From: Alphaproteobacteria bacterium
GTDB lineage: Bacteria > Pseudomonadota > Alphaproteobacteria > Rs-D84 > SZUA-605
Length of the DNA stretch: 64,000 bases
Direction of reading: 5' to 3'
Assembly (NCBI GenBank): GCA_031549385.1
Contig: JAVBPW010000005.1
Coordinates: 1 to 64,000 of the forward strand
How positions within the stretch are numbered: the first letter of the stretch is position 1; the number at the start of each line of letters is the position of its first letter. This document shows, one piece after another, positions 1 through 64,000 of the stretch. A program made the position numbers and the translations under genes. Under the pieces are notes generated by a model. The model was not told the DNA's origin. It searched no databases and worked only from the letters and a program-made list of their open reading frames with translations.

Positions 1-2473
1 GGTAGAAGAAATCCATGGTGGAACAATAACCACAATGAACTTTGGTATTGTTAATAACGTAACAGATGGAGTATTTGGAACAATCAATGGTGGAGATATA
101 ACAAACTTCAATAGTGGAACAATAGATACTCTAGCAGGTGGTGTAATTGATAATTTGATTTCTGGAACTATTACAAATTGGTATACAGGAACACTTGATT
201 TTTCACAAGCTGATGGAGTTACTATTGAAAATATGTATGGAACAACTCACTTAGATTTAGTTGATGGTACAGATTTGATAGTCAAAAATATGTGGGAAAA
301 TTCTACTGTTGGTGAAATTACAGATGGAACATTGGTTTCTTTGAATGATGATGCAACTATTACAACATTATCAGGTGGATCAATTACAACTGTTAATAGT
401 GGAAATATTACAACATGGTCAGCTGGAACATTAGGTGGAATTGCTAAAGTTAATATTGGAACAATGACAGGAAGTACTTCTTTAAATACTGTTGATGGAA
501 CAAATATAGTTGTTTCAAATATGGCTGGAAATTCTTTAGTTACTTCTGTTACAGGTGGAACAATTAATACTATGAATGATACTGCAACAATTGGAACATT
601 TTCTGTTGGAACAATTAATACTATGAATAATGGAACTATTACTACTATGACAAGTGGAACTATTACAAATATTTATAGTGGTGTTATTACAGTTATGAAT
701 AGCGGAACAATTGGAACAGTTCATACTGCTCTTGCCCTTGGAACAATGAATAACGGAACCATTACAAATTATTTAGGTGGAACAATTGGAACAATGAATA
801 ATGGAACAATTGATAACTTAGGAATGGGTGCATATGTTACAACTATGAATGGTGGTAATGTGTTGTCTATGACAGGAACAAGTTCTGACTCTTCTTATAT
901 TGATACTGTTTATAATGGAAAGATTGGTTCTATGAATTCATATGCTTATATTAACTCTATTCATAATGCAACAATATATGGTGCAGTTGAAAATGGACAA
1001 GATTTATATGTTGAAAATGGTGGAACATTAGAACTTAATCCTAATGCAGATCCTTTATTTGACAGAATTGTAAATACTGGAACAAGTGCTAATGTAAATA
1101 TTCATGAAGGATATGATTTTGGAACTAATTCAGCAATTAATATGGGAGATAATGGAATAATTCATACATATTATGATGCAGAATTAAATAGAGCTACTTT
1201 TGGAAATGATGGATTGTTTATAATTGGTTCAGAACTTGCTGGTACATATTCTACAGTTACCCTTGCTAACTTTGGAGCAACAGGTCCAGTTACATTTGAA
1301 TTTGGTGTTAACTATTCTGATCCATTTAATTCAAGATTAATTGTTAATAATGTTGATAGTGGATCTGAATTAAATCACTTGGTTGCTGTTGGTGCTCAAG
1401 TTGGTGGAGATAGCTACAGAAGTCCAATCCAATTGATTACTGATAATACTTCTACATTAAGTTTTAGTTTAGCAAATGGTGATGTTGTTGGATTAGGAGC
1501 TAGAAATTATGCATTGAAAGGAACTGGTGGAGTTTGGTCATTAGTACTTGATGAAGAAGCTGGACTTTCTGATGGAGCTAATACTATTGCATCAATTGCT
1601 ACAGCTAACTTAACATCTTCAATTACACTTCAAAATGCACTACATAAAAGATTGGGTGATGTTAGATCTTTTGGAAAAGCAGGAACAGGAGTTTGGACAA
1701 GAGTTTATACTAACCAAACAGAATTTGAAGATATTGTTCCAGTTAAAGTTAATAATGTTGGATTTGAAGCTGGTATGGATCAAGAATTATTTAAAAATAA
1801 ATCTATGAGATTTATTATTGGAGCTGGATTTGGTGTTAATATGGCTACAATAGATATTGATACAAAAGAATCTCAAAATTCTGGTGGAGATACAACAATG
1901 CCTTACTTCAACTTGTATGGAACACTAACATTTAAAAGTGGTTTATATATCGATGTTATTGGAAGATATATCAGCAATAGCACAGATGCATATTACTATG
2001 ATGGTGCAAATATGAAACAAGGATGGGAAGTGCGTAATTCTATGATGAATGCAAGTGTTGAACTTGGGTATCAATTTAAACCTACAAAGACTTTGTTAAT
2101 TGAACCTCGTGCTGAATTCTCATATACACAAATGGGTGCTGCAAGTTTTGTTGATGATGCGGGATATGCCGGAAAATATAGTGATACTACATCAATGATT
2201 GGAACATTTGGATTTATTGCAAGATACAATGCGTATGTATTGCAACCTTATTTGAAGATGAGTTATATCCAAGAACTTGATGGTGAAACATCTATTGAAT
2301 ATGATGGTGTAAACTTTAAAACAGGAATACCAGGAGGTCGTGGTGAGGTTGGATTAGGATTTAATACTATGACAAAGAGCCCGCTTAAATTCTATGGTGA
2401 AGTTATTTACCAAACTGGAGCTCACTCTTACCAAGATATTGGTGCTAACTTAGGGTTACGAGTAACATTCTAA
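1..2473 (+). CDS. Autotransporter (type Va), 5'-truncated by window; repetitive Gly/Thr/Asn passenger and C-terminal beta-barrel
   Basis: Frame is open from position 2. 8-residue GTIxTMNx repeats, linker LHKRLGDVR, GVWTRVY, amphipathic strands and terminal LRVTF. Confidence 0.9.
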   Translation, partial: VEEIHGGTITTMNFGIVNNVTDGVFGTINGGDITNFNSGTIDTLAGGVIDNLISGTITNWYTGTLDFSQADGVTIENMYGTTHLDLVDGTDLIVKNMWENSTVGEITDGTLVSLNDDATITTLSGGSITTVNSGNITTWSAGTLGGIAKVNIGTMTGSTSLNTVDGTNIVVSNMAGNSLVTSVTGGTINTMNDTATIGTFSVGTINTMNNGTITTMTSGTITNIYSGVITVMNSGTIGTVHTALALGTMNNGTITNYLGGTIGTMNNGTIDNLGMGAYVTTMNGGNVLSMTGTSSDSSYIDTVYNGKIGSMNSYAYINSIHNATIYGAVENGQDLYVENGGTLELNPNADPLFDRIVNTGTSANVNIHEGYDFGTNSAINMGDNGIIHTYYDAELNRATFGNDGLFIIGSELAGTYSTVTLANFGATGPVTFEFGVNYSDPFNSRLIVNNVDSGSELNHLVAVGAQVGGDSYRSPIQLITDNTSTLSFSLANGDVVGLGARNYALKGTGGVWSLVLDEEAGLSDGANTIASIATANLTSSITLQNALHKRLGDVRSFGKAGTGVWTRVYTNQTEFEDIVPVKVNNVGFEAGMDQELFKNKSMRFIIGAGFGVNMATIDIDTKESQNSGGDTTMPYFNLYGTLTFKSGLYIDVIGRYISNSTDAYYYDGANMKQGWEVRNSMMNASVELGYQFKPTKTLLIEPRAEFSYTQMGAASFVDDAGYAGKYSDTTSMIGTFGFIARYNAYVLQPYLKMSYIQELDGETSIEYDGVNFKTGIPGGRGEVGLGFNTMTKSPLKFYGEVIYQTGAHSYQDIGANLGLRVTF

Positions 2474-2477
2474 AATC

Positions 2478-2497
2478 AGCCCTGAAAGGGGCTTTTT
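2478..2497 (+). terminator. Intrinsic terminator
   Basis: AGCCC-TGAAAG-GGGCT hairpin followed by a T-run. Confidence 0.75.
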
Positions 2498-2559
2498 ATT
2501 TATTGATTTATGAAAATACTCCTTTATAATTATCTGAATTAAAGTAGAGGAATATTAAT

Positions 2560-5475
2560 ATGCAGAAAAATCTTTTTTTATTTATTTTAGTTGTTTTAGT
2601 AATTGTAGTTGTTTGCTTGTTTGTTTGCAAAAAGCCATCATTTAAAGTTGGACAAGTAATCGATGGTTTTAAAATTGTTGATAGGGAAATTATTTATAAT
2701 AATAGTAGAAAAGATACAGTTTTAACTTTTAGACATGAAAAAACTCAAGCTCTTGTTACCTATTTATTAAATGACGATATTCATAGATTTTTTAGCATTT
2801 CTTTTAATGCGCCTACTTATAATAAAACTGGAGTTGCTCATATTATTGAACATAGTGTTTTGTCTTCTTCAAAAAAATATAAAGATAATGACTTATTCTT
2901 TAATTTGATGAAGAAAACACCTGCTACTTTTTTAAATGCTGCTACAGCTGAAGGTCAAATTTATTATTATTTTCAAACTATTAATAATAAAGATTTTATG
3001 AATTTAATGGATATTTATTTAGATGCTTCATTGTCACCTGAACTTTCTGAAAGAACTTTTAATAAAGAAGCTTGGAGATTGTCACTCGATAAAAATGATA
3101 ATCTTATTTATAATGGGGTTGTTTATAATGAAATGAAAGATGCTTATTCCAGACCAGATTATTATACTTATTTTTCTGGATTGAAGCCTTTATTCCCAGA
3201 ACTTGAATTTGAAAGTGGTGGAGATCCTCGATATATCACTGATTTAACTTATAAAGATTTTTTAGATTTTTATAAAAATACTCATAACCCTTCTAATTCA
3301 TTTACCTTTGTTTATGGAAAGGCTGATTTGAAAAAAGAATTGAGATATTTAGATTCTGTATTTAATCAATTTGAAAAAAAGGAACCTATTAAATTAGATT
3401 ATTCTGGAAAAGAATTACAACAAAAACAAAAGAATATAACTTCATATCCAGCTGACAAAGATGAAAAATCTTCTTATATGGTTTTTTCATATATAGTAGG
3501 GGATATTAAAGATGTAGTTCTAAGTAAAAAAGTGGAAGCTTTGAAGTTTTTACTTACAGGATATGATGATGCTTTGTTTAAAAAAGTATTTTTGGAAAAT
3601 AAATTAGCAACTGATGTTGATGTTGAACTTGCTCATGCTAAAGATAAAATTGCTGTGTTTATAGTTTTTGAAGGTGTGAAGCGTGATAATGAAGCTAAAG
3701 TTGAAATGGCTTTAAAAGAAGTTTTAAATAAATTAGCCAAGAATGGATTTGGCGAAGATGCTGAAATGGCTGCTAAATCTTTGCAAGAATTTTCTATTAA
3801 AAGTGAGAATAGATTTGAATTCAGAGATAGTATTTTTGAGATTTATGCTACATATTTGTTTGGTGGAGATTATAAGCAATACCTTAGAAAACAAGCGTTT
3901 TATGATGATTTTATAAATAGTGTTTCTGATAAGAATGTTTGGAGAAATTTTGTAAGAGAAGCATTTATTGATAATGAAAAACAAGTTGAATCTATTGTTC
4001 GTCCTGATGCAAAATTGTTTGATAATTATGAAAAGGATTTAAAGAAAAAATTAACAGATATAAGAAAAAAAATGTCAGATAAACAATTTGCTAAACTTAA
4101 AAAAGATAATGAAAAGTTTATAAAAGAAGATGCAATTGTTAAGGAAGCTGATTTCCCTATTTTGTCTATTAAAGACTGGAATGATGATGGTTTGCTTATA
4201 AAAACAGATGAAGTTTCTTTTGATGGGGGAAAAATCCTTTATCAAAATATTCCAAGCAATGGGCTTGTTCAAATGATATTTGCTTTTGATATGAATTTGA
4301 TTGAACAAGATAAATTACCTGCTGTTGGTGTTTATAAGATGCTCTCAGACAAAATGGGTTTGAAAGATAAGAGTAATGAAGAGTTTATATTAGAACAATA
4401 TCAAAAACTTGGAAAAGAAATAGATTCTGAAGTTTTTGTATCGCCTAATTCAAGAGATGACGATATTGCTTTAAGATATATGGTTGCTGTTCAATCTTTT
4501 GACAGAAGTGTTAGTGATGCCTTTGGCTTATTAAATGACTATCTTTTTAAACTTGATTATAAAGATGAAAAGAAGATAAAAGACATTATTTCAAGAGAAG
4601 TTCAAAAATATGAAATTGAATATAGACAAAATGGTCTTCCTATATTTACAGAATATTCTAATGAATCTATTTTAAGAAATTGGGTTGATGGATATAATTA
4701 TTATCTGTATTTGAAAGATTTGTTAAATAATTGGAATGTTGGATATAAAAAATTATTGAAGGATTTTGAATATTTAAGAGCTCATTTGTTTGTTAGAAAT
4801 AATTTATTGGTTGATTATGTTGGACCTGAAAAATATCTTGGAGATTTAAAAGGTTTTGTTGGAAAATTACAAGAAGGGGAAGTTAAACTGCCTGTTTATA
4901 AGTTTGATGTTAAGAAAATTGATGAAGCTAGAATTATTCCTTCACGTAATTATAAGAATTATTTGAGATGCAAATTGAATGTGAAAGAAAGCTGGGTATT
5001 TAAATTTTTACCTTCTTTTGTAACTTATAATTATTTATATCCTGAAATCAGAATTAAGGGTGGAGCTTATGGAAGTAAGATTAATATTAATCCTAATGGA
5101 GAAGTGTTGTTTTATAGCTATGCTGATCCTAATGTATCTAATACTTTTGAAGTTTATAAAAAAACAGATGAGTTTTTAAAAGGATTTACTATGAAAAAAA
5201 CTGATTTTGAAGGAGTTAAAATTAAATCGTTGATTTCTTATCTTTATCCTAAGACTGCTTTTGAAAAAGGTGCAGAATCATTGAAAAATTATCTTATAAA
5301 ACGTAGTAATTATGATATTAGACAAGAATATAAAACTATTAAAAAGCTTGATGTTAATGATATTAGAAATTTAGATATTGTGTTTAGAAACTGCGCTACT
5401 GATTCAACTATTGCTACAGTTGGTGCAAAAGAAGGAATTAATTCCAATAAAGATTTATATGATGAAATTAAATAA
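2560..5475 (+). CDS. M16C (PreP/presequence protease-like) zinc metallopeptidase with N-terminal signal anchor
   Basis: GVAHIIEHSVL (HXXEH), FLNA, GVVYNEMK, SGGDP and EIRIKGGAYG motifs; hydrophobic N-terminus. Confidence 0.88.
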   Translation: MQKNLFLFILVVLVIVVVCLFVCKKPSFKVGQVIDGFKIVDREIIYNNSRKDTVLTFRHEKTQALVTYLLNDDIHRFFSISFNAPTYNKTGVAHIIEHSVLSSSKKYKDNDLFFNLMKKTPATFLNAATAEGQIYYYFQTINNKDFMNLMDIYLDASLSPELSERTFNKEAWRLSLDKNDNLIYNGVVYNEMKDAYSRPDYYTYFSGLKPLFPELEFESGGDPRYITDLTYKDFLDFYKNTHNPSNSFTFVYGKADLKKELRYLDSVFNQFEKKEPIKLDYSGKELQQKQKNITSYPADKDEKSSYMVFSYIVGDIKDVVLSKKVEALKFLLTGYDDALFKKVFLENKLATDVDVELAHAKDKIAVFIVFEGVKRDNEAKVEMALKEVLNKLAKNGFGEDAEMAAKSLQEFSIKSENRFEFRDSIFEIYATYLFGGDYKQYLRKQAFYDDFINSVSDKNVWRNFVREAFIDNEKQVESIVRPDAKLFDNYEKDLKKKLTDIRKKMSDKQFAKLKKDNEKFIKEDAIVKEADFPILSIKDWNDDGLLIKTDEVSFDGGKILYQNIPSNGLVQMIFAFDMNLIEQDKLPAVGVYKMLSDKMGLKDKSNEEFILEQYQKLGKEIDSEVFVSPNSRDDDIALRYMVAVQSFDRSVSDAFGLLNDYLFKLDYKDEKKIKDIISREVQKYEIEYRQNGLPIFTEYSNESILRNWVDGYNYYLYLKDLLNNWNVGYKKLLKDFEYLRAHLFVRNNLLVDYVGPEKYLGDLKGFVGKLQEGEVKLPVYKFDVKKIDEARIIPSRNYKNYLRCKLNVKESWVFKFLPSFVTYNYLYPEIRIKGGAYGSKININPNGEVLFYSYADPNVSNTFEVYKKTDEFLKGFTMKKTDFEGVKIKSLISYLYPKTAFEKGAESLKNYLIKRSNYDIRQEYKTIKKLDVNDIRNLDIVFRNCATDSTIATVGAKEGINSNKDLYDEIK

Positions 5476-5530
5476 ATGCTTGATTTTTAAAAAATAAATT
5501 TTACAATTCAAATATAAATAGGAGAAAATA

Positions 5531-6193
5531 ATGGCTATCAAAAAAAATACAAAAAAAGTGGCACCTAAAAAGAGTGTTGCTAAAACTTTGCCTGTTAAAA
5601 AACAGGTTGAAAAAAAAGCAGTAAAAGTTTCAAAAAATAAATTAACAATTACTCCAGTTTCATATGAAGAAAAAGCTTATGCTGCTTACTTCGGTGATAA
5701 ATGGGCTTGGTATAAAAATGCTGATGAAAAATATACTACAAAGCGCGGAATTGTTTGGTCATGGTGGGCATTTTTCTTTTCTATATTCTATTTAATGGTT
5801 AGAAAGTTTTATTTTCCAGCATTTGCTATGCTTGTGTTATCTTTGTTATCTTACTTTAGTATAGCTTTTGTTAATCCTTATTCAAATTTAGTTTATAATT
5901 TATTATGGGCTATGTTTATGGCAGTTTCTCTTCCATATTTGGTTTTATCAAATTATAAAAGAACAAAAGAAAGAATCGAATTAACTGAAACAAATGAAAC
6001 AAAAAGATTAGAAGTATTGTCTAAGAAAGGTGGAAAGAATAAATTCTTTATCGTTTTTACGGTTACTTTACTTGTTTTATATGCCGTTTGGGTTGGATAT
6101 ATTGTATCTTCAGCAGTTTCATATTATAAATATATTCAAGAACAACAACTTAACAGTAGTGCTTTAGTACAAACAGATACTGATGTAGAATAA
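5531..6193 (+). CDS. DUF2628-like membrane protein with Lys-rich N-terminal tail
   Basis: WSWWAFFF...YLMVRKFY motif and three hydrophobic segments. Confidence 0.75.
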   Translation: MAIKKNTKKVAPKKSVAKTLPVKKQVEKKAVKVSKNKLTITPVSYEEKAYAAYFGDKWAWYKNADEKYTTKRGIVWSWWAFFFSIFYLMVRKFYFPAFAMLVLSLLSYFSIAFVNPYSNLVYNLLWAMFMAVSLPYLVLSNYKRTKERIELTETNETKRLEVLSKKGGKNKFFIVFTVTLLVLYAVWVGYIVSSAVSYYKYIQEQQLNSSALVQTDTDVE

Positions 6194-6211
6194 TCAAAGG
6201 GGGAATTTATT

Positions 6212-7042
6212 ATGGTTGCTAAAAAAAATACAAAAAAAATCGTGGCTAAAAAGCCAGTTAAAAAAGTTATGCCTGCTCAAAAGAAGGTAGCAAAAAAAGC
6301 TGCCCCAAAGAAAGTAGCTCCAGCGAAAAAAACAATTGTTAAAAAAGTTGCACCAGCAAAGAAAATGGTTGCTTCTGTTAAAGCTCCGGTTACTTCAAGT
6401 TCTTATGAAGATAAATCATATGTTGCTTATTTCGGAGAAAAGAAAGCTGCTTGGTATAAAAGAGCTAATGAAAAATATTCAAGAGGTGGAAAATTTACTC
6501 TTGTTTGGTCATGGTGGGCATTTTGTTTTCCTATCATTTATTTATTAGTTAGAAAATGTTATCTTTATGCTTTATTGTTAATACTTGTAATTACAGGAAT
6601 TATGAGCCTTACTGCTGGTAACGTTGGACTTGTAACTTTATTGTTATTGTCTTGCTTTACTGCTATTGTTTCTCCTTTCTTTGTATTACAAAGATTTAGA
6701 ACAGTTAAAGCTCGTGCTGAAATGCTTTTTAAAAATGAAACAGATAGACTAATTCTTTTATCATGTAGAGGTGGAAAAAATTATTTCTTCCTAATTCTCT
6801 CAGTATTAGTTTATGCATTTTTCTTTTCAACAGTGGCTTTTGTTATGAATTCATACTATACATTAATGACAAATCCTGAAAGATTAGAAAGATTTTTAAT
6901 CGAAAATCCAGAAGCTGCTTTTCTTTTTGAAAAACAAGTTGTAACTCAGGATGGAAAAGTGTTTATTATTGATGGGGCTGTTCATTCTGATGGTAACCAA
7001 CTTGAAGAAGAAATTATAGTCGAAGAACCTGTTGTAGAATAA
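6212..7042 (+). CDS. DUF2628-like membrane protein (tandem paralog) with histone-H1-like N-terminal tail
   Basis: WSWWAFCF...YLLVRKCY; KKVAPAKK repeats; SYE-K-Y-AYFG shared with upstream gene. Confidence 0.75.
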   Translation: MVAKKNTKKIVAKKPVKKVMPAQKKVAKKAAPKKVAPAKKTIVKKVAPAKKMVASVKAPVTSSSYEDKSYVAYFGEKKAAWYKRANEKYSRGGKFTLVWSWWAFCFPIIYLLVRKCYLYALLLILVITGIMSLTAGNVGLVTLLLLSCFTAIVSPFFVLQRFRTVKARAEMLFKNETDRLILLSCRGGKNYFFLILSVLVYAFFFSTVAFVMNSYYTLMTNPERLERFLIENPEAAFLFEKQVVTQDGKVFIIDGAVHSDGNQLEEEIIVEEPVVE

Positions 7043-7061
7043 TAAAAATTTTTGATAAATT

Positions 7062-7088
7062 AAACTCCCAAATTTTGGGAGTTTTTTT
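7062..7088 (+). terminator. Intrinsic terminator
   Basis: AAACTCCCAA/TTGGGAGTTT hairpin plus T-run. Confidence 0.75.
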
Positions 7089-7125
7089 GTTTTGATTTTT
7101 AGTTTTTGACTGCTATATTTAAGAT

Positions 7126-8433
7126 ATGAGTGATTTTTTTGACCTTATTGATGAAAAGAAGGAAAGTGCATATGAACCTCTTTCTTCTAAGCTTAGACCT
7201 AAAACTTTAGATGAAGTTTTGGGGCAAAATCATCTTTTGAAAGATACTGGAGTTATTGGGTCTTCTTTGAAAAATAAGAAAATTCCATCCCTTATATTTT
7301 GGGGACCTGCTGGGGTTGGAAAAACTACTATATCTTTATTATTAGCTGAGGCTATTGGGGCTGACTTTAGGCAGATATCTGCAGTTTTTGCAGGTGTTGC
7401 TGATATGAAAAAGATTTTTGAAGAAGCTAAATATCTTCGACAAAATGGAAAGCCTTTTATTCTTTTTGTAGATGAAATTCACAGGTTTAATAAAGCTCAA
7501 CAGGATTGTTTATTGCCTGTGGTTGAGCGAGGTGATGTTATTTTAATTGGAGCTACTACTGAAAATCCTTCTTTTGAACTTAATTCAGCGTTGCTTTCAA
7601 GATGCAGGGTTTGTGTACTTAATTCGTTAAAAAAAGAAGATCTTTATAACATAATTGAGCGAGCAGAAAAGTTTGTAGGCAAAAAGTTACTTATAGATGA
7701 AGAAGCAAAAGAAGCTTTGGTTTCTATGGTTGATGGAGATTGTCGTTATCTTATTAACATGCTTGAAACTCTTTTTGATTGTGCAGAAAAAACTTTGAAT
7801 ACTCAGGAAATGATGGATTTGATTACTCAAAGAGCTAGTATTTCTGACAAAACTGGAGATACACATTATAATTTAATTTCTGCTTTGCATAAATCACTTC
7901 GTGGAAGCGATGAAAATGCTGCACTTTATTGGGGTTTTAGAATGGTGGAAGCAGGGCAGGATATGAGCTATATTTTTAGGAGAATTTTAAGATTTGCTTC
8001 TGAAGATGTTGGGAATGCTGATCCACAAGCTGTTCCTCTTGTTTTGTCTTGTTGGCAATCTTATGACAGAATTGGAAGTCCAGAAGGGGATATTTTCTTG
8101 GCTCAATCTTTAGTTTATTTGGCTTTGGCGCCTAAATCTAATGCTACTTATGTGGCTCAAAATGTTGTTAAGGAATTTGTTAGAAAATATGGGTCGCTTA
8201 TGCCGCCTAAGAATATTCTTAATGCACCTACTACTTTAATGAAAAATTTAGACTATGGTAAGGGATACAATTATGACCATGATGTAGAAGGTGGTTTTTC
8301 TGGGGATAATTATTTTCCTGATGAAATAAAAAATAGACCCGTCTTTTATAATCCCGTTGAACGTGGGTTTGAAAGAGAGTTGAAGAAAAGAAAAGATTAT
8401 TTTGATAATATAAGAAAGTCTAAAAAAAAATAA
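7126..8433 (+). CDS. rarA: Replication-associated recombination protein A (AAA+)
   Basis: LRPKTLDEVLGQ, GPAGVGKTT, FVDEIHRFNKAQQD, GATTENPSF, ISALHKSLRGSD. Confidence 0.96.
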   Translation: MSDFFDLIDEKKESAYEPLSSKLRPKTLDEVLGQNHLLKDTGVIGSSLKNKKIPSLIFWGPAGVGKTTISLLLAEAIGADFRQISAVFAGVADMKKIFEEAKYLRQNGKPFILFVDEIHRFNKAQQDCLLPVVERGDVILIGATTENPSFELNSALLSRCRVCVLNSLKKEDLYNIIERAEKFVGKKLLIDEEAKEALVSMVDGDCRYLINMLETLFDCAEKTLNTQEMMDLITQRASISDKTGDTHYNLISALHKSLRGSDENAALYWGFRMVEAGQDMSYIFRRILRFASEDVGNADPQAVPLVLSCWQSYDRIGSPEGDIFLAQSLVYLALAPKSNATYVAQNVVKEFVRKYGSLMPPKNILNAPTTLMKNLDYGKGYNYDHDVEGGFSGDNYFPDEIKNRPVFYNPVERGFERELKKRKDYFDNIRKSKKK

Positions 8434-8471
8434 AATTTGACATTTGGTTTTTGTTTAGGTAGTTTAATCTT

Positions 8472-8668
8472 AGTTTTAAGGTTATATTTATTAGTTCTTT
8501 GACATGTGGGTCTGTAAATTGTTAAATACATAAACTGGTGATTTCACTGGTGGCGAAACGAGCCTCAACATTAGAATGGAGTCCCCTCTAGTAGCTTAAG
8601 ATGGTATTTAGCTGCAAAGTTTACAGGAAAACCAAAATTACTGGCTGCTCGAAAGAGTGGCCTTTTTT
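8472..8668 (+). ncRNA. Candidate structured non-coding RNA of unknown family
   Basis: Promoter TTGACA(8437)-N17-TAGTTT(8460); long closing helix 8512-8529/8604-8626 enclosing three small hairpins; terminator 8643-8668. Confidence 0.55.
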
Positions 8669-8748
8669 AATAAATTATGAAAATAATTGACAAAAGCTAA
8701 TTAATTTTTTAATGTTATTGATTATATCACCTTTAAAAATTAAACAAT

Positions 8749-8868
8749 ATGGAATGGATTGTTAGTGAACAAGCAGGATTAATAGTTGCTGCAGCTATTG
8801 GAGTAGTATTTTTGGCTATTTTGTTTTGGCGGGCTTGGGTTAAAAGTAAGCCTCATAAAACAAAATAA
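8749..8868 (+). CDS. 39-aa single-pass membrane peptide (not in ORF track)
   Basis: MEWIVSEQAGLIVAAAIGVVFLAILFWRAWVKSKPHKTK; own TTGACA at 8687 and terminator 8896-8922. Confidence 0.65.
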   Translation: MEWIVSEQAGLIVAAAIGVVFLAILFWRAWVKSKPHKTK

Positions 8869-9012
8869 ACAAAAAATACAGAATTTTTATATATTTAGCT
8901 CATCTTTTGATGGGCTATTTTTGTATTTTTAAAGATAAATGTTGACAAATTAATAGAAGTAAGCTATTTATTAGTGTAAGTATGAATTGTTAAATCTTAA
9001 AAAATTAAAAAT

Positions 9013-9549
9013 ATGAAAATCTGTTATATGGTTTATTATAAAGAACAGAAAATAATGATTTCTGTTGCTAAAGTACTGTTAGTAATTGGGCTGGTAGCAG
9101 TTTTCCCGCTGACGATATTTTACATTTTGGGAGGTGGCCGAATTCGGTTTGAATTTAATAAAATTAAACCAGCTAAAATGGACTGCGGAATTCTTGATGC
9201 AGAAAATGTGTATCAAGAGGAGTTGAAAAACGTTGAAATCGTTTCCTATGAACAGATTGATAATGACCATTATTATTTAATCTTAAAAAATGGAGATAAA
9301 ATAATAATGTGCATGAAACAAACTTTTAGGGTTAAGCCGGAAACAGTTATTGAGTATGTGAAGTATCAAAAACTTTTGAAGTGGGATATAAACTATGCCG
9401 AGTTTGCCGAGCAGAAAGTTTTAACTCAGATACTTTTGCATATTGAAATAGAAAAGTTTTCAACAGTTGAAAAAAAGAAAGTTGGAGGTAAAACTGTGGT
9501 TCGCCGCAAAACCTATGACAAAAAATATTTTAAACAGAGTGGCTCTTAG
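9013..9549 (+). CDS. Orphan protein with N-terminal TM segment (cassette)
   Basis: 178-aa ORF; TTGACA at 8942; stop codon lies in the loop of hairpin 9536-9561. Confidence 0.7.
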   Translation: MKICYMVYYKEQKIMISVAKVLLVIGLVAVFPLTIFYILGGGRIRFEFNKIKPAKMDCGILDAENVYQEELKNVEIVSYEQIDNDHYYLILKNGDKIIMCMKQTFRVKPETVIEYVKYQKLLKWDINYAEFAEQKVLTQILLHIEIEKFSTVEKKKVGGKTVVRRKTYDKKYFKQSGS

Positions 9550-9569
9550 CCACTCTTTTTTGTTTTAGA

Positions 9570-9770
9570 GATTTGTATGCGATATTCGTTGAAGATTTGA
9601 AAAATGCGATGTCCTCAGTCCTTTGGACTTGCGGGCTCCTTATTTGTATGCGATGTACTTTCAGAAGATTTATTAAATCTTCTGATCCGTTGTCTTCGTG
9701 ACAAAGCAAAGCTTTTACTACGACGGCGAACTGCCTCGTAAGAACTTCGGGTTATAAATTGTATAACTTT
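9570..9770. repeat. Cluster of short palindromic (REP-like) hairpins downstream of tRNA-Ser
   Basis: ATTTGTATGCGAT twice (9571, 9642); hairpin TCAGAAGATTTA/TAAATCTTCTGA; CTTCG...CTACG-type hairpins. Confidence 0.45.
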
Positions 9771-9809
9771 CGTTATCAAAAAAACGTCTGAAATCAGACG
9801 TTTTTATGA

Positions 9810-9898
9810 TGGCGGAGGGTATGCGATTCGAACGCATGGACCAGGAAATCCAGTCACAGATTAGCAATCTGTTGTATTAACCACTCTACCAACCCTCC
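9810..9898 (-). tRNA. tRNA-Ser(GCT)
   Basis: Reverse complement GGAGGGTTGGTAGAGTGGTT...ACAGA-TTGCTAA-TCTGT, long variable arm, GTTCGAATC, encoded CCA; terminator 9778-9805. Confidence 0.95.
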
Positions 9899-10062
9899 GT
9901 GGTTCGTTAATCCAAATAATTTACCATATTTTTTTCAAAAGTAAACACTAAAATTTTGATATTTATAAAATGAATTTTTCATGTGAACTTTTTTCTAAAA
10001 CTCTTGATTTTTCAGTTTTTCTATTTAAAGTGGAATCTATTAATAAATAATCGGGGATCTTT

Positions 10063-10332
10063 ATGACAATTAAAAAAATAGTTTCTACAGTTTTCTATGA
10101 AATTGGTTATGAATTGTCAGATTCTTCTGTGAAAGTTTTTGAAATTGATGCTTTAAATAATGCTCAAATGATTGACAGCGAATATGATTTGGGAGATTTG
10201 ATAAATCGTTATGGAGTAAGATTTAATTATGTGTTTAAAAATGCTACAACAATATTTATTGGTTATGAAGGTCAAATGAAAGATAACTATAGTAACAATG
10301 AATTTAGAATTGGGGGAACTTATAAATTTTAA
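10063..10332 (+). CDS. Short protein resembling the last beta-strands of an autotransporter barrel (possible remnant)
   Basis: YGVRFNY...IFIGYEGQMKDNY...GTYKF aligns by eye with the C-terminus of 38751..41324. Confidence 0.55.
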   Translation: MTIKKIVSTVFYEIGYELSDSSVKVFEIDALNNAQMIDSEYDLGDLINRYGVRFNYVFKNATTIFIGYEGQMKDNYSNNEFRIGGTYKF

Positions 10333-10458
10333 TTTATAAGAAGAGGAGAGAAAATGTCAGTTCTATCTGACATTTTTTTATTTGGTAAATTTTAAAAAGG
10401 GCTTGATATTTAGTATATAGTTGTTTATTCTTTAAATCATATTATTAAGGAGTTTATT

Positions 10459-11325
10459 ATGAACAGTGACGTAAAAAAAGATGAAAATGTAGGTGCTTAT
10501 TTAAAAAGAATTAGAGAAAAAACTCGAAAATCAACTGTTAGAGTTGCTAAAGAAATTTGTATTAGACGTGTTTATTTGGAAGCTATTGAAGAAGGTGAAT
10601 ATGATAAAACACCTGGAATTGCTTATACTATTGGTTTTATAAGAAGTTATGCGACTCATCTTGGATTAGATCCAGATGAAATGGTTAATCGTTTTAATCA
10701 AGAAAATAATAATAAATATTATAAAGATCAATTTGATAATGAAGACAATATTAAAAAAATTGACATAGAAGTTGTAGATAAAGAATGCACTGTTGTTTGC
10801 AGAGATCAAAACAAAGTAGTTACATTCTTAAAAGATAATAAATTCTTTATTGGAATATTTGTTTTTGTTCTTTTAGCTTTTTTAGTTATTGGACTTATTT
10901 TTATTGGAAGGTCTAAACCTTCTTCTGTTAGCAGAGGTAATAATGTAAGTGTTAATGATTCTGCTTATTTCCAAGTTCCAAATAAGGAAAAGGAAGAAGA
11001 AAAACCTAAGAAAGAAAATGTTTTTGAAGGAAATACTAAAGTTTATGGAAATGTTGAGGCTAAAGAAATTGTTTTAAAAGCTTTTTCAGAAGTTTGGATA
11101 CAAGTAACAGATACTGCTTCTGGGCAAGTGTTGTTTTCTAAGATATTATTGACAGGGGATGAATACAAAACTGAAAGTAATAAAAACTATTCTTTAGTTG
11201 TTGGAAATGCTGGTGGACTTAGATTGTTCATAGATGGTGATGATAAAGGTTTTTTAGGTTCTGAAGGACAAAAGAAAGTTGATATAATACTTGATAAGAA
11301 ATCATTAAAAGGATATTCAAATTAA
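10459..11325 (+). CDS. rodZ: Cytoskeleton protein RodZ (HTH, TM, DUF4115)
   Basis: GAYLKRIRE...YLEAIEEG...GFIRSYATHLGLD; TM segment; VWIQV...VGNAGGL. Confidence 0.9.
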   Translation: MNSDVKKDENVGAYLKRIREKTRKSTVRVAKEICIRRVYLEAIEEGEYDKTPGIAYTIGFIRSYATHLGLDPDEMVNRFNQENNNKYYKDQFDNEDNIKKIDIEVVDKECTVVCRDQNKVVTFLKDNKFFIGIFVFVLLAFLVIGLIFIGRSKPSSVSRGNNVSVNDSAYFQVPNKEKEEEKPKKENVFEGNTKVYGNVEAKEIVLKAFSEVWIQVTDTASGQVLFSKILLTGDEYKTESNKNYSLVVGNAGGLRLFIDGDDKGFLGSEGQKKVDIILDKKSLKGYSN

Positions 11326-12614
11326 TGGCAAAAGTTAGCGCAAAACCTTTATCTGGATTTATTGAATTAAAACCTCTGCAACAAGTTAAATTTAATGAAA
11401 TCGTTGATTCTCTAAAACAAAAGTTAGAGATTTTTGGTTTTATGCCTTTGGATTTGCCTATTATTGAAAGACAAGAAGTTTTGATTGATGAAACTGATAA
11501 AAATGAAACTCAAAATCAAATGTATCTTTTTGAAAAAGGTGAAAATAAATTAGGACTTCGTTTTGATGGAACTGTTGGGTTGGCTCGATTTGTTGCTGGA
11601 AATGCTAATGATTTAACTTTTCCTTTCAGACGTTATCAGGTGGGTCGAAATTTCAGAGGAGAACGTCCTCAAAAAGGAAGATACAGAGAGTTTTATCAAT
11701 GTGACTTTGATATTATTGGGGAAAATACTCTTGATTCTTCATATGAATTTGAAATTATTAATTTAATTTATGAATTGTTTGAAACTTTGAAACCTTATGT
11801 TGGTGATGTTATTATTAAAGTTGGTTCTCGTAAAATTTTAAATGAAATCTTTAATTATTTAGATATTGAAGAGAGTGTTAGACAGAATATATTAATTTTC
11901 ATTGATAAAAAAATGAAAGTTTCAAGAGATGAATTAGTTGAAATGATGCAAGAATATATTGGTCAAGCAAAAGCAGAAAAACTTTATGAAATTATTGAAG
12001 GTGACTATAAAAAATTACAAGGATTAACTCCAGAATTAGATGAGAAGATTGCTGAACTTTCTGTTATTGCGGATATGATTGTTAATATAACTGGCGCAAA
12101 GAATGTTGAATTTGATTTGTCTATTGTTCGCGGACTTGGATATTATACAGGTGTTGTGTTTGAAGTGTTTTTGAAAAATGAACCTTCACTTGGTTCTGTT
12201 TGTGGTGGCGGACGTTATGATAATTTATCAGATAAATTTAGTTCTCGTAAATTTGTTGGTGTTGGTGGGGCAATTGGAGTTTCTCGACTTTTTGTTCCTA
12301 TGATTGAAAGTGGAGCGATTAAATTAGATAAAAATCTTGTTGATGTGGTTGTTATTGCTATGAACGCTTCTAATAATTCATATGCTCAAGTTACAGGAAA
12401 TCGTTTGAGAGATGCTGGAATTAAAACTATTGTGAATATAGATAGTTCTAAATTCAAAAAGAAACTTGAAAATGCTAATAAATTAGATGCAAAATATATC
12501 GTTGTTATTGGTGATGATGAAGAAGTTGAACAACTTGTTACACTCAAAAATATGGATACTGGTGAAAGTGAAAAAATCTCAGTAAACCAAGTTATAGAAA
12601 AATTAGGTAAATAA
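11325..12614 (+). CDS. hisS: Histidine--tRNA ligase
   Basis: [41 protein letters not shown]. Confidence 0.97.
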
Positions 12615-12619
12615 AACTC

Positions 12620-13681
12620 ATGGCTTTTATAGATAAATTAAATGAATTAAAAACTAAGCATGCAACTTTAGGAGATCGCTTGTTGGAAGGCGGTTTTTCA
12701 GATAATAGGGAATTTGCTAAAATTTCTAAAGAGTATTCTGATTTAGGTGATATTGTTGAAATTATCGACAGATATTTAAGTGCTGTTAGCAATTTTGAAC
12801 AGGCTAAAAAACTTCTTAGCGATCCTGAAATGAAAGAAATTGCTCAGATGGAATATGAAGATTTAAAAGATAAAGTTCCTGCTTTGGAAAAAGAATTGCA
12901 AATTGCTTTGCTTCCTAAAGATGTGGATGATGATAGAAATGCTATTTTAGAAATTAGAGCAGGGACTGGTGGTGATGAAGCTTCATTATTTGCTGGTGAT
13001 TTGTTTAGAATGTATCAAGGATATGCTTCCTTAAAAGGATGGGGATTTGAAATACTTGATGAATCTCCTACCGATCTTAAAGGATATAAGGAAGTTATAG
13101 TTCTTGTTTCTGGAAAAGGAGCTTATTCAAGATTGAAATTTGAATCTGGGACTCACAGAGTACAACGTGTGCCTGAAACTGAAGCGTCTGGACGTGTTCA
13201 TACTTCGGCTGCTACTGTTGCTGTGATGCCAGAAGTTTCTGAAATTGATGTTGAACTTAATCCTGCGGAACTTCGCATTGATACTTTCCGTGCTTCTGGA
13301 GCTGGTGGACAACACGTTAATAAAACTGATAGTGCTATTCGAATTACTCATATTCCAACTAATACAGTTGTTGCATGCCAAGATGAAAGATCCCAACATA
13401 AAAATAAAGAAAGAGCTATGAAAATGTTGATGGCTAGACTTTACGATGTGCAAAAAGAACAACAAGATAAAGAACGCTCATCAGCACGTAAATCTCAAGT
13501 AGGTTCAGGGGATAGGTCTGAACGTATAAGAACCTATAATTTTCCACAATCTCGTGTGTCAGATCACCGTATTAATCTTACACTGTATAAGCTGGCTACA
13601 GTTATGACAGGAGAGGATCTTGACGAACTGATAGGGGCGTTGATTACAGCTTCACAACTTGAAGCTTTACAAAACTTATAA
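12620..13681 (+). CDS. prfA: Peptide chain release factor 1
   Basis: GTGGDEA, PET motif (RVPETE), GAGGQHVN. Confidence 0.97.
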
Positions 13682-13682
13682 T

Positions 13683-13813
13683 ATTGGGGCGCATTGAAAA
13701 TGTGCTGCAAACAAAAAGAGTTTAAAGTTTACTTCACAATCACGTATGTTTAATACGCTCATGCGAAGATGACTTTAAACTTTTTTGCTTTCGCTACATT
13801 TTGAATGGCCGAT
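13683..13813. repeat. Palindromic intergenic element, copy 1
   Basis: Long imperfect inverted repeat; 32-nt core 13732-13763 identical to 22291-22322. Confidence 0.85.
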
Positions 13814-13844
13814 GATATATATATATTATCAATATAAACAAATC

Positions 13845-13913
13845 TTGACAAAATATAACATATAAGGTAGTTTGTTGTTATAAAATAAAAAATCAAACTT
13901 AAAAAATCAATAT
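13845..13913 (+). promoter_or_regulatory. Cassette promoter/leader module
   Basis: TTGACA-N17-TAGTTT-N21-AAACTTAAAAAATCAA-TAT-ATG. Confidence 0.75.
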
Positions 13914-14312
13914 ATGAATGCTGTTGAATATTATAATCAGCAAAAGGAAAAATTTATTTCAGAAAAAATAAGTGAGGGTTTGAATCTTGCCAAAACTTGG
14001 GAAGAGACACCCGTAATGACAAAAATTTCTATGTTGCAAGCTTTTGAGAAACAACTCCCGTTTATGAGTGGGTTTGTTCATGCTTACAAACATGAAAAGT
14101 TGTTTGGTGATGCTCCATTTAGCGGAATTATGGATGTTTATATATCTATGATGCTTTGGAATGATCATGACGCTAGTAATCCTATGTTTGAATTCAAACG
14201 GGGGTTTGCATTTATGTTCTTTTTGAAAGACATGATTAGTAAAAAGGAATTGACTGATATTAGTTATGTCTATCGGGACATGGTTAAATATTATTCGGAA
14301 TTAAAACCTTAA
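13914..14312 (+). CDS. Orphan protein (cassette)
   Basis: 132-aa ORF after the conserved leader; no recognised domain. Confidence 0.75.
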   Translation: MNAVEYYNQQKEKFISEKISEGLNLAKTWEETPVMTKISMLQAFEKQLPFMSGFVHAYKHEKLFGDAPFSGIMDVYISMMLWNDHDASNPMFEFKRGFAFMFFLKDMISKKELTDISYVYRDMVKYYSELKP

Positions 14313-14323
14313 AAATAGTAAAC

Positions 14324-14626
14324 ATGAATAAAAATTTTAATCCTGAAAATGTAAAAGAAAAGCTTCCTGAAATCATGGAAGAAATTCTGAAATGGCGTAC
14401 ATTGAACAACGAAGAAAAAAAGGAGTATATCAAAGAAGCTAAGGATGATTGTCCTTGTTTATTTGGCGGTGTCCTTGTTGGAATATCTATTGCAGCTGCG
14501 GTACTTTCAGATAATGAAATATCGAAGAAAAAAAGAGCTACGCTCTTGGCGGCAATGAAAGATATTGCAAAATTCGAGGAAGAAATGTATCGAAAAGAAA
14601 CTTTGTTAAGCTCGAAAGAGCTTTAA
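14324..14626 (+). CDS. Orphan protein (second gene of cassette)
   Basis: 100-aa ORF; degenerate motif AACCTTAAAAAT at 14305; terminator 14651-14676. Confidence 0.72.
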   Translation: MNKNFNPENVKEKLPEIMEEILKWRTLNNEEKKEYIKEAKDDCPCLFGGVLVGISIAAAVLSDNEISKKKRATLLAAMKDIAKFEEEMYRKETLLSSKEL

Positions 14627-14678
14627 TAAGGATGAAGTGTAAATTGATTTGGATGACTGAAAGGTCATCCTTTTTTAT

Positions 14679-14747
14679 TTGACAGAATTAATATGAGATA
14701 GTAAGTTATGTTTTATAACCTATTGTATAAACTTAAAAAATCACACA
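14679..14747 (+). promoter_or_regulatory. Cassette promoter/leader module
   Basis: TTGACA-N17-TAAGTT-N21-AAACTTAAAAAATCAC-ACA-ATG. Confidence 0.75.
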
Positions 14748-15260
14748 ATGGAAGAAAAAATACAGAATATTAAAAAATATGCTGAAAGCATTATTCCTCA
14801 ATTTTTAGAAGGATGGGGAAGATTTAGTATTTCAGAGAAAAGGCAATTTTTTAATACGATTCATGTTATGAATTCATTTGAAATTTGGCTTTTAGGGTTC
14901 TTCTCTGTGGACGGATTGTCTGCTAGAGAACAAAGTAAAATTAAAACGTGTTGGAAAGAGCTTTATAAAACAGAGAAAAATCCAGTAAGTCTTCGTGATG
15001 ATATGTTTGTGATTTCAAAGAAAATCCTTAATATGCATGTCGATTTTGTATTTGCTAATTCAACCTTAGAAGAAAGGAAAAAGAATTACAAAAATTTGAG
15101 TGAATCTGATATGTATATATCATATTTCTTTGGATTTGCTGTTGGTCTTTTTCCTGAAGAAGAAAAAAAGAAATTACTTCTTGGTTTCAAAGAGGTTTTT
15201 ATCTTGGCCACTTCAGTAGAGAATATGAATAAAATTTTATATTCTGTATTGCTTGGATAG
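14748..15260 (+). CDS. Orphan protein (cassette)
   Basis: 170-aa ORF between terminators 14651-14676 and 15267-15292. Confidence 0.75.
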   Translation: MEEKIQNIKKYAESIIPQFLEGWGRFSISEKRQFFNTIHVMNSFEIWLLGFFSVDGLSAREQSKIKTCWKELYKTEKNPVSLRDDMFVISKKILNMHVDFVFANSTLEERKKNYKNLSESDMYISYFFGFAVGLFPEEEKKKLLLGFKEVFILATSVENMNKILYSVLLG

Positions 15261-15482
15261 TAAACTGGATAGCTGAAGAGCTATCCTTTTTTAATATATA
15301 ATATTTTATATAATGATTAAAATTATAAGATATTTAAATATAAATAATACTTTGTTAATACTTTAATGTTTTTAAAAGAATGTGTGATTTTACTTGTGTA
15401 TTACAAAACTGTTAGTTGGGCTTTACAAAAATAAAAAAATATTCTATAATTATACTTCTAATTAAAAAAAGGAAATTTTAAA

Positions 15483-16310
15483 ATGTTATTAAAAGGAAAA
15501 AAAGTTCTAGTACTAGGCTTGGCAAATGAAATGTCTATGGCTTGGTCTATTGCTTCACGTTTGCACCAAGAAGGTGCTGAATTTTGTTTTACATGGTTGA
15601 ATGAAGCTTTGAAAAAAAGAGTTGAACCATTGGCTGAAAAATTAGGTTGTGATTTTACATTAGAAGCTGATGTTACAAGACCAGAAACTTTAGACAATTT
15701 ATTTGAAGAAATTAAAAAAAGATGGGGGAAAATTGATTATGTTCTACATTCTTTAGCTTTCTCTGATAAATCTCAATTGGAAGGTAGATATGTTGATACT
15801 ACTTTAGATAATTTCTTACTTACTATGAATATTTCTGCATTCTCACTTGTTGATATTTGCAAAAGAGTGGAACCTCTTATGACTGATGGTGGGTCTATTG
15901 TTTGTATGACTTATATGGGTTCTGAAAAAGTTATGCCTAATTACAATGTAATGGGTGTTGCAAAAGCTGCTTTGGAATGTTCTGTTAGATATTTAGCTAA
16001 TGACTTAGGGGTTAATAATATCAGAGTTAATGCTATTTCAGCTGGTCCTATGAGAACTTTGGCGGCTTCTGGTGTTTCTGATCTTCGCTTGATGCTTGAT
16101 TGGACACAGGCTAATGCACCACTTCGTCGTAACGTTTCTCAAGAAGATATTGGTGGAATTGGATTGTTCTATCTTTCTGATCTTTCTTCTGGTGTTACTG
16201 GGGAAGTTACTCACTGTGATTGCGGTATAAATATTATGAATATGCCTCAAACTGAGTATAATGAACAACTTAAACCATTCCTTAAAGATATTATTAAGGT
16301 GGAAAAATAA
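15483..16310 (+). CDS. fabI: Enoyl-ACP reductase
   Basis: GKKVLVLGLAN, YNVMGVAKAALE, NAISAGPMRTLAASG. Confidence 0.96.
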   Translation: MLLKGKKVLVLGLANEMSMAWSIASRLHQEGAEFCFTWLNEALKKRVEPLAEKLGCDFTLEADVTRPETLDNLFEEIKKRWGKIDYVLHSLAFSDKSQLEGRYVDTTLDNFLLTMNISAFSLVDICKRVEPLMTDGGSIVCMTYMGSEKVMPNYNVMGVAKAALECSVRYLANDLGVNNIRVNAISAGPMRTLAASGVSDLRLMLDWTQANAPLRRNVSQEDIGGIGLFYLSDLSSGVTGEVTHCDCGINIMNMPQTEYNEQLKPFLKDIIKVEK

Positions 16311-16404
16311 TTAAGAGCGACCTAAAAGGTCGCTTTTTATTTATATCTTGACAAATAATTGAAATTTATTTATATTATCTGAAGTTTAATAAAAAAATAT
16401 ACAT

Positions 16405-16644
16405 ATGAAGCAAACACAAATAACACCTGAATCAAGCAGGGAAGAAGCAATTATTGCATGGTTAATGTATTGGGAACAATACGCAGAAGGGAAAAAGCAA
16501 CACTTGTTGGAAATATATATTTCTAAAAACAAGGATTTTTTACAGAAAATAGTCAGTAATGAGGTGGATTTATCCTCTGTTAATCCTGAAGTCGTGAAAA
16601 CCAATGCGGAAAATATATTGCAAGAAAATTTAAAAGCGGATTAG
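16405..16644 (+). CDS. Orphan small protein (cassette-like)
   Basis: 79-aa ORF; TTGACA at 16348 just after the fabI terminator; stop codon in hairpin loop 16632-16653. Confidence 0.6.
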   Translation: MKQTQITPESSREEAIIAWLMYWEQYAEGKKQHLLEIYISKNKDFLQKIVSNEVDLSSVNPEVVKTNAENILQENLKAD

Positions 16645-16651
16645 TCCGCTT

Positions 16652-17614
16652 TTAAATTTTCTTATCTATTTTAGAATGATATACGGGTATTTTTAGTATT
16701 TTTATTATTAATTTGCCAGATTTAGATATTTTTTTTTGATAAAAGAATTTTATTATCGGTATATTTAAAATAATTTTTATCTTTTTAGTTGGAAAGATTC
16801 TGAATAACTCTTTGTAAGTAATAGCTTTTTTGCCTGTTATATTTTTGCAATGGTTATTTATTTTTATTATATTATCAAAAAAAATATTTTTTCTGTTTAA
16901 TTCTGGATGTTTTTTTATAAAGTCTGAAATAGTATTAATTGCATTTTGGCAACTTATTAAAAAATTAGTTTTTTTATTTTCAATATTTTTTCTTGAAGTT
17001 ACCATGCCATCATGTTGTCTATAATATAAAAGAGCTTTTGGTAAATATGATTTGTTTTTTACAATATTTGAAATCATAAAATTAAACGCAGTATCTTCCA
17101 TAGGATGTGTGTTCATAGGAAATCTTATTTCTGGATATCTTTTTAAATATTTGTTTTTAAAGAATAAATTCCATGTAGTATAAGATGTGGAATCTTTTAT
17201 ATTACCTTTTGCATCAAAATTTTCTTTATAAATTATTCTATTTTTATTATAAAACTCATACCAATCAAAACAAATTAAATCTGTTTTAGTTTTTTTAGTA
17301 AATTTAATTAATTCTTCAAAAGCAGTTAATTTAAGAAAGTCATCGGAATCAAAAATATATATCCATTCTCCACTTGCTTTTTGGATACCTTTATTTCTTG
17401 CTGCTGAAACTCCTTGATTGCTTTGATTTATGATATGTATTCTTTTATCTTTTTGGGCATATTCTTCTAATATATTTAAACTATTATCTTGAGAGCCGTC
17501 ATTTATACAAATGATTTCTAAATTATTATATGTTTGATTAATTACCGAATTTAAGCATTCTTTTAAATATTTTTGTACATTATATATTGGGATTATAACT
17601 GATATTTTAGGCAT
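16652..17614 (-). CDS. Glycosyltransferase family 2
   Basis: ISVIIPIYN, IICINDGSQD, NQGVSAARNKG, FDSDD. Confidence 0.93.
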   Translation of the reverse strand: MPKISVIIPIYNVQKYLKECLNSVINQTYNNLEIICINDGSQDNSLNILEEYAQKDKRIHIINQSNQGVSAARNKGIQKASGEWIYIFDSDDFLKLTAFEELIKFTKKTKTDLICFDWYEFYNKNRIIYKENFDAKGNIKDSTSYTTWNLFFKNKYLKRYPEIRFPMNTHPMEDTAFNFMISNIVKNKSYLPKALLYYRQHDGMVTSRKNIENKKTNFLISCQNAINTISDFIKKHPELNRKNIFFDNIIKINNHCKNITGKKAITYKELFRIFPTKKIKIILNIPIIKFFYQKKISKSGKLIIKILKIPVYHSKIDKKI

Positions 17615-17729
17615 TAGTATTCCTGTTTAAATTATTTTTAATAGATAAATTAAAAGATATAAGAATATGTGAACTATTAGCAATGAGTTTAAATTCCTAT
17701 TATGTTAAGTTTGAAGTTGTTTTATTTTA

Positions 17730-17797
17730 TGGACAATCGATTGGTTTTGTTTTATAAACATTTTAATTAAATAAAAGTCAAACTTAAAAATCAATTT
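17730..17797 (+). promoter_or_regulatory. Cassette promoter/leader module
   Basis: TGGACA-N17-TATAAA-N21-AAACTTAAAAATCAA-TTT-ATG. Confidence 0.65.
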
Positions 17798-18406
17798 ATG
17801 AATAGAGAAGATATTAAAAAAATTGGGTTTATTATTTCAGAAACTCAGGAAGAAATTCTGTTTATGAAAAGTAAAGCTCCTACTGTTTGGGAAATTTACT
17901 CTTTTAAGGAGGGTAAGGTTGAAAGATGTCCTTTTTTAGAATACTATGGGCTTTCTTCAGGTTGTTTTCATTTGATTAAGGATTTAAATAGAAATATTGA
18001 AAAACCATCCATGAAACTTTATTTCAAATCAGGAGATATTGTTGATGCTCCAAGTGGAAGTTTTTTAAAATTCGAAAATGGAGATGCCGTGTTTGTGCGA
18101 GATAGAGATTGGATATTAATCCGAGCTGATTCAGAGGAAATATTTGAAACTCGTTTTAGTGATTCAATTCCGGTTTATCTTCCTTTTAAGCATAGAGTTT
18201 GTAACCTTTGGACATACCTTTGTGCTGATGAAAATGGAATTTTATATGTTCAAAGAGGAAATATGTTTGGATTACGTAGTTTAATCGATGACAGGCGGAT
18301 TGATCCTATATATCATCGAATTAAAATCGATGGACATGTAATTACATGTATTCATGATAGTGGAGAGGATCATTACAATTATTTTTCCTGGAAAAAGGAA
18401 AGTTGA
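17798..18406 (+). CDS. Orphan beta-rich protein (cassette), weak WG-repeat-like end
   Basis: 202-aa ORF; terminator 18405-18429 overlaps the stop codon. Confidence 0.72.
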   Translation: MNREDIKKIGFIISETQEEILFMKSKAPTVWEIYSFKEGKVERCPFLEYYGLSSGCFHLIKDLNRNIEKPSMKLYFKSGDIVDAPSGSFLKFENGDAVFVRDRDWILIRADSEEIFETRFSDSIPVYLPFKHRVCNLWTYLCADENGILYVQRGNMFGLRSLIDDRRIDPIYHRIKIDGHVITCIHDSGEDHYNYFSWKKES

Positions 18407-18448
18407 GGTTGCTTTGCAACCTCTTTTTTATTGCAAATTGAACAGTGA

Positions 18449-20509
<2,061 letters not shown>

Positions 20510-20580
20510 TTTTTAAAAAACTCTTGATATATTAGTTTTTTTTTGATAAAATTAGGCTTGGGAAAAATAATACAAAAAAG

Positions 20581-21900
20581 ATGGGTACAATGTATTCGTA
20601 TAAAAAATATGATAAAGATAGAAACATTGGTTTCTTTCAAAGAGTTTGGAATTTTTTACAAAGAAAATTTCCAACTCGTCCAGTAATTAGCTATAAGAAA
20701 GGTGTAGTAACACAAAGACAGATTACTACTCGAGCTCAGTTAACATTTATAATTTTGACTACTTTATTTATTGGGTGGTCTTTTTATTCTTCTTATATGT
20801 TCTTAGGATATCGTCCGCTTTTAAAATCTGCTGATGAAAAGGTGGCTAAAGCTGAAGCTCAATATAGCAAAATTTTACAAGAAATTGTTGCTTATAAAGA
20901 TAATGTTTCAACTCTTAATGATAGATTAGATAAATCCAATACTGCATTATTAGAAAAATTAGAAAAGAATAGTACTATTTCAAAAGAAGACAAATATAAA
21001 ATGGTTAAGAATCATCAAATGCTTACTGCTGAACTTGACTATGTTAATAAGAAATTATCTCAATTCGCATCTGAACAAAAATTTGCTGATATTAATGCTA
21101 ACAGTGATTACTATAAATCTAAGAATATGGAAATCCAACGTGATATAGCTTGGCAAGAAAGAGCTCAAGTTAAAAAGCGTAATGCAGAACTTGAAGATGC
21201 TCTTGTTGTTATGTTAGAAGCAAATAGAAACCTTTTTGATAAAATTGAAGTTCTTGCAACTAACGAACTTGGAAAGTTGGAAAAAGATTTTTCTAAGATT
21301 AAAAGAACTATGGATAGTTTAGGGTTGTCTAATAAAAAAACTCTTCTTAAGAAATTAGAAAAAGAAGAATATGTTGGTGGTCCATTTATTCCATTAGAAG
21401 AAAAAGAATTAAAAAATTATGAGCTGAATGGAAAATATCAGGATTTAACTGAAAAGGTAAATTTATGGGAAGGGTTGTCTAAATTGAAAGGTGTATTGCC
21501 TTTGGGAAGCCCAGTTTCTAATTCAAGAATTACATCTTCTTATGGTGTTAGACGTGATCCATTTACAGGGCAAAGTGCATCTCACCAAGGAATTGATTTT
21601 GCTGGTCAAATTGGAACACCTCTTACTTCTGTTAATAATGGAATTGTAAAGAAAGTTGGTAATCGTGGAGCATATGGAAATGTGGTTGAAATTGATCATG
21701 GTATGGGATTTACTACTTTGTTTGCTCATTTAGAAAGAGCTGCTGTTAAAGTTAATGATGTTGTAAGAGAAGGTCAAATTATTGGTTATGCTGGTAATAC
21801 AGGAAGGTCTACTGGTCCTCATTTGCATTATGAAATAAGATATAATGGAAATCCAATCAATCCTTATAACTTCTATATGACAAAATTTGAAAGTAAATAA
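20581..21900 (+). CDS. M23 family peptidase with coiled-coil and N-terminal TM
   Basis: HQGID, HGMGFTTLFAHL, GRSTGPHLHYE. Confidence 0.92.
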   Translation: MGTMYSYKKYDKDRNIGFFQRVWNFLQRKFPTRPVISYKKGVVTQRQITTRAQLTFIILTTLFIGWSFYSSYMFLGYRPLLKSADEKVAKAEAQYSKILQEIVAYKDNVSTLNDRLDKSNTALLEKLEKNSTISKEDKYKMVKNHQMLTAELDYVNKKLSQFASEQKFADINANSDYYKSKNMEIQRDIAWQERAQVKKRNAELEDALVVMLEANRNLFDKIEVLATNELGKLEKDFSKIKRTMDSLGLSNKKTLLKKLEKEEYVGGPFIPLEEKELKNYELNGKYQDLTEKVNLWEGLSKLKGVLPLGSPVSNSRITSSYGVRRDPFTGQSASHQGIDFAGQIGTPLTSVNNGIVKKVGNRGAYGNVVEIDHGMGFTTLFAHLERAAVKVNDVVREGQIIGYAGNTGRSTGPHLHYEIRYNGNPINPYNFYMTKFESK

Positions 21901-21917
21901 AATTAAAAGGTAAATTA

Positions 21918-22247
21918 ATGTTTGAGAAAAAAGTTATTCTAAATCCATCTATTATTAATACTGGAATGAAGGTTGAAGGTGATGTTTCTTTTGACGGTGA
22001 ACTTAATGTAGATGGAGTTATAAATGGTGACGTTGAAGCTCAAGCTATTATCATTGGTGTTAATGGAAAAATAAACGGTAAAGTTAAAGCCCGCGATGTG
22101 CAAGTTTATGGTGTTGTTGAAGGTGCTATTTTTGCTGATACTGTTTTTCTATCAAGTACTGCTCGTGTTGTTGGAAATATTATGCATAAAGTTCTTGAGA
22201 CTGAATTTGGGGCGTATGTGGAAGGCGATTTAAGGAAAAAATCTTAA
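21918..22247 (+). CDS. Bactofilin (polymer-forming cytoskeletal protein)
   Basis: VEGDV...VDGVINGDV...VYGVVEGAI repeats; canonical position after an M23 gene. Confidence 0.9.
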   Translation: MFEKKVILNPSIINTGMKVEGDVSFDGELNVDGVINGDVEAQAIIIGVNGKINGKVKARDVQVYGVVEGAIFADTVFLSSTARVVGNIMHKVLETEFGAYVEGDLRKKS

Positions 22248-22371
22248 AACTTCATATAATTTACTGCAAACAAAAAGAGTTAAAAAGTTGCTTCACAATC
22301 ACGTATGTTTAATACGCTCATGTGAAGACAATTTTCAACTTTTTCGTTTTCCCTAAATTCTTTGAAGTTTT
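22246..22371. repeat. Palindromic intergenic element, copy 2
   Basis: Same core as 13683-13813; outer arms differ but remain complementary. Confidence 0.85.
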
Positions 22372-22473
22372 TTTTAATTATGAGGACTTTTAAAATAGTA
22401 TTAATTAATTTTAAAACTTTCTTTTAACTTTATTATTTGATATAATGTTTTATAAGTAAACTTGGAGGGGATT

Positions 22474-22905
22474 ATGAAGATTTCTATTGCTTCTGATTAT
22501 AAAGCTTTTGATTTGAAAGAAAAAGTTGCTATGTATTTAGCTTCTAAACAAGTTGATTTCATTGATTGTGGTTGTTTTAATACTGACGTTAATGATTATA
22601 TGGATTTTGGAAAAATTGCTGTTGAAAATGTTTTAAAGAAAAAATCTGATTTAGCTATTTTAATGTGCTTTAATGGTTATGGTATGTGTATTTATGCTAA
22701 TCGATTTAAGGGTATAAGAGGTATAATTGCTCGCAGTCAATGGGATGCTGAAGTTGGAAGACAATATGATGATTCTAATGTTTTATGTTTAGGTTCTGGA
22801 GTTACTTCTATAAAAGATGCAAAAAAAATTATTGATACTTTTTTGAAAATAAAATTTGAATCTAATGAAAGACGATTACGAAGAAATAAGAAATTAGATA
22901 AATAA
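22474..22905 (+). CDS. rpiB: Ribose-5-phosphate isomerase B family
   Basis: MKISIASD, DYMD, LMCFNGYGMCIYANRFKGIR, SNVLCLG; several active-site residues diverge. Confidence 0.8.
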   Translation: MKISIASDYKAFDLKEKVAMYLASKQVDFIDCGCFNTDVNDYMDFGKIAVENVLKKKSDLAILMCFNGYGMCIYANRFKGIRGIIARSQWDAEVGRQYDDSNVLCLGSGVTSIKDAKKIIDTFLKIKFESNERRLRRNKKLDK

Positions 22906-22944
22906 AAAAAGCTCTTCAATGAAGAGCTTTTTATTTGTTATATT

Positions 22945-23313
22945 TTATTTTACTATTTTTATAGTTTTTACATCTACCTCAGTTCCTGAAGAATTCCATA
23001 AATCTTTATCAATTTCTCCTGTGATTTCTGTATTGTCATTTGGAGTTACTACTGTGCCTTTCCATACATCATTATCTATTTCAACTGTCATACTTCCTGT
23101 TTTGTCTGTAAAAGTATATTTGTCGTTTTTGATTTTCTTTTCTATTTTACCTTGCATTAAAACATATGTTTCATCTTTCATTTTTTTTGCTTCAATTACA
23201 GTTGTTGGGCTTTTTTCTGATGGACCTTTGAAGCCTCCATTGTCTACAAATTGTGCAATTGCACTTGTTGAAGCTAATGTTGCAATGATTGTGAATATGG
23301 TTAATTTTTTCAT
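22945..23313 (-). CDS. YgiW/YdeI-family OB-fold periplasmic protein
   Basis: Signal peptide, GGFKGP, YTFTDKTGSMTVEID, ITGEIDKD. Confidence 0.88.
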   Translation of the reverse strand: MKKLTIFTIIATLASTSAIAQFVDNGGFKGPSEKSPTTVIEAKKMKDETYVLMQGKIEKKIKNDKYTFTDKTGSMTVEIDNDVWKGTVVTPNDNTEITGEIDKDLWNSSGTEVDVKTIKIVK

Positions 23314-23368
23314 CTTGTCTCCTTTTGTTATATATTTAGTATAGTAAAAAATGTTGTTTTTTCAAGGT

Positions 23369-24547
23369 TTACTCGTCAGAGGTTGTTATAACCATATCTT
23401 TATGAATGTAGATGCTTTGCATTAAACCTAGACCAAACATTAAACTGATTAATGATGATCCTCCATAGGTGATTAATGGAAGCGGCACTCCTACAACTGG
23501 GATTACTCCCATTACCATTGCTAGATTTATAAATACATACAAAAATAAATTTAAATTAAGCCCAAATCCAAGTAATGAGCCAAATCGTGAACGTGTTCTT
23601 AAAATTATGTAATGTCCTGTGGAAAGCATTACTACATAAACTAGTATCAAAAATACACTTCCTAGGAATCCAAATTCTTCTGCATAGGTTGTGAATATAA
23701 AGTCAGTGTGTTTTTCTGGTAAGAAGTTTAAATTTGCTTGTGAACCGTTTAAAAATCCTTTTCCTGTAAATCCCCCTGAACCTAGGGCTATTTTTGATTG
23801 GTTGATGTGGTATGAAGCTCCAGCTGTATCTTGAGATGGATTTATAAATGTTAAAACTCTTTCTTTTTGATATGGCTTTAGACCGACTTCCCAAAGAAGT
23901 GGGAGTGATATTAATCCTATTAAAATAGCTTTTTTAAATCTTGCAACTGGAATCCCTGATACGAATAACATTCCTGAACCTAAGATTAAAAGCATTAATG
24001 CTGTTCCTAAATCTGGTTGTTTTAAAACTAGTGCAACTGGAATGAAGATTATAGCGCCTGAAATTAAAAGTGCATTCATTCCTTTTACTTCAGAACCTGA
24101 GATGAATGAATAGTATTTTGCTAATGCTAATACTAATGCTATTTTAATGAATTCTGAGGGTTGAAAAACAAAGATACCTAAGTTTATCCAACGTTGAGCT
24201 CCCATTCCTGTGTGACCTATGATATCAACAAGAAGTAAAGTGAAGAGAGTGGCTATAAATATTGGATAGGCATATTTAACCCAAACTTTTATGTTTACTA
24301 ATGCTGTTACTAAGAAAACTATTACTGCGAGAGCTACTTTATATAATTGCTTTAAAGCAAATGGATGCCATGAGCCATATTTGAATGTACAAGCTTCAAG
24401 GGCTGAACAATCTTCATATCCTACGGCATATAACATTGAAATACTTATGAACAAAAGTATTGCAGTGCAACCAAGGAGTATCCAATTGAAAGATTTAATC
24501 TTTTCAAATAATGTTAAGTTAACGCTTCTTGTGTACCCAGTGCTCAT
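23369..24547 (-). CDS. rodA: Rod shape-determining protein RodA
   Basis: GAQRWI, QPSEF, QPDLGTA, LPEKHTDFIF, YGGSS; follows mrdA. Confidence 0.95.
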   Translation of the reverse strand: MSTGYTRSVNLTLFEKIKSFNWILLGCTAILLFISISMLYAVGYEDCSALEACTFKYGSWHPFALKQLYKVALAVIVFLVTALVNIKVWVKYAYPIFIATLFTLLLVDIIGHTGMGAQRWINLGIFVFQPSEFIKIALVLALAKYYSFISGSEVKGMNALLISGAIIFIPVALVLKQPDLGTALMLLILGSGMLFVSGIPVARFKKAILIGLISLPLLWEVGLKPYQKERVLTFINPSQDTAGASYHINQSKIALGSGGFTGKGFLNGSQANLNFLPEKHTDFIFTTYAEEFGFLGSVFLILVYVVMLSTGHYIILRTRSRFGSLLGFGLNLNLFLYVFINLAMVMGVIPVVGVPLPLITYGGSSLISLMFGLGLMQSIYIHKDMVITTSDE

Positions 24548-26367
24548 GAATATAACTCCAATGCTTTTTTAAGAATACTTGAGCCCATTGCTGCTGCTAT
24601 TGTTCCTGATCTGCCATGTTCTACTACTACTGATACTGCAAATCTTGGATTTATGTATGGAGCATAGCCTACAAATAATGCGTGGTTTCTTAACATATAT
24701 TGTAATTGTTCTTGGTTTAGTTTCCCTGTTTTTCTTTCTGATTCTGTAATTCTTCTTACTTGTGTTGTTCCTGTCTTTCCAGCAATTTGCATGCCTTTAT
24801 AGTTAAAACCATAATAAGATGCAGTTCCACCTTTATTCATAACACCATACATTCCTTCATAAATTGTTTTTAAATATTTTGGATCTACATTTAAATCTTT
24901 GAAGTTAAATGGTTTTGAAGATTGAATTATTCTTGGTGTAATTGCTTTTTGCCCATTTGCTAAACGTGCTGTCATTTGGGCTAGTTGAATTGGTGTACAC
25001 AAAGTGTAGCCTTGTCCAATTGCTGTTATAATTGTGTCTGATGGATACCATTGTTCGCCTAATCTTTTTGCTTTCCAAATTTGACCTGGGAAAATACCGT
25101 CTTTTTCGTTTAATAAATCTAAATCAGTTTTAACAGATAAACCAAATTTTAATGCTGTTCTTTCTATGTTATCTATACCTAGCTCCAGTGCTAGTTTGTA
25201 AAAATATACGTCACAGGAATTTGCTATTGCTTCTGTCATATTTTGCCAACCATGGCCTTCTTTATCTCTCCAGCAGTGGTATTTGTGATTTCCAAATATA
25301 AAGTGTCCAGGGCAATGAACTTTCTTTTCAGGAGTGATTATTTTATTTTCTAAAGCTGACAAAGCTGTTATAACTTTTAAAGTTGAACCTGGAGCGTATT
25401 GTCCTGAAATAGCTTTATTTATCAATGGTTTATATTCGTCTTCTTGTAATTTCTTATATTCATCTTTTGATGTTTTACTTCCCTCAAATATTGATAAATC
25501 ATATTCAGGGAATGAAGTCATACTTAATATTTCACCTGTGTTTACATCCATTAAAATTGCTGCACCTGATTTTTCTGTTATGATGCTTGATGTGTGTTCT
25601 TGAAGTCTTTGGTCAATTGTTAGTTTTATGTTTTTTCCAGGAACTGCTAATCTTTCTTCTTCTTCAACTGTATGAACTGTTCGACCATATGCGTTTACAA
25701 GTTGGTAAGATTCACCTGGAGTTCCGCGTAGCATTTCATCGAATTGTTTTTCTAGTCCAGTTTTTCCTATTTTAAAATTTGGAAGCTTTTCAAGGAATAA
25801 ATCTTTTTGACCTAAATCACTTTTTTCAGCTTTTGATACGTAGCCTATTAAATGACAGCCTAGTTTTTTTTGTGGATAGTATCTGATTGTTTCTTCTTCT
25901 ACAAAAACTCCTGGTAAATTTAGATGATTTGATTCTAATTTAGCCATTTGATCCCAGTTCAAATCTTCTTGAATTAAAACTGGTAGAAACTTTTTTTGAT
26001 TTTCTATATCAGATAGTACAGTTTGTAAGTCAGACTGTTGCAATTTTAAATAACTTGATAAATCTCTTAAAACTTGAGTTAAAGAATGATCTTCGTTTTT
26101 AATTGTTTCTTCTGCTATGATATAGGCAAAATATTTTCTTTGATTTGATGCCATTACTATATCATTACGGTCATAAATAACTCCACGTGGTGGAATTATG
26201 AAGCGTATTCTTAATGAGTTTTTATCTGATTGTTTTTTGTATTTTTTATAGTCTATTACTTGAAGTTTGAATAGTTTGATAATTAAATAAAATAACGCAA
26301 ACAGTTTTACACCTGTTATTATAAATGTTCGTCTGTTAAAGGTTTTTATTAATTCGTTATCTATCAT
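24544..26367 (-). CDS. mrdA: Penicillin-binding protein 2
   Basis: PPRGVIYDRN, PGSTLK, SCDVYFY, AGKTGT. Confidence 0.95.
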   Translation of the reverse strand: MIDNELIKTFNRRTFIITGVKLFALFYLIIKLFKLQVIDYKKYKKQSDKNSLRIRFIIPPRGVIYDRNDIVMASNQRKYFAYIIAEETIKNEDHSLTQVLRDLSSYLKLQQSDLQTVLSDIENQKKFLPVLIQEDLNWDQMAKLESNHLNLPGVFVEEETIRYYPQKKLGCHLIGYVSKAEKSDLGQKDLFLEKLPNFKIGKTGLEKQFDEMLRGTPGESYQLVNAYGRTVHTVEEEERLAVPGKNIKLTIDQRLQEHTSSIITEKSGAAILMDVNTGEILSMTSFPEYDLSIFEGSKTSKDEYKKLQEDEYKPLINKAISGQYAPGSTLKVITALSALENKIITPEKKVHCPGHFIFGNHKYHCWRDKEGHGWQNMTEAIANSCDVYFYKLALELGIDNIERTALKFGLSVKTDLDLLNEKDGIFPGQIWKAKRLGEQWYPSDTIITAIGQGYTLCTPIQLAQMTARLANGQKAITPRIIQSSKPFNFKDLNVDPKYLKTIYEGMYGVMNKGGTASYYGFNYKGMQIAGKTGTTQVRRITESERKTGKLNQEQLQYMLRNHALFVGYAPYINPRFAVSVVVEHGRSGTIAAAMGSSILKKALELYS

Positions 26368-26842
26368 CTTTTATATACTTTAACTTAAGGTTGTTGAAAA
26401 AGAAAGCACACACTACAAATAATATTGTGTATGTAAATGGTTTGAAATATATCCAATTTGATACGTGTTTCCCCCAAAATAGTTCCAAAACTAAATTTTT
26501 TGATAATACAAATAATAATATAAATACAAAGAATAAAAGGTATAGTTGGTAAATTTCTTTTTCAAAAGACAATACTTTTTGTTTTTGAGCCAAATAAAAT
26601 AATGGTAGTGTTACAACAGTATTTAAGAAGAATATTGGTGAAAAGCTGTCTGATAATAATGAAAATATTGTTACTGCTCCGAATCCGACTATTGATGGAG
26701 TGAAAAAGAAAAAGTAAAATAATGGAAGCAAATAAAGATCTGTTAAATAGTCTGATAAAAATGAAAATTGTAAAAACAAAAAGATTACCACGTATGGTAA
26801 AAAAGTGAGATTCTTTTTAAATTCTACTTTTTTCTTTTTCAT
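26357..26842 (-). CDS. mreD: Probable MreD (divergent)
   Basis: Multi-TM 161-aa protein between mreC and mrdA; called on position. Confidence 0.65.
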   Translation of the reverse strand: MKKKKVEFKKNLTFLPYVVIFLFLQFSFLSDYLTDLYLLPLFYFFFFTPSIVGFGAVTIFSLLSDSFSPIFFLNTVVTLPLFYLAQKQKVLSFEKEIYQLYLLFFVFILLFVLSKNLVLELFWGKHVSNWIYFKPFTYTILFVVCAFFFNNLKLKYIKDDR

Positions 26843-26848
26843 TTAGAT

Positions 26849-27670
26849 CTATTTTCCTTTGAACGTTTCTGTGATTACTTCTATATAAGTTACATCTTTT
26901 AATTCAATATATAACTCGACTTGAAATCTTTTTGCGTTTTTAATTGTTCCTATCAAAATATTTGGAGGAAAATTTTGATTCATTCCATTAGACATTACTA
27001 TGTCTCCATCTTGGATGTCAGCTTTAGATTCCATGTTATATAAAACTGCGCCTTTATTGTTGTTTCCTTTTATAAAACCTCTGAAACTTGTTCTTGGAAT
27101 GACTATATCTGTTTTAAAATTCGAATCGGAAACTAATAAAACTCTTGATGATGATTTGAATGTTTCTATGATTTGTCCAAATAGGTATCCGTTTGCTAGT
27201 ACTACTTGTTGTTCTTTTACTCCATCTTCTTCGCCTAAATCAATTAAAACTGTTTTAAAATATGCATCTTGAGAATCGAATAAAATTTTTCCAAACTTCT
27301 TTGAATATTTTATTTCTTTAAAATAGCCTAACTGTCTTTTTAAGCTTTCATTTTCATAGACTATTGTTTGTAAGGTTTCGATTTCATTTTCTTTGTCTTT
27401 AATTGTTTGAGCTAACTTTTCATTTTCTTTATTTACTGATTTTAATGTTCTAAATCTGATACTTTCATTCTTTACAAATGTTACTGGGTATGAGATTACA
27501 TTGAAAACTGCTGTTGTGCCTTTTGCTATTCCTGTGCCTAGGCTTGAAAATGAAGATACATCAACTACTCTAATTATTACCACTAAGAAAGCAATTAAGA
27601 AAATAACAAGAATCCAACTTCTTTTTAAAAATCTTAAAAATTGCCTTTTTTGAAATGGTTTTATCATCAT
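26849..27670 (-). CDS. mreC: Rod shape-determining protein MreC
   Basis: TM, coiled coil (ENEKL...ENESLKRQL), IDLGEEDGV, SRVLLVSD, FPPNILIG. Confidence 0.9.
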   Translation of the reverse strand: MMIKPFQKRQFLRFLKRSWILVIFLIAFLVVIIRVVDVSSFSSLGTGIAKGTTAVFNVISYPVTFVKNESIRFRTLKSVNKENEKLAQTIKDKENEIETLQTIVYENESLKRQLGYFKEIKYSKKFGKILFDSQDAYFKTVLIDLGEEDGVKEQQVVLANGYLFGQIIETFKSSSRVLLVSDSNFKTDIVIPRTSFRGFIKGNNNKGAVLYNMESKADIQDGDIVMSNGMNQNFPPNILIGTIKNAKRFQVELYIELKDVTYIEVITETFKGK

Positions 27671-27681
27671 GAGCGTTTCTC

Positions 27682-28386
27682 TTATTCTTCTATTAACATT
27701 CTTTTTGTATCTCTTAAATCTAGTCTTTTAAACTTTTTATTTAAGATGTCTGTTTTTATTTGTAATGTGTTTAGTTTTTCTATTGCTAATAATGGGGTAG
27801 ATTGTGGCAACATTACTATTTTTCCATCTTGTAGAATAAGATTATATCTGCGGTTTTCTACTTTTTCTATTTGAAATATATAGGGTAGTATTGCAGGGCT
27901 TTTTTTAACTTTGTCAAATATAGGAAGGAAGTGAACTTGAGCTCCATTTCCAGATACTATTATTAGATTTTTTGTATCATCGTAAGTTGTTCTTTGAGGA
28001 ATTACTTCGCCTTTTTCGTCAACTGGATATAAAAGTCCGTTTTCTTGGAATAGGGCTATTACATTTTTTTCTTTTATTGTTACTTCAATTGAGTTTGGGA
28101 ATTGTTTTTTTACTACTACATCTCTTGCAAAGGGAAGGTCTGATAAATTTTTATTGGCAGTTTTAATATCATATCCTAAAACAGTCGAATCTTTACTTAG
28201 AGCTATTAAAGACATTATTTCTTGAGATGTTATGTTCTTTAATCTTGAGACTATTTTAACTTCTTTTATATTAGAATTTAAAATAGTGTATCTTACCGCA
28301 ATAATTGAAAAAAAGAAAAGTAATGAAAGTAGCAAAAATAATAGCAATATTTTTATTTTTTCAAAAATACTTCTTAGATTTATCAT
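27682..28386 (-). CDS. ftsQ: Cell division protein FtsQ/DivIB
   Basis: TM, POTRA (LPFARDVVVKKQFPNSIEVTIKE), RRYNL, LDLRD. Confidence 0.85.
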   Translation of the reverse strand: MINLRSIFEKIKILLLFLLLSLLFFFSIIAVRYTILNSNIKEVKIVSRLKNITSQEIMSLIALSKDSTVLGYDIKTANKNLSDLPFARDVVVKKQFPNSIEVTIKEKNVIALFQENGLLYPVDEKGEVIPQRTTYDDTKNLIIVSGNGAQVHFLPIFDKVKKSPAILPYIFQIEKVENRRYNLILQDGKIVMLPQSTPLLAIEKLNTLQIKTDILNKKFKRLDLRDTKRMLIEE

Positions 28387-29624
28387 TACTTATATATCGC
28401 TATGTTTGCTTGTGGGGTTAATATAATTAATTTATCAGACAAACAAACTGGTTCTATTAATGTTGTATTGCCTAAATATTTTTTCTTTACCACTTTTCCA
28501 GAATTTGTTGAAAATTCATAAACATAGTAATCATTTCCTATTGCTAATAGTTTGTCATTGACTAAGCAAAGGTCAGAAAATGTAATAGGGTTCTTTTTAG
28601 ATTTGTTAAATACAGATAAATCATTTTCCCAAATTGTTGCGCCTGTATCTTTATTTAAAGCCATCAAATTGTTTGATGTTGTTAATGTAAAGATAGTATT
28701 TCCTGATACAATTGGGGTTTTAATAGAAGATATTTCTTTTTTCCATAAAACTTTACCTGATGTTATATTGTATTTTGCCATTAGATTTCCGAGTCCTGAT
28801 ACATATAAATTTTTGTCATCAAATACAGGAGAGGCTACTATATTTTTTTCATACATTCCTGTTCTTGCTAAATTTGTTGAGTAGTTTTTTGCTCCCCAAA
28901 TTAATGTGCCTGTTTCTTTCTTTAATAAATATACGCTTCCTGATGACATGCCTATTACAATGTCTTGACCTTTTATTGATGGGGAAGATGAAAGAGGGTG
29001 GCCTAGTGATTCACCTATGCCTTTAAATGAAAATATTTTCTTTCCTTCTTTTTGTGAAAGTGAAAATATGTCGTTTGATGTTGTTTGAATATATATGTTT
29101 TTATCATCTGCTATCGGAGCTGATTTTATTTGTCCTGGAATTTGTTGTTGCCAAAGAGCTTTTCCATCTTGAGGGTTTATAGCAAAAACTTTACCATTAC
29201 CAAGAGTTACAAATAAAATATCTTTACTCATAACAAGACCACCTGATTTAAAATCATCTTTTGCTTTACAAAGTTTTTCAGTCCATAAGATTTTGAAAGT
29301 ATTTAAATCTGTAGCTGTTAGCTTTGCATGAGCGTCTATTGTATATAAGATATTATTTACAACCAATGGAGGTGCCATAATTATATTTAAATCCTTGTCA
29401 GCAGAACCGTATGATTTTTCAAATACGTTTTTGTATTCGTAATTTGCAGCTATATTTGGTTTTGCATGAGAGTTCTTGTAATGGAGTGTTTCATATGTGT
29501 CTGTCTGAACTGGTGCATATATGCTTACCAAAGGGTTCTTTGATTCAGGTTCGGAATTAAAAATTTCCTTGTTTGATGAACAGGAAATTAATAATAAACA
29601 AAAAATATATACTAATCTTTTCAT
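28386..29624 (-). CDS. bamB: BamB-like PQQ beta-propeller lipoprotein
   Basis: Lipobox LLISC; repeated G-x-x-L/I-W propeller motifs; follows yfgM. Confidence 0.8.
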   Translation of the reverse strand: MKRLVYIFCLLLISCSSNKEIFNSEPESKNPLVSIYAPVQTDTYETLHYKNSHAKPNIAANYEYKNVFEKSYGSADKDLNIIMAPPLVVNNILYTIDAHAKLTATDLNTFKILWTEKLCKAKDDFKSGGLVMSKDILFVTLGNGKVFAINPQDGKALWQQQIPGQIKSAPIADDKNIYIQTTSNDIFSLSQKEGKKIFSFKGIGESLGHPLSSSPSIKGQDIVIGMSSGSVYLLKKETGTLIWGAKNYSTNLARTGMYEKNIVASPVFDDKNLYVSGLGNLMAKYNITSGKVLWKKEISSIKTPIVSGNTIFTLTTSNNLMALNKDTGATIWENDLSVFNKSKKNPITFSDLCLVNDKLLAIGNDYYVYEFSTNSGKVVKKKYLGNTTLIEPVCLSDKLIILTPQANIAIYK

Positions 29625-30307
29625 TATTTTATTGTTGTTAATGCGTTAAAAGAAAATGTTCTTATGTCAGCTGGAGCTTCATCATCATTTGCTATTTTTT
29701 CAAAGATTTCTTTTGCTTTTGCTGTGTCGTTATTTTTCAAACAAATAAGCCCAAATAAATTATTTGCAGAATAATAAAATGGTGATGATTTCTTTAAAAC
29801 TGGTGATAGTAAATCTTGAGCTGAGGCTACATCCATTTTGTCTGCTGTTAAGAAGCCTAGTTTTAAAATTGCTAAATCTCTTAATTCTTTTTGATCAATT
29901 TTTTTAGTTGCTTCTTTTAAGATTTCTTCTGCTTTTGCTACATTGTTTTTTGTTAGTTCCATGTCTGCTAGTTTGAAGTATGCAACAGCTTGATATCCGT
30001 ATTTTCCGTCTTTTGCAAGCTCTTCAAGTTTTTCAGTCATTTGAGTAGCATTTAATAGAACACTTTGTGAAGATGCTTCTTGATAAATTGCAGCTTCTTT
30101 CATTTGTTGTTTTGCTCTTAAATTTCCAATTACTTGGCTGATTAAAACACCACCTAGTAATACAACTGCGATTATTCCAAAAAGTTTTCCCCATTTTTTA
30201 AGAAAAACCATAGTTTTTTCATGTCTTACTTCGTCCATAACTTCCATATATAGACCGTCTTGTTCTCTTTCCATTAATGATTTTCTTGTTTTGATTTTTT
30301 TTGCCAT
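29624..30307 (-). CDS. YfgM-like TPR membrane protein
   Basis: EVMDEVRHE...KKWG, TM segment, TPR-like helices. Confidence 0.8.
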   Translation of the reverse strand: MAKKIKTRKSLMEREQDGLYMEVMDEVRHEKTMVFLKKWGKLFGIIAVVLLGGVLISQVIGNLRAKQQMKEAAIYQEASSQSVLLNATQMTEKLEELAKDGKYGYQAVAYFKLADMELTKNNVAKAEEILKEATKKIDQKELRDLAILKLGFLTADKMDVASAQDLLSPVLKKSSPFYYSANNLFGLICLKNNDTAKAKEIFEKIANDDEAPADIRTFSFNALTTIK

Positions 30308-30425
30308 TTGTACGTCCTCTTATTTATTTGATTTTATTGAGGAGAGGATAGCAATTTAAATACGTAAAATCAATAGAAAATTAAGGTTTTTTTGAGGTTA
30401 TATTTTTCTGTTTACTAAAATTTAA

Positions 30426-30508
30426 TTGACAAAATGGTTATAAAAAGCTAGTTTGGTTTTTATTATTAATAATTCAAAAATAAATAATCAAAACTTAAAT
30501 ATAAAAAA
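30426..30508 (+). promoter_or_regulatory. Cassette promoter/leader (variant)
   Basis: TTGACA-N17-TAGTTT; AAACTTAAA at 30491; no SD. Confidence 0.65.
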
Positions 30509-30814
30509 ATGAAATTAGAATTAGTTGCGTCGGTAGTGCCTGACCAATCTAAGGGATTTTATGACTTACTTGGAAATATTGTAAAAGAGTATGACGTAGA
30601 AGTTCCTGATGAGTATATAGGGAAGGCTGCTTTTTTAATGTGTTGCAATAAAAAACTGATTGAAATCAGTGAGAAAATTGCTTATAAAGATACGTCTAAA
30701 TTAAGACCTTATGTTAAGACTGCAAAAGTCGATTTGGAGCTTAAGCTTTATACGCATGATGGGATTTATTTGGCTGGGATATCAAGAGATTTAACAGATG
30801 AATTATTTTTTTGA
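30509..30814 (+). CDS. Orphan protein (cassette)
   Basis: 101-aa ORF; distantly similar to the next ORF. Confidence 0.72.
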   Translation: MKLELVASVVPDQSKGFYDLLGNIVKEYDVEVPDEYIGKAAFLMCCNKKLIEISEKIAYKDTSKLRPYVKTAKVDLELKLYTHDGIYLAGISRDLTDELFF

Positions 30815-30816
30815 AT

Positions 30817-31104
30817 ATGAAGCTGAGTTTAGTCATTGGTGCGCAAAAGCAGGTAACAGAAAAAATGTGTTCCATTATAAATTCTATATTGGAAATACAT
30901 GGCGAAAAGGAAACTCCTGATAGTTTTGAAGGAGAAGACCTTAAGAGCTATATAATGGAAGTTGTTATGATTGAGATTGTTGTGGAATTTAATAATCTTA
31001 TTTCAGAACAAGATTCTAATGAACTTGGAGATGGTTTGATTTATTTTTATCTTTATGATGAAGATAATAGAATAGTAGATGAAACCACTGTGTCATTAAA
31101 ATGA
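30817..31104 (+). CDS. Orphan acidic protein, probable paralog of upstream ORF
   Basis: MKLSLV... start; hairpin 31104-31122 abuts the stop codon. Confidence 0.7.
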   Translation: MKLSLVIGAQKQVTEKMCSIINSILEIHGEKETPDSFEGEDLKSYIMEVVMIEIVVEFNNLISEQDSNELGDGLIYFYLYDEDNRIVDETTVSLK

Positions 31105-31127
31105 AAGCCCGAAAGGGCTTTTATTTT

Positions 31128-32102
31128 TTATATTATATCTGTTATTGAACGAAGGTTTGCTTCACGACCTATTTGAACTACATGGAATTTCTTTTCTAAA
31201 TCAGATATAATATCCTTTATATCTGTTGTATCGCCTGAAAGTTTTATTCTTTTAGCAAAAATTTCAAACGCATTTTGTGGAGAATCTGCGTGAATTGTTG
31301 TGAAGAAGTGTTTGTGTCCTGTGTCTACAAAGGTGTTTAATGCTGACGCATTAGATGATGAAACTTCACCACCAAGAATTACGTCTGGTGTCATACGTAC
31401 TACTAAATCCAATACTTGTTTGTAATCAAATGCATTAGTTTGAGTTGTTCGTGAGAGTACTATATGAACACGATTTTTTTGTGGAACTATTAATTCCCTT
31501 GTATCTTCTACTGTTATTACTCTGAAATCTGGATTTATTATCTTTAATAAATTATTTAAGAATGTGGTTTTTCCAGTTGAGGTTGCACCACTGATTAATA
31601 ATGGTTCGCCACTGTTTATTATGTACATTAATTTTTCATATGGATCTTTTGGAAGGTCTTTCTTTGTTAGAGCTATTTTTCTTAACTCTTTTCCTTTTTC
31701 TAATCCGAAATCTTCAAATTTAATATCTACATCTTTTGAATAAACTCTTATATTTAGAGCTATACCACCATCTAAATCATCATTGTCGTACATTACGTTT
31801 CTTCCTAAGATTCCAGTAAAACGATGGCCGCCTGGGAGAGATGTAAATAATATTGGAGTGTTTGTTAATGGATCAAACGGCATGTTGTATGTGTTTGATA
31901 TTACAAACATTACTGATGATAAATAATCTTTTGTTAGTTTTCTGTCAGTTAAACATACCCATGGGTTTTCTTTTTTTGTTCGAAGACGTAACCAGATTTC
32001 TTTTTCTCGGTTTATGGCAAGTTCTTCTATACCCTCGTTTTCATAGTAATGAGAAAGAGGTCCAAGGATTTTTTTTAAAACTATAAAATTATCGTTATTC
32101 AT
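31128..32102 (-). CDS. virB11: VirB11-like secretion ATPase
   Basis: IEELAINRE, SGATSTGKTTF, ITVEDTREL, RMTPDVILGGEV, TTIHADS. Confidence 0.85.
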   Translation of the reverse strand: MNNDNFIVLKKILGPLSHYYENEGIEELAINREKEIWLRLRTKKENPWVCLTDRKLTKDYLSSVMFVISNTYNMPFDPLTNTPILFTSLPGGHRFTGILGRNVMYDNDDLDGGIALNIRVYSKDVDIKFEDFGLEKGKELRKIALTKKDLPKDPYEKLMYIINSGEPLLISGATSTGKTTFLNNLLKIINPDFRVITVEDTRELIVPQKNRVHIVLSRTTQTNAFDYKQVLDLVVRMTPDVILGGEVSSSNASALNTFVDTGHKHFFTTIHADSPQNAFEIFAKRIKLSGDTTDIKDIISDLEKKFHVVQIGREANLRSITDII

Positions 32103-32225
32103 TTTTTATTTGCAATTATTTCAAAATAGATTTGTAAAAAATCTTTTTTTTTGATATAATCTTTATGTCTCCTTTATACAAGAAAGGATACTCGAAATTT
32201 GAATTAATTGCAAGGAAATTAAGTA

Positions 32226-32981
32226 GTGGTTAAAATAGAAGACCTTAAAGCATTAGCAGGAGACTTTGGAATTGACGTTATGTCAGATTTCCTTGATACT
32301 AACTTTTTAAAGGTTTTTTTAATTAATGAAAGTGATGAGTATTTTATTAAAAGAATTTTGATTAATTCACTATATTTGGAAAAAAAAGATTGCAATATTT
32401 TTGTGTCTAATGAAATAGGGCAATTTATGGGGCAAAATGAATTTTGCTTTTATGCTGGTAAAATGTTGACTAAACATTTTCCTGGAGTTGATAAAATTAA
32501 GTTCTTAGAAACTAACACTTCTTTGATGAGCAATTTTATTGAGGCTAAAGATAATATTGGTTTTATACCTTATTTTAAGAATCTTAAAAGTGCTTGGTGG
32601 ATGAAGTTATTTTTAAATATTGAAAATCCACCGTCTATATTTGCTAAATTAATTGAAGGGGAATTAGTTTTTTATGGAGTTACTTCTGATATCATAAAAA
32701 ATACAGGAGATGTTTCCGTTATTGTTGTTGAAGTATCACAAGCTGTACCTGTAGAATTTTTAAAAATGGCTTTAATAAGTGTTGATTTTAAAGTTAAAGA
32801 GGTCGTTGATATTATGCCTACAAATGCTGGGAAGGTTTTATATCTTCTTGAAATTGATGGTGCTTATGATAATAAAGATCCTTTGATGGCTTTGAGTTTC
32901 GATTTTGATGGTATATTATTTCAAGTGCTTAAAAAAGTCGGTGGATATCACAGCGAATATGGAGAAAAAGAAAATGAATAA
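32226..32981 (+). CDS. Hypothetical protein, possibly a degenerate chorismate mutase/prephenate dehydratase-related protein
   Basis: WWMKL...PSIFAKL and an ACT-like end (YLLEIDG...VGGY); weak match. Confidence 0.4.
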   Translation: MVKIEDLKALAGDFGIDVMSDFLDTNFLKVFLINESDEYFIKRILINSLYLEKKDCNIFVSNEIGQFMGQNEFCFYAGKMLTKHFPGVDKIKFLETNTSLMSNFIEAKDNIGFIPYFKNLKSAWWMKLFLNIENPPSIFAKLIEGELVFYGVTSDIIKNTGDVSVIVVEVSQAVPVEFLKMALISVDFKVKEVVDIMPTNAGKVLYLLEIDGAYDNKDPLMALSFDFDGILFQVLKKVGGYHSEYGEKENE

Positions 32982-34224
32982 AAGATTGCCTATTTATGTG
33001 CTTCCTAATGGAATTAGAGTTGTTGTTGATGTTTTAAAAAGTGTTGAAACTGTTTCTCTTGGTATGTTTATAAAAGCTGGGAGCAGAGATGATAAAATTG
33101 GCAAAAGTGGAACTGCTCATTTATTAGAACATATGATTTTTAAAGGTTGTAAAAATAAGCAAGGGCAAAATGTTATTAGAACATTAGAAGATGTTGGTGG
33201 ACAGGCTAATGCCTATACTACAAAAGAATTAACAGCATTTCATTTTAAGGTTTTAAAACAGGATTTTAATTTAGCTTTGAAGCTTTTAGCAAATATGCTT
33301 ATGGAGTCTAAATTTGAAGAAGTAGAATTTGAAAATGAAAAGAAAGTTATACTTCAAGAAATTGCTCAAGATAATGAGGATTTAGATTCATTATTCAATA
33401 ATTTGATGACTGAAATTGCCTATACTAATCAGGACTTAGGACGCCCAGTTTTGGGGACTTCTGATAGTGTTAAAAATATGAAAGTTAAAGATCTTTATGA
33501 TTTTATGAAAGATAATTATGCGTCAGATGAATGTGTTTTGTCTGTTAGTGGAAATGTAGATGAAAAGAAAATTTTAGACTTGATTTTAAAGTTGTTTTCT
33601 CCATGGCCATATAGGAAAAATAAGATTTCTAAAAAAGCAAAATATATTGGTGGAAAAAGAATAATAGAAAATAAGTTAGGAAATGGACAAGTTTATTTTT
33701 ATGCCTCTTATCCTGCACCTTCTTATGATAATATTAAGGAAGTTTATACTGCTAAACTTTTAAAAATTGCATTGACTGGTGGAATATTTGCTCGACTTTA
33801 TCAGGAACTTAGAGAAAAACGTGGGCTGGTTTATGGAATTAAATCTACATATATTAATTATACAGATAACGGAATATTTTCTATATTTTCATCTGTGGCA
33901 ACTGAGAAGTTTAATGAGTTCTTAAAGGTTCTTTTAAATGAATTAAAATTGTTTGGTAAAAATATTATGAAGGATGATGAGCTTAATAAAATAAAGGCTC
34001 AAATAAGAGCAGGAATTTCTTTCGAAATGGAAGGAACTTCTGCTAGAATTATGAGAAATGCATATCAAATAATATTTTATCATGATCTTTATCCTGTTAA
34101 AAATATTCTTGATTTGATTGATAGTATTACTGCTAAAGATATTGCAGCTATGGCAAAAAGAGTGTTTGATAATGGAGCTAAACCTACTATACTTGTGTAT
34201 GGTAATGTTGAAGTAAATATTTAA
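32974..34224 (+). CDS. M16B (MPP-like) zinc peptidase
   Basis: LPNGIRVV, GTAHLLEHMIFKG, NAYT, ARLYQELREKRGLVY. Confidence 0.92.
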   Translation: MNKRLPIYVLPNGIRVVVDVLKSVETVSLGMFIKAGSRDDKIGKSGTAHLLEHMIFKGCKNKQGQNVIRTLEDVGGQANAYTTKELTAFHFKVLKQDFNLALKLLANMLMESKFEEVEFENEKKVILQEIAQDNEDLDSLFNNLMTEIAYTNQDLGRPVLGTSDSVKNMKVKDLYDFMKDNYASDECVLSVSGNVDEKKILDLILKLFSPWPYRKNKISKKAKYIGGKRIIENKLGNGQVYFYASYPAPSYDNIKEVYTAKLLKIALTGGIFARLYQELREKRGLVYGIKSTYINYTDNGIFSIFSSVATEKFNEFLKVLLNELKLFGKNIMKDDELNKIKAQIRAGISFEMEGTSARIMRNAYQIIFYHDLYPVKNILDLIDSITAKDIAAMAKRVFDNGAKPTILVYGNVEVNI

Positions 34225-34225
34225 A

Positions 34226-34705
34226 TTAGATTTTCTTTTGTTCTTCGTATTCTAAACAAACTGTTGGATTTGGTGTTGAAACTTCATTTGACCCTATTGC
34301 TTCTTTGCATTCTAGGATACCCATATTCATTACTCTGAATAAACCCTGAGCGCAGCATTTTTCACATCTTCCAGTATCTTTAGATGCTTTGTCATTGTAT
34401 ACCCAATATTCTCTATTTTCGTTTCTTGTTTTTTTAACACAATCTCTCATAGCATTCTTATCAGAAATGTTTTTTACATAAAACCCAGTTCCTGCTGCTA
34501 CAGCTCCTGTTGCTATAACTGTTCCTACGATTGCTACTGGATTTGCTCCTGTTTCAATATCACCTTTTTTTGTTTCATAATCATCGATTGTGAATGGAGC
34601 AGGGTATGTGTCTTGTTTCATATTTCTGAATGAATATGAATTTTGAGCATACGATGATGCCTGACACAATATAAAGATAGCTAAAAATAGTGCTAATTTC
34701 CTCAT
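34226..34705 (-). CDS. Secreted Cys-rich hypothetical protein
   Basis: Signal peptide (SSYA), Gly/Ala hydrophobic stretch, six Cys in the C-terminal half. Confidence 0.7.
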   Translation of the reverse strand: MRKLALFLAIFILCQASSYAQNSYSFRNMKQDTYPAPFTIDDYETKKGDIETGANPVAIVGTVIATGAVAAGTGFYVKNISDKNAMRDCVKKTRNENREYWVYNDKASKDTGRCEKCCAQGLFRVMNMGILECKEAIGSNEVSTPNPTVCLEYEEQKKI

Positions 34706-34793
34706 GTATAGTATTGTATCATAAATTGAATAGAAATAAAATCTTTTTTATTCTTGCAAAATGAAAAAATATTCAATATATTATGTCAACGCT

Positions 34794-34883
34794 GGAAGGG
34801 TGGCAGAGCGGTTTAATGCACCGGTCTTGAAAACCGACGTAGGGGCAACTCTACCGTGAGTTCGAATCTCACCCCTTCCGCCA
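34794..34883 (+). tRNA. tRNA-Ser(TGA)
   Basis: GGAAGGGTGGCAGAGCGG...CCGGTCTTGAAAACCG, long variable arm, GTTCGAATC, CCA. Confidence 0.96.
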
Positions 34884-34916
34884 GTATTATAAAATGTCGC
34901 AGCTTTGCGGCTTTTT

Positions 34917-35471
34917 TTATTTAAACTTATGTTCACAATCAGGCATGTGGTCGTTGGTTAATCCTGCTGCTTGCATGAAAGCGTAACATATTGTTGTACC
35001 TATGAATTTAAAGCCTCTTTTTTTTAAATCTTTACTGATTTTGTCTGATATTTCTGTTCTTGTTGGAGTTTCGTTTATATTTTTGAAGTTATTGATTATT
35101 GGTTTATTGTCTACAAATGCCCAAATATATTTATCAAATGAGCCAAATTCTTTTTGAACTTTAATGAATGCCTCTGCATTTAGTTTTAGGGATGATAGTT
35201 TTAATCTGTTTCTTATTAGATTAGAATTTTGCATAAGTTCATTGACTTTTTTATCATCATATTTGACTATAGTTTTTGTGTCAAAATTATCAAAGGCTTT
35301 TTTCATAGATTCTCTTTTTGTTAATATTGTGCTCCAACTTAGACCTGCTTGCATGCCTTCTAATATTAACATTTCAAAAAGCTTTTTATCGTCATGTAAT
35401 GGCTTTCCCCATTCTTTATCGTGATAGATTATGTCTAATTCAGTTTTTGGCCAAGGGCAGCGTTTAGTCAT
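34917..35471 (-). CDS. tag: DNA-3-methyladenine glycosylase I
   Basis: RCPW, YHDKEWG, LEGMQAGLSW, IRNRLK, NDH. Confidence 0.95.
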   Translation of the reverse strand: MTKRCPWPKTELDIIYHDKEWGKPLHDDKKLFEMLILEGMQAGLSWSTILTKRESMKKAFDNFDTKTIVKYDDKKVNELMQNSNLIRNRLKLSSLKLNAEAFIKVQKEFGSFDKYIWAFVDNKPIINNFKNINETPTRTEISDKISKDLKKRGFKFIGTTICYAFMQAAGLTNDHMPDCEHKFK

Positions 35472-35573
35472 GTTTTAATCTCCGTTTTATTTACATATAG
35501 TAACATATTAATTCTTTTTAAGATATTGAATTAATTTTTAATTAGAGCTAATATATTTGTATGAGAGGTGGGT

Positions 35574-35942
35574 ATGGCTACAAAAAATGATTTGTTTGTT
35601 TATATAAGAGATAATTATGGCACTGAACCTGATTTTCCTTTTAAAGATGATATTGCTATTTTTCGTCAAAAAGGAAATAGAAAATGGTATGCTGCTGTAA
35701 TGTTTAAGTTAGATAAAAGGAAACTTGGAATTGATGTTGATGGTAAGTGTGATGTTGTCAATTTAAAATGTGATCCTGTTAAGTCCAGACCTTATCGTCA
35801 AATTAAAGGTATTCTTCCTGGATATCATATGAATAAACAACATTGGTTGACAGTTATGTTGGATGGGACTGTTAAATCTTCTGTATTGCAGGAACTTGTT
35901 GATGTAAGTTATCAATTAACTGCCCCTAAATTTAAAAAATAA
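35574..35942 (+). CDS. MmcQ/YjbR family DNA-binding protein
   Basis: KWYA, VNLKCDP, PGYHMNKQHW, SYQLT. Confidence 0.9.
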   Translation: MATKNDLFVYIRDNYGTEPDFPFKDDIAIFRQKGNRKWYAAVMFKLDKRKLGIDVDGKCDVVNLKCDPVKSRPYRQIKGILPGYHMNKQHWLTVMLDGTVKSSVLQELVDVSYQLTAPKFKK

Positions 35943-36015
35943 AGGAATTTTCTATATTTTTATTGTTATAATAGAATGGTATGTTATCATTAAAAGAAAA
36001 ATATGAGGATATTGT

Positions 36016-37098
36016 ATGAAGAAAATTTGGATTTTATTAGTTGTTTTAATTATTGCAATAATTGTTGGAGTTTTTTTATTTAAACCAAAAACACAAAAAT
36101 CAGATAAACCTGTGGTTACTATTGGTGTTGGGTTACCTTTGACTGGAGATAGTGAAGAGTATGGAAATATTGCTAAACAGGCTATATTACTTTTTGAATC
36201 TGATTTAAAAAATATGGATAATTTAAAATATCAATATAAATTTGTTATAGAAGATGAAGATATAATGCAAATAAGAAAAATTATGTCTGCAACTAATAAA
36301 CTTATTACATATGATAAGGTTGACGCTATTATTTCTTATTGGAATAATCCTGGGATTCTTGTTTCTGAAATTTTAAAAGATAAAGATATATTACATGTTA
36401 GCTTTGGTAATGATGAAAAAATTTTAATATCTGAATATGATTTTACTTTTTACCCATACCCGCCTAAACAAATAGAAATGTTACTTTCAAGAATTAAAAG
36501 CCTTGGTCATAAAAAAGTTGCTGTTTTAGGGTGTAATAATGCTTGGTCAGAAATGGTTAGAAATCAAATAAGAAAACAATCTGCTGATTTTAAGTTAGAT
36601 ATTGTTAGTGAACAAGTTATTAATATTGGAGAAAGAGATTTTAAAACTGTGTTTGATAAAACCCAGGCTAAAAATCCTGATATATATATTTTAATGTTAG
36701 AAACACCAGAATTTGAAATTGCTAGAAAAAAGATGTTAGAGATGGGGATTAATGTTCCTATGACTGCAACTGATATGCCTGGATATACTGCAGAAAAAGA
36801 TTTGTTTGAAGGAGTTTGGTTTGTTGATATGGTTGATGGAGATAAAACGTTTGAAGAAAGATTTAAAGAACTTAGTAAAATGAGTAACCATTTTGGAGCT
36901 GCTAATATCTATGATATTGCATTTTTGATAGTTCAATCCTATGAAAAATCTGATGATAAAAAAGATGTTGCAAAGACTTTGTCTGAAATAAAAGAATTTT
37001 CAGGTAAATCTGGAAAAGTAAAACAACAAAAGAGATTTTTTGTTATTCCTTCTGAATATAAAAAAATAAAAAATGGAAAGGTTATTTCAGATAAATAG
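36016..37098 (+). CDS. LivJ/K-type ABC substrate-binding protein (no transporter genes nearby)
   Basis: IGVGLPLTG, KLITYDKVDAII, DFKT...KNPD, FSGKSG. Confidence 0.85.
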   Translation: MKKIWILLVVLIIAIIVGVFLFKPKTQKSDKPVVTIGVGLPLTGDSEEYGNIAKQAILLFESDLKNMDNLKYQYKFVIEDEDIMQIRKIMSATNKLITYDKVDAIISYWNNPGILVSEILKDKDILHVSFGNDEKILISEYDFTFYPYPPKQIEMLLSRIKSLGHKKVAVLGCNNAWSEMVRNQIRKQSADFKLDIVSEQVINIGERDFKTVFDKTQAKNPDIYILMLETPEFEIARKKMLEMGINVPMTATDMPGYTAEKDLFEGVWFVDMVDGDKTFEERFKELSKMSNHFGAANIYDIAFLIVQSYEKSDDKKDVAKTLSEIKEFSGKSGKVKQQKRFFVIPSEYKKIKNGKVISDK

Positions 37099-37165
37099 AT
37101 TTTGTTTTTGAAAATTTGATAAGTTTGTGCTATATATGGTTCGTATATAAAATAAGGAATCCAAA

Positions 37166-37963
37166 ATGAATGCACTTTTACACTATTTTAATTATAACAC
37201 TGTAACCAGTATTGTTGAGATTTTAATTATAATTGTTGTTACTTGGTTGTTTTATAATCGTTTTATTAAGGGAAAGAATTCTGCTAAATTTGTTAGGGGA
37301 ATTTTTGTTTTAGTCCTTTTGTGGTTCTTTAGTTTAGTATTGATAAGATTTAATTTCCTTATTCTTGGAACTTTTGTACGATATGGTGTTACATTCGTTT
37401 TATTTGGACTTGTTGTTATATTTCAACCAGAACTTCGTAAGTTTCTTGGAATGTTAGGACAAGCTAAATTCTTTTATTCATGGTTTTTGCCTAAATCAAA
37501 AAAAGGTGAAGATTATTTAAGTCATAGTTGTGATGAAATTATTAAAGCTGTTGAATATATGTCTTCAAAACAAATTGGTGGGTTGATATTGTTTAGAAGC
37601 GATATGTTGGGGACTATTGAAAACCCTGGAGTAGCTCTTAATGCTGATATATCTTCTGAATTGTTGCTTACTATATTTCATGATAAAACTCCGCTTCATG
37701 ATGGTTGTGTTATTATTAGTGGAAATAAAATTTTATCTGCTGGTGCTATTTTACCTTTGACTGAAAAAAATAAAATCAATTGGCAATATGGTACACGTCA
37801 CAGAGCTGCACTTGGAGCTAGTGAAGTTTTGGGTGTGAATGTTCTTGTGGTGTCTGAAGAAACTGGATGTGTTTCTGTTGCTTCAAAAGGAAATTTTAAG
37901 AAATATGACGACTTTAAAAAATTGAAATCTTCATTAAGAAATATTTTGGAAAAAACTGTATAG
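37166..37963 (+). CDS. cdaA: Diadenylate cyclase CdaA/DacA
   Basis: Three N-terminal TMs, VIFQPELRKFL, TPLHDGCVII, YGTRHRAALG, VVSEETG. Confidence 0.92.
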   Translation: MNALLHYFNYNTVTSIVEILIIIVVTWLFYNRFIKGKNSAKFVRGIFVLVLLWFFSLVLIRFNFLILGTFVRYGVTFVLFGLVVIFQPELRKFLGMLGQAKFFYSWFLPKSKKGEDYLSHSCDEIIKAVEYMSSKQIGGLILFRSDMLGTIENPGVALNADISSELLLTIFHDKTPLHDGCVIISGNKILSAGAILPLTEKNKINWQYGTRHRAALGASEVLGVNVLVVSEETGCVSVASKGNFKKYDDFKKLKSSLRNILEKTV

Positions 37964-37972
37964 GAGTTTTAA

Positions 37973-38679
37973 ATGATAACAGCTGATATTGTTTTTAAAG
38001 ATTTGAAATCTCATAGTAATCCTGCTGAAGCTGAAAAATCTTTACGCTATTTTAAAGCAGGTAAGGGTGAATATGCTGAAGGGGATAAGTTTTTAGGAAT
38101 GCAACTTAAAGATGTTAATGATATTATAAAAAAATATGTAAAAGATATTTCATTGGCAGAAATTGAAAAACTTTTACAAAACCCTTGGCATGAAGCAAGA
38201 ACTACTGCAGTTTCTATGTTAGTAAAAAAATATGAAAAAGCAGATGAGAAAAAAAAGAAATTGTTAACCTTTATCTTAAAAATACAAAATATATTAATAA
38301 TTGGGATTTGGTTGATATTTCTTCCCCTAAAATTATTGGGCCTTATGTTTATGAAACTGGTAAGACTGATATATTATATAAGCTTGCCAAATCAAAACAT
38401 CTTTGGTCTGAGAGAATTTCTGTACTTGCTTGTCAGTATCTTATAAAACAAGGTGATTTTGATGATATTTTAAAATTAGCTGTCGATTTTATGTTGCATA
38501 AGCATGACTTAATGCATAAGGCTGTTGGTTGGATGTTACGTGAAGTTGGTAAAATGGATGAAAAAGTTTTGAAAGCTTTTTTAGATAAATATGCTTCGAA
38601 ATTACCACGAACAGCACTTCGTTATAGTTTGGAAAAATTAGATCCAAAAATACGCGAATATTATATGAAGAAAAAATAA
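37973..38679 (+). pseudogene. AlkD-like DNA alkylation repair protein split by a -1 frameshift
   Basis: N-half YFKAGKGEYAEGDKFLG; -1 frame continues NNWDLVD...HKAVGWMLREVGK; junction at A8 run 38249-38256. Confidence 0.8.
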
Positions 38680-38750
38680 ATAGTTTTCTTGACTTTTCTT
38701 TGAACTCCTTTAAAATCTTGCTCTATAAATTGAGAAATAAGGAATTATAG

Positions 38751-41324
38751 ATGTTTAGATTTACTTCACTAAAAAACTTAGTATTTTTTTTATTTGCTTT
38801 GGTATCAATACCTGCTTTTGCTTACAATGGTGTAATTGATGGAACTAATTTATCAGTTGATAGAATTGTTTTAGAAAATTCTTCAACAGATTTAATATTT
38901 GAAGATGATACGGAAGTTACTGGATTTGATAGAAATGAAGGTGATGGTGGAGCTGTTTATGCTATTACTCTTTTTAATGTTGCAAATAATGTGAAATTTA
39001 ATTTGAACATTTCTGATGGAAATGGTGGTGCTGTTTATTCTGAACAATATCTTGTTATAGGAAATGAAGTTTTATTTGAAAGTAATGAGGCTGTTAATGG
39101 TGGTGCTTTGTATAATAAAGGTACTGTCACTATTGCTGAAAAGGCTTCTTTTAAAACTAATATAGCGAGTGGAGATGGTGGTGCGTTTTATAATGAAGCT
39201 GGAAGTATAACTTTTGGAACTGAGGCTTTATTCGAATCAAATGAAGCTGTTAATGGGGCAGGTGTTTATAATAAAGGTTCTGTAACTATTGCAGATAAGG
39301 CTAGTTTTAAAACAAACATAGCAACTGGTGATGGTGGAGCTATTTATAATTATGAAGGTGGTTCGATATCTATTGGAAAAGAATCTACATTTGATGGAAA
39401 TGAAGGTGTTAACGGTGGTGCTATTTATTCTAAAGGAAGACTTGATATAGATAGTTCAGGAACTTTTAAAAATAATATTGCTTCTGGAAATGGAGGAGCA
39501 ATTTATCTTGAAGGAACAAATTCATTTAGTTTGATGTCTGGAACTTTTGAAGCTAATGAAGCTGTAAATGGTGGCGCTTTCTATAATAATGGAGCGACTA
39601 CTTCTATTGGTAATGGAGTTCTTTTTAAAGGTAATATAGCTAGTGGTGATGGGGCTGCTATTTATAATGAAAGTGGGACTGTTACTATTTATTCTGGAAC
39701 ACAATTTGAAGGAAACCAAGCAAATGGTGGAGCTGGAAAAGGTGGTGCTATTTATACTAAAGGAACCGTGAATCTTTATGTTGGTATGGCTTCAATAAAA
39801 TTTATAACTGAAGATGATGATATATATGTTGATGGCGGAACACTTACTTCTGTTGGAACAGGAAGAATCGATGCTTCACTTGCTGACTTAACTGTAACAA
39901 ATTCTGGAACTTTAGATATTGGTGCTTCTAACTTTACTCTTGATACTGTTAATTTCTATGATAATACTACTTTGAAAGTTACTATTTCCAAAAGTGGTGG
40001 AAATGTAATTCATGGAACATTGACTGCTAATACTATTGCTGTTTCTGGTACTGGAACAAAATTACAATTTACGATTGATCGTTCTTCTTTAGAAAAATTT
40101 GTACCTTATGAACTTTCTGTTATTTCTGATGGGACTAATGATTTTAATGAAATAGCTACTAATGACAATAATTTGTATGAAATTGAAAAATTAGTTGATG
40201 GAAAATATAAAATAACTCGTAAAGATATCTCAACAGAACAACTTGTGCAAACTAATGGTGCTGATCAAAATATTTTAAATACTGCAAAGGCTTGGAATGA
40301 TGGTGCTGATTTTACTTTAGGTAGTAAGTCTGATGATGTAGCTGCTAAATTATATGCTCTTGCTCAAAGTGATGTTGATGCTTATATGGATGCTTTGGCT
40401 TTAATTTCACCTAATGCTGGCGCTATGGTTTATGAAATGACTACTGAAAAAATTAGCCAAATGTTTCGTATCACTTCGAATCGATTAGGGTCTTCATATG
40501 CTCAAGATAAAAAGTTTGGTGAACATTATGAAGGTTTCTGGATGGAAGGTATTTATAATCATGCTAAATACAATCAATCAAAGAATAATAAATTTGATAA
40601 TGATTCTGCAGGTTTTGTTTTGGGATACGATGGTGATGTAAACCACGATTTGAGAATGGGTGTTGCTTATTCTTATGTTGGTACTGATTCTGAAGCATTG
40701 CCCCGTGCAAGTAATATAAATTCTAATTCTTTCATGGTTTATGGACAATATACTATGTCTGATAATTGGTATATTGATGGAATATTAAGTTATGTTTATT
40801 CTACATTTGACGAAACAAAAGATGTGTTTGGAACTTTAGTAACTTCCGAATCTGATTTGGAAACTGTTGCTGCTCAAGTTTCTTCTGGTTATATATTTGA
40901 TTTAGGTTTTGTTAATTTAGTTCCTGAATTCGGACTTAGAACTGTTACTGTTTATCAAGGTGAATATAAAGATGCTTTAGGACAAGAAGTGAAAGGTAAT
41001 GTTTTTGGAACTGTTACTGGACTTGCTGATTTAAGTTTAAATAAAATTTATGAATTTTCTTCTGGTTATAAACTTAGATGGGAATTAAGATTTGGAGCTG
41101 GTTATGATCTTCTTGCTAGTGATGCCGAATATAAAATAGGATTGCCTAATGGTTCAGAATATGAAATTATGGCAGCTCATTTTGATGAATTAAGCTATGG
41201 AGTAGGGGCTAATGTAACTCTTTATACTTCCGGTAAACTTCGAATCACTTTTGGATATGATGGAAAAATGAGAAAAGATTATGAAAATCATATGGCTTCT
41301 GTAGTTTTAAGCTTCAAATTTTAA
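38751..41324 (+). CDS. Autotransporter with Pmp-type (GGAI / FxxN) repeats
   Basis: Signal peptide AFA, many GGA[IVLF]Y and FxxN motifs, beta-barrel ending SFKF. Confidence 0.92.
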   Translation: MFRFTSLKNLVFFLFALVSIPAFAYNGVIDGTNLSVDRIVLENSSTDLIFEDDTEVTGFDRNEGDGGAVYAITLFNVANNVKFNLNISDGNGGAVYSEQYLVIGNEVLFESNEAVNGGALYNKGTVTIAEKASFKTNIASGDGGAFYNEAGSITFGTEALFESNEAVNGAGVYNKGSVTIADKASFKTNIATGDGGAIYNYEGGSISIGKESTFDGNEGVNGGAIYSKGRLDIDSSGTFKNNIASGNGGAIYLEGTNSFSLMSGTFEANEAVNGGAFYNNGATTSIGNGVLFKGNIASGDGAAIYNESGTVTIYSGTQFEGNQANGGAGKGGAIYTKGTVNLYVGMASIKFITEDDDIYVDGGTLTSVGTGRIDASLADLTVTNSGTLDIGASNFTLDTVNFYDNTTLKVTISKSGGNVIHGTLTANTIAVSGTGTKLQFTIDRSSLEKFVPYELSVISDGTNDFNEIATNDNNLYEIEKLVDGKYKITRKDISTEQLVQTNGADQNILNTAKAWNDGADFTLGSKSDDVAAKLYALAQSDVDAYMDALALISPNAGAMVYEMTTEKISQMFRITSNRLGSSYAQDKKFGEHYEGFWMEGIYNHAKYNQSKNNKFDNDSAGFVLGYDGDVNHDLRMGVAYSYVGTDSEALPRASNINSNSFMVYGQYTMSDNWYIDGILSYVYSTFDETKDVFGTLVTSESDLETVAAQVSSGYIFDLGFVNLVPEFGLRTVTVYQGEYKDALGQEVKGNVFGTVTGLADLSLNKIYEFSSGYKLRWELRFGAGYDLLASDAEYKIGLPNGSEYEIMAAHFDELSYGVGANVTLYTSGKLRITFGYDGKMRKDYENHMASVVLSFKF

Positions 41325-41369
41325 TTTTAATTCTTGTTGTTTAGTTGAATTTGTGATATAATGCATATT

Positions 41370-42320
41370 ATGGATTTAGCTAAAATAAAAAAAAGACATA
41401 ATATTATAAGAGAAATTGGAACAGGAGATTTTTGTAAAATCTTCCTGATTGAACGTAATATTCATCCTGCTGTTTTAAAAGTTCCTATGAATGGAGTTGA
41501 TCCTAAAGATTGGAATGATGTTATACAGAGAGAGGTTATTGCGAATCAAATTCTTTCTAAATATAAAGGCAAAGTTTTTGTTCCTAAATTATTAGATGTT
41601 TCAAATGATTACTTAATAGAAGAATTAGCAAGAGGAACTGAATTAGCTCGACTTGAGAAACCTATGGATCAGATTGCTATTAGTGATCAAGCTTATGAAT
41701 TTGCAGATTTTTTAACTTTTTTGCATTCTTATGATACTAAGAAAAAAAATAGTAGACTTAATATTAGTAACGATTTTACTAATGATGAAATATTAGAGAG
41801 GTTGGAACAAGTTGTAGATAAACAAAATTTTAGAGAATTTAGAGATGATTTTGATTTTTGTGCTTTAAATCCTTTAAAAACTGATGTGCAAACCTTTTGC
41901 CATACTGATTTAAGACGAGAAAATGTTTTTTATGATAGAATAAGAAAACAAATGTCTGTTACTGGATTTGGATTATCTGGAATTACTTGCCCTTATACAG
42001 ATTTAATTCCTGAATTGCCTTCTCACGCTCTTCCACCAGAATTTTTGTCTAAGGTGATTACAAATTATAATAAAAATAATGGTGTTTTGCAATTTGATAA
42101 AGAAGCAGTTGGAAAACATTATTCAAAGGGAATTTTATATGACTATGTAAAAGAAGATCTTCAAAATAATGGAAAAGGTTCGAAATTAAAGTCTGATATT
42201 GAAAATATTGCAATACCAGAAATAGAAAAAATAAGAAAATCTTTTAACCCATTTTTTGAAAAAACTTTTAGACCCCGTAAGAAGAAAGCTTTAGAAAAAG
42301 AAACACTAGAAAGATATTGA
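41370..42320 (+). CDS. Protein-kinase-fold (APH/ePK-like) protein lacking the DFG aspartate
   Basis: IGTGDF, AVLK, E of helix C, HTDLRRENV, but TGFG in place of DFG. Confidence 0.72.
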   Translation: MDLAKIKKRHNIIREIGTGDFCKIFLIERNIHPAVLKVPMNGVDPKDWNDVIQREVIANQILSKYKGKVFVPKLLDVSNDYLIEELARGTELARLEKPMDQIAISDQAYEFADFLTFLHSYDTKKKNSRLNISNDFTNDEILERLEQVVDKQNFREFRDDFDFCALNPLKTDVQTFCHTDLRRENVFYDRIRKQMSVTGFGLSGITCPYTDLIPELPSHALPPEFLSKVITNYNKNNGVLQFDKEAVGKHYSKGILYDYVKEDLQNNGKGSKLKSDIENIAIPEIEKIRKSFNPFFEKTFRPRKKKALEKETLERY

Positions 42321-42388
42321 TGATTTTAATAGACTTTATATAATTATATTTGCTATAATTTTCTTATAATGAAAAAGGAGAAGGAATT

Positions 42389-42982
42389 ATGCTTAAAAAA
42401 ATTTTAATTATAGTTGGAATCATACTTATTATATTTTTATTGTTTGCAAATTATATGGGAATGTTTAAAAAAATTAGTGTTAAACCAATCGCTTTGGCTG
42501 AAACATATGTTGTTTACATGTCATATACTGGTCCTTATTCAAAACAAAATGAAGTTTATAAGAAATTAGAAGCATTTGCTGGAAAAGAAAATTCTTCTGA
42601 AGGTATTGGAGTTTATTTTGATGATCCAAAGACTACTCCAAAAGAAAAAACAAGAGCTCTTGTTGGTTTAATAGTTACTGAAGAAGTTTATAATAAATTT
42701 ATGCTTTCTGCTGTTAAAGCTCCAGATGATATAAAATTTGCTAAATTGCCTGAATTTGCTGGATTTTATGCTCAATTTCCTTATAAAAATCCTATGTCTT
42801 TTATGGTTGGACCTATGAAGGTTTATCCTGCTTTTTATAAATATTATATTAAAGAAAAAATCAAGTTTTTAGATAAAATGGTAACTATTGAGGTTTATGA
42901 TGCTAAATTGAAATATATTAAATATTATATTCCTTATACTGTTGAAGCAGATGTTTATTTAAAACTTTATGAAGCTAAATAG
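42389..42982 (+). CDS. GyrI-like small-molecule-binding domain protein, membrane-anchored
   Basis: YTGPY, GIGVYFDDP, RALVG, GPMKVYPA. Confidence 0.78.
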   Translation: MLKKILIIVGIILIIFLLFANYMGMFKKISVKPIALAETYVVYMSYTGPYSKQNEVYKKLEAFAGKENSSEGIGVYFDDPKTTPKEKTRALVGLIVTEEVYNKFMLSAVKAPDDIKFAKLPEFAGFYAQFPYKNPMSFMVGPMKVYPAFYKYYIKEKIKFLDKMVTIEVYDAKLKYIKYYIPYTVEADVYLKLYEAK

Positions 42983-42993
42983 GAGAAGTTATT

Positions 42994-43488
42994 ATGAAGA
43001 AGTTAATAGATGTTTATTTTAATACTACAGGAAGAATGGGAAGATTAGATTTTTTAATCTATAGTATTCCATTTGCTATTTTTGAAACTATTGTTTTTAG
43101 TTTAGCTTATTTTGTTAGCCCGTTTTTCTTGCTTTTGTTATTGTTAGAACTTTATCCTGGAATGGCTGTTATTATAAAAAGATTTCATGATATGAAAATA
43201 TCAGCTTTGGGGGCTGTAGGTGTAGCTCTTTTGACTGTATTTATTCTGTTTGTTTTGTATCTTAATCCAGAATCGATTTTTTGGCTATGTTTGTTTGATT
43301 TATATATCATAGTTTTATTGTATTGGATGTATATTGTGAAAGGTACAAAAGGGGCTAATAAATATGGACCAAATCCAATAAAAAAAGAAGAAAAAAAGCA
43401 AAATAAAAAAGTTCCGGCTAAGAAAGTTTTAAAAACACAACTTAAAGAGAAGAAATTAGTTAAAAACTCAAAAAATAAAAAGAAATAG
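42994..43488 (+). CDS. DUF805 membrane protein 1
   Basis: GRMGRLDF, KRFHDM, KGTKGANKYGPNP, Lys-rich tail. Confidence 0.88.
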   Translation: MKKLIDVYFNTTGRMGRLDFLIYSIPFAIFETIVFSLAYFVSPFFLLLLLLELYPGMAVIIKRFHDMKISALGAVGVALLTVFILFVLYLNPESIFWLCLFDLYIIVLLYWMYIVKGTKGANKYGPNPIKKEEKKQNKKVPAKKVLKTQLKEKKLVKNSKNKKK

Positions 43489-43496
43489 GTGATATT

Positions 43497-44012
43497 ATGT
43501 ACAATATTAAAAATATTTATTTTAATGCAAAAGGTAGAATGGGAAGATTGGATTTTTTAATCTATACAATACCTTTGATACTTTATGAATTATTTTTGTT
43601 TACTGTTGCGTATTTTTTACAGACACCCCTTGTACTTGTTTTCTTGCTTTTAGGTATATGGCCAAGTCTTGTAATTAATGTGAAAAGACTTCATGATTTA
43701 AATTGTTCAGCTTGGACATTGGTTGCTTACTATATTGGCATGTTTGCTTTACTTGCTATGTATTATTTTAATCAATTTTCAGTGTTTTTATATGATTTGA
43801 TTATAATTTATAGTGTTGTTTATATTTATTTTGTTTACTTTAAAAAAGGAAGCACTAAGAAAAATCAATTTGGAATGCCTGTTGAAAAATCTGTTAAAGT
43901 AGAAGTTGTTTCAAAGAAAAAGACTGCAAAAGTTCAAAAAATTTCTAATAAGAAAGTTGTTAAAAAAACTGCTAAAAAAATAATAAAGAAGAAAAATAGG
44001 AGATTATTATGA
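43497..44012 (+). CDS. DUF805 membrane protein 2
   Basis: GRMGRLDF, KRLHDL, NQFG, Lys-rich tail. Confidence 0.88.
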   Translation: MYNIKNIYFNAKGRMGRLDFLIYTIPLILYELFLFTVAYFLQTPLVLVFLLLGIWPSLVINVKRLHDLNCSAWTLVAYYIGMFALLAMYYFNQFSVFLYDLIIIYSVVYIYFVYFKKGSTKKNQFGMPVEKSVKVEVVSKKKTAKVQKISNKKVVKKTAKKIIKKKNRRLL

Positions 44013-44554
44013 AAACATTAATTAATACTTTTTTAAAATCACAAGGAAGAATGAATAGGTTACCTTACTTCTTGTGTAATATTGCATTATGGTTAGTTGC
44101 TGTTGTTTTTATTATGTTGTTTTACGTATTAATGCTCGCTGGTGGAGCAGTTGGAAGCTCTGTAATGGTAATTATTGGTTTTGCACTTTTAATTGCTGCA
44201 GTGTTAGTTTTTATATATTCTAACTTTATGCTTGATATTAAGAGATTTCATGACATGAGTATTTCGACTAAAAATGCCCTTATTATATTAATATCATTAA
44301 TTACTTTAAGAATAGTTACTGTTGTATTTGCTTTTATGTCTATTCCATTGATGGTAAGTTTTTTTTCTGTTATATCATTCATTTCTGGTTTGATTATTGG
44401 GTTATGGTTACTGTTTTTCAGAGGTACTGTTGGACCAAATAAATATGGTTTAGATCCATTATTGCCTATGATAAAAAAGCCAATTGATATGATTTATAAA
44501 CCAGAAGGTGAAAAGAAAAAGTCTTCTAAAAAGAAAGTGGCAAAGAAGAAATAA
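44009..44554 (+). CDS. DUF805 membrane protein 3
   Basis: GRMNRLPY, KRFHDM, GPNKYGLDP, Lys-rich tail. Confidence 0.88.
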   Translation: MKTLINTFLKSQGRMNRLPYFLCNIALWLVAVVFIMLFYVLMLAGGAVGSSVMVIIGFALLIAAVLVFIYSNFMLDIKRFHDMSISTKNALIILISLITLRIVTVVFAFMSIPLMVSFFSVISFISGLIIGLWLLFFRGTVGPNKYGLDPLLPMIKKPIDMIYKPEGEKKKSSKKKVAKKK

Positions 44555-44580
44555 AAAAAAGAGGCATTTGCCTCTTTTTT
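44555..44580. terminator. Bidirectional intrinsic terminator
   Basis: A-run GAGGCA/TGCCTC T-run between convergent genes. Confidence 0.75.
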
Positions 44581-45658
44581 ATTCTTTTACTAATTTTTCA
44601 AATTCTTTCAAAGTATCTGGTTGAGGTGGAACCTTTTTAGTTAACTTTAATGATTTTGGATTTTTTAGTAATGGTTCTATTACTGCTTTTGAATGTTCAA
44701 AATTAAAATCTTTTTCATTTATAACTATGTATCCGTAAGGTTCAAAAGTTCTTGCATTTAATTCTTGGTGTTTATCTGCTGCTATTGCTAGTGGAACAAA
44801 TATTGCTTTTTTCTCTAATGCTATTGTTTCAAAACAATTTCCTGCACCACTTCTTGAAATGACTAGATCTGCTTTATGAATTTTATCAAAAATATCTTCA
44901 AAGAATGGTTTGATTTCATGAGATATTCCAGTTTTTTCATATAATTCTGAAACTTCTTTTGCTGCATCTGTATCTGCTATTTGTTGTGTTACAAATATTT
45001 TTTTACGCAAGTCTTTATCAAGGTCAGCAAAGACATATGAAAGAGAGTTAAATAATCTTGCCCCTTGAGAGCCACCTATTACAAGTATATTTATTAATTT
45101 TGATTCTGTTGGTTTTTTATCTATAAATTTTTGAATTTCTTCTCTTAATGGGTAACCTGTATATACAGTTTTTTTGTTTGCAGGAATAGCTTTTGTATCT
45201 TTAAAACTTAATGCTATTACTGATGCAAATTTTGCTACTATTCTGTTTGTTTTTCCAAGAATTGCATTTTGTTCGTGTAATATTAATGGACGGCGAAAGA
45301 TTACTGCATTTACTGATGCTGGAAATGATGCATATCCACCAAAAGCAATTACTTTCTTTGGAAAGAATGTTAAAAAGTAATAAAATGCTTGAAGGGCACC
45401 TATTGATGTTACAAAAGCACCGAGTAATTTTTTCAATGGATTGCCAGAAATACTTTTTGATAAACATGTTTTGATTTTTATGCTTGAATCTATTTTAGTT
45501 TTTTTGAAATACCCAAGAGCACGTTTGTCAGTTATGAATAATATTTTATAACCATCTTTTGCTAATGCATTTGCTATTGCAATTCCTGGGAATACATGGC
45601 CACCTGTACCGCCAGCTGTGATTATTATTTTTTTGTTTTCTTGCTTTTCTTTCTTCAT
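44579..45658 (-). CDS. murG: Undecaprenyl-PP-MurNAc-pentapeptide GlcNAc transferase
   Basis: GGTGGHVFP, FGGY, HEQN, GGSQGA, HQELNA. Confidence 0.96.
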   Translation of the reverse strand: MKKEKQENKKIIITAGGTGGHVFPGIAIANALAKDGYKILFITDKRALGYFKKTKIDSSIKIKTCLSKSISGNPLKKLLGAFVTSIGALQAFYYFLTFFPKKVIAFGGYASFPASVNAVIFRRPLILHEQNAILGKTNRIVAKFASVIALSFKDTKAIPANKKTVYTGYPLREEIQKFIDKKPTESKLINILVIGGSQGARLFNSLSYVFADLDKDLRKKIFVTQQIADTDAAKEVSELYEKTGISHEIKPFFEDIFDKIHKADLVISRSGAGNCFETIALEKKAIFVPLAIAADKHQELNARTFEPYGYIVINEKDFNFEHSKAVIEPLLKNPKSLKLTKKVPPQPDTLKEFEKLVKE

Positions 45659-46800
45659 ACCTTGTACCTCTCTGCTTTGTTGGATTTACTTAAAAAGTTA
45701 AGTAAGAACCCAAAATTTATACAAAAACTTAAAAATGATGATCCTCCGTAGGATACAAATGGAAGTGTCATACCTTTTGTTGGCATTATATTAAAGGTTG
45801 TTGCTATATTTATTATGCTTTGAAATGCAAATAGTAATATTAGTCCCGATCCTGCCAGAAATATAAATGTGGATTTTTTGTTTCTTAGTTTAAATAGTGT
45901 TTCATTTATTATGAAAAAATAAAATAATATTAAAAGAGTTGTTACTAATAATCCGAATTCTTCTGCAAAAACAGCTAATACAAAGTCTGTGTGAGAATCG
46001 GGAATGTTTTGTTTTAAATAACCTTGCCCTATTGATAAAGGAAGTAAACCTCCATTTTTAATTGCAGATATGGCTGACTTAACTTGATAATTATCTGTTT
46101 TATCTGGTTGTGTAAATTTTTGAATACGGTCATGAAAGTGAGAAGAGGTAAAATATAATGTTCCTCCTAAACAAATAAATAAGCCTCCTATAATCATTAT
46201 GAGGCGCATGTTTAAGCCAACTAAAAATAATTGGGCAGCAAATATTACTGCTATTGTTAATGCCATTCCATTATCTGGTTGTAGGAATGTTGCTATTGTT
46301 GCTGTTAAAAAAATAAAGAGTAGGGTGGATATTAGAATCGTTACTTGTTTCTTTTTTCCTTGTCCCCAAATCGCTTTTATTTTTGTTAGCATTATTCCTG
46401 TATAGACTATAAAAAATGGTTTGAATAATTCTGTTGGTTGTAATTTTATTATTCCAAAATCAAACCAACGAACAGATCCTTTTGAAGATGAACCTATAAA
46501 TAATACTAAGATTGTTAAAATCCACATTACTCCAAGCCCTGCGTAAGTTATTCTTTTTATCCATTCTGGCTTTGCCATAGAAAATCCTATTAGTAATACA
46601 AAGCCTGGGATTAAGAATGCAAAGAATCTTGTTAAGAAATGATAATCTGATAAACCTATTCTTCTTGCTGAATATGGTCCTGCTATCATAGTCATTAAAA
46701 GTCCGATGGCAACAAGAAGAATTACTGAGAAAAATAATGTACGGTCTACGTTATGCCACCATTTTGCTAGTAAAGAATCGTCTGTATGCGAAAATGCCAT
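45655..46800 (-). CDS. ftsW: Cell division SEDS protein FtsW
   Basis: KGSVRW, LQPTELFKP, PDSHTDF, PTKGMTLPFVSYGGSS. Confidence 0.94.
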   Translation of the reverse strand: MAFSHTDDSLLAKWWHNVDRTLFFSVILLVAIGLLMTMIAGPYSARRIGLSDYHFLTRFFAFLIPGFVLLIGFSMAKPEWIKRITYAGLGVMWILTILVLFIGSSSKGSVRWFDFGIIKLQPTELFKPFFIVYTGIMLTKIKAIWGQGKKKQVTILISTLLFIFLTATIATFLQPDNGMALTIAVIFAAQLFLVGLNMRLIMIIGGLFICLGGTLYFTSSHFHDRIQKFTQPDKTDNYQVKSAISAIKNGGLLPLSIGQGYLKQNIPDSHTDFVLAVFAEEFGLLVTTLLILFYFFIINETLFKLRNKKSTFIFLAGSGLILLFAFQSIINIATTFNIMPTKGMTLPFVSYGGSSFLSFCINFGFLLNFLSKSNKAERYKV

Positions 46801-46803
46801 TTA

Positions 46804-47886
46804 TTAAATCCTTACAAATAAACTTGTTAATGCTATTATTGAAAGAATTATTGATACTATAAAGAATCTTTCTACTACTTTTGTTTCTGGAATATTCATC
46901 ATTTCAAAATGGTGATGTAATGGAGCCATTTTAAATAATCTTTTTCCTTGTCCTGTTTTTTTACGGGTGTATTTGAAGTACATTGTTTGGAAGAATGATG
47001 AGCCTAATTCAGCTACAAATAAAAATCCGAAAATTCCATATAGCATTTCAATTTTTAACATTACTGCAAAAATTCCAAAAATTGAGCCTAAATATAATGA
47101 ACCTACATCACCCATAAAGATTGATGCTGGTTTTGCATTGAAGAATAAAAATCCAAGTAAGCTTCCAAATAAGGCTGATGCAAAGACTATTAATTCACCT
47201 GAGTTTTCTACGAATGAAAGATTGTGAGCTTGGGATGTAAACATATTTGCTGATAATAACATTAAAACTATAAATGTTAAAACTGAAGTCATAGATGTTT
47301 TTGTTGCAAGTCCATCCATTCCATCTGTGATATTTACTGCATTTGCTGAACCTACTATTACAATTGCTGCAAATGGGTAGTAGAACCACCATGCGTTAAA
47401 TGAGAGTGATGAAAGAAATGGTATGTTGATTATTGTTCTTGCTGCATCTGGAGTTGAAACTGAAATTGCAAAGATTGCTATTGCTGCTACTAAAAATTCG
47501 CCTAATAATCTTTTTTTTGCTGATAGTCCGTATTGGTTTTCATAATTTGGTAATGCTTTTCTTTTCATTTTATAAAAGTCGTCTATGAAACCAATTATTC
47601 CAAAACATAATGGAGCTAATAAAATTGTTAATATAAATGGGTTTGTTAAATTTGCAAAAAGCAGAGATGATATAAATGTTGCTACAATGATTAAAATTCC
47701 ACCTGCTGTTGGAGTTCCTATTTTTTCTTTGTGAGCTTCAAGCTGAATCGGTTGTCCCATTGTAGCTACTGACTTTATAAATCTGATGAATTTATTTCCA
47801 AAAATTAAACATAGCGAAAATGATGTGAGTAAACTTAGAATTGCTTTTAAATATAATGATGTGTCAGATAGTATGAAATCTAGCAT
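46804..47886 (-). CDS. mraY: Phospho-MurNAc-pentapeptide transferase
   Basis: KIGTPTAGG, GFIDD, NAVNITDGMDGL, FMGDVGS, MAPLHHHFE. Confidence 0.97.
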   Translation of the reverse strand: MLDFILSDTSLYLKAILSLLTSFSLCLIFGNKFIRFIKSVATMGQPIQLEAHKEKIGTPTAGGILIIVATFISSLLFANLTNPFILTILLAPLCFGIIGFIDDFYKMKRKALPNYENQYGLSAKKRLLGEFLVAAIAIFAISVSTPDAARTIINIPFLSSLSFNAWWFYYPFAAIVIVGSANAVNITDGMDGLATKTSMTSVLTFIVLMLLSANMFTSQAHNLSFVENSGELIVFASALFGSLLGFLFFNAKPASIFMGDVGSLYLGSIFGIFAVMLKIEMLYGIFGFLFVAELGSSFFQTMYFKYTRKKTGQGKRLFKMAPLHHHFEMMNIPETKVVERFFIVSIILSIIALTSLFVRI

Positions 47887-47906
47887 TGTTCTCTCCTTTT
47901 ATAAGC

Positions 47907-47990
47907 GCCAGAAGGTGACCCACTTGAATTCTATATGACTGCTTTCTTTCGAATCTGATCTGGTTACAAAACCTTATGCCCACCTCTGGC
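47907..47990 (-). ncRNA. ffs: Signal recognition particle RNA (4.5S), minimal
   Basis: Reverse complement has terminal stem GCCAGAGGTG/CACCTTCTGGC and helix-8 motif AACCAGATCAGATTCGAAAGAAAGCAG with a GNRA loop. Confidence 0.85.
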
Positions 47991-48157
47991 TTTTTGATGA
48001 TAGTACACTAATTAAAAAAGGTAAAGAAAATTTTTCTTGACTTAGTGGTCATTTTACATATTATCCCCGCGGACCACTTTAACCTAACAAAAAAGTACTT
48101 CCATTTTTATTTTAAATATGATAAAATTATTAGGCTAAATTAATAAAGGATGAAATT

Positions 48158-49324
48158 ATGCCAAAACTTAAAAAAGAAATAGATATTAAACAAGAAATAG
48201 TTCCTGATACGAATGAGTTCAAAAAGGGATTAAAGAAAACTAAAGTAACAGAAGAGGTTGCTGAAGAAAAAGTAAAAAAGGTTGCTGTTAAAAAAACAAG
48301 CAAACCAGCAGAAGATAATGTAAAAGTTACAGAAGGAAGACTTTCTGATCTTGTCGACGATGAAACTGTCGAAAAACTTAAAAAAGATGATAATGGGGAT
48401 CCAAGAACTAAAACACCAGCTTGGTTGCAATACAGAATGGGATCTCGTCTGATTTCTAATGCTCAATACTCACAGGCTATTGCTGAACTTGATAAAGCTG
48501 CCGCATTAGATAAAAATAAAGAAATTTGGGAAATTCATAATTCTAAAGGTTTTGCTCTTATGAAAATGGGCAAATACAATGAAGCTATTGTTGAATACAA
48601 TGAAGCTTTAAAGATAAAACCACGTGCTGTTACTGTTTGGGCTAATAAAGGTATGGCTTATTCTTTATCAGGGCTTTTTTCAGATGCTTTTGAATCATTT
48701 GAAATTGCTCTTTCTATTGAGCCTAATAATTTAGATGTTCTTAATGGTAAAGCGGTTACTTATCAAAAATTATTCAAATACAAAGAAGCACTTGATGTGC
48801 TTGAATATATGCTCAAAGTTAATCCAAAAAGAATTGATACTTTGATGTCTATTGGAACTACATTACAAAAATTGAAGCTTTATGATAAGGCTATGATTTA
48901 TTTTGATAAAGTTATTTCTTTTGATAAAAAATATATTCCTGCGTGGAATTCTAAAGGTGTAGTTTATAGCTTTATGGGAGATACTGATAAAGCACTTGAG
49001 AGCTTTAATCATATATTAAAAATAGATAAAACTGCATTTGTAGCTCATGTTTCTATTGGTTATGTGTACCAAGCTCAAGAACAATATTTGATTGCTTTAG
49101 AGCACTACGAAAAAGCTAAAAAAATGAATTTAGGTCGTTACAGTCATAATATATGGGATGGAAAGGCTTCTTGTTTGACTAAATTAGGTCGATTTGATGA
49201 AGCTTTGAATACTTATAAAGAAATTATTAATCATGAGCAGGGGACTAAAAAGTTCGGTGCTGAAAGATCTTACCGTTTTGTAGAACGATTAATATCAAAG
49301 GGAGCTAAGCCCTTGCAAAATTAA
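48158..49324 (+). CDS. Tetratricopeptide repeat protein
   Basis: Repeated W/H-N-x-KG...A...Y/F-x-x-A-L TPR units; charged N-terminal extension. Confidence 0.9.
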   Translation: MPKLKKEIDIKQEIVPDTNEFKKGLKKTKVTEEVAEEKVKKVAVKKTSKPAEDNVKVTEGRLSDLVDDETVEKLKKDDNGDPRTKTPAWLQYRMGSRLISNAQYSQAIAELDKAAALDKNKEIWEIHNSKGFALMKMGKYNEAIVEYNEALKIKPRAVTVWANKGMAYSLSGLFSDAFESFEIALSIEPNNLDVLNGKAVTYQKLFKYKEALDVLEYMLKVNPKRIDTLMSIGTTLQKLKLYDKAMIYFDKVISFDKKYIPAWNSKGVVYSFMGDTDKALESFNHILKIDKTAFVAHVSIGYVYQAQEQYLIALEHYEKAKKMNLGRYSHNIWDGKASCLTKLGRFDEALNTYKEIINHEQGTKKFGAERSYRFVERLISKGAKPLQN

Positions 49325-49353
49325 AAAGAGCCGTGCATAGCACGGTTTTTTTA

Positions 49354-49440
49354 TTGACAAAATTCTAGTTTGTGATAGTTTGTAGCTATTAAATTAAAAA
49401 ATCAATAAAAATAATCATAAATTTTAAAAACTTAAGAAAA
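49354..49440 (+). promoter_or_regulatory. Cassette promoter/leader (variant)
   Basis: TTGACA 1 nt after the terminator T-run, N16-TAGTTT; AAATTAAAAAATCAA (49391) and AAACTTAAGAAAA before the ATG. Confidence 0.65.
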
Positions 49441-50235
49441 ATGATAACTAATAAGGAATTTAGGTTCTTGAAGCGAGTTATGCTTATGAGCCAAGATGAA
49501 TTGGCTATGTGGATTTTGGCAACAGACATTTGTTCATATTTAGATGAGGCTCATGGGGATTTCGTTAAAAAGATTTGTTACCAATTTAAAACAAAAAAGG
49601 TTTGGGGGGAATTTATTGAAAAGTTTATTTCCCAAGAATTGTATTTTGAAGTTCTTACTGGTGAATTTCCTAAACTGAGGAAATTGCTTTTGAAAAAATT
49701 AAGCAATTCAATGAAAACTTGTACAGACAGGGAAGTTTGGTTTTATAATACTTGGAAGCCAAAATTTATTGCGGAGAAAATTTTAGAACAAGTGAAACTT
49801 TTGCCGGATTACAATGATTTGGTTCATTCGGATTACCCTTCATATTGGATTGAAGATAAGATTGAATTTCTTCGTGATTGTATTGTTTTGACATCGTTGA
49901 AGGGTAAAACCTTTGTTGATGAATGCGGAAAATATATGACTAAAGAAGGAGAGTTGTGGCGGAAATTGCTTTTCAAGAAACCTTGTACTGAAGCATACCG
50001 AAGTGCAATGATTCTTCCGGAAGACTTTTTTGTGGGCTATATCCACATGACGGTTTTATCGTGGAAAAAACTGGAAACAGATTCTGTAAATCATTTTATT
50101 CCAATTACCAATGTACTGTGTCAATATGCATACCGGGAAAGGTTATTTCGAGAAACTTTGGATCCGTTTTCAAGAGAAACTTTGATTATAAATGCAGGAT
50201 TAAGTGAGAAGATCGTGAATCACTTGTGCAAGTAA
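49441..50235 (+). CDS. Orphan protein (cassette)
   Basis: 264-aa ORF with more G/C-ending codons than its neighbours; overlaps the lpxK 3' end. Confidence 0.72.
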   Translation: MITNKEFRFLKRVMLMSQDELAMWILATDICSYLDEAHGDFVKKICYQFKTKKVWGEFIEKFISQELYFEVLTGEFPKLRKLLLKKLSNSMKTCTDREVWFYNTWKPKFIAEKILEQVKLLPDYNDLVHSDYPSYWIEDKIEFLRDCIVLTSLKGKTFVDECGKYMTKEGELWRKLLFKKPCTEAYRSAMILPEDFFVGYIHMTVLSWKKLETDSVNHFIPITNVLCQYAYRERLFRETLDPFSRETLIINAGLSEKIVNHLCK

Positions 50236-51132
50236 TTTTTCGTTTTCGATTTTATAAGTGATAGGCAAAAAGTCTATCACTTTTTTATATCTGTTTGGGA
50301 ATTTTACCCAATCTTTTGATGTGGTTATTGGAATTATGTTTTTAAATGTTGATATATCTTCTATTTCCTTTAATTCTTTATTTGTATATGCATGATGATC
50401 CATAAATGATTTAGCTACCGATATTTTTGCACCTGTTTCTCTTAGTGTATTATAAAATTTTTCTGGTTTGCCTATGCCTGCAAAAGCATAGTAAGCTTTG
50501 TATTTGCTTGGTTTGAACTTTGTTTGTACTTTTACTTCTATTACAGGGAAGTCTGTTAGTTTTTTCTTTATTCCTGTTTTGTCTGGACCTACTATTACAA
50601 ATGCATTGGCTCTTTTTTTACCAAATGATAGGTATTCTCTTAATGGGCCTGATGGAATTACTTGTCCATTGCCTAAACCTGTTTTACCGTCTATTACAAC
50701 GAATGAAAAATCTTTATAGATTGTTGGACTTTGAAAGCCGTCATCCATTATTAAAATGTTTGCTCCGTCTTTGATTGCCATTTGTGCTATTTTTGCTCGG
50801 TCTTCTCCTACATAGGTTGGAGCGGTGTAAGAGAGCATTAATGGTTCATCGCCTACATCTTTATAGTTATGAATTTTATTATTTACTTTTACGTATTTTA
50901 ATTTGCCTTTATAACCACGAGATAAAATTGCTGGTTTTAGTTTTTTTTCTTTTAAATAATTTGCTAAATATTCTGTGAATGGGGTTTTTCCTACGCCACC
51001 TACATTGATGTTTCCTACACAAATTACAGGAACACTTGCTTTGAATGGTTTTGAAAATTTAAGACGTAGTTGAGTGATTGCATTATATATTAAGCCTATT
51101 GGAATTAAAAAAAACTTTAATATTTCAATCAT
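50200..51132 (-). CDS. lpxK: Tetraacyldisaccharide 4'-kinase
   Basis: PVICVGNINVGGVGKTP, SRGY, GDEP, DDGFQ, PSGPLRE. Confidence 0.96.
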   Translation of the reverse strand: MIEILKFFLIPIGLIYNAITQLRLKFSKPFKASVPVICVGNINVGGVGKTPFTEYLANYLKEKKLKPAILSRGYKGKLKYVKVNNKIHNYKDVGDEPLMLSYTAPTYVGEDRAKIAQMAIKDGANILIMDDGFQSPTIYKDFSFVVIDGKTGLGNGQVIPSGPLREYLSFGKKRANAFVIVGPDKTGIKKKLTDFPVIEVKVQTKFKPSKYKAYYAFAGIGKPEKFYNTLRETGAKISVAKSFMDHHAYTNKELKEIEDISTFKNIIPITTSKDWVKFPNRYKKVIDFLPITYKIENEKLLAQVIHDLLT

Positions 51133-51884
51133 ATATCTTTACGCTTTTTTGTTAGGTCTCTTGGTTGTTGAGGTATTGGATCAAAACCAAATGTTGCGTC
51201 TGCCTCATGAAGTTCTTTTAACATCATTTTTTCATAATTGCGAGCTATTTCTTCAATTTCTTTGTCTGTTGCATCTTTTTTTACTATTAAAGGCTTGGAA
51301 AAATTTAAAACTGTTTTTCTGAAAAATCTTGGAATGAAGTATCTGTCCCAGTTTTTTGTTATTTTTCCTTTTTCGGAACTCCAAGCTAATGAATATATTG
51401 GGACTTGTAGTTTAGATGAAAAATAAAATGGTGAAAAAGCTTTTATTACAAATCTTGGTCCTGTTGGTCCATCGATTGTTAATGCAATTGAAGTATTGTT
51501 TTTTAGTGCTTTATAAATGGCTACTGCGGCGGCTTTTGAGTTTTCATTTGTTGAACCTCTTATTGCGCCTATTTTAAATCTTGTCATTATCTTTTCCATG
51601 AATATTCCATCACGATGAGTCGAAAAAATTGCTGCAGCATCATATTTACCTTTGAAAGTTGTTCTCCAAAATGGACCTACTACTAAACTTCTGCCATGCC
51701 AAAATAATAAAATCCCAGGACCTTTTGATAAAGTTTCTTTAAAGATGTCTATATTTTTGAATTTTATTCTTAGTGATTTATATAAGGCATATACATAAAG
51801 ATAGAGTATCCATGATACTATGAATACTACTACTTTACTAGTTCCGAGTGATTTGAAGAAATCATTTATGTAATTTTTTTTCAT
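51129..51884 (-). CDS. DUF374 lysophospholipid acyltransferase family (LpxJ-like)
   Basis: FWHGR, STHRDG, IRGS, TIDGPTGP, WDRYFIP. Confidence 0.88.
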   Translation of the reverse strand: MKKNYINDFFKSLGTSKVVVFIVSWILYLYVYALYKSLRIKFKNIDIFKETLSKGPGILLFWHGRSLVVGPFWRTTFKGKYDAAAIFSTHRDGIFMEKIMTRFKIGAIRGSTNENSKAAAVAIYKALKNNTSIALTIDGPTGPRFVIKAFSPFYFSSKLQVPIYSLAWSSEKGKITKNWDRYFIPRFFRKTVLNFSKPLIVKKDATDKEIEEIARNYEKMMLKELHEADATFGFDPIPQQPRDLTKKRKDI

Positions 51885-53085
51885 CTTTAATTTTTTGCTT
51901 TGTCTTTTCTAATTTTTTTTCTGTTTCTTTTACTTGTTTCTCAGAGATTTTACCTCTTTTTGAAGCATAATCTAAATTTTGCTCAATGTAAAGAGATTGT
52001 GAAGGGTAGGCAAAATGAGCACCATAACAATCAACTATATTCTTAATTGCAATAACAAGTCTTTCTTTTATTACTAAATATTCTGCCCATCTGTCTGAGG
52101 TTGTAAAGCAATAAATTAAAAGGTCTATTGATGATTTGCTGAATTCAGAAATTTTAACTTGAAATGGAAGTTTTCCTTTTTGAATACCTTCATCTTGTAA
52201 TAAATATGTTTCAATCTCATTTCTGATTGCTTGTAATTGCATAACTGATGTTCTGTATTCTAAACTTACAATCCATTCTATACGGCGATTTTGTCTTTCT
52301 GATAAATTTATAACAGCAAAATCAGCCAATTCAGAGTTTGGAATATAAATAGGCGCTTGGTCGTATTTTCTGATTTTTGTTGAACGGAAACCTATGTGTT
52401 CCACTGTTCCTGTTACTTCGTCTGATTTTTCTACTTTTATACGATCACCAACTGCAAATCGTTTTTCTGAAATGATTGTGATACCTGCTAAGATATTTTT
52501 AAATAAGTCTTTTGCACCTAATGCAACAGCCATACCAAATAGTCCTAATCCAGCTATGATTGGTCCAATTTGTACTCCCCAAATTTCAAGAATTAATGCA
52601 AAACCTGTAAATACAAGAACTATACGGAAGAATTTTATTATCCATTCTACTACTGGAGTTGTGAACTTTTTTGAATAGTTGTTCATTATCATTGCTATTG
52701 GATTTACAATGTTGTAGATAATCCAAAAAGATGAGAATATCCATAATGTCCTTATTATGTTGTGTTGAATGTTTAACCAAAATACAGAATTTGGTGTTAG
52801 TGATAAAAGTGCAAAATATAAACCTAATGCTATTGGTAAAAACTTTAATGGTTCTTCAAGTTCTTTTATTAATTCCATTCTGATATCTGGATGTTTGCGA
52901 AGAACTAATGTTTCTATATTTAAAACTATAAATTTTTTGATTAAATTTCGAAGAGTTAGAAAGAATACAACTATGATTAATGCCTTAATCCATTTAGCAT
53001 CTGGATTTATTAAAACCCAATTGATTGCTTGATATATATATTGATAGATTTGGTCAAACCATTGTATAGCGTTTTCTGTGTTCAT
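51862..53085 (-). CDS. mscS: Small-conductance mechanosensitive channel
   Basis: AGLGLFGMAVALGAKD, FAVGDRI, GTVEHIGFRST, IPNS. Confidence 0.92.
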   Translation of the reverse strand: MNTENAIQWFDQIYQYIYQAINWVLINPDAKWIKALIIVVFFLTLRNLIKKFIVLNIETLVLRKHPDIRMELIKELEEPLKFLPIALGLYFALLSLTPNSVFWLNIQHNIIRTLWIFSSFWIIYNIVNPIAMIMNNYSKKFTTPVVEWIIKFFRIVLVFTGFALILEIWGVQIGPIIAGLGLFGMAVALGAKDLFKNILAGITIISEKRFAVGDRIKVEKSDEVTGTVEHIGFRSTKIRKYDQAPIYIPNSELADFAVINLSERQNRRIEWIVSLEYRTSVMQLQAIRNEIETYLLQDEGIQKGKLPFQVKISEFSKSSIDLLIYCFTTSDRWAEYLVIKERLVIAIKNIVDCYGAHFAYPSQSLYIEQNLDYASKRGKISEKQVKETEKKLEKTKQKIKDEKKLHK

Positions 53086-53208
53086 TTAAAATTCTCTCCT
53101 TACTTTTTTTATTGTAACATGTAGAGATTTGAAAATCAATAATATTGAAATAAAAAAACCGGCATGGAAGCCGGTTGTCATTGTTTGGATTTGTTGATTG
53201 GTTTTGAA

Positions 53209-53706
53209 CTACACGGTTGCCAATATCGGTGCCGTTACTTTTTCCAATACGAAAGGACCTCGTTCATTTTCACTTTTTCGATAAATAATCTCAGTGAAGT
53301 CGATTTCGGTGAAAGGAATTTCTCTTATTCCTCGAGGGCCGGCTACATAAAAATGGTCTTTTTTGGGTTCTATTTCAGAAGTGATGCTTTTTAAATAAGT
53401 CACATCTTCGGGAATGTTTCCCCAATAAAGTTTTTCTTTTATTGATCGGAAAACCTGACGAAAAACTTTCACTTTTTTGCTTTCTCCTTCACCTTCGGTG
53501 GTGTAGATGAGAAACATACACATCTTGTCTTCTTTTGTAGCAATTTCTATCAATTCTGAATTTGCTTCTCCAAGTGTGTCGAAGTCTTCAGTTAGTGGAA
53601 TTTCACCCGGATAAAAGCCCAACAGGTTGTTAGGGTTACGTTCTTGTCCTTCTTGAGGCATGAAAAATCCTTCAAGTAATAGTAATGCTTTGTATTTCTT
53701 GTCCAT
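53209..53706 (-). CDS. Orphan protein (cassette)
   Basis: 165-aa ORF; terminator 53152-53176; atypical codon usage. Confidence 0.75.
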   Translation of the reverse strand: MDKKYKALLLLEGFFMPQEGQERNPNNLLGFYPGEIPLTEDFDTLGEANSELIEIATKEDKMCMFLIYTTEGEGESKKVKVFRQVFRSIKEKLYWGNIPEDVTYLKSITSEIEPKKDHFYVAGPRGIREIPFTEIDFTEIIYRKSENERGPFVLEKVTAPILATV

Positions 53707-53776
53707 TTTTTTTGATTTTTAAGTTTATAAATTATTGATTTGTTTAAAAATTAACTTTTATCTTTCAAAATGTCAA
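53707..53776 (-). promoter_or_regulatory. Cassette promoter/leader module
   Basis: TTGACA-N17-TAATTT-N21-AAACTTAAAAATCAA-AAAAA-ATG on the minus strand. Confidence 0.75.
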
Positions 53777-53951
53777 GAAAATTATAATATTTAAGAAATA
53801 TTATCGAAATTAGCTATTTTGCTTGACTTTGAGGCAAAAAGATTCTATTTTTACTTAGTTTTCTGGGGTACGACGGAAGACAATTAATTTTAACCGTGCA
53901 AGACCGACACAAATTAGTGTTTGGCGAAGTCAATATAAAGAAATTTTCAAA

Positions 53952-55640
53952 ATGGATAAAAAAAATTTAAATATGACTAATCAAGAATTTGAAGCATTGC
54001 TTGATTCTTATAAATCTCAACCTAAAGAAGGTTACTTAACTAAAGCTACTATTATCAATATCGATAAAAATATGGTTATCTTAGACGTTGGTCTTAAGAC
54101 AGAAAGCTATATTCCAAGACGTGAGTTTGGTGCTGATGAAATCAAAGCCGGCGATATTGTAGACGTGTTCGTTGAAAGATACGAAGGTCCTAATGGCTAT
54201 GTAGTTGCTTCTCGTGATAAAGCAAGACGTGAAGAAACTTGGTCTAAATTGGAAGAAAAAATTGCTAATAAAGAAAAAATCGAAGGTGTTATTACAGAAA
54301 GAATCCGTGGTGGATTTATTGTTGATCTTTACGGAGTGCTTGCATTCATGCCTGGATCACAAGCTGATGTAAGACCACTTCATAATCAAGATGAACTTGT
54401 TGGAAAAAAACAAGAATTCAAAGTTTTGAAAATGGATTATCAACGTTCAAATGTTATCGTTTCTCATCGTGCTGTGCTTGAAGAAGCTCAAGGTGAAAAA
54501 AGAAAAGAAATGATGAAAAACCTTAAAGTAGGGGATGTTGTTGAAGGAACTATTAAAAATATTACTGACTATGGTGTATTTATAGACCTTGGCGGAATTG
54601 ATGGACTTTTACATGTAATCGATCTTTCTTGGAAACGTGTTAATCACCCAAAAGAAATGTTGTCTGTTGGAGAAGCTATTAAAGTGAAAATCATCGGATA
54701 TGATGAAGAAACTCAAAGAATTTCTTTAGGATTAAAACAATTAACTGAAGATCCATACAAAGAATTAATGAAAAATATTAAAGTTGGAGACATTTTAGAT
54801 GGAAAAGTTTCATCTGTTGCTGACTATGGTGTTTTTGTTGAAATTGAAGGTGGTTTAGAAGGTTTAGTTCATGTGTCTGAAATGTCTTGGACTAAGAAAA
54901 ATGTTCATCCTTCAAAATTAGTTTCTGTTGGAGATAAAGTTAAAGTAAAAGTATTAGAAGAAGATGCTGAAAAAAGAAGACTATCATTTGGTATTAAACA
55001 AACTGAAGCTAATCCTTGGGATGCTTATGCTCAAAATCATAAATCAGGGGATGTAGTTGAGGGAATTGTTAAAAATATTACTGAATTCGGTTTATTCGTA
55101 TCTTTAGGTAATGATTTAGATGGTATGGTTCATATCGGAGATCTTGATTGGGACAGAAAAGGTGAAGAAGCTATTAAAGACTATAAAGTTGGTGATAAAG
55201 TTTCTGCTAAAATCTTGGAAATCAATCCTGAAAAAGAAAGAATTTCTCTTGGTATTAAACAAATCAAAGAAGATAGAGCTGAAGATAATTTGTCTAGATT
55301 AAAAAAGAATGATATTGTTACAGCTGTTATTAAAGAAATTACAGAAGATGCTTTAGTAGTAGATATTAATGGTATCAAAGGATTAATTGATAGAATTGAT
55401 TTGTCTATTGAAAAATCTGAACAAAGAACTGAAAGATTTGCAGTTGAAACTAAAATAGATGCTAAAGTTGTTTCAGTTTCTAAAAAAGATAAGACTGTTA
55501 AATTATCAGTAAAAGCTTTGGAACAAGACGAAGAAAAGAAAATGGTTAAAGAATATGGTTCTACTGAAAGTGGAGCTCAATTGAAAGACATTTTCGGAGC
55601 TGCGTTAGAAGAAGCTGAAGCTAAAAAGTTTAAGAAGTAA
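53952..55640 (+). CDS. rpsA: 30S ribosomal protein S1
   Basis: Six S1 domains (DYGVFIDLGGIDGLLH, EGLVHVSEMSW). Confidence 0.98.
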   Translation: MDKKNLNMTNQEFEALLDSYKSQPKEGYLTKATIINIDKNMVILDVGLKTESYIPRREFGADEIKAGDIVDVFVERYEGPNGYVVASRDKARREETWSKLEEKIANKEKIEGVITERIRGGFIVDLYGVLAFMPGSQADVRPLHNQDELVGKKQEFKVLKMDYQRSNVIVSHRAVLEEAQGEKRKEMMKNLKVGDVVEGTIKNITDYGVFIDLGGIDGLLHVIDLSWKRVNHPKEMLSVGEAIKVKIIGYDEETQRISLGLKQLTEDPYKELMKNIKVGDILDGKVSSVADYGVFVEIEGGLEGLVHVSEMSWTKKNVHPSKLVSVGDKVKVKVLEEDAEKRRLSFGIKQTEANPWDAYAQNHKSGDVVEGIVKNITEFGLFVSLGNDLDGMVHIGDLDWDRKGEEAIKDYKVGDKVSAKILEINPEKERISLGIKQIKEDRAEDNLSRLKKNDIVTAVIKEITEDALVVDINGIKGLIDRIDLSIEKSEQRTERFAVETKIDAKVVSVSKKDKTVKLSVKALEQDEEKKMVKEYGSTESGAQLKDIFGAALEEAEAKKFKK

Positions 55641-55781
55641 TAGTTTTACTTTTTAATATATTGGTTTTGAGTAATGTTATTTACTCAAAACCTTTTTCTT
55701 AATTTAAAATAGGAGGTTGTTTTCATTTATTGATTTTTATTTTTCAAATATGCTAAATTAACGCTTATAAAAGGAGTTTAT

Positions 55782-57242
55782 ATGTTTAAATATGGTGAAA
55801 AAGAAGTTCTTAAAGATTTAACTGATTTTGCTAAAGTAGGTTATGGTGCTGATTTTGTACCTTCATTTTATAAAAAAGTTAAAGAGTTTTTAACTCCAGA
55901 AATGAAAAATTTTAAAAAATACTATGAAGATAAAAACCATTTATTACAATTTTATTTTGTGGATGATTATTTTGATTATCGTGAAGAAGATATAAAAGAA
56001 AAACGAAAAACTATATATTGTTCAAAAGAATTTCAATCAAAAAAGTGGAGAAAAGATTTTGAAAAATATTATAAAAACTTTTTAAAGTTTTTACCAAATA
56101 AAGAAAGAAGAGATAGGTTTATAGACCCTAAGGTTGATTATATAATAAACTCTGGTCGAAGGGGAGCATTGGCTTTTACTTCTTTAGATTATATTTTAGG
56201 GAGGAATGAGTTGAATCATTGTACTTATATTTTTATGTTAAATAATTTTAATTCACCTTATACTATGATGCATACTTTTTTTCATGAAATGTGCCACATT
56301 GTTCAGATTAATAAGTACTATCCAAATATTTATAATGAATATAGGAAAAAAGTATGTGAAATACGTGAAAATGATTCTACAAGAATTAGAATTAATGAAT
56401 TTCGTAAAATAGATATAGAATATGATGATTTTTTTAGAAAATCAGATTATGAAAAAGAAGTTTGTGCTGATATATTTGGACCTTTTTGTGCTTTATTAAT
56501 TGCTTATAAAAGTCAAGATGTTGAGTTTATTAGATTTATAAAACATTTTATAAATAGAGTTAGTTTATATAAAGGCTTAAAAAAAGTAACTGGAAATAGT
56601 GATGGATTAGATTATTTTGCAAGACCTATTTTGAAATATATTATTCCTACTTTATCTGAAAAGAATTATGTGAAATTTTTTGATAAAAGTGGATATATTG
56701 ATTATGATTCTGTTTATGATTATTGCTTTAAATTTTTTAAAAAATATTGTTATAAATATGATGATTATAAGGATTTTGTTGATAAAGAAAGAAAACTTAT
56801 TGATGATGAAAAGAAAAAATTGAAAGACTTAAAAAAAGGAAAATCTGATGAAGAGGCTGAAAAACTTGAAATAAGAGCTTTTATGAATCTCCAAAAGAAA
56901 TATCCTAAAAATAAAATAATGAAAGATCTTATGGATGCTTATAATGAATATAAAAATTCTAAATTAACAAAAGAAGAACAGTTTTTTGAAGTATTTAGAG
57001 ATAAGTTATATAATGTTCCTTTAAATGTTTCTCTTAGAGATTGTAACGTTGTTAGAAATGAGCTTTTTGAAATTAGAAAAATTTCTAATAATTATTTAGA
57101 TAGAAAACAAAAATATAATAGAACGAAATTTGTAAAAAAAATGAAGAAGCAATACCCTTCACCTTTTATGAAAAAATATAAAAAATTAGAAAGTAGAGTG
57201 AAGAGTTTGTTTAGTAAAAAGAAAAGTGTTAAGAAAAAGTAA
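55782..57242 (+). CDS. Hypothetical protein with zincin HEXXH motif
   Basis: HTFFHEMCH plus downstream EVCAD; basic C-terminus. Confidence 0.7.
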   Translation: MFKYGEKEVLKDLTDFAKVGYGADFVPSFYKKVKEFLTPEMKNFKKYYEDKNHLLQFYFVDDYFDYREEDIKEKRKTIYCSKEFQSKKWRKDFEKYYKNFLKFLPNKERRDRFIDPKVDYIINSGRRGALAFTSLDYILGRNELNHCTYIFMLNNFNSPYTMMHTFFHEMCHIVQINKYYPNIYNEYRKKVCEIRENDSTRIRINEFRKIDIEYDDFFRKSDYEKEVCADIFGPFCALLIAYKSQDVEFIRFIKHFINRVSLYKGLKKVTGNSDGLDYFARPILKYIIPTLSEKNYVKFFDKSGYIDYDSVYDYCFKFFKKYCYKYDDYKDFVDKERKLIDDEKKKLKDLKKGKSDEEAEKLEIRAFMNLQKKYPKNKIMKDLMDAYNEYKNSKLTKEEQFFEVFRDKLYNVPLNVSLRDCNVVRNELFEIRKISNNYLDRKQKYNRTKFVKKMKKQYPSPFMKKYKKLESRVKSLFSKKKSVKKK

Positions 57243-57287
57243 ATAAAAAAATCCCGAAGTAAATAGGGATTTTTCTTTAGCTCCGTT

Positions 57288-59717
<2,430 letters not shown>

Positions 59718-59782
59718 TTAAAAAGCTTTCGGCAAGCAAAAAATTGTTGTTTTTTAGTCTTTTTTATAATATAATGATGTTT

Positions 59783-60391
59783 ATGAAGAGGGGAGTTTTT
59801 AGTTTTTGTTTTTTGATTGTAAGTGCTTATATTTCAAGCTCTTTTGCACAAAAAATTGTTGACAATGAAAAAGATTGTAATTTGATGCTACGTAGAAAAT
59901 TTTTGCAGTTTTGTGATAATGGTCAGGAATTGAATAATTACAAAGAATGTTTAGAATCAGAGTATGAACAAATGTCTAAATATTTAAATATAGAATCAGA
60001 AATGCCAGAGTGTATTAATGAAGCTAAGACAGAATATAATGCATTTAAAGTTCAACAAAAAGAATTGCAGAATAATCAGAGTCAAAATTCAAGTGAGTGT
60101 ATAAAATCAAAACAAAATTTAAGTGCTGTTGAATATTGTGTTAGGTATGCTAAATCACTTGGTGAATTTAGAATGAGAAGTTATTCTAATAGATATAAAA
60201 TTGATAATATGTGTGGTGAAAAAGTTATTGGAAATAACTCTGTGAGAAATGCTATATATAATTTAGTTTTTCAAAAAAATATAATTGTGATTGATCCATC
60301 ATTAATTATGCTTACTGAAGATTATAATAAAGGTATGGATAAAATTTATAATGAGTATTTGGCAAAAACCAAAATGTTTTGTGGGGAATAA
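59783..60391 (+). CDS. Secreted Cys-containing hypothetical protein
   Basis: Signal peptide MKRG...SSFA; eight Cys in the mature part. Confidence 0.7.
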   Translation: MKRGVFSFCFLIVSAYISSSFAQKIVDNEKDCNLMLRRKFLQFCDNGQELNNYKECLESEYEQMSKYLNIESEMPECINEAKTEYNAFKVQQKELQNNQSQNSSECIKSKQNLSAVEYCVRYAKSLGEFRMRSYSNRYKIDNMCGEKVIGNNSVRNAIYNLVFQKNIIVIDPSLIMLTEDYNKGMDKIYNEYLAKTKMFCGE

Positions 60392-60524
60392 TTTTGAAAA
60401 TTTGTTGCGAAGCAAAAGAATTGAAAATTATTCTTGTTTTTATGAATTTTGTTAGGAATTTTTGTTTCTAGTTTTTAATCAAATTTTATGATATAATTAG
60501 CAAAATTATTTAAAGGAGTATCTT

Positions 60525-61259
60525 ATGTTTTTTACAGAAAAACCAGCAATTTCTATTATAGTTACTGTATATAATGATGCAAAACATTTAGAAGGTTGTA
60601 TCGAATCTATACTTGCTCAAACTTTTACCAGATTTGAAGTTATTATTGTTGATGATGGATCAACTGATAATAGTTTGAAAATATGCAAAGATTATGAATT
60701 ACAAGATAGAAGAATAAGAGTTTATCATCAAAAACATCAAGGAGCTATTGTTGCTCGTAATTTTGCTATTACTATTGCTAAAGGGGAATATATATTTCCT
60801 ATGTATGGTGATGATAAATTAAACGAAAGTGCTTTGTTTAAAATGTATGAAGCAATTCAAAACCAAGCGGCTGATGTGGTTTATTCTAATACTGAAACTT
60901 TTGATAACAGTAATGATATTATTGAAATGTCATTACCTGATAGAAATAACCCTTCAGGATGTGATATTAGTGTTTGCTCTGCGCTTTATAAAAAGGGAGA
61001 TTGGAAGAATTATCAAGGTTATGACCCTAATGTTGATTCTGATTTAAATCATTGGGAGTTTTGGCTTAACTTTATTGAAGATAGCAAGAAAATTGTAAAA
61101 CTTGATGATGCTTTGGTTTATTACAGAGAAAAAACAACTAATGTTTCTCCTGAAGATAAAAAACGAGTATTTGAATATTCTAAAAATAAACATAAGAAGC
61201 TTTATAATGCCCCTTTTGGAATGTTGCTTGATAGTGTTAAGAAATTATTCAAATTGTAA
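60525..61259 (+). CDS. Glycosyltransferase family 2
   Basis: ISIIVTVYN, IIVDDGSTD, GAIVARN; the DXD region is altered (YGDD). Confidence 0.88.
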   Translation: MFFTEKPAISIIVTVYNDAKHLEGCIESILAQTFTRFEVIIVDDGSTDNSLKICKDYELQDRRIRVYHQKHQGAIVARNFAITIAKGEYIFPMYGDDKLNESALFKMYEAIQNQAADVVYSNTETFDNSNDIIEMSLPDRNNPSGCDISVCSALYKKGDWKNYQGYDPNVDSDLNHWEFWLNFIEDSKKIVKLDDALVYYREKTTNVSPEDKKRVFEYSKNKHKKLYNAPFGMLLDSVKKLFKL

Positions 61260-61284
61260 TAAAAAAGGTGGCAAAAGCCACCTT
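61260..61284. terminator. Bidirectional terminator, direct-repeat copy A
   Basis: TAAAAAAGGTGGC-AAAA-GCCACCTT. Confidence 0.8.
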
Positions 61285-61295
61285 TTGTTTTTTAT

Positions 61296-61712
61296 TTACC
61301 AGTCGATACATCGTCTTCCGGTTTTAACTTCTTTCCACTGACTATCATTTCCATATCCTTCAATAATATAACCAATGAGGAGTCCGTTGAAGTATAATTC
61401 AGTGTGGCGAAAATCTCCTAAAGCTGGATTTTTCTTTATTTCAACATTTCCTGTTTTCAGTTCGTCCATATAAAGAAGGGGAATTTTGGAAAGAGTGCCA
61501 CTGACAAGCCAACGCATTACAAAAGGCGCATCAATAAACCCGATTTTTTCTTTTTCTTCTGATAATAATTCAGCAGGTGCCAATTTTCCTTTGGGAGTAA
61601 ATTTGATTTTTAAGAACTTTTTGAGTTCTTTATTCCAGACTATACCAAGGTCTTCACCTGATTTGCTCATAAAATCATAAGCAATGCTTGTTTGGGGAAT
61701 TTTTGAATCCAT
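61296..61712 (-). CDS. Orphan protein (cassette)
   Basis: 138-aa ORF preceded by TTGACA-N17-TAATTT and AAACTTAAAAATCAA (61732-61718). Confidence 0.75.
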   Translation of the reverse strand: MDSKIPQTSIAYDFMSKSGEDLGIVWNKELKKFLKIKFTPKGKLAPAELLSEEKEKIGFIDAPFVMRWLVSGTLSKIPLLYMDELKTGNVEIKKNPALGDFRHTELYFNGLLIGYIIEGYGNDSQWKEVKTGRRCIDW

Positions 61713-61778
61713 AAAATTTGATTTTTAAGTTTTAGAATGTTTTTAAATTAATATAAGGGTTTAATTTTGTCAAGGAAT

Positions 61779-61803
61779 TAAAAAAGGTGGCGTTAGCCAC
61801 CTT
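61779..61803 (-). terminator. rplI terminator, direct-repeat copy B
   Basis: TAAAAAAGGTGGC-GTTA-GCCACCTT. Confidence 0.8.
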
Positions 61804-61822
61804 ATTTATTTTTTCAAAGATA

Positions 61823-62272
61823 TTATTCTTGAGTGTTTGTTACAACTACATCAATTAAAGCTGAAACTTCTGGGTGAAGAGCAATCTTCACTTTGAATGT
61901 TCCTAATTCTTTGATTGGGGTGTTAATTATTACATTGTGTGTAGTTAATTTGATACCTAAATCTTTTAACAATTCTAAGATATCTTTTGGAGATACTGAT
62001 CCAAATAATCGGCCTGTATCACCAGCTTGTCTTACGATTGTGAAAGATTTACCATTCAAAGTATCTGCTATGCTTTGTGCTTTTTCTTTTTGTAGTTTGC
62101 TTTCAAGTTCAATGTCTTTTTTCATATCTGCAAATACTTTTGTATTTTGAGCATTTGCTTTTAATGCTTTTTTTAGTGGAAACAAGAAGTTTCTTGCATA
62201 TCCTGCTTTTACTTCCACTGTATCGCCGAGATGACCTAATTTTTCTATTTTTTCTAATAATATTACTTTCAT
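61823..62272 (-). CDS. rplI: 50S ribosomal protein L9
   Basis: MKVILL, VKAGYARNFL, GRLFGSV, PIKELG; SD GAGGTG. Confidence 0.97.
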   Translation of the reverse strand: MKVILLEKIEKLGHLGDTVEVKAGYARNFLFPLKKALKANAQNTKVFADMKKDIELESKLQKEKAQSIADTLNGKSFTIVRQAGDTGRLFGSVSPKDILELLKDLGIKLTTHNVIINTPIKELGTFKVKIALHPEVSALIDVVVTNTQE

Positions 62273-62284
62273 ATTATTCACCTC

Positions 62285-62506
62285 TTATTTGTTGTTTCTT
62301 ACGAATGGAAGAAGACCAATTATTCTTGCTCTTTTAATTGCTAGTGCTAATTGTCTTTGGTTCTTTGGTTTTACCCCAGTTATACGTGATGGTAAAATTT
62401 TTCCACGTTCTGATATATATTTTTCTAATAAAACTATATTTTTATAGTCTATTACTTTACCTTCAAGTGGATCACTCTTCTTGCGAAATACTAATGATTT
62501 AACCAT
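62285..62506 (-). CDS. rpsR: 30S ribosomal protein S18 (Cys-less form)
   Basis: [31 protein letters not shown]. Confidence 0.97.
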
Positions 62507-62508
62507 AA

Positions 62509-62868
62509 TTATGCTCCTTCTTGTTCAGTTTCAGTTGTTTCTTCTTTTTTGTTTTTCAACATTGAAGAAATAGTTTTATCTTTTGAATCTAGAGATATTG
62601 TCATAAATCTGATAACGTCGTCAGAAATTCTTAAATTTCTTTCAAGTTCAGTAATTGCAGCAGCTGGGCCGTCAATTCTTAACATATGATAATATGCTTT
62701 TTTATTCTTGTTGATTGGGTATGCTAGTGATAACAACCCCCAGTTTTCTTTGTAGAAAACTTCAGCTTTTGAATTAGATAAGATTTTTTCAAAATTCTTT
62801 ACTAAGTCATCTGCTTGAGCGGGAGTTAAATCCCTACGTGATACTATCACGGTTTCAAAGTATGCCAT
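62509..62868 (-). CDS. rpsF: 30S ribosomal protein S6
   Basis: MAYFET, ENWG...[17 protein letters not shown]; SD AAGGAG. Confidence 0.96.
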
Positions 62869-63052
62869 AATGTTCTCCTTATGGTTAGCGTTTAACTTAT
62901 TGTTAATGCCATCTGAGAAATCATTTCCCAGAAAGGACATGGGTAGAAGTTATATGTTTTTAGTCTATAAGTCAAGGAAAAAAGATGTTTATCCTTGTAA
63001 TTGTCAAATTATCATTTATATTAAATAGGAAATTTAATCCGAGGATAATTAT

Positions 63053-64000
63053 ATGTTTAAGAAAAAAATTCTAATTTGGTTGGCTGTTATTTTGGTTGTT
63101 TTTGGAGTGTCTGAGATTGTTGCTCGCAAAAACCCTGAATTGTTTGCATCTAAGAAAGAAAAAGAAGCAGCTTTAGTGTTTTCTGACTTTGTTAATGATG
63201 TTAAGGCAAAAAAGATAAAAAGTGTTATTATTTACGATAATAAAAAAGTTCAAGGTGAGTTTAAAGATGGAAAAAAATTCGAAACTCAAATAGTTGATTA
63301 TCCAAAACTTTATGAATTATTAGAAACCAATAAGGTTAGTGTTGAAATAAAAGATGCTAAAACAGGTATAGGATATTATCTTTTGAATATTTTGCCCACT
63401 TTACTTTGGGTTTTTGTATTACTTCTTATTATTAGAAGTTTTCGTTCATCATTTTCTGGTGGAAAAGGGGGAGGTGGTGGAAGTCCTTTTTCTTTTGGGG
63501 AGTCTAAAGCTAAGCTTTTAACCAAAGATAAATTGAAAATTACATTTGATGATGTAGCTGGTATTGATGAGGCTAAGAAAGATGTTGAGGAAATTGTAGA
63601 ATTTTTAAAGAATCCTAAGAAATTTGCTGATTTAGGTGGAAGAATTCCTAAAGGTGTACTTTTAACTGGTCACCCTGGAACAGGTAAGACTTTACTTGCT
63701 AAGGCTATTGCTGGGGAGGCGGATGTTCCTTTCTTTTCTATGAGTGGATCTGACTTTGTTGAAATGTTTGTTGGAGTTGGTGCTTCTCGTGTACGTGATT
63801 TATTCGAAAATGGTAAGAAGAATGCTCCTTGTATTATATTTATAGACGAAATTGATGCTGTGGGACGTCATAGAGGTGTGGGCTATGGTGGTGGAAATGA
63901 TGAAAGAGAACAAACTCTTAACCAATTACTTGTAGAAATGGATGGATTTGAAAGTAATGAAGGGGTTATCCTTATAGCTGCTACTAATAGGTCTGATGTT
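63053..64000 (+). CDS. ftsH: ATP-dependent zinc metalloprotease FtsH (3'-truncated by window)
   Basis: Read from sequence: two TMs, [58 protein letters not shown]. Confidence 0.97.

Follow-up and report, generated by a model that had tools for sequence, protein, structure and literature searches.

The gap between rarA and a tRNA-Ser gene in this alphaproteobacterial genome holds a single-copy unit that runs from a promoter to an intrinsic terminator with no credible open reading frame (ORF) between them (Table 1). We read this unit tentatively, with a probability of about 0.45, as a lineage-specific, orphan, single-copy small-RNA (sRNA) gene; its transcription, its drawn fold and any regulation by its RNA are what we infer.

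The unit was analysed within a window of 64,000 nt, the whole stretch of DNA under study, which corresponds to positions 1-64000 of contig C2. The genome comprises 931 kb (0.93 Mb) in 8 contigs and is 97% complete, and the DNA run that contains the stretch is labelled as an invertebrate gut metagenome. A single rRNA operon is present, on C6, together with a two-piece tmRNA of the alphaproteobacterial form (RF01849, 166.8 bits) and a bacterial type-A RNase P RNA (205 bits). The SRP RNA, at 47903-47991 on the minus strand of the window, scores 33.9 bits, which is under the gathering score of 40 set by Rfam, and would therefore be overlooked by standard annotation. Neither hfq nor proQ was found in this 97%-complete genome.

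Table 1. Features of the unit downstream of rarA and of its neighbours (window coordinates)
Feature	Position	Strand	Description
rarA/mgsA	7126-8433	+	Pfam MgsA_C (1.9e-60) and AAA domains; no terminator of its own before P1
Promoter P1 (predicted)	8437-8465	+	-35 TTGACA 8437-8442, 17-nt spacer, -10 TAGTTT 8460-8465
GTTCTTTGACA, boxA-like motif and putative P2	8494-8527	+	Motif at 8494-8504; second TTGACA at 8499-8504
9-codon ATG frame	8504-8533	+	MWVCKLLNT plus stop; ATG 39 nt after the -10
Core domain (predicted)	8511-8627	+	Two outer stems enclosing three hairpins; minimum free energy (MFE) fold
Outer stem 1 (predicted)	8512-8519 / 8619-8626	+	CTGTAAAT / GTTTACAG; 8 pairs, 1 G-U
Outer stem 2 (predicted)	8521-8529 / 8604-8612	+	GTTAAATAC / GTATTTAGC; 9 pairs, 1 G-U
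Hairpin ACTGGTG/CACTGGT	8534-8551	+	From the sequence
Hairpin GGC-GAAACGA-GCC	8552-8564	+	From the sequence
Hairpin TGGAG-TCCC-CTCTA	8577-8590	+	From the sequence
Intrinsic terminator	8643-8668	+	GGCTGCTC-GAAA-GAGTGGCC at 8643-8662, 8-bp stem, then T6; terminator scan
Cassette 2	8687-8925	+	TTGACA-N17-TAATGT, 39-aa membrane-type ORF 8749-8868, terminator 8896-8917
Cassette 3	8943-9565	+	TTGACA promoter at 8943, 178-aa ORFan 9013-9549 with hydrophobic N-terminus, terminator

Promoter P1 and the promoter grammar of the genome

P1 is not returned by a generic promoter scan, because TAGTTT shares just 3 of 6 positions with TATAAT, and a promoter grammar was therefore derived from the genome itself. 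TTGACA is 1.7-fold enriched in intergenic DNA (139 observed versus 82 expected from composition) and 2.6-fold depleted inside genes (210 observed versus 542 expected). The six positions that lie 17 nt past the intergenic copies (n=139) read T 78, A 86, w, w, T 77, T 92. The resulting genome consensus is TTGACA-N17-T-A-w-w-T-T, which the TAGTTT of P1 fits: agreement is exact in the -35, the spacing and the -10 bases T1, A2, T5 and T6. Among the 78 intergenic TTGACA-N16-18-TAnnnT sites, 46 stand 20-65 nt ahead of an ATG that opens an ORF of 80 aa or more, in a gene set made of our own crude ORF calls, so the motif predicts real promoters; from base composition, about 12 of the 78 are estimated to be chance matches.

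The exact pair TTGACA-N17-TAGTTT occurs at 8437, 13845 and 30426 of the window, a recurrence already seen in the earlier note, and at the latter two positions it heads gene cassettes. When up to one mismatch is allowed, the window contains 6 sites versus 1.41 expected, a number reached in none of 100 shuffles. Examples of the grammar in the window stand at 8437, 8687, 13845, 14679, 16348, 30426 and 49354. The call of P1 is reasonably secure as a promoter predicted from sequence, and its start, placed by the usual 7-nt distance and not mapped, would lie at ~8472. By prediction, the unit thus has the promoter of its own that an independent sRNA gene should possess.

The ORFan cassette genes at 13914-15260 follow the second TTGACA-N17-TAGTTT promoter. 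Exact RNA-library contigs cover 13963-14633 and 14735-15209 and are the deepest of the organism's pieces there; such contigs are no proof, and they hint at expression of these ORFan genes. At 13683-13787, several contigs of the DNA run end or branch and variant letters occur at 13723-13745, which fits a copy of a dispersed hairpin repeat family.

Terminator, separation from rarA and coding potential

The strong terminator GGCTGCTC-GAAA-GAGTGGCC-T6 described in the earlier note was recovered by the terminator scan. It is the first terminator past rarA, whose stop ends at 8433, whereupon the -35 of P1 begins at 8437; no terminator lies between the two, and the distance from stop to terminator is ~229 nt. 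For 190 of the 919 called genes, a terminator follows the stop by no more than 355 nt; its median distance is 40 nt, and in 149 of the 190 it lies within 60 nt. Measured against this median of 40 nt, the ~229 nt past rarA make the intervening DNA look like a separate unit. The spacing favours a putative inserted unit whose terminator would also serve rarA.

No plus-strand ORF of at least 30 aa is listed inside 8437-8668, in keeping with what had been noted before, and the frames are broken by stops. Each of the three forward frames contains 3-4 stops over ~66 codons, which we estimate to be about the density of random sequence of the same base composition. The ATG frames on the plus strand comprise 9, 7 and 29 codons only, the longest running through the terminator. 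The stretch is closed by a terminator and free of a credible coding frame from the promoter onwards, as expected of an independent sRNA gene. Two frames were considered as genes and found unconvincing, a 44-aa frame on the minus strand (8397-8531) and the 29-aa frame that crosses the terminator. The ATG of the 9-codon frame lies at a distance from the -10 that matches the starts of the genome's cassette genes; from base composition, chance alone is estimated to place an ATG in that range about 4 times in 10, and the frame could be a relic or a chance frame. Read-through translations of the unit have no protein-level paralogue in the genome.

The base composition of the unit stands above that of its surroundings, as first noticed from the sequence, with a GC content of 0.41-0.43 at 8500-8650 versus 0.18-0.27 in the flanks. 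Since 13% of the intergenic 100-nt windows of the genome have a GC content of at least 0.40, the GC island counts as moderate evidence only.

Predicted fold and the boxA-like motif

The pairings and the three hairpins drawn in the earlier note exist, and the MFE fold reproduces the stems. Over its whole length the RNA is no more stable than its shuffled versions (z -1.26, matched by 22 of 200), and the core at 8511-8627 is modestly unusual (MFE -31 kcal/mol; z -2.29, matched by 4 of 200). The minus strand gives z 0.07 and a version of the RNA starting at 8534 gives z -1.56. The four-way junction proposed earlier is a thermodynamic prediction only.

The element GTTCTTTGACA had been likened to the boxA antitermination element of rRNA leaders. 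The motif is present at 8494-8504, and GUUCUUUGACA resembles the boxA consensus, but neither the genome's own rRNA leader and spacer nor the leaders of its relatives support the comparison. GTTCTTTGACA occurs once in the genome and TTCTTTGACA 4 times, none of them in the rRNA operon, and the rRNA leader and 16S-23S spacer of the genome lack this motif. In the 16S leaders of 7 relatives (1 of 9 loci lacked an anchor), the conserved elements are different ones: a GATGTG...CACAT stem and, within one family, also a TGTTTTTTAACA motif. The unit shares with rrn-type boxA leaders a U-rich CUUUGACA-type motif early in the transcript, followed by terminators. It differs from them in that the host leader and spacer lack the motif and in that the motif here contains a -35 hexamer and may be a second promoter. 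Downstream of this second TTGACA stands TTAAAT at a spacing of N17, or TAAATA at N18, and a repeat search found that TTGACATGTGG repeats TTGACATTTGG of P1. The second TTGACA may belong to a weaker promoter, P2, that would yield an RNA of ~135 nt; for GTTCTTTGACA, we consider a boxA no more likely than a weaker tandem promoter.

Downstream cassettes and the surrounding island

The unit does head a run of three, as the earlier note had proposed, with two promoter-ORF-terminator cassettes behind it that both have consensus promoters of their own. The promoter of cassette 2 (8687) begins 19 nt beyond the T-run of the terminator, and its ATG lies 33 nt after the -10. The encoded 39-aa peptide is hydrophobic with a basic tail, a type I toxin-like shape; a search of 100 relatives gave one weak match (E 0.098) and no convincing homologue. 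The 178-aa ORFan of cassette 3 has no Pfam match and no counterpart in any of the 100 relatives, and it found only itself among the protein clusters searched. With a promoter in front of the downstream ORF, the RNA is not needed as its leader; together with the absence of an Rfam aptamer match, this sets the unit apart from a riboswitch or cis-acting leader.

Because the RNA unit, the 39-aa ORF and the 178-aa ORF all lack convincing homologues, the block from rarA to the 3' side of tRNA-Ser(GCU), 8434-9800, is an ORFan island. At 9560-9800, a GC-richer non-coding stretch beside tRNA-Ser contains two copies of TTTGTATGCGAT (~9571 and ~9642) that resemble part of the T-arm region of tRNA-Ser, GGGTATGCGATTCG at ~9818; these copies may be remnants of recombination at tRNA-Ser. 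Outside the window, a GC island at C2:66626-66796 of the same genome carries an ARAGORN tRNA with undetermined anticodon beside a tRNA with a CUA anticodon (amber-suppressor-type).

Searches for known families and homologues

At gathering thresholds, Rfam 15 returned two tRNAs only in the window and no match for the unit. Nothing better than E = 1.2 was found at 8300-8800, where the best-scoring match, sroB, reaches 20.5 bits against a gathering score of 44 and mainly covers the terminator hairpin. The earlier failure to recognise a family is thereby borne out at the level of covariance models; an uncatalogued RNA here means one without an Rfam 15 match, nothing more. The unit belongs to none of the genome's dispersed hairpin repeat families, and no second copy exists in the genome. 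Derivation from tRNA-Ser was considered and set aside: 11 of 500 shuffles attain the local score of 29 that the unit has against tRNA-Ser(GCU), scores of 27-28 are obtained with other tRNAs and with antisense strands, and no tRNA model matches.

6S RNA (RF00013) gave no match at E <= 10 in the genome and was absent from the Rfam matches at 8300-8800, and in 60 relatives of the order none reaches the cut-off (1 of 60 has a match, E 0.063). With no detectable 6S RNA in the genome, the unit was considered as a diverged 6S. The two have a similar length and ends predicted to pair, and there is no other 6S candidate. They differ in that the unit has no model match, is unconserved in relatives and is predicted to branch, whereas 6S RNA forms a rod that contains a bubble. 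The MFE and centroid structures and the suboptimal ones that were sampled are all multi-branched with a one-sided 5' bulge instead of a two-sided bubble, and this fold, combined with the lack of conservation in the order, argues against 6S.

The homologue search suggested in the earlier note came back empty. BLASTN against 60 relatives yielded one 35-nt match (E 0.008), judged to be chance, and BLASTN against phage and plasmid collections yielded no match. A covariance model built from the single sequence and its MFE structure (173 positions, 50 pairs; self-score 220.8 bits) detected no homologue: its best score among 100 relatives was 21 bits (E 0.2), and it returned nothing from the 5 nearest genomes under lax filters or from 150 genomes of the class, 250 genomes in all. 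A 20-mer scan of a genome collection returned one chance match, in an Amycolatopsis genome. The available relatives are distant: their RarA proteins are at most 60% identical, metagenome rarA loci (n=26) at most 56%, and gene order past rarA is not conserved across 29 relatives' loci. At such distances, one would not expect to find an sRNA homologue, and the lack of one does not argue against function.

Comparable units elsewhere in the genome

At 16 promoter sites genome-wide, a terminator intervenes between the site and the next ORF of 80 aa or more. Fifteen were examined, C7:353868 being dropped as an internal TTGACA of the unit at 353737. These comprise 7 small-protein cassettes (39-79 aa), 1 tRNA-Val and 7 units without a convincing ORF, the present one included; with other such promoter-to-terminator units in the genome, the architecture recurs. 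None of the 5 other ORF-less units submitted to Rfam matched a family. Some of these are far more stable, with fold z-scores of -5.7, -4.6, -3.1 and -2.8 versus -1.26 for the RNA next to rarA.

ORF-less units without an Rfam match lie at C4:12635-12860, C4:17897-18050, C7:382532-382760, C7:52506-52330 (minus strand) and C1:55919-55750 (minus strand), and three of these have z -5.7, -4.6 and -2.8. A further unit outside the window, C7:353737-353930, combines a promoter, a GC hairpin (GGGGTCC-ACG-GGGACCC), TTCTTTGACAAAAC and a strong terminator, and stands immediately ahead of tRNA-Trp and secE. It has no Rfam match and has the look of either a leader in the boxB/boxA style or a small RNA.

Expression and candidate targets

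RNA-library contigs of run X2, which belongs to the same study as the DNA run, match neighbouring genes exactly, and none falls on 8005-8671; such contigs cannot show small RNAs. The independent RNA of roughly 200 nt claimed in the earlier note is best read as the predicted product of a terminator-ended, non-coding transcription unit.

Stand-alone trans-acting sRNA genes combine a sigma-70 promoter with an intrinsic terminator, and Hfq-independent ones occur in reduced genomes, for example in Rickettsia. The unit resembles such genes in being monocistronic and ~200 nt long, in having its own promoter, a terminal stem-loop with U-tail and no ORF, and in occupying an intergenic gap beside core genes in a narrow lineage. 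It differs in lacking homologues and a target above chance and in its host genome, which has no Hfq or ProQ gene. The missing hfq and proQ genes led us to reject Hfq dependence.

The apical segment of the RNA pairs with the ribosome-binding site and start codon of rpsU (28 pairs, -31.2 kcal/mol), the best of 919 start regions. Three segments were tried, and 2 of 55 dinucleotide shuffles do as well; 34 of ~124,000 genome windows score equal or better, ~25 distinct loci once the RNA's own antisense is left out. The pairing is within chance and rpsU was rejected as a target. A strong Shine-Dalgarno sequence confined to rpsU, as in Flavobacteria, was likewise rejected, with a core Shine-Dalgarno in 456 of 919 genes and rpsU ranking ~29th. 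The bS21/rpsU system of Flavobacterium is the subject of PMC9976891 and PMC7797042.

A type I toxin-antitoxin arrangement was examined through the duplex of the RNA with the 39-aa mRNA, which reaches -26.4 kcal/mol at best, with an 11-bp helix inside the coding region; hundreds of genome windows fall in that range. No long inverted repeat linking the unit and the 39-aa cassette was found. The hairpin loop UCCC, in GGAG-UCCC-CUCU, is C-rich like those of the cuckoo RNA or CCUCCUCCC-motif family, alphaproteobacterial sRNAs with C-rich loops (PMC4615179). The unit differs from this family in that CCUCCUCCC is absent, only a single such loop is present and there is no Rfam match. By analogy, the UCCC loop could pair with G-rich ribosome-binding sites.

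Alternative readings

The unit might be the relic of a small-protein cassette that formerly encoded a peptide of ~45-55 aa and has since decayed, perhaps still transcribed but without function at the RNA level. Seven cassettes of the genome for proteins of 39-79 aa have a like layout, with 139-276 nt from -10 to terminator and ATGs 19-44 nt after the -10, and here an ATG stands at +39 in a frame that closes after 9 codons; the whole block from rarA to tRNA-Ser is moreover ORFan and fast-evolving, and the unit has neither conservation nor a strong fold. We nevertheless regard such decay as rather doubtful, with 3-4 stops in all three frames at about random density and no residual frame visible, no protein-level paralogue in the genome, and an intact consensus -35, a fitting -10 and a terminator, which an old relic would not be expected to retain in a genome of 0.93 Mb. 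Clearly less likely still is that the stretch represents the 3' untranslated region and terminator of rarA, with TTGACA-N17-TAGTTT a chance site and the hairpins incidental. The lack of a terminator between the stop at 8433 and 8643, the share of chance sites among promoter-like matches (an estimated ~12 of 78) and the whole-RNA z of -1.26 would all suit an untranslated region, but a distance of ~229 nt from stop to terminator is atypical when 149 of 190 genes have theirs within 60 nt, P1 fits the lineage consensus in its -35, spacing, T1, A2, T5 and T6, and the identical hexamer pair heads two gene cassettes of the window.

A cis-acting leader, in which the boxA-type element at 8494-8504 would load Nus factors for read-through of 8643-8668 and of the terminators of the next two cassettes, or in which the 9-codon frame would serve as an attenuator, is improbable. 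The resemblance of GUUCUUUGACA to the boxA consensus, the overlap of the 9-codon frame with the 5' strands of the outer stems, and the second unit at C7:353737-353930 with its promoter, GC hairpin, UUCUUUGACAAAAC and terminator just before tRNA-Trp and secE speak for it, and that second unit keeps the antitermination idea alive at low probability. Against it stand the rRNA leader and 16S-23S spacer without the motif, the other elements conserved in the leaders of 7 relatives, and the consensus promoters of both downstream cassettes; inspection revealed no sequence able to form an antiterminator with either arm of the terminator, and an attenuator would have to work with a leader frame that contains a single Trp codon only. 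We also give little credence to the 117-nt four-way-junction core as a novel structured-RNA class, such as a scaffold for protein binding or catalysis, that would be specific to these small-genome gut alphaproteobacteria, would head an ORFan island inserted next to tRNA-Ser(GCU) and would work with the 39-aa membrane peptide and the 178-aa ORFan. The least probable of these readings is that the unit belongs, in highly diverged form, to a known family of housekeeping or regulatory RNAs, chiefly 6S RNA. No 6S RNA is detectable in the genome by RF00013, RNase P RNA, SRP RNA and the two-piece tmRNA are accounted for at other loci, and the length and the predicted pairing of both ends are compatible with 6S. 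Yet the predicted fold is multi-branched and, where 6S RNA would have a two-sided central bubble, shows a 28-nt bulge on one side; conservation would be expected of a housekeeping RNA, but the covariance model finds nothing in 100 relatives, and Rfam offers nothing better than E = 1.2 in the region.

Proposed mechanism and significance

Under the reading as an sRNA gene, RNA polymerase with the housekeeping sigma factor would start at P1, at ~8472, with a possible further start at ~8535 from the second TTGACA promoter. A non-coding RNA of ~197 nt (or ~135 nt) would be transcribed up to the intrinsic terminator at 8668, and read-through from rarA would end at the same 8643-8668 terminator. The RNA would carry a modestly stable multi-branch core and the C-rich UCCC hairpin loop, and would most likely act in trans without Hfq, by base pairing or protein binding.

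The unit is ordinary in kind, and a putative sRNA gene is a reasonable annotation of it rather than a discovery. The more useful by-product is the promoter grammar, TTGACA-N17-TAwwTT with start codons 20-65 nt downstream, from which transcription units can be predicted genome-wide. If transcribed and functional, the RNA would be among the very few regulatory RNAs of uncultured gut alphaproteobacteria with genomes below 1 Mb and without Hfq or ProQ, and it would mark an island of ORFan mini-cassettes that may mediate host or niche interactions.

Follow-up and report, generated by a model that had tools for sequence, protein, structure and literature searches.

The window, a 64-kb stretch of an alphaproteobacterial genome, contains a gene of no recognisable family that lies between two copies of one short terminator-like hairpin. 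The putative unit spans about 520 bp between a GT2-family glycosyltransferase gene and rplI, and in it a short leader separates a promoter-like site from an orphan ORF of 138 codons. Our tentative reading, which we consider quite possible but short of probable, is that a foreign promoter-ORF unit was inserted at a terminator shared by these two genes, that the hairpin was duplicated, and that the locus is an aged example of such an event; the insertion, the duplication and their timing are what the present arrangement suggests. The features of the locus are:

60525..61259, plus strand: GT2-family glycosyltransferase gene (Pfam Glycos_transf_2, E 2.9e-32) with native-like codon use (CAI 0.749), converging on the left hairpin
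61260..61293, no strand assigned: left hairpin copy, stem 61263-61286, loop AAAA, with A- and T-tracts; candidate bidirectional intrinsic terminator for the glycosyltransferase gene (plus strand) and the orphan ORF (minus strand)
61296..61712, minus strand: orphan ORF, 138 aa, family not recognisable (no database family match; GC3 0.288, CAI 0.529)
61713..61778, minus strand: promoter-like site and short leader of the orphan ORF (-35 TTGACA at 61773-61768, -10 TAATTT at 61750-61745)
61779..61812, no strand assigned: right hairpin copy, stem 61784-61803, loop GTTA; predicted intrinsic terminator of the rpsF-rpsR-rplI operon (minus strand), terminator-like on the plus strand too
61823..62281, minus strand: rplI (ribosomal protein L9), with the Pfam L9 N- and C-terminal domains; tail-less relative to 29/29 relatives examined

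The hairpin at 61260-61284 reads TAAAAAAGGTGGC-AAAA-GCCACCTT and that at 61779-61803 reads TAAAAAAGGTGGC-GTTA-GCCACCTT. An earlier note on this DNA described the two as nearly identical, and they are: 22/25 positions match, and the three mismatches are bases 1-3 of the loop. Both hairpins were scored as terminator-like in the terminator scan. On both strands they fold at -15.0 to -17.5 kcal/mol (z -3.6 to -4.8), and 0/200 shuffles fold as well. The features of intrinsic terminators are present at both (stems of 8-10 bp, 5 G-C pairs and a 4-nt loop), with T-runs beside the hairpins on the strands of the glycosyltransferase gene, the orphan ORF and rplI. In common with bidirectional rho-independent terminators, they have a GC-rich stem, a 4-nt loop, an A-tract before and a T-tract after, and they lie 3-19 nt past stop codons. 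However, ordinary terminators of this type are not expected as a matched pair around one gene, as is the case here. A search of Rfam returned nothing at the gathering score.

The stem is rare. The pattern GGTGGC-N4-GCCACC occurs twice in the window vs 0 times in 100 shuffles, and there are only 2 occurrences in the whole genome (931,143 bases, 8 contigs), a count that does not change when any loop length of 3-8 nt is accepted. In a set of 40 relatives from this order, the hairpin is present once in 4 and never twice (as a control, the reversed pattern was found at 7 sites in 6 of the 40). The concern raised in the earlier note, that GGTGGC/GCCACC might be a common terminator stem, therefore does not apply, given two copies in this genome and 0-1 in each relative.

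The similarity between the copies was described by the repeat search as a direct repeat of 34 nt at 82% identity (28/34), with a spacing of 519 nt, and as an inverted repeat of 42 nt at 79%. BLASTN favours the inverted alignment (26/29), and a count from the sequence gives 24/29 for the direct repeat. Because the stems are perfect palindromes, direct and inverted orientation cannot be told apart. Beyond the hairpin and its A- and T-tracts, the flanks are no more alike than shuffled sequence, and a longer original duplication that extended into the 3' end of the glycosyltransferase gene was rejected for this reason. The insert has no similarity to the rest of the genome besides the hairpin.

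The two hairpins enclose the promoter-like site, the leader and the ORF just as had been claimed, with the -35 box 5 nt inside the right copy. This box is a perfect hexamer. The best -10 box is only TAATTT, at a 17-nt spacer, and the promoter scan did not list the site because this box matches at only 3/6 positions. A transcript from this site would be expected to start near 61738. No Shine-Dalgarno motif was found ahead of the ATG of the orphan ORF. The glycosyltransferase stop codon is 3 nt before the left stem, and the orphan ORF ends 9 nt from it.

Each border has a copy of the one short hairpin, with its GC core and with A- and T-tracts on both sides, the design of a bidirectional intrinsic terminator. 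The right copy is predicted to end the rpsF-rpsR-rplI transcript just ahead of the orphan's own promoter, and the left copy to end both the orphan transcript and the converging glycosyltransferase transcript. Given terminator-like copies at both borders, the orphan is predicted to be an insulated, separately expressed unit. Phage morons are stand-alone promoter-gene-terminator units, and the locus resembles them in that promoter, ORF and terminator form a self-contained unit between unrelated genes. Unlike morons, it is outside any prophage, and phage records and PHROGs contain no match to it.

Two further observations concern this region. A perfect 16-nt direct repeat, AAATTTGATTTTTAAG, occurs at 61599-61614 inside the orphan ORF and again, 115 nt away, at 61714-61729, directly before the start codon of the ORF. 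A family-less gene at 59744-60391 (plus strand, 205-215 aa) has a signal-peptide-like start, many cysteines and native codon use; searches of Pfam, NCBIfam, PHROGs and PADLOC found no match to it.

We did not identify a match to the orphan ORF in Pfam, NCBIfam, PHROGs, PADLOC or PDB, nor in metagenome, genome, viral, phage and plasmid collections. Among 5.8 billion clusters it matched only itself. Among 1.84 billion representatives it matched itself and one 27-residue motif; this motif recurs in a subtilase, in its fn3 domains, and is too weak a match for naming a fold. No relative is encoded in 40 genomes of the same order, where the one weak match (53 residues, E 6e-4) is in relative G017. 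A diverged copy of rplI was rejected as the source of the ORF, as the two lack similarity. A Y1 transposase was also rejected, since the ORF has no Pfam match and PF01797 has 0 matches in the genome; moreover, the ORF has a single histidine and so cannot carry an HUH motif.

The composition of the ORF is atypical. GC content by codon position is 0.446/0.331/0.288, vs 0.428/0.334/0.165 for 533 long ORFs, placing its GC3 at the 98th percentile and its CAI (0.529) at the 2nd. High expression does not explain the GC3 value, because GC3 is 0.09-0.23 in the ORFs read on the strand of the S10 operon, most of which are ribosomal-protein genes, with the exception of a 59-aa ORF that overlaps a longer one (0.39). 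A 376-nt metatranscriptome contig from the same study lies on 61338-61713 with 0 differences and covers the orphan ORF. Other RNA contigs lie on rplI/rpsR (62054-62366) and on rpsF, and none lies over the glycosyltransferase gene or the upstream orphan gene except for a 38-nt piece with 3 mismatches. None spans either hairpin, and such low-depth contigs prove neither transcription nor the ends of RNAs. The orphan ORF is probably a real, expressed gene with a foreign look. An inserted unit fits these results, because the bracketed ORF is an orphan, is compositionally atypical and is probably expressed.

Taking out the interval and one hairpin copy would leave 44 nt between the stop codons of the glycosyltransferase gene and rplI. 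This spacer is as long as that between ftsH and radC and is typical for convergent gene pairs in this genome. The earlier note had proposed that the deletion would restore an ordinary convergent pair; the spacer agrees with this, but the proposal is too simple, as the L9 tail has been lost and the end of rplI remodelled. L9, which is at most 53% identical to its counterparts in the relatives with an L9 match (n=39), ends here at the close of its C-terminal domain (61823-61830), whereas 29/29 relatives continue for 32-74 residues more. Their tails are acidic or lysine-rich and are rich in E, K and A. The right hairpin is only 19 nt past the rplI stop codon, so the tail-coding DNA is gone, and therefore the rplI end beside this hairpin was itself remodelled in this lineage.

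A search for an empty site placed a GT2 gene within 1.5 kb of rplI in 0/29 relatives' loci. Even the closest GT2 relatives reach no more than 37% identity, and they are located elsewhere. Metagenome and genome contigs scanned with the ORF and the glycosyltransferase returned nothing but one 25%-identical GT2 match, and no close relative. The rplI terminators of relatives have other stems, and the genes downstream of them differ between families. In the sole same-family genome (G001), gyrB and rplI are 6 kb apart with six other genes between them. Directly downstream of rplI in that genome, on the same strand and between murJ and rplI, is a family-less gene of 130 aa (L044 9299-9691), without a Pfam family and without matching hairpins around it. 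Kinship between this gene and the orphan ORF was rejected, as their local alignment score falls under the shuffle mean. We conclude that the slot is variable, because an unrelated orphan occupies the position downstream of rplI in the same-family genome.

If the unit was inserted with duplication of the hairpin, foreign DNA would have landed at or beside a single terminator once common to the converging neighbours, and the whole hairpin (about 25-34 bp) would have been left on both sides of the insert. Later the loops would have diverged, and the stems would have been held by the need for pairing on both strands. This kind of event is already known in other bacteria, and the locus would be one more case. 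Insertion with long target duplication (Nobusato et al. 2000; Furuta, Abe and Kobayashi 2010, PMC2853133) is described for inserts without mobility genes that have unique flanking duplications, often across gene ends. The duplications in PMC2853133 are longer than 30 bp (46 to >400 bp) and near-identical, are proven by empty-site genomes, and flank restriction-modification genes. The present locus is alike in the absence of a mobility gene from the insert, in the genome-unique direct repeat and in an insert composition unlike that of the host. It differs in its repeat of 25-34 bp with differing loops (22/25 or 28/34 identical, rather than near-identical over more than 30 bp) and in its cargo, an orphan ORF instead of restriction-modification genes.

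A shorter repeat has precedent in IS1630, an element of the IS30 type, which is reported to duplicate inverted-repeat targets of 19-26 bp (PMC2853133), with junction duplications of 16-26 bp at IS1630 copies (PMC3317919). As described there, the whole inverted-repeat target is found on both sides of the insert, and the 25-bp repeat here is within the range; by contrast, the insert here has no transposase or terminal inverted repeats, and the genome has no rve-type transposase. Terminator-like repeat families such as SPRITE, and RAYT genes flanked by inverted REPs, are among the elements covered in PMC3184786. The locus shares with REP/BIME, RAYT and SPRITE elements, as presented there, the short GC-stem hairpins at gene ends, and it differs from REP/BIME and RAYT in having only two copies, no Y1 transposase and no HUH motif in the ORF. 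In the published literature searched on terminator duplication around inserted genes, this exact pattern was not found for orphan genes.

The case for insertion with duplication draws on the uniqueness of the hairpin pair in the genome (0-1 copies in relatives), the foreign-looking ORF without homologues, the variable slot, and the typical spacer of the reconstructed empty site. It also draws on the RNA contigs, which lie on the ORF and the ribosomal-protein genes and not on the glycosyltransferase or upstream orphan genes, and on the unique long duplications and 19-26-bp IS1630 targets that are the precedents described in PMC2853133. It is weakened by the fact that the relatives searched include no empty site and that neither insertion nor duplication is directly seen; by a repeat under the 30-bp threshold of PMC2853133; by the ambiguous orientation of the hairpins; and by the loss of the rplI tail, which indicates that the locus underwent more than a simple insertion. 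The remaining points, which concern other terminators, bear on two alternatives considered below.

A serious rival, though in our judgement somewhat unlikely, is coincidence or convergence, by which two independent intrinsic terminators came to share an 8-bp stem. The design of an A-tract, GC-stem, 4-nt loop and T-tract leaves about six free bases. The 20-base hairpin design of this pair arises independently, because it is present in 37 unrelated viral contigs; it is also found singly in 4/40 relatives. We evaluated the likeness of the pair against 159 perfect terminator-like hairpins in the genome (160 before merging), using a graded score over 26 central positions. The pair scores 22/26, a value reached by 21/12,225 (0.17%) unlinked pairs and by 9/1,286 among bidirectional-like terminators. 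The number of pairs as alike as this one that is expected among 132 consecutive pairs is 0.23, and the estimate for a single 64-kb window is about 0.03. Under relaxed hairpin criteria (470 hairpins), the expected number of such pairs no more than 12 kb apart is 0.95. The loops are as unlike as unrelated loops and the flanks lack similarity, as coincidence would have it, and very many windows were read, so coincidences of this size will appear.

What coincidence accounts for less well is that the stem is found nowhere else in the genome and that the copies are consecutive, 519 nt apart, and enclose exactly one orphan, compositionally odd unit. In addition, same-stem terminators are over-represented at short distances, a result that also counts for insertion with duplication. 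We identified 5 same-stem pairs within 12 kb vs 0.43 expected, and 0/2000 label permutations reach 5. Two consecutive pairs share the inner 8-mer vs 0.16 expected (20/2000 permutations reach 2); across all 160 hairpins, the inner 8-mer is common to 15/12,720 pairs. The likeness of the pair is thus moderately beyond chance, unusual yet within coincidence.

A control relative, G035 (689 kb, GC 46%), has no local enrichment of same-stem pairs (4 observed vs 4.7 expected), which counts against insertion with duplication. What G035 has instead, on contigs 1 and 2 (L045-L079), is a family of dispersed hairpins, GGGGCGCA-N4-TGCGCCCC; of the pairs that can be formed from its 109 terminator-like hairpins, 147 share an inner 6-mer.

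The other four nearby same-stem pairs in the genome are found in various contexts. On contig 4, the identical hairpin AAAGCTCCT-GAAA-AGGAGCTTT is present at 48711-48732 and 50793-50816, at two convergent junctions 2.1 kb apart, and the three genes between have native codon use. On contig 7, an identical 19-nt hairpin (AGGCTGGA-ATT-TCCAGCCT) is present at 380666-380684 and 392057-392075. Both sites are convergent junctions, they are separated by 11.4 kb with core genes in between (hupB-like, truA-like and dnaN-like), and no other hairpin in the list has this sequence. Just past the end of the window on contig 2, 28-nt palindromes (AAAAAAGCTCCT-N4-AGGAGCTTTTTT) follow ftsH and a ksgA-like gene at 64952-64979 and 70715-70742; their loops, AAAT and GTTT, are one base apart if one copy is inverted. 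On contig 1, the terminator AAAAGCCC-CGAA-GGGCTTTT is found at 12056-12077 and 13663-13682, after each of two tandem ORFs (498 and 480 aa) that we take to be paralogues. The flanks of this last pair are similar, suggesting that a gene and the terminator behind it were duplicated as one.

Two other hairpin signals were observed. At 236189-236300 on contig 7, three copies of a T-rich unit, 45 nt apart, score as hairpins and have the look of a tandem repeat rather than of terminators. The end of contig 5 (91798-91821) and the start of contig 6 (114-137) have the same stem, with reverse-complementary loops and mirror-image distances from the contig ends. Contigs 5 and 6 may have an inverted overlap, or the assembly may break at a repeat there.

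The nearby same-stem pairs indicate a genome that copies terminators locally, mostly not around cassettes. In a preprint, 10.1101/2024.07.17.603904, terminators are described as turning over fast and as recurring in identical form in unrelated contexts. A second alternative, which we regard as improbable, is that terminators are copied locally or evolve in concert without any link to the arrival of a gene, and that the orphan is an older resident. Either the terminator of one neighbour would have been copied to the other site, or short-patch recombination would keep the two similar. The four other same-stem pairs, which are 1.6-11.4 kb apart, are in line with this explanation, as one is explained by tandem paralogues and two others enclose native-looking core genes. 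So is the loss of the rplI tail, since the present terminator may be a replacement. The pair at this locus is also the lowest-scoring of the five, and this weakness, like the recurrence of its design in viral contigs, detracts from insertion with duplication. However, the loops of the other four pairs are identical, or one base apart when read inverted, whereas those of the present pair differ at 3/4 bases. This difference counts against insertion with duplication, but it is also a difficulty for local copying, as conversion would be expected to homogenise the loop too.

Identical arms of 8-13 bases are very short for homologous gene conversion, and the codon use of the ORF speaks against long residence.

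Very improbable is recombination or transposition in trans that is specific to hairpins, whether attC-like or by an IS1630-like transposase that targets terminators, with the unit as a mobile cassette and the hairpins as its sites: two palindromes do enclose the unit exactly, and IS1630 is reported to target and duplicate 19-26-bp inverted repeats (PMC2853133, PMC3317919), but the genome has only two copies of the hairpin, there is just one histidine in the ORF, and inside the hairpins, at the ends of the insert, no terminal inverted repeats were found. Enzymes were sought in the genome of 931 kb, rated 97% complete. The best score for integron integrase (TIGR02249) was 143.5 bits, for a XerD-like protein, vs the cut-off of 265, and there were 0 matches to the Y1 transposase family (PF01797) and 0 to the DDE (rve) transposase family (PF00665). 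Four tyrosine recombinases were identified (one XerC-like, one XerD-like and two generic), the nearest of which is 47 kb away.

Integron cassettes are mostly promoterless and occur in arrays beside intI, and attC sites are imperfect palindromes, about 57-141 bp long, in which some bases are extrahelical and the core is conserved. The locus is like a cassette in having one small ORF between hairpin-forming sites. It is unlike one in the length and core of its sites, in its own promoter-like site and in the lack of an intI array: each site is a perfect 24-nt hairpin, and the sequence GTTAGCC at the right loop does not fit the attC motif GTTRRRY. The analogy to attC that had been drawn for this locus is therefore unsupported, because the genome contains no integron integrase and no Y1 or rve transposase. 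Excision joints, for which a search had also been suggested, were absent from the contigs of one DNA run, which probably is the source of this DNA; contigs are a type of data that drops rare variants. The proposal in the earlier note that the cassette entered by recombination at, or duplication of, a hairpin survives in part: the stem is uncommon and the bracketed ORF is an atypical, probably expressed orphan, but attC-like recombination is not supported.

Returning to insertion with duplication, a general form of this reading is that terminator hairpins are preferred landing sites for DNA that lacks a transposase, that break and repair at an extruded terminator copy the hairpin to both sides, and that orphans would therefore arrive insulated, often just downstream of strongly transcribed ribosomal-protein operons; the present locus would be an aged example. 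We give this broader idea little credence at present. Taken alone the locus makes a weak case, with no empty site and with diverged loops; it is useful as one further data point and as a caution that chance can produce short terminator look-alikes. If the hairpins are the scar of an insertion, however, the locus would illustrate how an orphan gene can still enter a genome that is reduced and very small (931 kb), and the newcomer would have been insulated at once from read-through of the ribosomal-protein operon.
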